The notes beneath the pieces are model-generated. The model saw nothing but the letters and a program-made list of their open reading frames with translations, did not search any database and was not told the DNA's origin. From Ptychomitrium polyphyllum (taxonomy: Eukaryota): a DNA stretch of 64,000 nucleotides. How positions within the stretch are numbered: position 1 is the stretch's first letter; every line of letters begins with the position of its first letter. The position numbers were made by a program, and so were the translations under genes. This document shows, piece after piece, positions 1 through 64,000 of the stretch. The stretch covers positions 10,974,001-11,038,000 of the forward strand of contig OZ316776.1 in assembly GCA_973851085.1 (NCBI GenBank). Reading direction: 5' to 3'.

Positions 1-1187
1 GGAGTTTCGTCCAGAAAAAGGGCGCATTGAGGAACTTGCACGTTTCCTGTATGTTGACTGGAAAGGGTAAGCTCACATTTTCAAAGCACAAGAAAAAATC
101 TGAACCTAAATATTGGGCAGTGTGGAAAATAGGAAAATGTCCCGGTTTCTGATTTAAGTAAGATTTTGTGTCACATGTTAGAAGTTCCTTGACACGAATT
201 TTTCTACTCTAGAGATCAAATTAGATTTGCATGTGTTCTATAATTTTGTTCATGTTTCAGCGCTTGGGTTCAGAAGTTTCCTAATATTTCGTAACTTGCA
301 GAATTGACATAGAAATAGGACCTCTAATCTGGTAATTCGATCTGTTTTCTCTTTTATTTGTCTCCAAAACGAGTTGAGCTTTATTTTATTGTTGTTCTCT
401 GCAGGGTTGACAGGGGCTCAGCTCTACAAAGAAGAGCCAAGCACGTCCTCCATTTATTAATGGACGAGGCATTTTACAAGACTGAGCGCATTAGCGCTCA
501 GAAAATCTCCAGAGGCATTTCTGGGTTCGGGAGCGAGTCTCTGTCTCAAATTTCTGCTCTTTCTAAATCTCTCCACAGCAACGTTCCTCGCAGTCAATCA
601 ACTTCCAGCTTAATTGGGATTCATCACAACGAAGGGAAAGAATCATCAACATTGTTGGGTGTTGAAGATGACGGATTCAACAGTGAACCAGAGACACCGA
701 GCACGAGTGAAAGATCAAGCTGGGGTGCTTTTTCAGTAAGTGTACAATTTTTAATTTCGACTACTGTACTGAACCCTAAATCCTAAAACCTGGACCTGAG
801 TCATCCACATCCATTTCTAATTGGTGGATCATTGCTTCGATGCAGAGCTCCTCAGGCAGTGAAAGCCTAAATGCAAGTGGTCGTTCAACAAACTCCATCA
901 GTAGTGATAGAAACCCTACCGAAGATTTACCGCCAATATCGACCTTGTATTTTCGCACGACCCCACAGATTCTGGACATGGACAGCGTTGCCTCTGAACT
1001 TGAAGGATTAGCGGTTGCTGACAGGAGTAGTCCAACATTAATTAAGAAGTTAGCACCTCCACCAAGAGCCGGGTACAAATGCGTCATGCTTCATCCACCA
1101 CAAAGTGGATCAAGGGTGCGGCGAAAGCAACCTCTGAATGTGAAGCCGGTTAATGTAAGCACATTACCCGATCTTATCATCATTTGA
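1..1187 (+). CDS. 3' part of an ENTH (epsin N-terminal homology) domain gene, 5'-truncated by the window; exons <1-66, 405-735, 846-1187
   Basis: The spliced translation EFRPEKGRIEELARFLYVDWKG/VDRGSALQRRAKHVLHLLMDEAFYKTERISAQKISRGISGFGS matches the end of the ENTH fold (F-x-Y-x-D-x-x-G-x-D-x-G...ER...GFGS). GT-AG introns at 67-404 and 736-845 keep the frame. A Ser-rich tail ends at TGA 1185-1187. Confidence 0.8.
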
Positions 1188-1787
1188 TTGCAAATCATCC
1201 CCAAAGTTGGCGTTTCACAGAGGTTGGGGTAAGCTCTACCTTTGAAGAATTAGAGCGACTACCTTCCAGGACTAGGTTCTAGATAGTTTCTTGCTATCAC
1301 GAGTCATGTTACGCGCTGTAATCCATTTAGGCATATCATAGATTCTTTTAATGATGGTATTCGTCCTTGACACAGAATCCGGTCATTTGACATCGTACAT
1401 ATGTTCACATTCGCAAGATGTGAACATCTTGTTACATTTCTCACCTTGCTGATACTCCCTCAAGTTTCATGTCAAGTCAGCTTTAATGGTATCAAATCAT
1501 GTTCTCCTATTAGAGCCAATGCTGGTGCATGATTCAACAGACGAGCATGTTACATTCAAAAGCATGGTGACAAAGGCTTCCAGTTAAATCTGTTACAATT
1601 GAAGTCCACAACATGCGAGCAGGTGTAAGAAGATTTGGAATCTAAAGTGAAATATTTGGGATGATCAATATTTCAGCATGAACCTCGAGCCTTCTTTGAA
1701 CAAGTATATAACCCTGTTGTAACAATACAAAACTCGACTTCTAAGAGATTGAATTTCTATTAATTTTTTCACAAAATGCCGAGAAGT

Positions 1788-4700
1788 TTAAGCTCTTGCC
1801 GAAGTCCACGATATGTCGAACTCTTTACCGATGTGGAGCCCTAGACCTGAAATTTCCAGCTTCTGCCCTTCGTGCAACACTTCCACCAGATGCTTCCCGT
1901 TTACATGTACCGAACTTGGAGCATAATCCACACCTAACACCACAACTTTGTCTACAATCCAATCCTCCTTCAGTGCATACTCCCCATGCTTCACATGTGA
2001 AGTTAGAGTGCCATTGTTTTTTCGAAGCTTGTTGTCCACATGAGCGGCAGCTTTGAAGCTCACAAGACTCGATTGATGTGGTTTAAGAATCATGTCAATC
2101 TCTTCCCCGTTGTCCAAGAATACATCACCTGATGCGGATCTTACTCTAATGTCAGAGGTGCTCGGTAGCGCAACAAGCAGAGTGAACGGTGTCTTGCGCG
2201 CGGCGGTTGATGTCAAGGCGCTCTCCTGCATGGGGATGATGGCGCCCTCGTGGACGTGCACGTTGATCACGTCCCACGGCGCTGGCAGGGTGAGACTCTC
2301 GCCCTTGCTGACGATCTGGGAGTGATCGAACATGTTGTACCAGGTGCCTTTCGGGAAGTACGCGTCAACCGTCGTGGCGTTCTCGGTGATGACAGGAGAG
2401 ACGAGAATGTGGTTACCGATGAGGAACTGGTAGGAAACGTCAAGTGTTGTGGCGTCGGTCGGAAACGCGAAGAACAGAGGTCGGATCATTGGGTACCCTT
2501 TCGTGTGCGCTTCATAGTTGAGCGTGTAGTAGTACGGGAGTAGCTGGTACTTCAACCCCAACGCCTTCCTCGCGGACGCCGTGGTCTTGTCGAAGAGATA
2601 AAACTCCTTGTTGTCATTGTCCCTGTTGGAATGCGCTCGCGAAAACGGGTGAAACGCCCCAGTCTGGATCCACCGGCTGCAGAGCTCATCGGACGCCATA
2701 TCGTAGAACCCACAGATGTCCGCCCCTACCATCGGAATCCCTGCCATGCCCGAGTTCATCACCGTCACGATCGAGTACCCAATATCCTCATATGTCGCCT
2801 TGTTATCCCCCGTCCAATGCGCCGTATAAGCACCAGCACCGATGAACGTTGACCTCGACAACAAGAACGGTCGCTTCCCTCTTACCGTCGTAAGCGCAAC
2901 CTTCGTCGCGACCGCCTCCGCCATGCCATACAAACTATGCGCATCATACTCCGTCGTCCCATCATAATGCTGCACCGTCATCGCCGCCGTAAGATGTCCG
3001 AGCGTCTCGTACGTCCCGAAGTGATTCAGCTTGAACGGTGGCTCATCAAGCGTCGTGTGCGTCTCACTGCACTGCAAGTAGCACGCCGTGACGCCTTCAA
3101 GAATCGTCCCGTTCCAAGTGCAGTACGTCCCGGTGCAGAAATTCGATACCTCATTCATGTCGATCCACATGCCGTCGAACGGCAACTGATCGTGGAAGAG
3201 CTGCACTTCGTTCGTCCACCATTGCGTTGCCCTAGGGTGTAAGAAATCAGGGTAAACCACGGGCCCCGGCCACACTTGACCTATGTAGTTCGACTTGCCG
3301 TCTTCGTTCTTCAGGTAGATGTCTTGCTCCAATCCTCGCTTGTAAGTCTGATAATCATCATACGCTGTGCCGATCCCGGGGTCGACGAGGATAACGTAGT
3401 GCTGCCCATTCGCGTGAAGCTCATCAACAAAACCTCGCCACTCTTTCATCGGAAACCTCTCTTCATCGTGGGTGAAGTCCAAGAATCTGTCTGAGTAGTC
3501 GATGTCGTTCCACATCGTGTCCAACGGGATCTCCGCCTTCTTGAAATTCTCCACGATCGTCTTCACGATCGAGACGTTGCGGTATCCCCATCGGCATTGG
3601 TGGAACCCTAGCGCCCAGTATGGTTGAGCGGCGGGGCGACCCACGAGCTGCGTGTATTGATCCACGACTTGCAAAGGAGACGGGCCTGGGAAGAAGTAGA
3701 AATCCAAGACGCCGCCGATGATCCGGAACGTGAGCGAGTCGTCGTTGTAGGTTACTTCCATGCCGTTGCTGTTGAGGAGCAGTACGCCGTGCGCGGCTCC
3801 GCCCTCTCGCACATCGACGTAAAACGGCCAAGCGCCATACAGATCAATGTCAGGAAACAGCGCAGCGATATCGGTAGTCCAGAGCGTGTAGGTCTTGCCT
3901 TTCTTGAGCTTCAACCCGTCCGGCCGCGAGCTCTCGCCTAACCCGAACAGAGTGGTGGTTTTCGGGAGCTGTGTGGAGATTTCAATGTACTGGTCCTTGA
4001 AGACGAGAGGGTTGAAGCCAGCGCCGTCTGCCGGTGGCGTTGAGTTGAACAAGACCTCGCCGGTTGCGATGCGCATCACCGCGAATCCGAACGGTTGCGT
4101 GATGTGTATGATGGTCAGCACCGGCTCCGTTACGGGATCCAGATTCGCAGAGATTGTTAGCCGGGGAATCATGCTCTGTGGAACCTCAAATCTCTGCTTC
4201 GCATCGTCGGAGATGTACACCCGCACTTGCGTGCTCTTCTCGACCCTGCAAGTGGAAGAAGGTGCAAACATGCAGTAACGTATTGATCAGCCATGCGGCA
4301 GTTGACAAGAAAGCTGTGTACTTCATTGGAGAAATTCAAACCTGCGATGGTTCATGATGCACTCTCGTACTGTCAAGATTACGATTCTAACTTAGTATTC
4401 TCATGAACTTCTCAAGGTGTTTCAAACTTTCACGGCAATCAATCATCCTGCTACAAGCTAGTACGTCCGATTCTACTCACGTTGTCGATCATTGCGCGGT
4501 CTATCACTGCAGGCATGTTTGATCTTGTGCAGCTTACACACTAATACATCATTTCCTTGGATGGGAATTAAGGCAGCTGCTAATCATCCGCAAATCAAGT
4601 AGCAAAGACATGATTAAGCTCGCTCCTTAATAAACACTCTGAGAAACGTTTTCAATCTCCACATGCAATTTTTCAAAGTCTTCTTTTATTATCCAAAAAG

Positions 4701-5124
4701 CTGATTCCTCGTCCAAAGTCTATAGGCAGAGTCTCTCCCGAATTCGAACGTCAATACACGATGCTTATGTCTAAGTTGGCTCTCACTTACAGAGTCTGAT
4801 ATTGCTAAGTGCAGGGTATGGCGATATATTGAGTAAACCTGTAATACTGCGAAGAAGAAGCAGTTTATGGGCTCACCTGACAACTAAGTTGAGCGGGCTG
4901 ATATCGCGTCCAAGTGTATCATTCCCGGAGGGAGAGGAAACCACCAGCTTCGCCTCAAAGCCTTGTTGGTTGGCATATTCCTTCACTACCGAGTGCAACT
5001 TATAACCTCCGCTAGCTGTATGTTGCTCTCTAGACACCCTTGCATCAACTCCTCTTGATGCAACCAAAAGAACAATTACAAACTCTAGCATCCACATGGC
5101 CACCTTCCTACTTTTGGACTCCAT
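1788..5124 (-). CDS. Glycoside hydrolase family 31 alpha-glucosidase/alpha-xylosidase, secreted; exons 5124-4877 and 4245-1788, about 901 aa
   Basis: Contains the GH31 catalytic motifs WIDMNE (nucleophile) and HWTGDN (acid/base), plus GFHQCRWGY, WNDIDY, VGADICGF and FHPFSRAH. Exon 1 encodes a hydrophobic signal peptide (MWMLEFVIVLLVASRGVDA). The GT-AG intron 4876-4246 preserves the frame. Confidence 0.95.
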
Positions 5125-8100
5125 GACCTTCACTCTACGACCACTCTAGTCCAGAAAGAAATTTATCCTCGCGCCGAACTTTTGCTGCAAGGAAGGCTCC
5201 ATCACTCAACTTGATCACTGCCATGAATTCAAGCTACTTATGTATCAGAGGAGCTGAATGCAAAAGGCAGGGGTATCCAAAGTAAAATAAAAAGATAATT
5301 TTATCCAAACTCTATTAAAAGAACATAATTATGTAAAATCGTACAAACAAGCGTTATTTTTGTGTGTGAGTACACGTCTACACTAATATTGTTCTGAAGT
5401 CATGTGCAGTCCTGTGAACCAATCTGCCAAGCAAGGATTGAGAGAGTTATTAGCTTGCTTTCCACTCCACCCTAAGTTAGTTGAATGTACTTTGAGATGT
5501 AGAAACTCTCCAAATAGTGAAGCAGCAACTCTCCAAACAAATGGTCATCATCTCTCTGGAGCACGACAACTTTGGAATATTAATAGTGAATTTCCTTTGT
5601 GCGGAGCATTAACTTGATTCACGATAAGATAAAAGCTTTCAAGAAAACGTCTTAGGAACCACTGTGGTAATCGAGGCAAAGAAATTAGGACCTCAGTGTC
5701 GGTTTCCTTGGTTTTCCAAAGCACTTTGAATAGGGATGGCACTTTAAATATGAATATTCTTTAACAATGGGGAACCTCACCCTTTGGTAACATGTTATCA
5801 TCAATACCAGGTTGATTTCAATTGCCTTGTTAGAGAATGTTCTGTGATTGTCAAGAAGGAATACTCTATAGTGTAATACATAGCTAAATTGAGTGCATCT
5901 CATGTTCTATGGAAGTTTCACAATATTTTGAATCTGCCAATCTGCACAGATCCAATATAGCATTCTTTAAAGAACCTCTATTAATACCCTCTTCAAAGGT
6001 GTCATTTTATCATCAATCATCTAGTACAAAGCTAACAAAATTAATTTCATTTTTTAGCTTCACCAAAGGTGAGGTGATCCTACTACAAAAGAATGTGATG
6101 ATGTATTTTACCTTAAGTTCTGGTGTCGTTTCTGGTGTACTACTGCCTGGTTCAACACTAATTCTTCTCTAGTGAAACTTTTGCAAATGGTCGTTACCTT
6201 ATCTCAAAATGCAATATGGGACAATGCTGGAGAATGTTCTGTAAGCATCTGACGTGGTAAAGTGTTCGCCCACTGACAAAAAGGCTTGAGCCTAAAGCCT
6301 CTGCAAAGTGCTTCCAGGGACAGACAACCCTCAAGCAAGCAGCACGTTCAGAATTGCGAAAGCGATCTAATTGTCCTGTCATCTCAATCCAAAAACATGA
6401 AAATGTGAATGTGTTAACAACTTAACACATTATGGGCCTGGAAGAATAAGACAAGCAGAGGTTGCGTACAACTAATCCTTATAGTAAACATCAAAGCTAC
6501 AGAGTTCCCTTTCTATATGAGGCATTGTAATAGGAACAGCAGGCCACTCTTGATGTGCTCTGCTCTTGTGTACTTCAAATTTGGTCTCTTACAAAGTTGC
6601 TAGTGTTGCTTGAATACATAACATTCTTCAATGATCCTTCTAAACACTATCTCAAATAGATAATTCTATCACCAAAAAATATAATTTGATTGTGAAAATC
6701 TTTTATCTATTGAAAAGTGATAGATTTTTTCTATCATTTTACCAAATTAAATTCATATTGTCATGCATTCATTGCAACATGCTCTCATTCTTATTTATAG
6801 TTGATTTACACTTTCTAAGGCAAGGATAAGTTTTTCTTCCATTGCTAAAGAATGTTATATATATTTCACTATACAGATTATAGGGGTTGTCTATTTGCAA
6901 TGAATTAGTAGGTGCATAGGTTCTTATACACAAAAGGAATCCACATGGAGTGTTGACATGATAAAAAAGAAATAATGTTGCGCTTTGAACTTTTGACATG
7001 CAAAATTCCTTGATTTTAAGAATAAACAATGATTTCATTAGAAAAATGAAGTATTGGTTGTTTTTTGATAAGACTCTATTTTGATAGTATATAAAACTAT
7101 ATTTTCAATCAACAAGAATTTTATTAAATTTCAACTTTTTAATAAAATCTAAACTACAAAATTTATGGAAAGACACCCTACTCCAATGAAGTTATGGCTT
7201 CAAATTTAAGGCATTATTGTCATTTGACTAATGATGGAATGCCCAAAATTTAAAATTATGATTTCATTGGAATTAAAATGAATCCTTCTTATCAACATTC
7301 ATTAGTTATATAGAAACATTTTTAAATAATGCAAATCAAAATTATTGCAATTTTTTTATTACTAAATTACAACAAAGGTTTTGTTATGTGATATACATCA
7401 AAATCTTCCAAGACTCTTTACAATAAACTTAATGTTCATTAAAAATCTTTACCAAAGAATGGTTCATTAATTTGGTTTCAGTTTATTTTGCATGGTGATG
7501 AATTGTTTATTGAACATCAACCAACTTTCATTATATATGATTGAAGTATATTTTACAAAAAAATGAATATTAAATTAAATATTTCATTTACTCAATATAA
7601 TTGTTTGTTATTTATTATATTCAAATAAATATCTATTATAATATGTTTAGATTTAATATTTAAGAATGATTTATGAATCAAGTTCAAATTTAACTATGAC
7701 TATATTACATTAATTTTGGCTTGATCTAAATATTATAATCTTCATAATAATGTTTAATATTTTAATTAATCTTAAATTATATGTTCATATTAGAAACAAT
7801 ATAATATTTTATATACATGTATGAATATATGTATTTATACATGTTTTGATAATGGAAATCTTATTTTAATTTTAATTTTAATTTTTGCAATATATGGAAA
7901 AGCATTTTAGAAAGAACCTAAGCGCAAACATAAATGTGATAAATGGCTTAAAACCATTTTTAAATCTGTATGAATCTTTCTTTCATTTCACTAATTGAAA
8001 GGAAAAATAACCAATAGCAAGGCAAACAAAAAAATTAAGTCAAGAATATTTTATATTATTATATGATTATATCTAAAAAATAGCTAATTTTACATTAAAG

Positions 8101-8799
8101 AAAGAATATTAATTTATTTTCCTAGAAATTGAACATTCAAAGTACTACAAGAATATATACATATACATACTCGTAATTATAAAAATATTGAAAGCTAGTA
8201 TTTCTTTATTTGATTAATAAAGAAATATATATATTTTTAATATTATTTTCAGATTTTTTTGGCATTATTATCAATTTTCCATTGTTGCTATTTTAAATCA
8301 TGTTATTTAATAATCGTTTAAGTAGTATACAAAATAATTTTAATGTTTTCCAAAAAATCATTATTATAATTAATTATTTTTTTTCAAAGCTTTTTTATTA
8401 CAAAAGTAATAGTAAAGCAATAGTTATAATAATTAAATACAAATAATCTTATTATGGTATAATAATAATTTAGTATATCTTTGGTACCTATTGTAGTTAT
8501 TGTTTCCTTGCATTAAAGTATACATTTTTTTAAATAGTATGGAAAGGACCATTTTTGTATATCTAATTCAGATATCTAGATAGATATAAGCCAAAGTCCT
8601 ACATTGATCAAATATCTTTAAGATATTTTTTTCTTTCTTTTTTCTTTTTACTTTAAATTAAAAAATAAGTGAAGATACAAATAAATCCAAATTATTCAAA
8701 ATCTAAAGTACTAATCATCCAAAAATAAACAAAAAAAACTCATATTTCTCTATACTTAAATCATACAATATAATTTATAAACTTAAGGTTGATATAAAA

Positions 8800-11500
8800 G
8801 AGTTAAAATATATTTCTTGCTACTCATTTTTTCTTGTTTTTGAAGTATTCCAACCTCAAAGATATGATTCTAATATAAAGTCTTTAGGACTTAAAAACCT
8901 CAAATTACATGCCAATTACAATAGGCAAGTGCTTAATAAATCAATTATAAAAGTTTGATTTTATAAATACAAGAATTTAGAAGGCCTTTTTTTTTCTACA
9001 AATCCAATTGATGTTTCTACAAGAAAAATGTATTTTGAAAGTGATGATCAAAAGATACTTGAGCTACTCAAAGTTTTCCACAAAATTGTTAAATGATTCA
9101 AGATAAATAGAGGCTCTATTACAAAAAGATATTCAAATTTCATTGTCATCTTGAACATTAATCCTTGAAGGTCCAATTATTGTAAATTCAAAATAGGAAG
9201 TAATAAAATAATAGCTAATTTATAATAATCTTTCACCTTAGCCAATTGCATAGCAAAGTTGGCTTCAACATCAATTTGCATTCAATATTGAGAATACAAT
9301 GTATCCATTGTATCCATGGAATAACTTGTTAGAAATCAATTTGAAAGTTTTTTAATGAAGCACTTAATAACATTTGCAAAAACAACAAAAATAATCAAAC
9401 CGTGTTTGAAATACATTATATAAATTTTAATTACTTCTAACGTTTTAAAGATTTAAAAAGAAAACCAAACTCAAGTACCAAAGATCAACTATATAATTTG
9501 ATTCAAGAAGTAAAAGACATTAGTTGTTAACTTTAATTGGCCATAAGGTTTGTAAATGACAATAATTTTTTATTATTATAATTGAAAATTTGAGCAAAAA
9601 GAGATTTTTTTTTTTTCCAATTTAAAATAAAATAAAATAAAATCAAGTAAAGAAATTTTTTAGAAATAAATATCATTTCAAAAACCAAAAATAAATAAAT
9701 ACAAAAATCACATCATATTTATGTAAGACGTTTGAATCTTATTCACACTGCCTTCAAAATTGAGTAGAAAAATACAAATTTCCATAAAGATGGCTAGCAT
9801 ACACAAGTGCTTGAAGTTGATTCCAAGTTTTTACTAACATATAGTCCAAGGCTCATGCCTATCTATCAATAAGCTTATATAATTTAAAAATATGCTAAAT
9901 TCAAAGCATGTAGTTGAATCATTGTATAGCTCATACAATTAAAGTTGGAAAACTTTCATGGCTGTTATATGGTTACAAATGAATTATCCTGTTTTTGTGA
10001 AAATTAATCAAAGTATTCACATTCTTTGATAAGAGAAACAAACAAGACATTATAAGGCACAATGAATTATTGTACATCAACTATATACCGGTTTGTATTA
10101 CCATAGATTTAGTTGAATCTTCCACCCTCTTTCCAGATAAGTTCTTATATTCTAAAAATACACATTTTATAGAGGCAATATCAATAATTGACAAGTCTTC
10201 ATATTTTAAACAATTTTATTGCTATCAATATTCAAATTGGCTGCCAACTTGATAAACTCAAGATGTCTTTTAGGAATATGGGGAAAAAAACTATACAACA
10301 ATTGTAATAAATTTTCAATTTGTAACACTACAAGTGATGGCTGATGTACATAACAATGTATCATTACTGCATAGAAATAATATTATTCATTAATTTGAAT
10401 TATTATATTGGTACAAGAGTTTTATCATATGAATATTTATTAGATATTAATTAACACATCAAAAGACATAATTTGTAATCTAATTACAAATAATAATAAT
10501 ATGTGAGTTAAATATTAACTTCAATATAGATTCTAAAGTATAAAAGAAATAACTTGTATATAAGCACTTACAAGGATAATAAAAATAAGAAATTTATAAA
10601 ATAACTTGGAAGACATCCACACCAAAAGATAATAATGTTTGAAATATACCACCCTTATTTACACTTCCTTCTACAACTAAAGCCTTCATAATCACCTTAG
10701 TGAATTGTCACATCCATTTCCTTCTATTATCCACTCCAAAAATATTATAATAAGAATCATCTTTTAATTAATAATAATATATGCATGAATAGAGATTCAA
10801 CTTTGATAAGCAATTGTTGTCATTTTATTGTAATAAAAGGCCACATATTTAGCCAAATATGGCTTCTTTTATTTTAACACTAATAATATTGTGCATAAAA
10901 TGAGTTAATATTCAACCATTACAATCACTTCAATTCAAGGGATTTAAAAAGAAAATAGTGATTGCATGGAATTATAATCTAATATAAGCCAATCCAAATG
11001 CAAAAGATGAAAAATTGTTGACATCTATTATTTCTTTTGATCCTTTTCACTTAAAAAATCAACATCATTGATTTTTTATAGTATTGTAGCTTGTTGTTGG
11101 GTTGTATATAATGGTAAAATTTTTAAAACAAAAGCACTCACAACAAGAGAAGTTATTAGATAAAAAGATATTTATTTATAAATCTACAAAGTCTAACATA
11201 TTTATAAGTCACAACATGCAAAGTTGTTGTTATTTTATTAAGCAAATGAATTATCAATCAACAAAGACAACAAAAGATTTTTAAAAAAAAAAAAAGTTCA
11301 TATATGTTTTGACATTATAAGTATTTAATTTTTAATATTGAAGTGAGGAAGATTCTTCAAGTTAATCCATTTGCTAACATATTTCTTAAAATTATTGGTT
11401 TTTGGTATCATTAAATAATCACTTTCTTGAATTATTATACATACCATATACTTGACCTTGTCAACCTTATTAGCTTATATATAGATGGTTTTAAAGCACA
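8800..11500 (-). pseudogene. Heavily decayed hAT-superfamily (ZNF862-like) DNA transposase remnant
   Basis: Minus-strand fragments read in the expected order: N*SDCNG*ILTHFMHN (~10940-10885), LAKYVAFYYNKMTTIAYQS*ISIHAYIIIN*KMILIIIFLEWIIEGNGCDN/TKVIMKALVVEG (~10856-10665), IENLLQLLYSFF..PKRHLEFIKLA (~10320-10235), a decayed 'YPQYW'-like motif (~9290) and FKMTMK..NHLTILWK (~9155-9075). These match hAT transposase motifs as I recall them from moss genomes. Many stops and frameshifts; ends are approximate. Confidence 0.7.
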
Positions 11501-11711
11501 AAAAGTTAACTATTCAACTATCTAAGTATTATCTTATAGCACCAATTTTTATTTTATTTTTCTACAATGCTTTGGTTATTTCATTCTTTTTTGGTATTAC
11601 ATTAATCTTACCTAAGTCATCTACTTTTGGAGGAACAAAAGTAAGAAGTTCCTTAAAAAATACAAACACAATTGCAAAATTTGTTAATAAAATGATGTGA
11701 ATGGCTGCATA

Positions 11712-12301
11712 TGTCACGGACATAGATCATGCAACATAGTCCTTAGAACATTCTAGAAACTTCTAATATACTATAATAGCTTCTTATAATACTTTTAAAT
11801 GTCTCCATAGCCTTCCTATGTTCTTAGGAAGCTTCTTAGGAAAGTTCCTCCACCTTAGAAAACTTCCTAGGAAGGTTCTATCATCTTAGGTAACTTCTTA
11901 TGAAATTTCCTACGAAGATTCCATCACCTTAGGAAACTTCCTAAGAAAAGTTCTTCCACCTTAGGAAACTTCTCACCTTAGGAAACTTCCTAAGAAAAGT
12001 TCTTCCACCTTAGGAAACTTCTTAGGAAGGTTCTATCTCTTTAGGAAACTTCCAAGGAAGGTTCTAATTCCTTGGAAGTTTCTTAAGAAGGTTCCAATAT
12101 CTTAGAAAACTTCTTTGGAAGGTTCTCTAGACTTCCAGAACATTTTTAAGCCTTGTAGGAAATTCCTTTAGAAGTATCCTAGGAGATACAAACGTCATAG
12201 TATAAAGTCTTTGTATCAAGTTTTTGTTAATCATTAGCTCTTTAGAAGCTAAGTCTTGGGAAACACTTCGTTTTTGCTTCTTGTTTCTTGTGTCCCTAAC
12301 A
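11712..12301 (+). mobile_element. Solo LTR of an LTR retrotransposon (about 590 bp)
   Basis: Begins TGTCACGGACA and ends TGTCCCTAACA (imperfect TG...CA terminal inverted repeat). Flanked by a 5-bp target-site duplication with one mismatch (gcata 11707-11711 / acata 12302-12306). An internal repeat array is followed by a TATA-like box (TATAAA) at 12201. Confidence 0.75.
11815..12130. repeat. Degenerate array of 'ccttaggaaacttcctaggaagg'-type units inside the solo LTR, including an exact 49-bp tandem duplication (11925-11973 / 11974-12022)
   Basis: Directly visible repeated cttaggaaactt / cttaggaagg units. Confidence 0.9.
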
Positions 12302-13987
12302 ACATAGGTGATTGTTCTTTTACTACTTCTTAAATGGTTTTGTAATTGTTTGTATGAAGAAAAATAAATTTTTGAAGGCATTTTCATTTTAAATGGAGAT
12401 CAGCCATCAACATTGTAAGATAATTGGAAACAATAGAACAATGTAGAAATTGAAGGAGCTTTCATTCTACCACAAGTTGTTGCTAATAATCACAACAATC
12501 AAGCTAACTCTCTCTATACTCATAACATATGGAAGCTCACTATGACACAAGGAAGATTGTGTGAGTACTTGCAACTTCAAATAATAATGACATGGTCATA
12601 TTTAAACATGTTTTACAAATACGAAGTTTAAAAGTTTTAGATTGCAAGTGAACAATAAATTTGATACTATCACATAGAATTTGAGAATCTAATATTCACT
12701 AAGAAAATAGCCTTGAGCAAAAAGTCACAAATAAATTTATATTCATTTAGACATATCCACTTGTAACAACATATTATTCATTCAATCTTATCCATTGCCT
12801 TGCTTGTCCTCCAATTGCCAACACCTCACTTGCAATGAGCCCTTGTTCAAGCTTGGACCTTGTGCTTCCATTTTAACCTCCCAGCACCTGCTCTCAAGTA
12901 TGCCTTAAAGAACACCAAATCAAAGGAAGCAAGTGAAGCAAGGGAAGATAGGTAACAAAAACGATAAGCAATTCAAAATAAGTAAAGAAGAAAATACATT
13001 TGCCCTAACTACCATATCTGTAACCATCATTGACAGCTGCAATTGATCAGTACGTACAATCACCTTCACTCTAGATGGCAGAATTGCAGCACAGATTCGA
13101 AGAGTGAAGATGCTCCAGCAGGGTCAGTGGTGCACACGAACTCCACTGATCCCAGTGACTCGTGCCACGAGCACAGCACAGCACAGCAGGCTATGACTGT
13201 GGCTGTTCACCCTCTTCAAATTATTATTTTTTGTAGTAAATTTTTTTGCGGACGGACTGGGTCACAGCAGGCACAGGGTCGAGCAGGCGCACAGGAGGTC
13301 CTTCGCCTGCAGAGCAACACTCTCTGTAAGCTCACAATCGCAGCATTCACGGCACCCTCAGTGTGGGTGTGGCACCTTGTTGCCCTTTCACCTCTTGCAG
13401 TGTCCACGTTGTCAGCTGAAGAGCAAGCGTTCCTTCGGGCTCACATCTGAGATCTGTTGATGCTCTGGTTGCGCATGGCAGTTGGGAGTTTGAGAGCCAC
13501 CTTTTTGTGTGCTATGGATTGTCAGTGATGCATTAAGTTGGTTCTTTCAGTGGTTGGGAGATCAGGTGGTTTAGCATTTTGCAGACACAGAAGGACACAC
13601 GTACACTCAGAGAAAGAGCGAGTAGGGGGTTGCGGGGAGGACAAAGAGAGAGAGACCGAGTGAGAGGGAGAGGGAGAGGGCGAGAGAGCATTGGGATTGA
13701 GTGGGAGTGTTTTTTGAGGACAGGGGAGTTGGGGGATTGGGAGGTGATGTGTGAGGTGGGGATATGGTGGAAAGGCGGGGGTTTGAGGGCGATGGCGGGG
13801 TTGCAATTCGGGGATGCGCAGCATGGGGATCTGGAGCTGGGGGTTTGGAAGATGGACAGGGATGAGTGGCCCTAACTGTAGAGATGGACTAGTCGTCTCC
13901 GTTTTGGGTAGCTTTCAAGAGGGGCGGACAACGAGGTTGCTGGGGATTTTTTGGAAAAATCTTGGCTTGGTGAGGTGGGGGAGAAGA

Positions 13988-16900
13988 ATGGAGTCGTTGC
14001 TGTTGAGAGCGCTTGAATCGACGCTTCGGCATTGGCTGAAAACCTTCAGCAGGGATCAGTTCAAGCTGCGAGGGCGCAGTGTGCAGCTCTCGGAACTCGG
14101 TATGTCGATTATCGTATTAGCATTGCTCGATTCCATCAGCTTCAGTTGTCATCAGGTTTAGGGTTTAGAGGTGGGGTCTCATATCGTTAAAATTCACTGC
14201 CCTTCAAATTTTCTGACTACAATGCTGCATCTCTAGAACAAGAACGGAACGGTTGTGGAATGTGCAACCTTTGCTTGTCAATGCATATGGTTTTCAGCTC
14301 ATTATGGTTTTTGAGCATATCGAACATTCTAGAAATCAGTTCTTGGGGTTTTGAGCTTTGTCGAAGCGTGAAGGAACTGTCATGAGAATGAAATGACATG
14401 TGCTTGAAATTCCTGGATTTGAAGAATGTTTAAGTAGATGCTTCTGAAAATTCTTGAAAAGATCCCTTTGGGGTTCAATAGTGTTTCCTGTGTGGGTGCA
14501 ATCTAAAGATGTCAATGAATGTCAGATCTTAATGGAGACGTACTACACGCAGCTATTGGTCTTCCACCAACTTTGGAAGTTACAGAGGCTCGAGTTGGCA
14601 AGGTCGAGCTCAAGGTATATAATCTCTTAGTGTACGTCTTAGTGTACGGTGATGTGGTTTAGATAGAGTAGGCGGTGGGCAGTACCGAGGATAGGAAAGA
14701 GGTATTTTGCAGCTAACTTGGTTGGTTATGTCTCCAGATACCTTCGTTGTCCAATGTGAATAGAGAGCCGATTGTGGTGGCAATAGATAAGCTGGAGTTA
14801 GTACTTACTGAGACACCGCATGACCAGGCATCATTCCTGCCGGAGTAAGTTCTGTTTCTGAGCTCGTAAATGGAATTTATCTTTTGACAACTTTTGATTT
14901 CACTAATTGATTGAGAGCTTTGCTGCTGATAAGCTGTTGAATGACTAGTATGCAATCTGCGGTTAAGATCATCTTATGAATTATGTTGTTTTTGTATGGC
15001 AGGGCTACCTCGTCCACGAAGAGCTCTAGTTATGGATACGCAGATAAGGTAATTGAAGTTCTGGTTCGCTGTGTTTCTACGAAGTATAAACTTAGTTTGC
15101 TATTTAATCCCGAGACCTTTTGATTCATTAGCATTCTTTGGTTGTATATCCACTTCTCTCCTACACGCTGAGCTTTTGATGTGGATTCTAGTTCCTCAGT
15201 GCGAACGGTGTTATTTCTGAGCAAGTCTAAGTGGGTATCCTAAACTTTTTAGACCTCTTTCAGCTTGCAGATGGTATGACCATACATGTGACCACTGTCA
15301 ACTTGATGCTGGAAACTCGGGGTGGCAGGAGCAGCACAGAAGGAGGAGCAACCTGGTACATTTTGCCTAACATATTAGTCTTGAAATATCGCAGAGCCTG
15401 CTACAGTCGCTAGTATGACGACCACTAATCTCATATTCTGGGTATAGATATGGTGTGGTAGTTAACCTTATTTATGTTCATTCATCTTTGGCGGGGGTGA
15501 TGCAAACAGGAAACCCCCGCTGGCCTCTTTGACCATGCGCAATTTATACTTATATACTACAAATGAAAATTGGAAGGTACTAAAAATCCACTCTATGTCT
15601 CTGAACTAGGCTTCCTCTTCCACAGCTCGGAAGTGCTTTTTGTGTCTTTTGTTTGGTTGTTGTAGGTTATTGCTTGCAGTACATAGTTACATAGACTATT
15701 TTCGTATGTCGCTTCCACTTTCACTTCTACTTCAGACCTCTAGTCAGCCTGGCATTAATAGTTGTCTGCTTAAAATTTTGTTGAGTGCTTCAGGCTGTGC
15801 CTCTGAATCAAGCAAGAGACTTCAACAATGGTATGAAGGCTATTTACGTCTTCAAGGTGAATGGCTCAATTCGTGTACCACTTATTGCTCACTATCTAGC
15901 ACTTCTTGCGTGGCAGTTATACAGTGAGGACCACTTATTGATGCAACACCGATTAAGGTTTTGTAGAGCAGTTACCTGTGGGTGTTACATATGCTTCTGT
16001 AAAGCTCATCTCAGCCATCACGTCAATATCTTTGTTTCTGAGTGTGGAGATTTGTTATTTGTGAGCTCATTTGTAATGCCTAAACTCGTCTTTTGTTGAC
16101 AAGTGCAGAAGCTAGAATGGGAATCGCTATCAGTCGACCTGCTTCCTCATCCAGACATGTTCACTGATGAGCAATTCATGAAAATGGGGAGAAGCGATTC
16201 ACGTGATAAAGATGGTGCTAAGAGATTATTCTTTGGTGGGGAGCGGTTTCTGGACAGCATATCTGGGACTGCAAACGTAATTTCCTGCCTTTTCCCCTCT
16301 AATAGAGACACTGATCTGGTGATGTTCATACTTCTCTTTTCATGAGAGGATTGGATTTCGCACTCTGTCTACTTCTGCCTTTTGTTAATTTTGGATGGTA
16401 TTTTGGAGGTAGTTCTCTTGCAGCAAATTTATCTTTCTGTAATGTTTAGCAAGGTGAAAGGATTAGATGCATACTTAGCTGTCTATTTTTGCTTCATTGG
16501 GCTTCTTGTAATCAGCTGCTGTGGGAGTATTCGATTGCAGATAACCATATGTAGATCTGAGCAAAACTCAAATCTTGGACTGGAGGTGCAGTTGCATATT
16601 CCTGATATTCTTGTTCCAGCTCTTAGTGAACCTGGTATGCATCTCACTCCTGTCTTTATAATCGCGTTCTTATTTGTGGTAAGCTCTTCAATCCAATGCA
16701 ATGGTATTTGCTTCTCAGACATGGTAATAAAGTGTGTTTGAGCTTGAATATTAAGCTTGCAACTAAATTATGCAATCTTTGTAGGTCTGAGGGCGTTGCT
16801 GCGCTTCATGACTGGAGTTTATGTCTGCATGAACAGAGGAGACAAGGGTGTGAGATCTAAAAAGGTTTGAATGATTTGATTTTTTAATTCCATTGCTGGT

Positions 16901-19900
16901 TATTTAGCTTGCATGTTACGAGGGTATTATGAAGCTCTACCATCAAATTCTGGTTACAGCAAAAATGTGTAAATCACTTTATGAAAATTGGATTAAATGG
17001 GACAATGTAAGACGCAAAATGTCGTTGTTAAGTAAACGCTTTAATAAAAATGGTATCAAGTTACCTCACCTCTTCAACTCGTCCACAGATGAAAATTTGG
17101 TTCACAGGTTTTAACATGTCTGTAATGTTGCAGTCAGAAGCCGCTGGAAAATCAATGATTGGAGTTAGAATTGATCACATCTTTCTTTGTATAAAAGATG
17201 CTGGTGAGTGAAGATGTTCACTAGTTTTCTTTCTGTTGTCTTAGGTTACGTGCCAATTAGAACCTGCATTGCGCCCCTTTCATGAAGAATATGAATGCAT
17301 ATTATCTATTGAACAGTAAATGACGCCTCTGTCAGCCGGTTTCTTTCTATCCGAGATAAACTAATAGAAACATTTGGCTTGCACAGAATTTCAAGTAGAA
17401 TTTCTGCTGCAATCTCTACAATACGTGCGGGTATGTTGAACATTAACTCACAGTCGATCTCTGTTCCTACTCGTAAGTTTTAGCTGTACCAGCTATTTCT
17501 CTAGTTTCAATCCTGATGTTATTACTGGGGATATTTGAACAGGCAAGCTCTGCAGATGGGGAATGCACGTGTACAATGTCACGTATCATCATTGGTTGCC
17601 TATTTCTAAGGTGCATCCAGTGTCTTGATATCGCTTCATACATAAGCTTTAAGTCTTTCGCATGTTTCATCGTGATTGTTTCACGTGTAAGTTGTTTAAA
17701 GAAGATGAATGTTGACCTTCAGAACAAGTCTTATGTACCCAGAATTGACGTGCCATTTTATTGCAGAGACACATTTTCACAGCCTTCGTGCACACTTGTA
17801 CAACCAAGTATGCGAAATCCTGGATCCACTAATCCTCCATACGTACCCTCTTTTGGTTAGTGCGCCGAACTTGGACATTGGTTGAAGCATATTAGGATGG
17901 AGACGAAGCTAGTACAATTCATAGCATGATCTGTGTCTAAATGCCATCACTTTAAACAACTACAATTGAGGAGGTTGTTTAGTATCTGTTTTCTCTCAAT
18001 ACATTTGCTCGTCTGAGTAGCACCAATCATTACGTAGCCCGACATGGGCATTCCTATCCTAGATCTCTGCTGCTCCTAACCCCCTGCTTTTACATCTGAG
18101 ACTCAGCTAGCGACAAGATATGGCCAAGGATATATCCCCTGGAAAGCAGTCTGATGCCTCAAGCTGCAGATACACCCATGATATGTGTGTATTCTGTACA
18201 AACCGCACCTGCTCCAGCTCCTCCAAATCTAGCTTCACAGACAGTCGTTCAGTGCCAACCACTGAAGGTACTAAACTTCTGACCATCTTTTTCCCCAGGC
18301 TGTGGTTGGTTGAGTAGAAGTTATGCTTGCGAAGCAGATTTCAGGATGCACCAGGAGAGTTTCAGATAGGACATGTTAAACCAGAAATATGATGTTTCCT
18401 ACATTTGGTAGCACTAATTGCTGCTACCGACCTTTTTCAGTGGTAATAACGAGGCTATAGGAGTTATTCTTTTTTTTGCATGTGTATGCATGTATGGTCT
18501 AGTATCAGATTACATCAGCCTTGTGCCCCACCTAATGTCGTGGATGGATTTAAGTCATGTGCATCTTGTCTAAATTGTGATATTAACCTTGTGATTGGCA
18601 GATAAACCTTCAGGAAGAAACCTGCTTACGAATAGCCTCTTTCCTGTCAGACGGGATTAATGTAGAGCCCGGCCTAGTTCTACCTGAAAAGTCACTTAAT
18701 GCAATGCATTTCAGTCTGAAGGAGTTTGACCTCACTGTACCCTTGAATGCCGCACTGCTGGATGAAGATGACATGGAGGAAGAGAGCGGTTTTACAGGAG
18801 CAAGGCTTCATGTTGAGGGATTTATGATTGCTCAAAGCCCATTTTTGGGTTTCAAATTACTAGACCTTGAAAAAGATGCTGCGTGCTTCACCATGTGGAA
18901 GGGTCAACCTGTTGATTCAAGCCAGCAAAGGTATTGGTCTCTGATTAGTTTAATAATTGTGTTATGGAATAATACAAGACCTTTCTTGAAGTGAAAAAAG
19001 TAAGGGAAATAGCGAATTAGTTCAGAAGAATCATCAGGGGTTTGGAGCATTTGAACTTGATCTTGCATTTGATTATCTTTGCTTAGGAAACACATGCTGT
19101 ACTTCTTTATTTCATACAACCTTTTGCATTTCTAGAGATCCTTTGGTTTTTAATTTTCTACTCAGAGATTACTATGTTTCTATGTCCATGTTTTTGAAGA
19201 AATTATTTTTGTTGAACTAGGTGGGTGATGCGTGCGGCTCACTTGAGCATAGCTCTTGAAACAAGCGGCTGTGATGATAGCTCCCAGAATGAGACTGCTG
19301 GTGACTGGGCCGCTGGTTTGTGGCGCTGTGTAGAGATGAATGAGCCATATCTAGAGGCTGCTATGGCTACAGCAGATGGTGGTCCACTAATCGATGTTCC
19401 CCCTCCAGGTCAGAAGTTTCTCTATTTGTGTCTCTTAGTTGGCAATCAACGATGGTTCTGGAAGTATCGAGGACAGAATTTGTGTTTTCCTCCTAAGTTT
19501 AATTTAACGCACACTTCTTCTCGTCATATTATGGTTTAGGAAAATGTGTTTTACGTTATCGGCCTTCATTCACGTTTTATTCTGGTTAGAAATCAAGGTT
19601 CAAATCTGATACTTTGCATCTTGTTGCTTGGGGATTACGCATTTATAAAAGCCAGTGCAGTTTACACGGAAAATTTGTGTCTTTGTTTCGCTTATAAAGA
19701 GCCGCTGTGCATGGTGCAGGTGGTATTGTCAGGTTGGGCATTGCATGCAAAAAGTATGTGTCTAACACATCCAGCGAGCAGTTTTTATTTGTACTAAAGA
19801 TGTACTCATACTTAGGAATAGTGAGTGAGATGCTTCTTCGAGAATTGAAACCTGTGACTCAAAAAAAGACTTCCAGGAAAAATTCTTTCAAGGATCTGAA

Positions 19901-22900
19901 AAGAGCTGAATCAATTCAGGACATAGCAGAAATTGTGCCCTCTGATATGGCAGTGTACTTGAGCTTGAAAGCATTGGAGTTGAAACTTTTGGAGTCAGTT
20001 CCTGGAGAAATTGCTATTGAAGGGCCTCCTTTGGTTCAAGTCTCAAGCAGGGACATAGATTTCACTGCCACTCACCAAACACTCGCTGCTGCTGCTGTGA
20101 TATCTTCGAACCTGATTTGGCGAGATATACGCGTCGACTGTGTGGAAACAGAGTTGTTCTTTCCTGGAGGACTAGAGTCGTACTATGGAAGTCCTCTAAC
20201 CCACATATCAGGAATAAGAGAGTCATGCGATGCCTCTACTCTAGAATCTCCTTCGAACAGTCCACTTAGGACCTCCATCAGTTTTGATTCCAACGGTCCA
20301 TTTGGTGACCCTTTATTGCGGCCAGTACCTTTGTTGAAGTTGTCACCGTTGACAAGAGGGGTGGAAAGGCCTCCATCCCGGCGAGGATTGCCGGAGATGC
20401 GTGGTGTGTTCTGGATAGGCGAGGAGAGGGGTAGCATGGCTCCAACTGCACGAGGTCGAGTGGATAGAGCGTCTTCATTAGAAACCTTGCCCTTTCTTGA
20501 TATTAGTGTCAAGAACGTCATTCCCTTCAAAGAGCAGGATGCTGAATGTCATAGCTTAAGGATAGTTACGAAAGTAGGTGGAGTTAGACTTGGGGGGGGT
20601 ATGGCTTACAATGAAGCACTGTTGCATCGCTTCGGCGTATTTGATGCTGATGGAGGTCCTGGTCCTGAATTTGAGAAGGTGATCAAGAGTTTGTCGAGGG
20701 GCTCTTTTGCAAACCTATTTAGACCGAAAGCTGACGTTGGAGCAGGAAGGAAAGGTAATATAAATTCTTCATTCATGTGATAGGATTTCTCCAAGCAGTG
20801 TTCAAAGCTCTAGAACTAATTGAGACATATGGTAGTAAATTGCTTAAGACAATTTAGTTTTCTCGAATTGTTTTCTGTTAATCTAATCAATTTCGTTACA
20901 TTTAAATTCCAGGCGACAAAGAAAAACCAACAGTACAGGAGCTTACTTGGGATGTCGGCCTACCAGACGACATTGAATTTGAGATACATTTACTTGACTG
21001 GCTGTTTGCCTTAGAAGGTGCAGATAGTGTTTCTGAGCCTGAGGGAATCCCTGGAAGACAGGGTCCACATTCATTTCGTGAGGACAGGTGTTGGCATTCC
21101 ACTTTTCGCTGTCTGAGTTTGAAAGCTCAGGGTACGAAGGAGGCCGACAATCAAATAACTGCAAGACATAGAACGAGATCAAACCCTGTGCAAAGTTTAG
21201 TAGTAAGTATCTCATATGTTTTTGTTTGGAATTGCAGCTATACTGATTACACCATATTCTGTGAACCATGTAGTTATATTTTATATTTACTGTGGCATTA
21301 AGTATTGTGTAGCTTACAACCACCTTTGACATACGGTTATTGTTGTGGGTCACAGTAATTTCTCATTTATCCGAATTATACATCCACATTATACCGTGTA
21401 ATTGCTGTAGCTTAAGAAACGACTATTCGCAAGTTTTGTAAATCTCCTTTCCTTATTATATTTCCTGATCGCTTTATTTACCAAGCTCGGCTACTTACTG
21501 ATATGAGTTTGTGATCATCCACAGATGCAAATTGAGGGACTGCAGGCTTTGAAGCCTCGGTTCACTGGTAATCCTTCACATCAAGTCAGAGATGCTCCAA
21601 ACAATATACAAATGAGGAGCAGTGTGTACTTGGATTGTGAGGGCCTAAGTTCTATATATTCTAGCCCCTCAGAGTATGACCAAAACGGTGCACACTTACC
21701 AGATGACATTTATGGAGTAGATGATATAGGTTTAGATACGAATAGTAGCGACATAAGATTAGATTCCTTGCATCCTGAAGCTTTTTCTATAGCAGATCCA
21801 AGCGTGACAAGCAAGAGTGGTTTCGATTTTGAGATTCAACTGGAAGAGCCCGAAGATGACGATGGGATTGACATTGGCATGGGAGGATGGGTAGTCAAGA
21901 TCTGCAAAGCTGCTGTTAGAGAACCGGTAAGCAACAGGGACCCATTTGGGTTTGATGCATTCACAGGTGGTTTTACTGAATATAGATTAGTGTTTTGCCT
22001 CAAGCGTTCAGATTAGTAGTGCTTTGTTTTTACATATGCTAATTAGTGGTGATATTTTTAGCACTTTTATAGCACAGTACCTATGCTAGAAGTTATGACT
22101 TGAAGTTCTAATGATGATTACTTCTAAAAATTCCTGCTTCTCACTAAACCGGCGACAATCCTTTCAATACAGGTGGAGGTTGAAGCAACGAGACGTGAAG
22201 TCGAGTACATGGTGGAGCTTTTCAAGTCAGAAATTGAGTCAGCTAGTCGAATAGCTGCTGGCGGTTTGAAGCTCCTCCAATTACACAAAACCATTGGCCA
22301 TAGTGCTATTGATCAGTTAACACATTTTGGTACGAGGCCCTCAAATAATTGCTCTTATGTCACTTGTATTTATCTTCAAGTATTTTGAACCAAGTGACCT
22401 AAAATAGAAAATCAGGGTATTGCATTTATAGCGAGTCATAAATATTACGAGTAGTAAGTTCTTTGATTTATTCTTAAAAGTTTCTGCTGCGTCACAGATC
22501 TATTACTTTCATTGTTATTTCGTGGTACATACATATTGCTTCCACTAAGCTTGACCTCAACCAATAGGTGTCTACAATTGACAGAAGCCTAGCCCTCTTT
22601 TTCTTATTTTCTTTCTCCTTACCAACTGTAGGCTTCTCGGCGGATGTATGCAGGTAGTGGCGGCTTGGACAGAGTACTCACTCCAGACAGGGAAAAGAGT
22701 CGGCGATTCAGTGATGGAAGTGTTTCGTCACTTCCATCTTTTCGGAAGTCTTTCAGAAAGGACAGTAACATCCTCACAAGATTAGAGGCCTCCGTTTCTG
22801 AGACTGAAACTTTGTGTTCAAAGTTGTATCAGCAGCTCAGTCTTCGAGCAGACTCATTAGCTGCGGCTGAGATGAAAGCCTTAATAGATCAGATTAAAGC

Positions 22901-22940
22901 TTCGCAAGCCCTGTTAGGACATTTGAAAAATGAGTTGTAG
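13988..22940 (+). CDS. Chorein-N domain / bridge-like lipid transfer protein (BLTP3/SHIP164/UHRF1BP1-like, plant AT3G20720 type), multi-exon
   Basis: The spliced N-terminus MESLLLRALESTLRHWLKTFSRDQFKLRGRSVQLSEL/DLNGDVLHAAIGLPPTLEVTEARVGKVELK/IPSLSNVNREPIVVAIDKLELVLTE, then GYADK/LADGMTIHVTTVNLMLETRGG, KRLFFGGERFLDSISG and GGVRLGGGMAYNEALLHRFG, matches this family as I recall it. A coiled-coil-like last exon ends at TAG 22938-22940. Roughly 20 or more GT-AG exons, not all boundaries resolved. Confidence 0.85.
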
Positions 22941-25900
22941 TGGAGATGCGTGACAGGATTCATTAGTCGTGAAACAGAACATTGATTGTAAAGTATAAAT
23001 AGTTTTAGATACCAGTGGATGAATTGACTGAATAATACCACCTACGCGCTGACTTCTTTTCCACATTGGAAGTCATCGAGAAATAATGAAAATAAAGGGC
23101 AAATATCCCAAACCAAGTAAATTCTATATACTGTTTACAGCACTCTCGCACCGAAGTATGTAAATCTTGTTGCTGGTGATCAGGTGTTACTTTGTCAACC
23201 ATTTTGTTAGGTTCACATTGCATATCAGTCGTTGCTGCGGGACAGTTTCAGAACTTCCATCTCACTACCGCTTGAGCTAACTCTAATCGGCATGTCCGTT
23301 GATTCAGAGCTTGGGTACTATTCTTCAACATTACACGCGAGCTGGTACGTAATTTCATTGTAATCATATGAACATGCTTTTAGAAGTGCGATATTATCCG
23401 CGCGATAATAGATCTCTGAATCTCAACTGTAAGCATTTTGTAGATGAAGCTGGTTTTGGGTGCAGCGACGGTCTTAGATATGCATTCCTTGCCAACGCAC
23501 ACTTGACGTGGTCTTGTTCTATGCAGCTGCTAACAGGTTGAAGGTTCTTACTAGTATCAATGTGATTTTGCGGGGTGACACCAAGCTGGAAACCGCAGAG
23601 CAGAAACACAACATTCTGTAGCCTATGAAAAGTGGTACCCTACGAGTTAGGATATATCCTCGCCATGAAACCTGAGCTAGCAGGTCAAAATCGGAAGTAC
23701 TGATGTAAATCCAGTGATTATAAATTGAAATATTCTGTACAGTAGGGGCTGCGAGGCAGCAGGCTGCAAGATGTTATTAAATTCCCCGATATGTTGGAGT
23801 GAGGATTGTGGGTGGCTTATTAACAATACCATTTCGTTTGCTTTTTAATTTACACTAGATTTGGCTCAAAAGGTAGTCCAAGCTTGATCAATTCAAGAAA
23901 GCTATTATATTTTGAGATACTACCTCTACAACGTTTGCTTTGCAGTTTGACTGAATGCCTTCAACCTCACCCGTGTATCAATGCGTCCACTGACCTCGTG
24001 ACTTGTATCGCTGAAGATGGTAGTGAAGTTCTGGCCATCGTTGGAGTGCTGATTGTTTAATTTTGGAAGTCTCGAAGATGAACAATATGATCTGCTTGAA
24101 CACTGTTCGATCGGAGCTACTGAACAGTAGTATGCAAATGTCAACAGTCAATAGAGAGATTCACACAAAGAATAACTCAAATAACAATTACAAATTTCTG
24201 TGTCCATCAAGCGCCGTTTAATTAGTTGTCAAGAAATCGTGGTCACGGGTGAATATGAGCTTCAAGAAGACCATCTGCAGCTTAAAGTGGAGTTTGTTTT
24301 ACGTGCAACCCTTTGCAAGATGAAATTGAGCTGATTCATGCTGTGGGAACAGTAACTACACTCGCAATATCGGTGTTGGTTTCTGTTATTTGTAGCAAGG
24401 AGAGAGGCTCTCTCTATGCTGTAATCATCTGCCAGCATACCCTTTCCACACAAATTCGTCATTCAGGGTATGCTGGCACATGTTCAAATTCGTGCAACTT
24501 TAAGACCTGCAGTATTGTCTCAGCGGTAACAAATTCTCTGCCGTACTAGCAAGATGTGCAGCGTCTCCAATCCTCCTGTTTCCTATTTGGTCCTTCCTTA
24601 CTGAAGCAACTGGTTGGCAGCGACCACGGTGCGCACTAGACGCAAGTATGACCCTGTGCAAGTTTTATTCTAAAATTTCGATATATCGGTCCACTACAAG
24701 AAGTTTCAGTTCACACAAAACCTACTTGATAAAATACAGCAATAAAATATCATTAATCGTCATACCTATCGTCGGACACTTACATACGCAGAACACAACG
24801 TAAAATGATTTGTAAGAACAAAGCGAGGTCTACGAGCGGAAGAGAGAAAAATGAGAGCTGGGAGAGCCTGGACACAGGGAGTTTGCTAAATGCCTCACCC
24901 CTTCACATACCAGGAGGGTGTACATCACCGAAATTTGGCTACTCCTCGATCGGCTGACTCCTCTGGACGATTCTGCAACCACATATAAGAACATGCTTAT
25001 GCCAATACTTACAAAGAAAAATAAATTAATAGTCAAATTACAAATAGAATCTCTTAAGTGCATTAGAAGTTCATTATATATTTATAAAAACGGATACTCT
25101 ATCATTTACTTCCTTTGTAAAGTTTGATGACATTCTATGATTAAGATTCCATAAAACAATCCAAATAGACATCTTTGAAGATATTTCATTAAAGATGATA
25201 AAGAAGACAATCTTGAACATCAATAAGTGGATAAACAATGAGAACAATGATAATGAAGCATCTATAGATTATGAAATCATCTAGTGGCCATCCATCTCAT
25301 AAAAGAATTATTTTTTCAAATTTAGATATGGATAATATATGGGTAATATCCACAAACAAGTTTTTGTGGAATAAGAAAGATTTCCATCCATCACATGTTT
25401 CATTAGAAATCATCATAACCACATCATGGCTTGATGTACTACTAAATTGCAAAAAACTACATACACGTACATTAAGAATCAAAAGACAAAACAAGGTAGA
25501 CTAGAAACTTAGAAGACTACTAGGATCTGCAAATAAATCCAAAAGTTATTATTGAATTTCGGAACATTCAATAATAACCCCACCTAAAAGCAATGTGTCA
25601 CACTGGCTTTTGCAATGGATATGAAGTACCTCTGAACTTGGATTTAGTATTATACACAAACAGACACTTCAGTTAATTCAGGCCGGCTCCTAGAAGGAAC
25701 TGGAGTTCGTTCTTCCTCTCTCACTGGATCAAGTTTTGTTTCACCGTAACTGTTTGGTGCAACCACAGTCACAACTGTTGCCAGATCCCTGCAACGTAAG
25801 AATCTGAATCTCCTGTCACGCAGATTCAAGTTTCTGCTAGAGAGATTCAGACCTCCGAGATCAGCGAGTTACTATATCCTCTAAGTTTCCCCAGCCCTGA

Positions 25901-27496
25901 TTGACTTTTCGCTCTGATCTACCTAGAATTCTGGAATCCAAATTCGAGTTTCGGGAATCATCTCTCCGATCATGGCACAACCAGCTTGTTCGCGTTGTTA
26001 GTGGTCCATCAACAGAAATGAGCCAGGGATCTGTACATCGAGGATCTGTCAGATATCTGCCAAGTTTGAGGGAAAAGCTCACACGAATGTGAGCACGGGA
26101 TGGCTCTTGGGTGAGAGGAGACTCTGCGCAGCGGTTGAATATGCGACGAACATTCCCACAATGGCGCTCTTCCCAGTCTGGCAACACTGGCAGAAAAAAG
26201 CAAGAAGCGCACCTCGAAAAGAATACCCAGTTGCAGCGCTGAGCGAAGGCCGCCCTTCTGCCGCCGGAGAAGTTGCCATTCTGTTCATTTATCGAAGATT
26301 TTAATTCGAATCTGGAGTTTGTACTGTAGTTATGCCACTCTCTAGGTGCTGCTATTCCGGACACAAATTTCACGGATCATCCGGTGAGCAAACCAATTTG
26401 GTCGAATCGGTTGGCCTCTGACTTGCCCAGAAGTCAGCCTAGAAATATGCATAGCTTCTTTTTTACACACCTAACGTCGGATTAAAACTTCCAATCCGTT
26501 TTTAATAGTCCAGTCTCGGTGAGCATTCAGTTCCACAAGAATCCCATGCAGGATGGAGTTTACCATTTTGTAATCGTGTTCGTTTCTTGGTGCAAGGGAA
26601 TTGCCAGAGTATCACACGGGTATCACACGGGTATAAACTCAGTATCGTATTTGCGTCAATCAAAAGTCCATGTTGTGTACTACCCCAGATTTATGTTCGG
26701 TAGTAACCTAATGTCACTTAACCTCTACCATCACGGAATCACATTCAAACAAACAAAAATGAGTGAAAATGCACTACTGTACGATACAATGATCGGACGA
26801 AGGTATACTATGTAATGGGTGTGTCAAGACGAGCCGCAGTCTAGATCGAGAATGTGAGAGTCCTGGAAACCTTGAATGGGGTTCACCGAATCTCGAATAC
26901 GTCTGGATGTAACTGACAATGAGGTCTAAAACAGAGTCCAAGACAGATCACTGCGACGCGAGATTTTGAAACTGATGGAATCTGTTGCCATTCTCTACAG
27001 TAACTGGTCCAGGCAAGCATGCAAGTGAGTAGATAGCAGCTTAGTTTAGGCGTTTGCAGTATTTAGATCCAAGTGACTTTTATTCACTCTTTTTCTATCT
27101 CATATTGTCTCGTCTCGATGTGCCACAGCCACCGGTAATCGCCTGGAAGCTTCATGCGCGTCATCAAGCTATTATGACACTTTACTAAGCCCCCTGAGGC
27201 AAACTGCTCAGATGAAGTCCTGCGGGCTCCTCCAGTGGGTGTCGACGACAGCCTTTCACGTGAATCGATAATTTGCTCATACACTAACAGGCTTTCGGAG
27301 GAGAACCACAGGCCTGGCGATCAGCTAATTCATGACAATCTCGCGGGGCATCTTCGCAGCAATGCTCGATCATTGTTGCGATTAAGTAGTGATGCGACGA
27401 TCGAGGCTTTTGCACGATTGATCCACAGCTGCTAAACTGGCCTCCCCTAGTTTATTCGGTGGTTGTGTCAGCCCGAGTGTCTACGAAGACAGAGAC

Positions 27497-30400
27497 ATGT
27501 CACTGGAGAGTCTAATCAAGATGCAAAGCGCTGGCGTCCGGAACATCGACGATGCCAACACGCCGAGGCCGGCAGGCGTGGCGCAGGGCGCCGTTCTCGT
27601 CACATTGGACGTCACGAAGGAGATCTGCACGGCGGCTGTCTACTGGGCGCTCGGCAATGTCGTCCGCCGCGGAGATAATTTCAAAATTGTGGGCATCATC
27701 ACGCACGTCTCCAATCCAAGTACGCCGCCACCTACCACGTCGTTCTGGACAGGTCTCCAATCGCTTTGTCTAGGAACTTGGCAGTTAGTGATGCGTTTTT
27801 TCCATGCTGTGGCGTTCTGAACACAAACGTTTCCGATCGTTTTGTTTAGAAAGCTGGTAGTTGACGATCGTTGCGTTTTTTATGCTCAGTGGGTTTCCGA
27901 ACTCGGGTCGACAAGAACAGCTGGATTGGCAGCAACGGCATCATGCTCCAACACGAATTCGGAATTAAGCGCACCATTTTGGAGAATATCGCCCACGTTA
28001 AGGAGTGGTGTGACAAAGCGGGAGTAAGCACCATACCAATCTAGCCTTATGCCAAAAAATTCCTTGTAGATTGATTGCTAAATCATGCACCGCGCGCAAA
28101 TTGCAGGTGACATTGCAGGTCGATGTGAAGGCTGGGTACTCAATCAAGCAGATTGTCGTCGATGAAGCTAAGGCCATCGGCGCCTACCACGTCATCCTGG
28201 ACAAGTGAGCTAGCGCTATCGTACTTGCGATATGACTTTCAGGGATTGTTTGATGTGGCGGTTGGGTTTTGGGGTTTGGGATTCATGGATAAGTCTGCAT
28301 TGATTTCAGGAACATGAAGAGTGATCGGAAGTATTTTGTGGACAATTTGACGTGCTTTGTGTCGCGAGCGCGGAACAGCGGCGGAGTCGACACCATCCGA
28401 TCCTTCTCCGTGTCGAAGCAGCTGCCGCCGCTTGTGCCCACTCCACCCAATACCGTGCGGAGCAGCTTGCAGGCATCGCAGCCCATTCCGACGTCGGACT
28501 CCGCGGTGTCTTTCGGATCCAATCATTCGAATCATTCGGTCTCCTCAGGCTCCTTCGACATAGGCGCCTCCAGCGATGACTTCCTCACTCAGGACAGCGA
28601 TTTGTATTCCGCAGCGCCTACCACTGGCGAGTCTCTCGACGAAGCGCCGATGTACCGCGCGTCAATTCCTATTCGTACTGCAAGCGGAGCAAATGTGGAG
28701 AAAGCACCCGCTGCAATGCAGCGTCAGACGCCTGAGGCGGGATACAATCTCGTCAACCGGAAGCCCGCTCTCCGGAAGTGGCTGGCGGAGGAGGATCAAG
28801 CGCAATCGCCGGCTGATGTCTCTCAGTATGATAACCACAATCCAAGTACATTGAATGACCGCCCCCACAAAATCCTCGGGCCGGCTCCAGTTGTAGAGCA
28901 GCAGGTGCGCCGCACTCCAACGACCTTCCTTGAGAAATCTGTGCACGCTCCGCCAATGCCCGTCGTGCCCATAAATCTTCAACTTTCCCCAGGACGCGCC
29001 AATGTTCCAGTGAATGTACCAGAGAAGGTGACCACTCTGCATGCCCCACCGTTGTCGAGGATGCCGTCGCCCCCGCACAGCAAGCTGTCGCAGAGCTTGC
29101 ATAAGACGGTGTGGGTGTGGACTCGGAGCAAGGAGGTGATGCGGAGCGCTGTGGAGGTTGGCTGGACGACATTCATCTTCACTCCCGACACCAAGTTCAT
29201 GGCCCCGCAGTGGACTTGTATGTCAAACCCTTAGACCTCACTTGCAAGTTCTGTATCTGGACTTTGGCCTTGAATTTTGCGTAATAATGTTTGCTGGAGC
29301 AATGATGAAATGAGTTGATGATGTACAGCTATCGAGTGGATCAAGCCCCTGTTTCTAGAACGAGGACGGTTTCTGAACCAGGAGGGCAAGCAAGTGGCCC
29401 TCCTTGGCCAGGTCTACTCTGGCGAGCAGCTGGATTACCTCCCTGCGATGATGGGCGGCGCTGAAACCGTTGTTATCAATGATCTCGACTGGCAGGTTCG
29501 TGATCAAAGTAATCAGCGAATCGCTTGGCTTTTCGTAGTTACGTAGAAAATCGTTGGTTGACATTCCTTTCGGATTTGTCCTTCGTGCAGATTATCCCCC
29601 CTGAAGACGTGGTCGCAGCCTTCCAAGGAAGGCGCACTCAGCTCTTCGCTACGGCCAACACCGCCTCCGATGCCCAAGTATACCTCGAGGTATGTACAGA
29701 CCCTCACCTCACCTTAGCCGATTTAGCTTTGAGGTCAATTTGCTAATAGAAGAGTTCATCTGAAATTTTCACTTGCAGGCTCTGGAGGTGGGCATGGATG
29801 GGGTGGTGCTGCACACAGACAACCTCGCCGAAATCGGTTTACTTCGGGTATGTATTCACAACCGCAATCTTGCCACCTCGATTAATAATCAACATAATTC
29901 CTAGCTCAATTGTGCAAATAGGGAGGGATTGTCTGAGGTTTTTGTTGATTGCAGGATTACCTGACCAAGAAGAAGATAGAGAAGGAGCGTGCCCAAGAGT
30001 GGACGAGCGTGCAGCCACCCATCAAGGAGGTGGGTGGGGTGGGCGAGCCGGAGCCGGAGCCAGAGCAGGAACTGGAACTCCCCGGATTGACGTCCGAGCA
30101 CTCCATGACGAGGTCCGAGACCAGTAACGGGGTGCAGCGGGTGGCCTCCTCGCCAAGATCGGATTCGAATCCTCTCAACCGCGCCGGCTCGTCGCCGCGG
30201 CTCATGGAATCGCTCAGTAACTGCTCAGCACTCACGACGTTCGTGGCACCGCCAGCCACACCAGGGTTGCGCCTTGTGAACGCCACAGTCAAGAGCGTTG
30301 TCTCTGTGGGCGAGGGTGACCGAGTGTCCGTGGACCTCTGCAACCTGCTGAATTCTGGCGAGGCTATGCTTGTGGGTTCCTTCTCCAAAGGCATGTTCCT

Positions 30401-31023
30401 GGTGCATTCCGAGGTCCAAGCCAACAACACAACGCGTAAATCATTCCGTGTTAATGCGGTGAGCAATGATCTCCACTCTGCACGTGACTTCAAAATCCAT
30501 ATCTCACAAGTGATCTCGATAATATGAAGCTAATGACTATTTTGCAACGTTTTCTGCAATGGCAGGGTCCTGTACATGCGTACACAGGCATGGCTGGAGG
30601 GCGCATCACCTATCTGTCTGAACTGGAGTCAGGAGGGCAGGTACTGGCGGTGGATGCGCATGGCAACTCCCGCACAGTTCTTGTGGGGCGTGTTTCGATC
30701 GAGTCCAGGCCTCTCGTTCTTGTTGTGGTTGACGTTAACGGTGAAAACTTCAGTGTCATGCTTCAACAATCGGATTCAGTACGCCTTGTCATTCCTGCAG
30801 GTGGATTACACTCTCAACCTTACTTCTGCAGTTCTAGGTTTAAGTAAAGAAAACTTGTATTGAATGGATATGTACAGTACCTTAGATTTCAGCTAACTCA
30901 AGTTGATGTTGTTTTTCTTCAGAGCATCAAAGTCCAGGTAAGGAAGCCATCGCCGTGACAAAACTGCTACCGGGAGACATTGTCGTTTTGAGTATGGAAG
31001 ACGACGAAGCATATGAGCAGTAA
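27497..31023 (+). CDS. Chimeric protein: RLCK-type USP-like N-terminal domain + Ser/Pro-rich linker + type II 3-dehydroquinate synthase (AroB'-like) domain; 10 exons, about 845 aa
   Basis: Exons 27497-27719, 27890-28023, 28107-28204, 28310-29217, 29329-29495, 29591-29689, 29779-29847, 29955-30458, 30566-30800 and 30923-31023 are all GT-AG and total 2538 nt with the frame open. USP-like part: VLVTLDVTKEICTAAVYWALGNVVRRGD...HVILDKNMKSDRKYFVDNLTCFVSR. DHQS-II part: KTVWVWTRSKEVMRSAVEVGW, DWQIIPPED, LEALEVGMDGVVL, GEGDRVSVDLCNLL, MLVGSFSKGMFLVHSE, FRVNAGPVHAY, YLSEL, VGRVSIESRPL. Confidence 0.85.
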
Positions 31024-32070
31024 CTAATGTTCTAGCATGCCACGCAACAATTTATCTTTTTGAGAGCCAAGTTATTTAGGAACCACCATTTTTTTGAGGC
31101 CGTTAATTCTTTGAGATGGAAAATCATGGTACTCAACTCGAACTCAATAGTTTCCGTTTGAAATTGTGCTTTTAAAGCGCAAGATAATGATTCTGCAAAA
31201 TTGAAATTTACTGCCAAACTGTACCAATAGACGATACAAATTATGGCAAAACTTTTACTTCCAATCGTTTATCTCGGGAGCCTGTTATTACAGGCTTAGT
31301 TAATTCCTGTAAAGTTTTCAGATGTTTAGTCAAGAATTTCACTCGCAGAGTATGGGCTAGACGAGACGTGACAGTAGCCTGTACAGTTTCGGGCGGTGTA
31401 TAAGGGTTTCTTCATTTAAAACAGCAGTGGAGGTCCTCTGTATTGCGGTATTGTTGAAGGTATTGTTGAAAGATCCCACATATAGTCAGATATGCGCAAG
31501 TAGCTTTTATAGCCTCGAAAATAGCTGTTGTTTTTTAGTTTTTAAAAATAGCGGGTGTTGATCATAATTCAGAATACTCATAGTATTTCATTCCTACCGC
31601 CACATTCCAAGTGATCTAGATGATCTATTTTAGATTTAAAATGTTATTGGCAGTGTATGGAGCACTTGAACTTATCGCCATGGTTGTTGTCGATATACAA
31701 TTTCATCTTTTCTTGAGTTTCAGAGATGATGAGATACTACTAGTTGCCAACTGGGCCGGCGACTACTGCTATCGAAGTCATACTGTACACGAATCGAAGT
31801 GGCCAGAAAAGAAGTCTTTTTACTTAAATTGATGCACAATCACCTCTTCATGAAAGCGCACTGCGCTTAGAATACAATCCTGTTGTACGTGACCTATTCC
31901 AATTCGTTACACACACATACACACTTCACATTCATAGCGCGGAACATTATTTTGTATGCTAGTATCAAATTACATAGAGAAAATTGAAGTATAAGATAAG
32001 TGATTCTATTTGAGCCTGAACAGGCAAGAAATTGAGACAATATTCAAGCAAGCCATGAAGGCCAAAGCTC

Positions 32071-32757
32071 CTACTTACAGACGAAGACATTCCAGTGAAA
32101 GATGAAGCGGGGACCGTCGTTGGGGGCATTGTCAGCCACCACGTAGCCATGTGAGCCACGGAAGTGCCCTGTTCCGCCAAGGATGATCAGCTCGTAAGGC
32201 GTCTTCTTTCCTCCGACATTACCACTGAATGTAATTGTGGAGCCCTTGTACTTGCCCTCTACGAATGTGATCTTGCTAAGGAGCTGCAGTGCTTCCTCAC
32301 TATTCTGGTCCGTAACAACGCCCCAGCCTCTCTCGCGACCCAGGAGCGTGCTGTCCGCGCCCAAACCCTCCCTCACTTCATTGTCAAAAACGAATGACGA
32401 CCCCCACTGAAGTGGTTTGGTGTTAGGAGGAAGGTTTGCCAGCTTCAAAGTTGCGGTCTTGTCATTTGGGTCGGCAGAGCGGATCTCGTGGATGTAAAAC
32501 TCCAAAGTTTCTTTCACCTTTTGCTTGTCCTCGTGGGTTAGAAGCTCCTTCAGCCCACTTCTTACAACTCCTGATGCATTCCTCCTAGATGGCTCATTGG
32601 GGAATCTCAGGGCAGTGGTGGATTCTTGGGCGATTCTGTGGGTGCGAAGTGCCAGAGTTGAAGAGCGGAAGGAGGACGAGCCGAAGAACTGCTGGCGTGT
32701 GGAAGTGATGGCTGTGAATGCCGAATGACTTCGCTGCAAGAGTGATGTGGCTGCCAT
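32071..32757 (-). CDS. Intronless dirigent-domain protein with a putative plastid transit peptide (228 aa)
   Basis: Dirigent motifs LEFYIHE, WGSSFVFDNEVREG, LLGRERG, YKGSTITFSG and ELIILGGTGHFRGSHGY. The N-terminal ~65 aa are Ser/Thr/Arg-rich with few acidic residues and no hydrophobic core. Confidence 0.85.
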   Translation of the reverse strand: MAATSLLQRSHSAFTAITSTRQQFFGSSSFRSSTLALRTHRIAQESTTALRFPNEPSRRNASGVVRSGLKELLTHEDKQKVKETLEFYIHEIRSADPNDKTATLKLANLPPNTKPLQWGSSFVFDNEVREGLGADSTLLGRERGWGVVTDQNSEEALQLLSKITFVEGKYKGSTITFSGNVGGKKTPYELIILGGTGHFRGSHGYVVADNAPNDGPRFIFHWNVFVCK

Positions 32758-34964
32758 TATGGTTGCTCTGCTCTGGCCTTGAAATCAATCCTTTTTGCTT
32801 TCAACTCTATAATGCAAAGTAAAAGTATCTTCAGCACAATCTCCAAGGAAATGGCAGTCAGAATTAGAACCCCAACGAGCTGAATCGGATCAGGCCTGTG
32901 CAATGACCGGAGTAGCTCTTTGTGATTGTTCAATGTAATCAATAACATGTGTGATTTACTTCAATGACAATAGCCGAAAACATATAAAGCAAATGCTGCC
33001 AAGTAGAAAGCCTGTAGAAGGGCACTACTCGAGCGACACACAAAAATCGGCTATGTCCAACCACAGTTGCAAAGACAAATCAGCATCTTCATTTGCAGCA
33101 GCAACTTTGACATCATCAAAATTGCAACATTGGGTTTACAACCGAGGCTACTCAATACGCAGAAAAAGCAATAGTGATACAAAACTAGTGGAATCAATCG
33201 TTACGTTTCCCAGGAGACCCACATTACAACAAAGACTTACATCGTGCTGAAGGAAACTCGAATTGAACTCTACTCTGATCCAGAATCACAATGCTAGAAG
33301 CTAGGAGTTCATTGAACTCACAGGTGTCTGACCGATTTGAAGGAGGTAGAGCAGGTATTAGCCGGTCCGACGAACTCTTCAGCGGCAGACCTTGCAAAGA
33401 AAACGAGTGTGAGGAGTTAAATGCGTGGATTCAGCTACGGCTGCTGAACTAGAAGTGACACCAGTATCACGTGGGATCATGTGAAGGCAAGTTGTGCGGT
33501 AAACGAAAGTCATTCATTCTTCGCAATTGACGAAGATCGATTTATGCTATGAAAATTATAGAAAATAAAAATAAAATTACAACACTAAATTCCGCTCAAG
33601 CAAAGCCCTAATTGTTTCAGAATATGCTACCGATAGTTTTTTGTAGCACGTTGAAACGGAAGGGAATGACTGGAGCTTTGCGTGCAGGGAGCCTTGTACC
33701 ATTTGCCCCTAGACGAGTGCAACACAAGAGGGCTACAGTAGTTCTGTAAGGCAGTCTTTTTACAAGCTGACCTCGACTGTCACAGTGAAAATAACTTACC
33801 AAACACCGTTGTTTGAATAGCCCTTTCGTCTTTCCTGTGTAAAGGAAAACGCTACTCTCACAACATGTGTGAAGAATCCATCGAAAGCACATTAGATGGT
33901 GTAGCCCATGATTAAATAGAAATAAATTCCTTATCTTCAGGATCGACTCATGTCCAGTCACAGGAAGAAGCTGGCACCCAGCATTAGTGTCTTCTCGTTC
34001 TTTGCTAGCCCACGTTTTTCATGTGTGCGCACTCAGCAAAAACTGTTTCTTCACGGTTTCATCGACGTCCCCTATCCGTTGGACATTAATGAAACAACCG
34101 GTCCACATTTCATTAATCCAATGGACAAATCGACATGACACCAATGATAGGGACCTTCTCATCACCTGTGCTCCCCGTGCGTGATTACATTTCAAGGACG
34201 ACTTTCCCCAGATGCTATGCAAGAAGACTCTCATAAGTTTATCTGGTGGTACTACAAGGCTTTATGAAGAAGAAACTTAAACCTTTCGTGACGTCCTTCA
34301 AAGGATAGTCTAAGTTGTCGAAGAAGCTACTGCTGATTCACTAATTACTTGGCTGTACACTTGGCTGTTACCCACTACAGCAGTAACTTCCAGTAGATCC
34401 TGATCCAAGTGCTATGGTTCGTTATGCAGCGACCCCAAGATCCATAATCAGCCTTGATTTGCAAATCCACTCTGTTTTGAGCATGTATAAAAGAGAAAGA
34501 ACTAGAATCCAATAATGAATAAATATAAGAAATTCAAGACAAACTAAGCCCATAGACACTAAAGTAACGGAGGACAACTTTGAAGAATCGTCGCAACCAG
34601 ATAAGACCATCAATACTAAGTTCTTAAACCCATTACGATTTCAAATTCCTAAACCTTCGCTTCTTTAATATCCTCTTCTAAGAACGCCTGAACTCACGAA
34701 ACACGGCCCAATCACTAATCTTCAAAACGGAAAGTCGGACATCCATAGGGTAAAAAAGGTCACGTGTCTCAGCCCACTGCAATCATACAGTGACGGGGCA
34801 CACATATAAATTCCTGTATGGACATATTCGCCCACATTGCTTCAACAGAATCTTAAACGGTACTACTTATACTGAAACACAGAAGTCTCTTCAAAATTGA
34901 TGTACAATAAGCCCCTCCGTCCGAAGCTAGCTGTTGCAAGTGAAACGATCCGAAGTAGAAAATA

Positions 34965-35566
34965 TCACGCATATCCCTTCCCCACACAATTCAAGCACTT
35001 CTGAACCCTGCACGTGTGAAATCATGCATGATCAATAAAGAGTGGTGTAGTCTTCTTCAAACCTAAAAATACGTTTCGACTTCATGGTGCACAAATTGAA
35101 GCACAAATTACGCAACTCGGCAACGATTTCAGACAAAGGACTTCAAATTACTCATAATACTGAGAAAAGATGAAAGAAGACATTACTTGTTGCCGTCACA
35201 CGTCGGACAAACACAGGGCCTGGAAACCACAGGGTCATACAACGGCGACCAGTCGATTGTAGATTCCCCTTTGCACAGCCGACACTCAGTAAATCCTCGC
35301 CCTTTGCAACATACACATTGCGGTGCAGTTTTTTTCTGCAATGTCAATTTGCCGTGAGTTACTTCAAAACTTAAGCAGTAAAGCACTAATTCATTGATAT
35401 CAAACACTGCCAATAAATAAAACATTTGAACCATTACCCGCTGCCTCTCAACGACTGTAGAAAGCACACCCAGAGAAACGGAAGACGCCATCGACAGCGT
35501 AAACATTCCTGCTGCCACTGCAGCTCCCGCAGTCACCACCACCCGCAAAGGTCCACCCCTCATCAT
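34965..35566 (-). CDS. Small DnaJ-type zinc-finger (CxxCxGxG) protein without a J domain; exons 35566-35438, 35335-35187, 35007-34965; 106 aa
   Basis: Four repeats: CVCCKGRG, CRLCKGES, CPTCDGNK and CLNCVGKG, with the WSPLYDP insert and an N-terminal hydrophobic segment. GT-AG introns keep the frame to TGA at 34967-34965. Confidence 0.9.
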
Positions 35567-36456
35567 CGTGCCCCTAACCTAATCTCTTAAACCTCAAATC
35601 TCGAAAGAAAAACCTGCCGCAACAAAGATTCAATCCCAATGAATCCGAATCCGCAACACGAGATTGCAACGATTTCAACCCTAAACACACGGAATCCTTT
35701 CGAAAGAAAACGCCAACGAACTCAGGAAACACTCGATGAAGCACGAACTGCGATGACTTCAATCCAGGCCTGGATTAGAAACAAAAACCTCCAACTTCAC
35801 CTACCGCCCAAAGTTTACCAAAAACACGGATTCTGCCATATGAGGAGTGCAACAACATCATTCAGTTCCGCATGTGCCCAGGATTCTTCAGAAATTACAG
35901 CAACAGCAAGACACCTTAAACTCCTAAACCCCAGAGGTCGGAATTCCTGAGAGATGACGAGCGACGACGAATGAAGACCAGATGGAGACGACGGAAGCCT
36001 CCAATTTTCCGTCCAGTCCCAACGACCGCTAGGCTTATCCTCTTGCCAGTTCTTGTTGGCGAATAGTTTTTGCACCATCTTTATCTTCATCGCCTTCATC
36101 AGACTCGGGACCTTCAAATCTGCGATATTTTTCCTAAACATCTTTATTTCTGCATAAGCCGTTCAAAATTATCACATCAGTGATTGGCCAAGCTCGCTGT
36201 AGATGAGAGCTGGATGCAGTTCAGCGTAGTTGTTGTACTTTTGTATAGTATCTGGGAGTACTGCAGTTGAATCTGAGTTTTCATATCTCTTACCTGGTGT
36301 AGAAATTTGTGTGGTTTTGTGAGTCGGTTGAGAGTATGGTTTGCAGAATCAAGAATTTTTCCCAATTATGTTGTGGCGTTTGATGATGGATTTGATCTTG
36401 ATTTCCACTTAATAGCATTTCCCTGCCACTGCTGAGGCGCGTTACGTGGTTGAGCT

Positions 36457-37854
36457 ATGGAGGGTTTGTGGGCAAGAGCGACTGTGCATGCGCAAGCAAG
36501 TAGCCAAGCATGTGCTCGTGGTTCTCTTCGACCGTCGACGCTCCGCGTGGGGCAAGAAGGTGCGGTGCAGCTGAAGCATCAAAGTTGGTTTCGGAAGTCC
36601 GGGACAGCATTCGAGAAGCTCCGATTACGGCATTCGTCGCCGAGAGCCTCTATCAGGGTAATGCATTCTGCTTGTGCATAAAATTTCTGTTTGTGCATTC
36701 TTGTGCTTGGGGGCGAACATCTGCAATATGATTCTGTTGGAGAATGAATGCGTTCGTTGCGTGAATTCCCTATGGTAACAAAGCTCTACATAAGGGTTTG
36801 CTGACACTTCGTTCGCCAGCATTCCATTTCCGATCGGCAATGTTGCTTTATAACCTCTACCTAATAAGCGTCCGTAATCCGAAGGATGTGTACGCACCGT
36901 GTCTGACTTGAATCGCTCGGCATTCATGTATGTCATTGTCGAGCAGGGAATTGGGAAAAGATACGATGGTCGGAGAGAACTTACCAGGCGGAGCAACTGT
37001 TTTGAGTTTCCTTGTTGTGCAACCATGTGTAGGATGTTGAAAGAATGCTTCGATCCGGCGACATACCAACCATAGCCCCTCAAAACGCCAATCCACTGCT
37101 ATCAGACGAAACCTCCACATGCAAACTGCTCGACGTGCGACCAACGTGGGAACGAGAGAAAGCCTACGTCGCGGAATCTATCCATGTGCCTCTCTTCGTT
37201 GAAGACGAAGCTACAGACGCCATGACGCTCTTGAAGAAGCAGATCCAGTTCGGCTTCGGCGGCGCATGGCTTGGCCAACGCTTTACAAAACCGAACCAGG
37301 CCTTTCTTGCACAAGTCGAGCTAGCTCTTCCACAAAAGAACGAAAAGATCATCGTCGCATGCGGAGAAGGAATGAGGTTTGTCTCTGGATCATCTTATTC
37401 ATCATAACTTGGTAATTCACGTTTTTGCAATGTTTTGCAACATGAGATAACATTGCGTGCCTTAACATTCCGTTTACTATAGAAACTGTGTACATAGGAC
37501 ACACTACACACATGCAAATTTTATTCATAAAACATTGTAAACCCTAATTGCAAAAACCCCTCTCCATCTCAAACTCACGAATTTTGAGACTCACTTTGAA
37601 AGTATGTTGGATTCATGCTGAGCAGGTCCATGATGGCAATTGAGGCGCTCCGCAAGGCTGGCTATGTTGAGTTGTTTTGGCTAGGAGGCGGCTTTAACAA
37701 CGCCCGGGATGGCGACTTCGTCACAGTCGAGAACGGTACTAAACTGCAATGGGCTACCGTCGGTGGAGCCTCCGAGCTCTTCCTCAAACTTGCCGTGCTC
37801 TTGTCCACCGTCTCAAACTCACTCTTAGGCTCCTCTGCCGCCAAAGAAAAATGA
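36457..37854 (+). CDS. STR10: Rhodanese-like sulfurtransferase domain protein, STR10-like, likely plastidial; exons 36457-36657, 37033-37376, 37626-37854 (about 257 aa)
   Basis: LLDVRPTWEREKAYVAESIHVPLFVED, LLKKQIQFGFGGAWLGQRFT, active-site loop ACGEGMRS, WLGGGF and LQWATVGG closely follow Arabidopsis STR10 as I recall it. Exon 1 is transit-peptide-like. The exon 2 acceptor is inferred. Confidence 0.85.
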
Positions 37855-38458
37855 CAGTTGCTAGTTCTCAACTTGCAATTGGTTGACGCAACTCGAACCA
37901 CCAATTCCCTCTACAACAGATGACTGATCGCCATTGAAGATTAACTTCCTGACGAAGGGAGACATTCATTCGTAAAAGGCTTGCGATTGTACTTTAATTG
38001 ACCCGTCTTCTTGAGAGTGGGACGATAATCAACCATAATATGGGATCTCCTTTGTTGATCGATTATGCAAAGAGCTGAGCCATGGCTTACCTACCTATCT
38101 ACATGAATGTGGTACTCTACTTTGTCCCGGGCCTGCATGAGCTCCAATCGCACTGGTGTCGAGCAAATGATATACTCTACTCGTCCGAAAAGACTAAGTT
38201 ACTGTAACAGCATTCTAACAGATAGAATGATTCTCCTCATCGGTTGATACCGCATGCGCAAGGCTCTATTTCTGGCCAAAAGAACGTTCCTTTCTCCCTC
38301 ATTTCTTTCAATATGTTGCTGTTTCTAAATCTAGGCTCAAAGACTCGTTTATTGGAGTTTGTCAAGTACAGACAGGGCCGACCAGATTCAACAGTTGTTG
38401 AGGGCAGGTTTGCGGCATTATCGGCAATGCTTAAGGGAGGGGAAGTGACGCACATCGG

Positions 38459-38503
38459 AGAGCGAGGGGGAGAGAGCGAGGGGGAGAGAGAGAGAGAGAG
38501 AGA
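38459..38503. repeat. GA-rich microsatellite in the probable promoter or 5' leader of CDKA
   Basis: A (GA)n run is directly visible. Similar purine tracts lie near 13640-13690 (upstream of the BLTP3-like gene) and, on the minus strand, near 59080-59125 (upstream of the CHD gene). Confidence 0.85.
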
Positions 38504-39629
38504 GCTGTGCCGGCGCTTCGATTAAGAGAGGGAGTGAAACGAGGGCAGGGGGTACTGGCGAGCTTTGATGGCGGCCAGTGTCGCCAAGATCTGGAGATTA
38601 TTGCAGCTGCGTTAGTCGAGGAACGGAAGCGGAGTTTGCTTCGCTTGGAGTTATGAAGTGGCTTGCGCTGCTGCGATCACGGACTTGAGCGTGTGGTGTG
38701 GTGTGGCCGCCGAGATTTTGCGCTCGCTCTTATCTGCGGGGGAGAGCTTGGTTTGTAGTGTGGTCTTTAATTGCATTCAGCGACTTGACGCTAGCTGCTT
38801 ACCTCTCCGCCGCGGTCTGCTTCGGTGCATTGTGTGCTTCACCGATATCTTCTCCAAAGAATGTTTGTGTCGTTACTGCGCGAAACGGCTCTATCGCGCG
38901 TCTCTTGTTCTGGTTTGGATATCGTTGGTCATGCGATGGCTCTGCACTCGGACTAACTTCCCTCGGTATCAGCCGCGAGTTGATTGCTTGCTCCGCTGGT
39001 GCTCCGCATTCTTGTTAATGACTGGCATTCCATGTAGGTTCGGAGTTTGGTTTTTCCTTCCAAGTTTGTGCGTCACTCTCTGTGTCACTATTTCATCTTC
39101 GTTAGAGTCACATTCATGCAGAGGTTTAGTTCTATCGAGAATTGGGAACACTGTGCGTTAGTCTTCTACGTAGTGTTCAATTTTATTAGGGATTGAGTGA
39201 CGGCGGTGAAGAAACGCAGGCTTATATCCTAATTCGTTCATGTGTAGATCTCTGCCATATCTCACCGCGGCTCCTCTCAAGCCTCCTGTTCCCTCTCCCT
39301 TGATGTCGGACTATCAATTAATCCTTTCCGTCGTTTGAGTTGGTCGCATTTTGCATCTGCTTCCTACAAGTATCTTAGGTCAGAATCACGATCCGTGCGA
39401 AGAGATCATATTTGGCGAGCAGAGGTCTCCCCTGTGCTTGTGTGTCTCTTCCATTGAATTTTTCTACTTGGCTGCTAGAGTCGACATTGTGCGTTTTTTG
39501 CGGCCCTCTGTAACTCGTTGTTCGAGGCGCTTCTCATGTCTACTTCTGTTAAGCAAGCCGCCTTCCTTTTTGGGTAGTGCTGCTTAAGTGTGCAGAATTC
39601 TGTTTCATCAGGTTTTCTCCAAAGTACCA

Positions 39630-42491
<2,862 letters not shown>

Positions 42492-44660
42492 TCTGTACTC
42501 GCACTTCTGTACGATACTGCTTCAACATTAGCGTAGATTATTATTCCTTGTCCCTTTCTGAGACATAGAAAGAATACTCTTTATGGAAGAGTAGCAATGC
42601 TTCATCAAGTCTTTGTGTACTGCATGTAGATCATGGAGTATTCAAATTCTCTATCCAGGTTGGGTGGATCTTGTCTTCTACGTATTTTGAGAACAGAAGT
42701 TCAGTCAAGTTTTGCAATTTGTATAACGAACTTACAGATCTATGCTTTAGCTTGGAACCTTCAATTATGGTTATATTTTTTTCGATATCTATTTGAAGTG
42801 AATTGTAGTGTTGTACGTGTATAGTACAAGTAGTATGCACAATCGCAAACACAAAATATGTTCCTGTACTGAGCTACGTATTTGAGGAGATAATTTGTTT
42901 TATTTGGTTGTTTATCTTGGTACTTTTTTAATACTTAAGTTAGAATCTCAACTTTTCTTAGTATTTGATAACCTAGCCTGCAATAACTTAGAATAGAGGG
43001 TAGACGATGAGTACTAAGGTATGCAGACCCTTTAAAAACTTGTTTTTAGAATGACTCTCAAAAAAATCGAAAACCTTTTATTAACCTTTAAAAAAACTCC
43101 TATTTTCTCCTCTTTTGAAGTTACAAAGAATTATAAAGATTCATTACAATATAGAATTAAGATTCATTACAATTCATTTGATTTCAAAGATATCAAATAT
43201 TAAAATTATTCAATAAAAAATAATGATTTTTATTTCTTTTAATGGATTTTTGAATAAGCACTATAAATAAGAAAGAACTACAAAAATGCAAGTCCAAACA
43301 AGGAAAAAATAAGTAAGCAAAATGTTGCTTGTATTTTGTATAAAAAATGAATTACAATAAAAGATAATCATATAGAAAGTCATTCACATTTATTACTACC
43401 TTATTTGCATATAAACACTTGGCATTGTTTCTATTTTTTAATGTTAGAGTTGTCGGCTGGTCCATCCATCCGCAAAGACATTCAATAAGCCTCATATTTG
43501 TTCAATAATTTTTATCTTTGATAAGGTGAATTTGGACTCTCTTTATCCACATAGTTCGCCACAATGCTACCATATAAGTAGTCTTGATTGGCCACAAGCA
43601 TGCAAGGAGCATAAGCCTCCTTCCTTGGCGCCCTCCCTTCTACCAATGCTTGTGCCTTATCCCCTTCCTAGCGCACAAGCCCCTTCTCCCTTCTTCTTGC
43701 TACACCCACCTTATTATTAGCACTTCATGTATGCACTTTGAAATAACAAATATCTCTAATAGAAAGGCATTATTGACATCTATTTAGAGATTTTCTCTAC
43801 AATGTCACAAAGGATGGGATATTAAGATTAAACATAATTTAATAAACTCAGGAGGTTTTTTTTCTTTTACACATGCTTGTCTAACATGGAAAATAGAACA
43901 AAAAATTTGTTTGTCCATTTGGTCCAATAAGGACCAATTTAAAGCTATATTCATTGAATTAAATAATCTAAGTAATGAACTAAATTGTGTTTGGGAATTT
44001 AAATTTAAAAATTATTTATTCACATTAGAATAAAGCTTAGAATTTGTGCAATTTTCAAAAATCTAATGGATGTTAGATCAATCAATACACAATGTAACTT
44101 AAATGGAACTTAAATGTTGTGCATGGATTAAGATTTTCTACAATTTATAAGAAAAGTATTGGAAAAAAAAGAAATTCATTTGTTATAATAGTTTAGAATT
44201 TTATGAATCTTTTGAATTAGATTAACATGGCTTGTTAAGATAGATTCCTCATACATGTTGCTAATATTTTATCAATGTACCATAATCAACAATAAATTTA
44301 GGTAGAACTCCAACTCTTATCTATTCTTTACTTCCATGGTTTTAGGTGCACTTAGCATCATATTTATAATTTATATATAAAATCATAGAATATGACTTAT
44401 GTCACAAAATGGATAGGTGAGAAGCATAGAATCGATATCTCTAAATTGGAATTGTGGATGAGAAATATTGAATGAATGGTCTATTGAAGTCAAGGAATCC
44501 AATGTTTCCAATGCTATTGAAAAGACGCTAAATGTCTATTGACTGCAATTGTTGCAGGTAAATTCTGCTGGAAAATCTTTGGAAGTCTTCGGAGTACAGC
44601 ACAACGAGGGGAAGAGTTTTATGGACACATGGTGTGTGCCGTGTCTCTTGGGCTTCCAGC

Positions 44661-44750
44661 GTCACACAACGTCACACAACGTCACACAACGGCACACGAC
44701 GTCACACGACGTCACACGACGTCACACAACGTCACACAACGTCACACAAC
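44661..44750. repeat. Minisatellite: nine tandem 10-bp units GTCACAC(A/G)AC
   Basis: gtcacacaac x3, ggcacacgac, gtcacacgac x2, gtcacacaac x3. Confidence 0.95.
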
Positions 44751-47445
44751 GTGTTGATGTGTCCAGCAAGAGGGGAAGAAGGCTTGCCAATGCAGCTTTC
44801 CTTCCTGCCTCCAGTCTCAACCTTACCTTACATTCGGTCCTGTGACATGCTAATCTTGAACTAATGCATGGCATTGTGGCCCACCTCCATTTTTCAGAGG
44901 GAGTCATCTCATATTACTCAGGACCGTTGTGAGGTTCTTAACGACTGCTTATGAGCTCCATTAGCAATTTTCAGAGTTATATCAATGACTTATGAGCTCT
45001 TTGTCTGGCATTGATTAATTTCAAGTGTTTTTGATTGAATTCATGTGGTTTGATCTTTGAGCCACTGAGCCCTTTGTGGGCATACATCATCATTCCTAAT
45101 GATCATCTTTGTAAACTTTAGATTTTAATACATGATAATGCAACAAGAATCTCAATTTCTAAACTTGTATGATTATGGACCTTGATAATTCGAAAAAGAG
45201 TAATTGATTCCTATGTGGGTCACAAACATTTGTGTTTTCAAATATTGTTTATAATGTAAAACTTTGGTTATAAATAGGCTATATATTTTGAATAGCATGA
45301 AGAAACATTTTATTGTTAAAAAGAATAAAAATGTATTACATTGATTAGTGGTTTATTTTACAACCATTTGTGCTTCTAGTTATTGTAGATAATATAAAGT
45401 CTTGAATCATTAATGGAATATATTTTTGAAGATATAAACAAACATTAAAGAATCCAATTCTATAATAATTTAGAAGTTTTCAATTTCATATAGAATCTTA
45501 TATTGATTGAAAGAGAATCATTAAAAATTAAAATATCAAAAGGATAAAATTAAAAGCTCAAAATTGTACAAGATAAGGTTATTTTTAGTCATTTAAAATT
45601 ATATATTTTTGAAGCTATATAAGAGCATAAACATTTTATTTGTTTTTCTTTTCCCTTGAAAGGAATGAAAGATAGGAAAGTTAAGGCAATAGATGGACAT
45701 GGAAAGAAATATGGATTGGGAGGAAGTGTGAAGGAGATGAAGAGGGACGGATCAAGAAGGAGGACATGAAAGATAGTTTGGTGGAAGGGGAGAAAAGTTG
45801 ATTGAAAAATATAGAAGGAAAAAATGGAACAATAGAAGGAAAGAATAGAAAGATGGACCAAAAGAAGGAAACAGAAGATAGATAGTAGGTGAAAGAGAGG
45901 AGGGAAGGAATGGAATTGGGAAAAGATTAAGTTATTTTTCTACCTTGGAATTTCTTTTTTTTCTTTCTTCATGCTTGTAATTGCTTTCTTTCTTGGCAGA
46001 AAACTAATTTCAGTTTCAAAAGAGAAAAACCGAGTTAGTCATAGATGTGTACGAGAACATCTTCTAAAATCTGATAGTTTCTGTGACTATTTGTTCATAT
46101 TATTGAAGACCTAAAACTAATAATAATTTGCAGATCCAAAATTCCTCTATTGTTCTTGAATTTTTGAACTTTTTGTGTATTTGAACCTATAAAAGTTCCA
46201 TTGCATTCATGTACCATTTTCAATATAGCAAACCCACTTTACACTGCTACAAACTTAATTCGTTCTTACAATCTCAAGGTTACTGATGATAAATTTCACC
46301 AAAATTTTCACTTCATATGCAGCCAACGGTGGGGCCACTGACGAACTCTACTTCTCGTGGTTCTAAACTCTTCCGTTTCCAAGGGAATGAGTTACCATTC
46401 GGGGCGGTTGCTAAAACCTCTGCCATAATCTAGCATTTCTTCAACTTCCACAATAGCATGAACTGCTCTTGTCCACATCCTCACAGTACCAGAACTCATT
46501 TGCATCAGAAATCCGCTTCTACACCATAAATCTCATTAGAAAATGATAACAAAGACCCGGCTCTGGCTCATCTTGGTCAGAGTACTTGCTCAATTGCTTT
46601 GTTCTGATACCGTAAAATATATGAGCCCAAGAAAATTGCTGAGATTTGTCTGTATTCCTATATCAGCGAAAAGGTGAACAGCTAAGGAGCCCCACCAAGA
46701 GAATAAGCAAGATAGCACTCAGAGATCTATCTGAATTTTATCTTGAGCATTCATGACAATAGAAAATTTGGACTATCGTCAAGATTATAAGCTGTACAGA
46801 TGATCTCTCCAACAAACATCAGGGTGCTGTATGAAAGAAGGGAACGGATAAAAACGATAACAACAGAAACTGCTTACACTTAAAAAAGGAAAAATCGTTT
46901 GGAAAAGTAGTCTTCGTATTCTGCAGTACACTCCACGAATTAGTAAAAGAGTAAAAAACTTCGCATAAGTCGAGATTTACTTCGTAACATCAAGTAAAAG
47001 AAGAGATGGGGTCCATTTCATCTCCATTCAACCATTATTAACTTGACATGTTAACCGTCAACTAAAGATGCAAGAGAATGGATCCTATAGACCGGGAGAT
47101 CTTCGAAAGAGAGCCAGCTTGCACTAAAACTAACTGTTATGTCTCATTGATGGTACTAGACTGCTCAAAGATCAGTGCCAATCATTATAGGTATGAATCA
47201 TGTATGGTTCATGTAACAAAGGATTTGATATAAGCTCTCCATTGAACAGATGTATTCAAATAAGCTTAAATCAAAACTTTCAGAGATCCTTCTCAATGAT
47301 GCTTGATAACCTAGTTGTCGAGTCTACTAATTTCAGTCTAGCTAGCCACGGAAACACCAGTTAACTATACTGCTAAGCTATTAACGCAAAAATATAACCA
47401 CAAACCTCAATATCAGCTGTTTCCAGATGTAGGTAGACGAGTTGA

Positions 47446-59014
<11,569 letters not shown>

Positions 59015-59424
59015 ATCTGTACGAATCTGCGCCTTCAGCCCTTCGTCGTGAGTCTAAGTAGGTTAAATATGCATCCCTCCCTCCCGCTCTTTCCCTCTTT
59101 CTCTCTCTCCGTTCCTCTCTCTCTCGCTCGGACAGGCTGCAGGTGAGGCGGAGGAACAGTGATTGCACGGAGGAACAAGCGAGTTCAGCGACAATTGCTG
59201 TCACCGTGGCCGTGGTGACGAAGGGGCTCGCAGATGGCCATTAGGAAGGAGCGACAATTATGCCAAACCTCCTCCGCAGCAAATGAACTCCCTAAAGATG
59301 GCTTCACGGCAAACTTGTGTTCAGAATTATACCAAAAAGACTGCAGTGGAAACAAAACCCACCTCTCCTGCCTCCCTCCCCCTTCGCCTCGACCCTACCA
59401 CAGCCTGTCGAATGGCCAAGTCCT

Positions 59425-59930
59425 ACATCCCAGGACCCAGGCTCCAGGTTCCGTAATTGACATCCCAAGTTTCTTAAGTCCAATTTCACATCCTAGGTCT
59501 TGGATCCCAGGTCCCAATTTCTATAACTTCTCTTCACATTTCACGACTCAGATCAGACGTCCAATGTCTCAGATTGCCTAGATCCCAGGTTTCACATCCC
59601 AAGTTCCACAACACCAGGTTGCGTAGCCGAATACCCAGGTCTAATATCAACGTCCAAGTTTTCAGGTCCGCGGTTGACATCTTAAAATCACAACCCAGGT
59701 CCTGCCTCTTGCGTCCTATATCAAAGTCCCAGATACCAGGTTCCAGGCTCCAGGTTCCAGGCTCCAGAGTTCAAATCCCAATTTTCACAACCCAGGCTCC
59801 ACAGCCCGCGTCCCCGAAAATATTGTCCTGACCCCAGGGCCGAAGTTCCATGCTCCACGTCCCAAGCTTTGCGACCGAGGTCTCCGATTCTGCGTCCCTT
59901 GTGCAGTTTCCGAGTTCCAGGGCTCATGAC
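59425..59930. repeat. Degenerate 6-7 bp period repeat (cccaggt / tccagg type) upstream of the CHD gene
   Basis: Recurring ccaggttccagg, cccaggtccc and ccaggctccagg, clearest at 59736-59768. Confidence 0.75.
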
Positions 59931-62007
59931 CCAAGTAGTACGGGATCTGAAGCCTACATCTCAAAGTTAGGGTGAGAAATTTCTTTGAACTTGAATCGTC
60001 ACTTTTCTAACTTACTTTTGATCACTTATGCAGACTTTCTTGAAGGGCAACATTGTGCTGCAGATTAACTTAGTACAGTAGTTAGTTCAGGCTAGTGGTA
60101 TATCGGTATCCATTGTGCTGTACCTTGGCTCTGATCCAACAGGCTCGCCAACGATTACCTTAGTTTGTGAGCATTGGAAAATTCTCATTGGATCATTGTC
60201 CATTTTACATGGTATGGTAGGATTGAGTTAGGGAATTCTAGAAATGACGTGTTGCCTTATGTAAATATATTGAATACAGTATAAATGATTATTTACGCAA
60301 GGCTATAATTTTTACAAAACCATTTGTCAAAAAAATTTAAATCTTGTGCAAAAATTAACATTTTTTGTCAAAAGTCTTGTGCAAGTAATATTTTATAAAA
60401 GAATAATAGTTTGTAAAATCATTTATCAAGAATCAAAATTTTAACATTGTCAAAGCCATAGTATTGGCATTGTTAAATACCATTTTTAGTGTACTACTAA
60501 GATTACATTGGTTATGATTCTAATCTATAAATATTTAATGTTCAGTTTTGGTTCTTACTATTAAATAAGTAGAAAATAAAAGTCTTGAAAATAAAAAACA
60601 ATTGGAAATGACTAAGAATACAAGACACATACAAGGGCGTTGCTTGGATGGAACAATTTGAACTTGGGATAATTGTGCCTATAATCATTAAGAATGTTAA
60701 GTTATATTATAAATTATCTCTTAAATACATGCATTTGGAAGTTATAACTAGATTGTATTTGATATATTATTAAATAAAAGTGGAACAAAGACAAGAGACA
60801 AAAACAAAAGTAAAAACATTGAGGCTATTCATATCAAACATTATAATTATAAGTTGTTATAACGCATAATATCCCAACATAAAGAAGATATTATAGTTCC
60901 TAATAAATATGAAGGTGTAGAATTTCATTGTCTATTGAAAACCATTTACAAAATTAATTTGAAGCAATGAATTATTTACACATGATTAGATTTAAAAACA
61001 CATATTACATTCTTTATTCATTAAACACAAAACAACCATAAAAATGTATAAAAGAAAGGTGGTAAAGTTGATATAATATTTTTTGAAGTACAATGAAGCA
61101 TTACTTAAGAATAAAAATAAGTGAAAATCAATATATTAAGATGGATAAGTTATGCATTTTCAACAATATTTTAAACCTCAAAAACAATGAGACTAATAAA
61201 GGTATTTTTAGCCTTTCTGGAAAACATTCAACAAAGGAAGATGCATACTAGTATTTTCATAAATTTTGATATTATAAAATTTAGATAATAAATATTTAAT
61301 TAATATTTAATTAATTTTTTTGTTAAAAACCTGATTTTTTTATATGATTGCTCATCAAAGTAGCTGCCATGGCTTAGCTAGTGGTAAGCTTTATAATAAT
61401 TTTTAAAAAGAAAAAAATTAAAATTTTCAAATTGGAATAACAATTTATTATATATTTTTAAATTTTTAGGAATTGTTTTTAAAACAATATTATCAAAAAA
61501 TTTAAAATGTTGTAAAAGAAAATATATGGTCTTCTTTATTCTTTAGAATTAAAGCTTTTATAAATGACAAATTTTTAGAAACAATATAGGCTATTTTAAA
61601 ATTAACTCAAGATTTCTTTGAAAATATACTTGAATAATATTATGGTTGTTTTTTGAAATGATAGAACGTTACAATTGTGTAATATATACTGATTAATCAT
61701 CTATTATTGCAAGTGATTATTATTTAAGTATATGTGATTTTTTTTAGCAATAAAAAATAATATTTTTAAGTTCAAAATTATTTGAAGTAAACATGTTCAT
61801 TACAAGCAATTTTTTACAACCACCATCTACAAAATAATTTTATCACTACTAATAATAAATTTGATGGTACATTGACGAGCCAAAGTGGAAGATAAGATTT
61901 GTAAATAGTCATAATAAGCACAACATATGATAAATGATAAAATTATAGAAGGAAGGATGAAATTTACTAATTAATCTTTGAAGCTTTATTAATGATAGGC
62001 TTAAAGT

Positions 62008-62429
62008 TGTTATGGACAGAGTAACTACAAGACAAGGCTTTAGAATTACATGATGTGGAACAAGAGATGTCCAAAATATATTAGAAGTAAAGAGCTATGA
62101 CAAGGTACAGAAGACAATGTCAGAAGGTCCGAATTAGACCACAAGAAATGCGTTGTCGAGACTGAAGATTCCTTCAGCCTTGACTTCTATATATATTAGA
62201 ACTACAAGCCTTGAAAGCTTCTTGGAAAGCTTTTCTTACATTGCTTCGTACTCGAGCAACCTTGAGTTGCTTCCTTCGAAGTTTCCTAAGCCAAAGGTAA
62301 CTTCTTTGGAAGCTTCCTAAGCCAAAGGTAACTTCTTTGGAAGTTTTCTAAGTCAAGGTAACTTCCTTGGAAGCTTCTTAAACCTTCTAAGAATCTTTCT
62401 AGATACTTCTAATATGTATGTCTGTGACA
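62008..62429 (-). mobile_element. Solo LTR (about 422 bp), related to the element at 11712-12301 and in the opposite orientation
   Basis: Ends TGTTATGGACA...TGTCTGTGACA (imperfect inverted repeat). Flanked by aaagt (62003-62007) and aatgt (62430-62434), a 5-bp duplication with one mismatch. Contains an 'aaggtaacttctttggaagcttcctaag' repeat array at 62270-62400 and a TATA-like run at ~62188-62196. Confidence 0.75.
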
Positions 62430-62855
62430 AATGTAAGATGGAAATTTAAATTGAATCAAATAAATGATTTAAACACATTAGTATATTCAAAAAACTAATT
62501 TGTAATGGTAATAATTTCCACCTACCAATTATTATGGTGGTTCGATAGTACTACCTTTTAAAAATCATAATTGATTCTTATTTTATATATAAATTGTAAT
62601 TCCACTTATATTTTTTCAAAACATTAATGCTATTGAAGATTTTGTAAAAGATGTCTTGTAATGTAAGGATGATTTGAATCTTTATTGTAATGGTTGTAGA
62701 TTGACTTACCTTACTTTTATTTAAGATAAGCAATGAAAAACGTCTACAGAAGATTTAATAAGATTATAAAAAATTATTAAAAATTTGTAAAAGATTTTTT
62801 TATAATTATCTTTCTCATGTATATACATCGTTATAAAAATATTATAGCAATGTTA

Positions 62856-62925
62856 AATACAACTAATAGATTAAAAAAATTAATATACATAATACAACTA
62901 ATAGATTAAAAAAATTAATATACAT
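62856..62925. repeat. Exact 35-bp tandem duplication in AT-rich intergenic DNA
   Basis: aatacaactaatagattaaaaaaattaatatacat occurs twice, adjacent. Confidence 0.9.
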
Positions 62926-64000
62926 ATTTTTTTAATATAAGTTTTATACAAAATAATTATTTTTATATATCTATTAAAAAATAAAAAATACGTGTTTCAT
63001 TTAAAGGTTTTAAATAAATATAAAATAATTATTGAAATAAAAACGACCACATGTCTTTTATTCAAATATAAAAGGTCACTATACATTTAAGAAATTTAAG
63101 AAATTTGGAATAGAACTTTGCATAAAGGTTATTATATAAGATGCATCACACAATCAAATGATTTCTTAAAATTAGAAAGTTAAACATCATAATTATTTTA
63201 AATACCTTTTCAAATACCAAATAATGATTTTTTTAATTTTTAATTTTTAATTTTAAAAAATAATATTATAGTGGGATAATGAAAATCCATATTTAAACCT
63301 TATTTAAATACTAATTTTGCTAATTTTGACGTTTTATCAATGAAAATCTAACTTTACAAAGAAACTACTAAAATTTAATGCATACTTGTGATTTTTTCCT
63401 CATAAAATTCCAAAAAATCATCACATTACTGTATTTTGAAAATACACAATCTTTTATTTTATAATATATATTGAAACCTGAGATAAGTAACTTTAGTACA
63501 TAATTTGTGAAATTTGTAATCAAGAAAACTGTAAAAATACTATATGTATATAATGATGTTTTATACTTTGCAGAAATTGCAACATGTTAAAAAACAATTT
63601 TATCAGTGACAAAAAGGAATTAAAAAGTCAACAGCAATAAAAGTTATCAAATTCATTGTTAAATATGACAACACACGTTTATAGAAATTACGCATGTTAT
63701 AAGAGTGATAATACATAATTGTAATGTTATTAAATTTCATACAATTGCGTTGATGTTTGCGTAAAGAGGCAATTCACCAAACAGTCTGTTCTTAAAAGAT
63801 ACAAAGAAGAAGGAAATACTAAAAACTGTCACTACCGAATGACTTTATGATTTTGAAAGCTTAGAATGTAGTTATTCCAACTTTTAACATACAAAACTCT
63901 AACTAACAGTTACAGCAATTTGAATATATTCATAATTGATGATGTCCATAATCTACTCCTAAAAACAAGTGCATTACCCCGCTTTACTATTCGTTGCACT

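Follow-up and report, generated by a model that had tools for sequence, protein, structure and literature searches.

STUNTED is a described plant receptor-like cytoplasmic kinase (RLCK) that bears a universal stress protein (USP) domain. USPs that bind ATP carry the motif G-2X-G-9X-G(S/T), according to two sources (PMC5168468, PMC12649090). For 3-dehydroquinate synthase II (DHQS-II), PMC4162585 describes NAD-dependent oxidative deamination and cyclisation to 3-dehydroquinate (DHQ) by MJ1249/OE1475F and gives the archaeal homologue of M. maripaludis as dispensable for aromatic amino acids. Stand-alone DHQS-II occurs in archaea, liverworts, a fern, seed plants, and Sphagnum. The gene analysed here joins a USP-like domain to a DHQS-II region. 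An earlier sequence-only reading of this DNA knew of no such architecture, and we likewise found no description of the fusion in searches of openly accessible papers.

A ten-exon gene encodes one fused protein

The gene occupies positions 27497..31023 (+ strand, as are all features below) of the window, by which we mean the whole 64-kb stretch of DNA that was analysed. It encodes 845 aa plus a stop, arranged as a USP-like domain, a linker, a reduced TIM barrel, an insert, and a Hint-like domain. Ten exons (27497-27719, 27890-28023, 28107-28204, 28310-29217, 29329-29495, 29591-29689, 29779-29847, 29955-30458, 30566-30800, and 30923-31023) join in frame. All nine introns have GT-AG borders and lengths of 83-170 nt, with a GC content of 0.34-0.48 compared with 0.48-0.60 in the exons.

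The fusion junction lies inside exon 4 (28310..29217, 908 nt), which is free of stops over residues 152-454, a stretch covering the last part of the USP-like domain, the whole linker, and the beginning of DHQS-II. A like ORF bridges this junction in other sequences too: of 11 fragments hand-picked for inspection, nine are single-ORF records that join the USP end to the DHQS start. The Ceratodon orthologue (P0011) aligns with the model over residues 1-845 at 79.5% identity. The fusion is a real single gene, neither a chance arrangement nor a join made by the gene model, and we regard it as virtually certain that its product is one real single protein. The sequence-only reading had proposed a single ten-exon frame of about 845 aa, an exon 4 open across the junction, and a fusion not produced by joining neighbouring genes; each of these proposals held. 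Neither a second copy of the gene nor a kinase remnant was found within the 64-kb window. No RNA data set was listed as containing the gene; two sequencing runs compared with the window gave only contigs of genomic type, one of them near-identical throughout and possibly the origin of this DNA, which speaks neither for nor against expression.

The N-terminal domain is of the USP-kinase type

The USP-like domain (aa 30-186, 27584..28412) spans exons 1-4. In the AF2 model of the Ceratodon orthologue, the corresponding residues 27-176 have a predicted USP fold, matching UspA (3s3t; Z 11.8, rmsd 3.4, 130 residues aligned), MJ0577 (1mjh; Z 11.3), and 1q77 (Z 11.1). A Pfam scan of the ten exon translations gave no match to Usp from any single exon, and the PF00582 gathering score was reached by none of nine fused proteins (weak matches in three, the best at 20.7 versus 24 bits); the relative P0264 clears that cutoff at 26.1 bits. 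Because the USP part falls below the cutoff, the fusion is hidden from Pfam annotation. The earlier reading had expected profile searches to show a USP-like domain and PF01959; Pfam matched PF01959 and gave at most weak, sub-threshold signals for PF00582. The assignment of the region as USP-like, and of the type that precedes plant kinases, agrees with the predicted fold and with the relatives recovered.

A scan of 72 relatives of the USP domain showed a kinase in 42, a DHQS half in eight, and neither in 22. The non-DHQS relatives are USP-kinase proteins, those with names including the 'inactive protein kinase SELMODRAFT_444075'. The USP-domain profile matched P0260 from Hevea, P0252 from Physcomitrium, and P0262 from Ceratopteris with E-values of 1e-33 to 1e-29, and the similarity of P0252 to the window protein is confined to the USP part. 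Fused USP domains cluster with the kinase P0252 (SH-aLRT 90), a long branch of unsure placement in a tree whose deep splits are weak (support 54-90). No kinase was matched by Pfam in the ten window exon translations or in nine full-length homologues. The ATP motif is missing from all 153 near-complete USP-like domains of this type, and in the alignment the glycines of 2gm3 pair with non-glycine residues.

The linker (aa 187-415, 28413..29099) is rich in Ser, Pro, and Thr (33% together), contains six SP/TP sites, and is predicted to be disordered, with pLDDT below 50 almost throughout in the orthologue model. A short motif centred on RKWL (aa 303-313, 28761..28793) is conserved from Sphagnum to the window, and the linker of the Physcomitrium USP-kinase P0252 holds a similar RQWL motif.

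The DHQS-II region has lost conserved residues

That the C-terminal part is DHQS-II, as first read, is upheld by PF01959 matches in full-length homologues and in three of the ten exon translations, namely exon 6 (E 1e-4, barely inside the cutoff), exon 8 (E 8e-20), and exon 9 (E 3e-24). The homology covers both domains, the N-domain (aa 416-574, 29100..29978) and the C-domain (aa 671-839, 30267..31002), and the Pfam DHQS score of the orthologue is about 270 bits. Both domains have high pLDDT, in a model that is of the Ceratodon orthologue rather than the window protein and whose pTM, 0.45, does not point to a fixed arrangement of the domains. For the N-domain the model predicts a reduced TIM barrel (TrpF 1v5x; Z 11.7, rmsd 2.6, 144 residues aligned).

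Between them lies a 96-aa insert (aa 575-670, 29979..30266). It is clade-specific, occurring neither in stand-alone enzymes nor in the remaining fused clades, and is predicted to be mostly disordered. The USP-like, TIM, and Hint-like domains are 90, 94, and 89% identical to those of Ceratodon and 64, 77, and 66% identical to those of Sphagnum; identity to Sphagnum is 29% in the linker and 16% in the insert. This second disordered segment and the loss of conserved residues had been overlooked in the sequence-only reading.

We defined 59 invariant columns as those with at least 95% identity in each of two sets, one of 106 non-fused plant proteins and one of 78 archaeal DHQS-II; fused proteins were excluded from this definition, so that intact fused paralogues are a fair control. 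The window protein retains 43 of the 59 residues and its clade 41-49. The fused paralogues P0073 and P0077 retain all 59, and P0075 retains 57. No non-fused sequence loses more than three, although this count is in part circular, the columns having been drawn from those very sequences. The barrel keeps 10 of its 11 invariants (N516D) and the C-domain 33 of 48, so that the Hint-like domain takes 15 of the 16 losses, including C691S, R728K, K778S, N802Q, E804D, and the C-terminal RHxG...EK tail, which is absent. The RHxG tail is otherwise invariant from archaea to angiosperms. N516D, P729S, E804D, and T805S are fixed in all six clade members; several of the clade-fixed changes, such as E to D, T to S, and N to D, are conservative. 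Three motifs, FRVNAG, HSE, and YLSE, are still present. With 16 of 59 invariant residues lost, the protein is likely a pseudoenzyme. Sequence searches of the PDB returned no solved DHQS-II relative, and 'invariant' is a proxy for 'catalytic' in this argument. The sequence-only reading had not noticed that the DHQS-II part is degenerate in this clade, and its degeneracy beside intact fused paralogues is new here.

The C-domain has a predicted Hint fold

For the C-domain the model predicts a Hint (intein) fold in circularly permuted order. It matched 5ol6 with Z 12.9 and rmsd 2.9 over 136 of 145 residues. In SICLOPPS inteins the C-part comes first. No splicing residues (Cys/Ser nucleophile, terminal His-Asn) were evident when the C-domain was read by eye against the intein blocks, and natural-order inteins were absent from the 50 structure matches listed, beyond which they may occur. 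Foldseek gave no clear match, with integrin and aldolase hits at low TM-scores and nothing at E<=0.001. P0060 has a weak Pfam Hint match (E 0.089) to profile positions 16-47, which falls mid-domain, as a permutation predicts. The possibility that the Hint-like domain cleaves itself was weighed and gained no support. The Hint fold was not mentioned in the sequence-only reading; a Hint assignment of PF26558 may already stand in Pfam, InterPro, or ECOD entries.

The architecture forms a moss gene family

At least seven Physcomitrium genes and three Sphagnum genes have the fused architecture, a multigene family that had escaped the single-locus view. In the DHQS-II tree the window protein nests within the moss DHQS-II clade (99/99), and the window clade (support 100/100) has a long stem (0.36) and short tips, a pattern that would fit a change of role followed by constraint. 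Eight clusters at 50% identity consist of USP and Hint domains without the TIM barrel and keep 15-23 of the 48 C-domain invariants, which indicates that the family persists without the whole enzyme. Intact, degenerate, and half-deleted members all occur in this moss family. The origin by domain shuffling that was initially suggested is supported by the separate USP and DHQS-II trees.

We used the number of acidic residues in the first 40 as a crude composition proxy for loss of plastid targeting. The window protein has four, stand-alone enzymes have a median of one (two or fewer in 95% of 83), and the Sphagnum clade member P0004 has one. Three archaeal ORFs of 614-651 aa were rejected as fusions, being apparently stop-to-stop read-in upstream of the true start. 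The long non-moss DHQS-II proteins P0099, P0100, P0107, P0146, P0180, and P0185 were not matched by the USP profile and were also set aside.

Functional interpretation

Our best reading is that a moss-specific family slid from enzyme to pseudoenzyme, and that the window protein is likely a cytosolic pseudoenzyme of three domains that serves as an adaptor or ligand sensor and does not make dehydroquinate. We give this reading a probability of about 0.5. Its parts differ in strength: the protein is probably not an active DHQ synthase and is somewhat more likely than not to be non-catalytic altogether, while a link of the adaptor or sensor to USP-kinase signalling is a tentative suggestion.

In an early moss, 5' exons of a USP-kinase, encoding the USP domain and part of the linker, may have been joined to a DHQS-II gene, where they would have taken the place of a transit-peptide-like leader. 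The fused gene would then have duplicated. One branch presumably retained the full catalytic signature; in the window branch the pocket would have been remodelled, the spacer gained, and the C-terminal tail lost, and another branch would have dropped the TIM barrel. A USP domain without the ATP motif could mediate dimerisation or docking, most likely with members of its own family or with the ancestral USP-kinases. The remodelled Hint-like pocket might bind a partner or a small molecule that it does not turn over, and phosphorylation may occur on the Ser/Pro linkers.

A protein that is still an enzyme, with a new substrate or reaction and a USP domain that is regulatory or oligomerising, is rather unlikely, although several observations would suit it. 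The conservative substitutions are fixed throughout the clade with core motifs intact, the TIM barrel is 94% conserved relative to Ceratodon, and the family shows catalytic plasticity, its fold also scoring against the AHBA synthase model BagC/FevH. Loss of the invariant tail, the spacer between the two halves, and a sister subfamily entirely without the barrel argue against it.

It is improbable that the protein is an ordinary active DHQS-II in which the USP domain is a passenger, although this may hold for the intact P0073 and P0077. The Pfam score of the orthologue and the high pLDDT of both domains are as expected for such an enzyme, and no stand-alone Physcomitrium or Ceratodon copy appeared among the 120 listed of 2,232 matches, so that fused copies may substitute. 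The extent of residue loss speaks against it, however, and intact fused paralogues exist for that job.

We also consider it quite improbable that the long frame is not the working product and that alternative starts, intron retention, or processing make the locus yield mainly separate USP-only or DHQS-only proteins. Such an outcome would account for several shorter forms: isoforms of 734-795 aa in Ceratodon, Logan ORFs of 606-614 aa that begin within the linker (on 55 and 34 contigs), and the P0237 cluster, in which ORFs of 393-428 aa comprise USP plus linker and the representative matches P0073. The junction, however, lies inside a single exon, and uninterrupted full-length ORFs of 828-947 aa occur on contigs of 3.3-3.8 kb (P0020, P0045, and P0023, the last on 54 contigs), which for an intron-rich gene suggests spliced mRNA. 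The clade alignment, moreover, has no conserved internal Met with a leader-length stretch ahead of the barrel.

An ATP or nucleotide sensor acting through the USP domain, as the sequence-only reading had suggested, is very improbable given the missing motif and glycines, even though the nearest folds include the ATP- and AMP-binding USPs 3s3t, 1mjh, and 2gm3 and the motif-less USP YnaF is tabulated with ATP in PMC5168468. Metabolite sensing, the other role raised in that reading, is a conjecture.

The pseudoenzyme reading has a bolder extension that we consider doubtful. Mosses would have turned an orphan archaeal-type enzyme, its active site in a permuted Hint fold, into a signalling family by capturing a USP module from a cytoplasmic kinase; the fold would progressively become a metabolite-binding receptor (intact, then pseudoenzyme, then USP plus Hint) that reports a plant DHQS-II metabolite to USP-kinase signalling.

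In this family the regulatory module of a kinase has been joined to a metabolic enzyme that then lost putatively catalytic residues, a clear and conserved example of such a change. Mosses offer a natural series of stand-alone, fused intact, fused degenerate, and USP plus Hint proteins, and Physcomitrium, which bears fused genes, is a moss with easy gene knock-out. The residue losses point to the likely DHQS-II active site, and the predicted permuted Hint fold, if true, would mean that an enzyme acting on small molecules belongs to the intein fold class.

Comparison with known systems

Plant USP-domain RLCKs of the 'inactive protein kinase SELMODRAFT_444075' family share with the window protein a homologous N-terminal USP-like domain, the absence of the ATP motif, and a long low-complexity linker after the USP domain, but the window protein has a DHQS-II-derived region in place of the kinase. 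Universal stress proteins proper (PF00582; UspA, MJ0577, At3g01520) resemble it in predicted fold, with Z 11.3-11.8 across some 130 residues, whereas all nine fused proteins scanned score below the Pfam cutoff, and the ATP motif is absent. The SICLOPPS Npu/Ssp inteins 5ol1, 5ol5, 5ol6, and 5ol7 align with the C-domain model over 131-138 of 139-145 residues (Z 12.8-13.3, rmsd 2.6-3.2), yet identity is 8-12%, the match is only to the engineered permuted order, C-part first, and the DHQS-II C-domain is embedded in a metabolic enzyme family. Finally, 3-dehydroquinate synthase II (AroB', MJ1249 family; PF01959 and PF26558) shares both of its domains with the window protein, and the stand-alone Sphagnum enzyme is about 54-62% identical to the Ceratodon orthologue; unlike these stand-alone enzymes, the window protein begins with a USP domain rather than a short leader, carries the 96-aa insert, has lost 16 of the 59 invariants, and has a truncated C-terminus.

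Structure and reality of the fused gene

The window gene encodes a single, conserved frame of three domains, of which the enzyme part has lost its signature residues. Its 10 exons (27497-31023, + strand) join in frame into 845 codons plus a stop, as the sequence-only reading had modelled, and all nine introns (83-170 nt) are GT-AG. The junction described there also held: the single open frame of exon 4 (28310-29217) leads from the last part of the N-terminal domain, across the linker, to the start of the type II 3-dehydroquinate synthase (DHQS-II) domain. Of the two expected domains, Pfam searched exon by exon recovered DHQS-II (PF01959 in exons 6, 8, and 9) but not the universal stress protein (USP) domain, as Usp had no match in any single exon. 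Single ORFs bridged the USP-DHQS junction in nine of 11 fragments inspected, and most junction-bridging fragments in this set share one exon-4 boundary, past which they resemble intron sequence. In relatives, full-length ORFs reached 828-947 aa on Logan contigs (3,257-3,752 nt); because these are uninterrupted though the gene is intron-rich, spliced transcripts of the fused gene probably exist in relatives.

Convergent with the fusion gene and about 1 kb downstream lies an intronless dirigent-like gene (32071-32784, - strand; PF03018, E 9e-26), whose long, Ser/Thr/Arg-rich leader resembles a transit peptide. Elsewhere, we take an 832-aa intron-free open reading frame (1788-4286, - strand) to resemble a GH31 alpha-glucosidase/xylosidase. 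Exons with PHD, chromo, and helicase-like pieces (47446-57398, - strand) resemble a CHD3/PICKLE-like chromatin remodeller, and include an 845-aa open terminal stretch with short repeated SLEDVLR-like units. The very AT-rich stretches at 7001-12000 and 60001-64000 (GC 0.20-0.28) contain no frames of at least 150 aa.

Distribution in mosses

Exon 4 as a query returned 10 longer proteins, from Ceratodon, Physcomitrium, and Sphagnum among other sources, and the N-domain alone returned 11 (520-1658 aa); every protein in both sets carried PF01959. The Ceratodon orthologue (P0011, 887 aa) aligned with the window model over its whole length (79.5%). Cluster look-ups named six three-domain loci and PHYPA_024709 in Physcomitrium, four family loci in Ceratodon, and three fused loci in Sphagnum magellanicum.

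For the distribution of DHQS-II, 7,989 candidates were scored and the best 120 of 2,232 matches were considered. Among these 120, all USP-profile matches bearing a name were mosses, no liverwort, fern, gymnosperm, or angiosperm entry had a USP-profile match, and no hornwort, lycophyte, or alga was among the named entries. Two Brassica proteins (P0180, P0185; 985-999 aa) have DHQS-II annotated along with PF06746, and are possibly gene-model joins. Sphagnum retains a 397-aa stand-alone DHQS-II, consistently annotated in several species. The 120 matches listed included no stand-alone copy from Physcomitrium or Ceratodon, so the fused paralogues P0073, P0077, and P0075 may be the only intact or nearly intact DHQS-II copies there.

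In a DHQS-II tree of 47 hand-picked rows, one moss clade (support 99/99) took in the fused proteins together with the stand-alone copy of Sphagnum, and a single fusion event is likely. Because the branch between the stand-alone copy and the fused proteins is weak (85/52), the former could be secondary.

Local profiles of each DHQS-II half, run over all 150 N-domain representatives, identified eight with a USP and Hint-like domain without the barrel (P0239, P0241, P0244, P0246, P0253, P0255, P0256, and P0257), one being Physcomitrium PHYPA_024709, and two exon-4 fragments. The barrel-less members often have a long low-complexity N-terminal extension, retain 15-23 of the 48 invariant C-domain residues, and join the moss side of the DHQS-II tree, a placement subject to long-branch caution.

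The USP-like domain

A profile built from 11 N-domains, applied to 1.84 billion representatives with a cutoff of E<=0.001, matched 335 of them. A Pfam scan of 72 of the top 150, chiefly the longer ones, found a protein kinase in 42, a DHQS half in eight, and neither in 22, which agrees with the earlier claim that this USP variant is of the kinase-associated type. Named kinase relatives include Hevea 'inactive protein kinase SELMODRAFT_444075', Physcomitrium P0252, and Ceratopteris P0262; PMC13566284 describes STUNTED, a receptor-like cytoplasmic kinase, as carrying a USP-like domain. A liverwort protein (P0240, Calypogeia fissa, 566 aa) has two USP-like domains of the window type and no kinase or DHQS match in Pfam.

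In the AF2 model of P0011, disordered linkers lie between three confidently predicted domains, and residues 27-176 of this model matched USPs at Z 11.3-11.8. In a quick USP-domain tree, in which P0252 is a long branch and deeper splits are weak, every DHQS-linked USP domain grouped with P0252 (SH-aLRT 90). A short RKWL linker motif is retained throughout the window clade; a similar motif occurs in P0252 and is absent from three other kinase clusters checked.

Residue losses and predicted fold of DHQS-II

We aligned 17 fused proteins with two reference sets, one of 106 non-fused plant proteins (a further one, of 107, lacked the motif used for trimming) and one of 78 archaeal ORFs drawn from 80 loci. 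This gave 59 invariant columns, in which identity is 95% or more within each set. Of these residues, the window protein retains 43, its clade (P0011, P0002, P0021, P0040, P0004) 41-49, and a second fused group 47-52. Window substitutions are N516D, C691S, G703A, Y724N, S727R, R728K, P729S, T748I, K778S, N802Q, A803S, E804D, and T805S. Of the 59 invariant positions, 48 lie in the C-domain, as do all but one of the 16 that the window protein has lost.

A sequence search for solved DHQS-II structures found no relative. In the model of the Sphagnum stand-alone protein P0076 (mean pLDDT 75, 39 sequences), residues about 50-206 form a reduced TIM barrel (TrpF, Z 12.4), and residues 216-384, equivalent to window 30267-31002, form a beta domain. 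The latter was matched best by four SICLOPPS inteins over almost all of the intein length (Z 12.8-13.3, rmsd 2.6-3.2), and the P0011 model gave the same top match. Because the C-part of the intein comes ahead of the N-part in SICLOPPS constructs, these matches lead us to predict a circularly permuted Hint/intein fold; a weak Pfam Hint match (profile positions 16-47) at the middle of the C-domain agrees with permutation. The motifs RVCVD, HSE, NAG, and QNAET sit, when compared with intein blocks by eye, where the Hint fold presumably gathers its blocks, and we therefore infer a predicted DHQS-II active site in this domain.

Proposed history and role

A moss DHQS-II gene may have captured the 5' exons of a USP-kinase gene; the fused gene would then have duplicated, and catalysis would have been lost stepwise in descendants. 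Other proteins of the family, or USP-kinases, could serve as docking partners for the USP domain, and a metabolite or partner could bind in the remodelled Hint-like pocket. We favour the reading that the window protein is a cytosolic pseudoenzyme adaptor or sensor, and give this reading, taken as a whole, a probability of roughly one half.

The three domains are conserved at 90/94/89% against Ceratodon and 64/77/66% against Sphagnum, and the window clade has a long stem and short tips in the DHQS-II tree. On sequence grounds, its degeneration is to be read as role change rather than decay; an enzyme with a new catalytic activity is the leading alternative, though an unlikely one. P0073 and P0077 retain 59/59 invariant residues and P0075 57/59; in the window protein the RHxG tail is lost and a 96-aa insert splits the two DHQS-II halves, and an ordinary DHQS-II carrying a passenger domain seems improbable. 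The picture is not wholly clean, since partial ORFs and annotated isoforms of reduced length are also on record for the family; that the locus yields mainly split products is slightly more doubtful still. A nucleotide sensor is very improbable, the USP ATP motif G-2X-G-9X-G(S/T), as given in PMC5168468 and PMC12649090, occurring in 0/153 near-complete USP-like domains of this type.

Comparison with known systems

The fusion is real. Our search of the open-access literature, with subscription journals outside its scope, found no description of this architecture, in keeping with the sequence-only reading, and no paper linking DHQS-II to Hint (domain-database texts also lay outside that scope). 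The component domains are already known, and public databases label the family's proteins either uncharacterised or '3-dehydroquinate synthase'. The permuted-Hint prediction would concern the entire AroB'/AHBA-synthase family, beyond mosses.

What the first reader, a model, noticed from the sequence alone, without database searches (positions are those of the whole stretch)
29591..31023. The DHQS-II domain of the fusion looks like a pseudoenzyme
Seen: the fold-level motifs are intact, but several polar motifs differ from the family consensus as I recall it. IP(A/L)EN reads IPPED; SE..E..Y...RPFRVNAG reads SEVQANNTTRKSFRVNAG; GRVKIE reads GRVSIE; LQNAET(V/I) reads LQQSDSV; and the C-terminal (A/G)RH(T/F)G motif is replaced by EAYEQ followed by a stop at 31021. 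Splice sites and the frame are still preserved. Inference: the protein is under selection for structure or ligand binding rather than catalysis.
Basis: partly seen in the sequence, partly recalled or inferred. Interest (0 to 1): 0.75.

Follow-up and report, generated by a model that had tools for sequence, protein, structure and literature searches.

The report
Moss dead-enzyme fusion on kinase chassis
This moss gene joins a stress-protein-like domain, otherwise found on plant cytoplasmic kinases, to a type II dehydroquinate synthase that has lost many otherwise invariant residues yet is conserved from peat mosses to true mosses, so it is likely a catalytically dead module that would act as a metabolite-binding regulator, and its predicted core fold is an unexpected circularly permuted intein-type domain.

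Summary
Observation confirmed. A 10-exon gene (27497-31023, +; 845 aa; all GT-AG) encodes USP-like domain, disordered linker and DHQS-II module. It keeps 28 of 40 residues that 253 plant and prokaryotic homologues keep at 36-40; lost are Cys691, Tyr724, Arg728, Pro729, Thr748, Lys778 and the RHxG...E..E tail. Orthologues in Ceratodon, Physcomitrium (three) and Sphagnum share most changes, the intron phases and the missing RHxG; no alternative last exon was found; both DHQS domains are under purifying selection. One correction: Asn516 and NAET vary in an intact GriH-like bacterial subfamily, so they are not evidence of death. The gene is one branch of a moss family in which a USP domain related to those of receptor-like cytoplasmic kinases is fused to DHQS-II, ranging from intact copies to copies with only a degenerate C-domain. 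Models show DHQS-II as a partial TIM barrel plus a circularly permuted HINT (intein) fold; most lost residues map to the HINT domain. Best reading: pseudoenzyme kept as a ligand-binding regulator (0.5); altered enzyme 0.25. No catalytic residues of the family are experimentally known, so inactivity is inferred.

The parts
27497..31023 (+). Whole gene, 10 exons: 27497-27719, 27890-28023, 28107-28204, 28310-29217, 29329-29495, 29591-29689, 29779-29847, 29955-30458, 30566-30800, 30923-31023; 845 aa
   Evidence: GT-AG, open frame; exon-by-exon match to Ceratodon P0006; seven intron positions and phases shared with Sphagnum orthologues
27584..28409 (+). USP-like (adenine nucleotide alpha-hydrolase fold) domain, aa 30-185, related to the N-terminal domain of plant USP-type receptor-like cytoplasmic kinases
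   Evidence: model of Ceratodon orthologue matches UspA 3s3t Z 11.8, rmsd 3.5, 130 aligned; homologues with kinase domains at 25-32% identity
28410..29099 (+). Disordered Ser/Pro-rich linker, aa 186-415, with short conserved blocks (one at 28758-28784, one at 29055-29075); same exon as the end of the USP domain and the start of the DHQS domain
   Evidence: pLDDT under 50; conservation in clade D; single ORF 28293-29231
29100..29981 (+). DHQS-II N-domain, predicted partial (beta/alpha) barrel, aa 416-575; keeps 13 of 14 invariant positions (N516D)
29982..30266 (+). Clade-specific disordered insert, aa 576-670, between barrel and C-domain
   Evidence: spacing 120-227 residues in six clade D proteins against 45 in all seven others measured; pLDDT under 50
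30267..30999 (+). DHQS-II C-domain, aa 671-838, predicted circularly permuted HINT fold; 13 of 52 invariant positions changed
   Evidence: orthologue model 717-879 vs SICLOPPS intein 5ol5 Z 13.2, rmsd 2.9, 134 of 140 aligned
30408..30568 (+). Loop aa 718-735 (spans intron 8) carrying Y724N, R728K, P729S; inferred to sit where the extein lies in the permuted intein
   Evidence: the placement is inferred from end-to-end collinearity
30686..30703 (+). GRVSIE, K778S; Lys in 253 of 253 references
30761..30781 (+). LQQSDSV in place of LQNAET; a position that also differs (DDWH) in a bacterial subfamily
31000..31023 (+). Truncated tail and stop; RHxG and the last conserved strand with two Glu are absent

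Best explanation
The gene encodes a conserved moss fusion of a USP-like domain and a DHQS-II module that is likely catalytically dead and would work as a ligand-binding regulatory module, sitting where related plant proteins carry a kinase domain. Shown: the architecture, the loss of 12 of 40 family-wide core residues including the whole RHxG tail, conservation of this state from Sphagnum to Physcomitrium and Ceratodon, and purifying selection. Predicted: the module folds as a partial TIM barrel plus a circularly permuted HINT domain. Inferred: the family's active site lies between the barrel face and the HINT centre and is closed by the Tyr/Arg loop and the RHxG tail; this clade lost the closing residues but kept the barrel face and 16 of 25 polar core residues, so it would still bind the cofactor (NAD+) or a sugar-acid intermediate without turning it over; the long insert would let the two domains open and close, and the USP domain with the conserved linker motifs would pass the state on to partners in the cytosol. 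Intact fusion paralogues (Ceratodon P0035, Physcomitrium P0037) and the stand-alone Sphagnum copy would keep the ancestral chemistry.
For: Core 28 of 40 against 36-40 in 253 references, 201 of which keep all 40; intact fusion paralogues keep 40 of 40, so fusion alone does not cause the losses. Lost positions kept in 56 of 56 held-out homologues. Tyr724 and RH are lost in all 12 derived fusion copies aligned. dN 0.15 (barrel) and 0.27 (C-domain) against saturated dS of about 2.8 versus Sphagnum; 0 non-synonymous against 9 synonymous changes in 323 codons of the two domains between two Sphagnum loci. Barrel identity exceeds C-domain identity in four of five Sphagnum-versus-other clade D pairs (78-79% vs 65-72%), the reverse of intact pairs; C-domain change equals or exceeds barrel change only on the two clade D stems of eight stems measured. 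The same USP domain carries kinase domains in 6 of 35 long hits scanned. A further class keeps only a degenerate C-domain (20-30 of 58 invariants, no barrel), showing that the module is kept without its chemistry.
Against: No structure or mutagenesis of any DHQS-II was found (literature), so the catalytic role of each lost residue is inferred from invariance. 16 of 25 polar core residues remain and polar enrichment among losses is not significant. NAET and Asn516 differ in an intact-looking subfamily. R728K is conservative and three clade D proteins keep Arg. One Physcomitrium paralogue (P0024) has a fast barrel, and crown-group rate ratios do not single out clade D (0.75-0.94; liverworts 1.02). 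The USP domain shows 4 non-synonymous against 1 synonymous change in the Sphagnum pair (small counts). No ligand or partner was identified; the NAD or substrate site of the family is not located by any search.
Confidence: 0.5

Rival explanations
1. Neofunctionalised enzyme: the module still catalyses a reaction, but a different or partial one (for example only the barrel-based step), and the changes retune the site.
For: 16 of 25 polar core residues kept, among them Glu515, Arg689, Asp693, Glu719, Arg731, Asn733, Arg776, Glu780; barrel keeps 13 of 14 invariants; the new residues are themselves fixed (Asp516, Ser729, Asp804-Ser805 in all six clade D proteins); a bacterial subfamily changes the same NAET and Asn positions and looks intact.
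Against: That subfamily keeps Tyr, Arg-Pro, Thr, Lys and RHxG, which clade D loses; the replacements at Lys778 (S/Q), Tyr724 (N/S) and the tail differ within the clade; a variable insert separates the two domains; sister classes lose other subsets, down to no barrel.
Confidence: 0.25
2. Dead module kept only as a protein-interaction surface, for example a non-catalytic subunit that pairs with the intact fusion paralogue and tunes it, with no small ligand.
For: Intact and degenerate paralogues coexist in Ceratodon and Physcomitrium; class E keeps the C-domain fold with almost no polar core.
Against: Retention of 16 polar core residues across Sphagnum and true mosses is more than a bare scaffold needs; the oligomeric state of the family is unknown.
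Confidence: 0.18
3. Ordinary active DHQS-II with tolerated substitutions, or a gene model that misses a last exon.
For: Both domains are predicted to fold normally; databases label several paralogues as dehydroquinate synthase.
Against: No reference falls below 36 of 40 core residues; no RHxG downstream; orthologues lack it too.
Confidence: 0.04
4. Decaying duplicate under relaxed selection.
For: Progressive loss of conserved residues along the lineage.
Against: Open frame and splice sites in all orthologues, omega about 0.05-0.10 against Sphagnum and zero replacements in the Sphagnum pair; 79% and 73% of barrel and C-domain positions shared by at least five of six clade D proteins against 13% in the insert.
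Confidence: 0.03

Closest known systems
3-dehydroquinate synthase II (AroB', MJ1249, H. salinarum OE1475F; PF01959; EC 1.4.1.24)
   Same: Clear homologue over both domains (Pfam DHQS); same predicted folds.
   Different: Fused behind a USP-like domain and linker, 95-residue insert, 12 of 40 core residues and the tail lost. The archaeal enzyme is described as oxidative deamination and cyclisation with NAD (passages of PMC4162585); MJ1249 and OE1475F themselves were not fetched.
Stand-alone plant DHQS-II homologues (e.g. Sphagnum P0063, Marchantia P0067, angiosperm copies)
   Same: Direct source lineage: all moss copies group together apart from liverwort and vascular copies.
   Different: They keep the core residues and carry a short N-terminal extension that looks like a plastid leader (my reading, not tested); no function found in print.
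USP-domain receptor-like cytoplasmic kinases (e.g. P0331 Hevea, named 'inactive protein kinase SELMODRAFT_444075'; P0294 Diospyros)
   Same: Same order: USP-like domain, long Ser-rich linker, C-terminal effector domain; USP domains 25-32% identical.
   Different: DHQS-II module in place of the kinase; fusion USP domains form their own group (99/99; only five non-fusion rows, none a moss kinase).
GriH/BagC-like 3-amino-4-hydroxybenzoate synthases (NF002625 subfamily, NF041224)
   Same: Also differ at Asn516 and NAET.
   Different: Keep Tyr, RP, Thr, Lys and RHxG; five of the six plasmid copies lie next to an annotated ADH-synthase gene. My copies pass NF002625 (5 of 6) but not the BagC cut-off, so their product is assumed, not shown.
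HINT fold, SICLOPPS (circularly permuted) inteins 5ol1/5ol5/5ol6/5ol7
   Same: Best structural match of the C-domain among 48,161 chains: Z 12.7, rmsd 3.2, 140 of 145 aligned, end to end; weak Hint-type Pfam hits in 14 of 52 DHQS-II proteins.
   Different: Natural protein, 8-12% identity; Ala at the position that registers with intein Cys1; no sign of splicing motifs.

Membership tests
DHQS-II family (PF01959), by homology | Profile match over both domains | tested here: met
   window exon 8 at 71.5 bits, cut-off 22.2; orthologues 266-313 bits
Active DHQS-II | Family-wide invariant residues | tested here: not met
   28 of 40 against 36-40 in 253 references
Active DHQS-II | C-terminal RHxG and last strand | tested here: not met
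   absent, no alternative exon
Active DHQS-II | NCBIfam equivalog cut-off | tested here: inconclusive
   orthologues score far below, but the intact plant copy P0063 is below as well
Active DHQS-II | NAD-dependent conversion of ADH to dehydroquinate | not testable with these tools
   needs an assay
Pseudoenzyme | Fold retained | tested here: met
   orthologue model, pLDDT mostly above 85 in the domains, same matches as the intact copy
Pseudoenzyme | Maintained by purifying selection | tested here: met
Pseudoenzyme | Loss of residues known to be catalytic | tested here: inconclusive
   invariant residues lost, but none is experimentally assigned
Pseudoenzyme | No measurable activity | not testable with these tools
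   needs an assay
Universal stress protein domain | USP fold | tested here: met
   Z 11.8 to 3s3t, 11.6 to 1mjh; Pfam Usp hits in paralogues are below cut-off
ATP-binding USP | G-2x-G-9x-G-S/T motif (recalled) | tested here: not met
   no such motif after the HVILD strand, read by eye in the alignment
USP-type receptor-like cytoplasmic kinase | Protein kinase domain | tested here: not met
   no kinase family hit in orthologues
HINT fold | Backbone match over the whole domain | tested here: met
   Z 12.7-13.2, 132-140 residues, predicted models only
Self-splicing intein or Hedgehog Hint | Cys/Ser at position 1 and terminal His-Asn | tested here: not met
   Ala734 in the Cys1 register (weak alignment, P 0.006, ungapped extension by five residues); order is permuted
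GriH-like subfamily | DDWH motif with intact RHxG | tested here: not met

The most novel reading that the evidence does not exclude
Mosses built a family of metabolite-sensing proteins by swapping the kinase of a USP-kinase for an archaeal-type DHQS-II and then stripping it step by step into pseudoenzymes; and DHQS-II itself is a natural circularly permuted intein-fold domain that does small-molecule chemistry, with this gene marking the residues of that site.
Probability: 0.35. Interest if true: 0.85.

Novelty: new variant of a known kind. Interest (0 to 1): 0.64.

Why it matters
Plants carry an archaeal-type DHQS-II for which I found no function in print, and no structure of the family is solved. 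This moss family gives a natural series from intact enzyme to bare fold in Physcomitrium, where genes can be knocked out, so it makes two open questions testable: what the plant protein binds, and which residues do the chemistry. A metabolic module in the slot of a signalling kinase would be an unusual route to a sensor. The predicted permuted HINT fold would extend a fold described for protein splicing and related transfer reactions (passages of PMC7664689) to small-molecule metabolism; fold databases that I could not consult may already record it.

Tried and rejected
Alternative last exon: five GT sites in and just after the last exon tried (those up to the stop) against every AG to 32100; 14 products contain an incidental RH, none RHxG. 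RNA for the window: no RNA holder listed; the two listed runs were contigs, one held the stretch as unspliced DNA, the other gave nothing; no evidence either way on expression. Complex prediction of an intact and a clade D module with NAD: tool not available, no result. Solved relatives by sequence: none. Atlas search of the C-domain without DHQS clusters: no usable hit; the USP query did not complete. Polar enrichment among lost residues: not significant. Intein C-terminal profile against the C-domain: no alignment; block B register unreliable. Whether the derived classes B, C and D share one loss of Tyr and RH: unresolved (SH-aLRT 87 in the quick tree; open in the careful tree). No own genome held, so paralogues in this species were not counted; none elsewhere in the window. 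Earlier findings on the fusion: none by words or sequence. Ten literature searches listed no paper on the fusion, on plant DHQS-II function or on a HINT fold in DHQS-II; the library lacks most subscription journals. Atomic coordinates were not returned, so spatial clustering of the lost residues was not measured.

Full report
Gene. The finding lies in the 3' half of a 10-exon gene on the + strand, 27497-31023, with nine GT-AG introns and an open frame of 845 codons. The fusion is not an artefact of exon joining: the end of the N-terminal domain and the start of the DHQS domain lie in one 908-base exon. Exons 6 and 8 hit Pfam DHQS.

Orthologues. The closest proteins are Ceratodon KC19_2G060800 (91% over 339 DHQS columns), three Physcomitrium genes and Sphagnum proteins; they form one clade, here called D (100/100). 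All lack RHxG; the Ceratodon and Physcomitrium proteins stop within a residue or two of the same place. Full-length Physcomitrium proteins of 947, 836 and 828 residues occur on contigs of 3.3-3.8 kb and end the same way; such uninterrupted frames are best read as spliced transcripts (inference). Two complete Sphagnum loci from metagenomes share seven intron positions and phases with the window, the last one included; their last exon runs on to the usual end but has an insertion in place of RH. No downstream exon restores RHxG in the window.

How far from the family. References: the best 120 of 956 short hits, all plant or unnamed, and 77 of 80 prokaryotic loci (three cut by contig ends were dropped). 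Of 72 columns conserved in 90% of both sets the window keeps 52, every reference 67 or more. A second set of 56 proteins (30 best and 20 hand-picked lower-scoring archaeal matches, 6 of 14 plasmid hits; at least one, L127, repeats a genome of the first set) was then added. Seven of these carry DDWH for NAET and Ile/Leu for Asn516, while keeping everything else that the window loses; five of the six plasmid ones pass the NF002625 subfamily model and sit next to an annotated ADH-synthase gene. So those two motifs are subfamily positions. On the stricter core of 40 columns the 253 references keep 36-40 and the window 28; lost are C691, G703, Y724, R728, P729, T748, K778, R842, H843 and the tail G, E, E. 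Against the reading: 16 of 25 polar core residues remain, and polar losses are not significantly enriched (p 0.07; p 0.24). The characterised proteins MJ1249, OE1475F and GriH, and AT3G28760, were not fetched by name.

Selection. Against Sphagnum, synonymous sites are saturated while dN is 0.15 in the barrel and 0.27 in the C-domain (omega about 0.05 and 0.10, rough); linker and insert have dN 0.7-1.1. Between the two Sphagnum loci the two domains show 0 replacement and 9 silent changes in 323 codons; the USP domain shows 4 and 1. In four of five Sphagnum-versus-other clade D pairs the barrel is better conserved than the C-domain, the reverse of intact pairs; on a fixed tree the C-domain changes as fast as or faster than the barrel only on the two clade D stems, while crown ratios are not distinctive.

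The family. Longer hits reveal a set of moss fusions with the same N-terminal domain: A, intact (40 of 40 in two proteins, 39 in a third); B, Sphagnum, 36; C, 31-34, which also lose barrel-face residues; D, 26-32. A search with the N-terminal domain found class E: 8 of 35 long hits scanned have this domain plus only a degenerate DHQS C-domain, one of them clustering with Physcomitrium PHYPA_024709; the eight keep 20-30 of 58 invariants and have no barrel. Six of the 35 carry a kinase domain instead. The 16 fusion USP domains tested group apart from five kinase-linked or USP-only ones (99/99), which fits one fusion event, though no moss kinase was in the tree. Named fusions came only from mosses; liverworts gave stand-alone copies; the searches were capped, so other lineages are not excluded.

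Folds. No solved relative exists by sequence. A model of the intact Sphagnum copy (pLDDT 85.7) matches (beta/alpha) barrels over residues 49-205 (phosphoribosylanthranilate isomerase Z 12.6, rmsd 2.6, 148 aligned) and SICLOPPS inteins over 216-384 (Z 12.7-13.1, rmsd 2.6-3.2, 133-140 of 139-145 residues, end to end). In the Foldseek-independent search of 48,161 chains the intein ranks first and is the only row of 50 covering that domain. SICLOPPS constructs place the intein C-part before the N-part (recalled), so the domain is a permuted HINT fold. Sequence hints agree: weak Hint-type hits in 14 of 52 proteins, all under cut-off, and a weak profile alignment (P 0.006) that puts intein Cys1 at the Ala of NAG. 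The Ceratodon clade D model gives the same two folds plus a USP fold, with linker and insert disordered. The window loses 1 of 14 barrel invariants, 13 of 52 in the HINT domain and 6 of 6 in the tail. The invariant tail has pLDDT near 60 in the intact model, as expected of a lid ordered by ligand or partner (inference).

Mechanism. Passages of PMC4162585 describe the archaeal step as oxidative deamination and cyclisation, stimulated by NAD in a coupled assay, and note that the M. maripaludis homologue was dispensable; a table row of PMC8305020 calls the halophile enzyme only partially characterised. White 2004 was not read. Passages of PMC8697445 give the GriI/GriH reaction; passages of PMC11439500 and bioRxiv 10.1101/2022.04.05.487141 did not mention the type II protein; all other papers were seen as search listings only, and no supplements were opened. 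With no assigned catalytic residue, inactivity is inferred from invariance. I commit to a dead, ligand-binding regulator (0.5): the closing loop and tail are gone, the binding face is kept, a flexible insert separates the domains, and the module occupies the effector slot of a USP-kinase layout. Rivals: altered enzyme 0.25, ligand-free scaffold 0.18, active DHQS-II 0.04, decay 0.03.

Verdict. The proteins are in databases as uncharacterised or as dehydroquinate synthase; ten searches found no description of the fusion family or of the fold. New variant of a known kind; interest 0.64.

Noticed in passing
P0063 residues 216-384 (model m7d6de5ff0874); window 30267-30999: The DHQS-II C-domain of the whole family is predicted to be a natural circularly permuted HINT fold behind a partial TIM barrel.
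   Followed up: yes
P0264, P0265, P0271, P0279, P0296, P0305, P0329, P0332: A class of fusions with USP domain and only a degenerate DHQS C-domain, barrel lost; includes Physcomitrium PHYPA_024709.
   Followed up: partly
L146, L151-L156: A DHQS-II subfamily with DDWH in place of NAET, in Streptomyces and Sinorhizobium plasmid clusters and as a second copy in archaeal genome G071.
   Followed up: partly
No stand-alone Physcomitrium or Ceratodon copy is among the best 120 short hits, whereas Sphagnum has one; in those mosses the intact copy found is itself a USP fusion. Short Logan proteins P0208 and P0245 may be fragments or short isoforms.
   Followed up: no
P0041 (Ceratodon KC19_10G157000): A near-intact paralogue that has begun to drift: Asn to Ile in the barrel motif, Pro to Ser in RPF, RHPG tail, and a repeat-rich linker.
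   Followed up: no
P0348 (Sphagnum fallax) and P0260 (Calypogeia): P0348 lacks the second half of the barrel in its gene model; P0260 has two tandem USP-like domains of this type and no effector domain hit.
   Followed up: no
window 32074-32784 (-): Single-ORF dirigent-like gene with a Ser-rich leader, tail to tail with the fusion gene.
   Followed up: no
window 1791-4286 (-), 47449-57398 (-), 41011-41130 (+): A glycoside hydrolase 31 ORF, a chromodomain-containing remodeller-like gene, and a short kinase-like exon.
   Followed up: no
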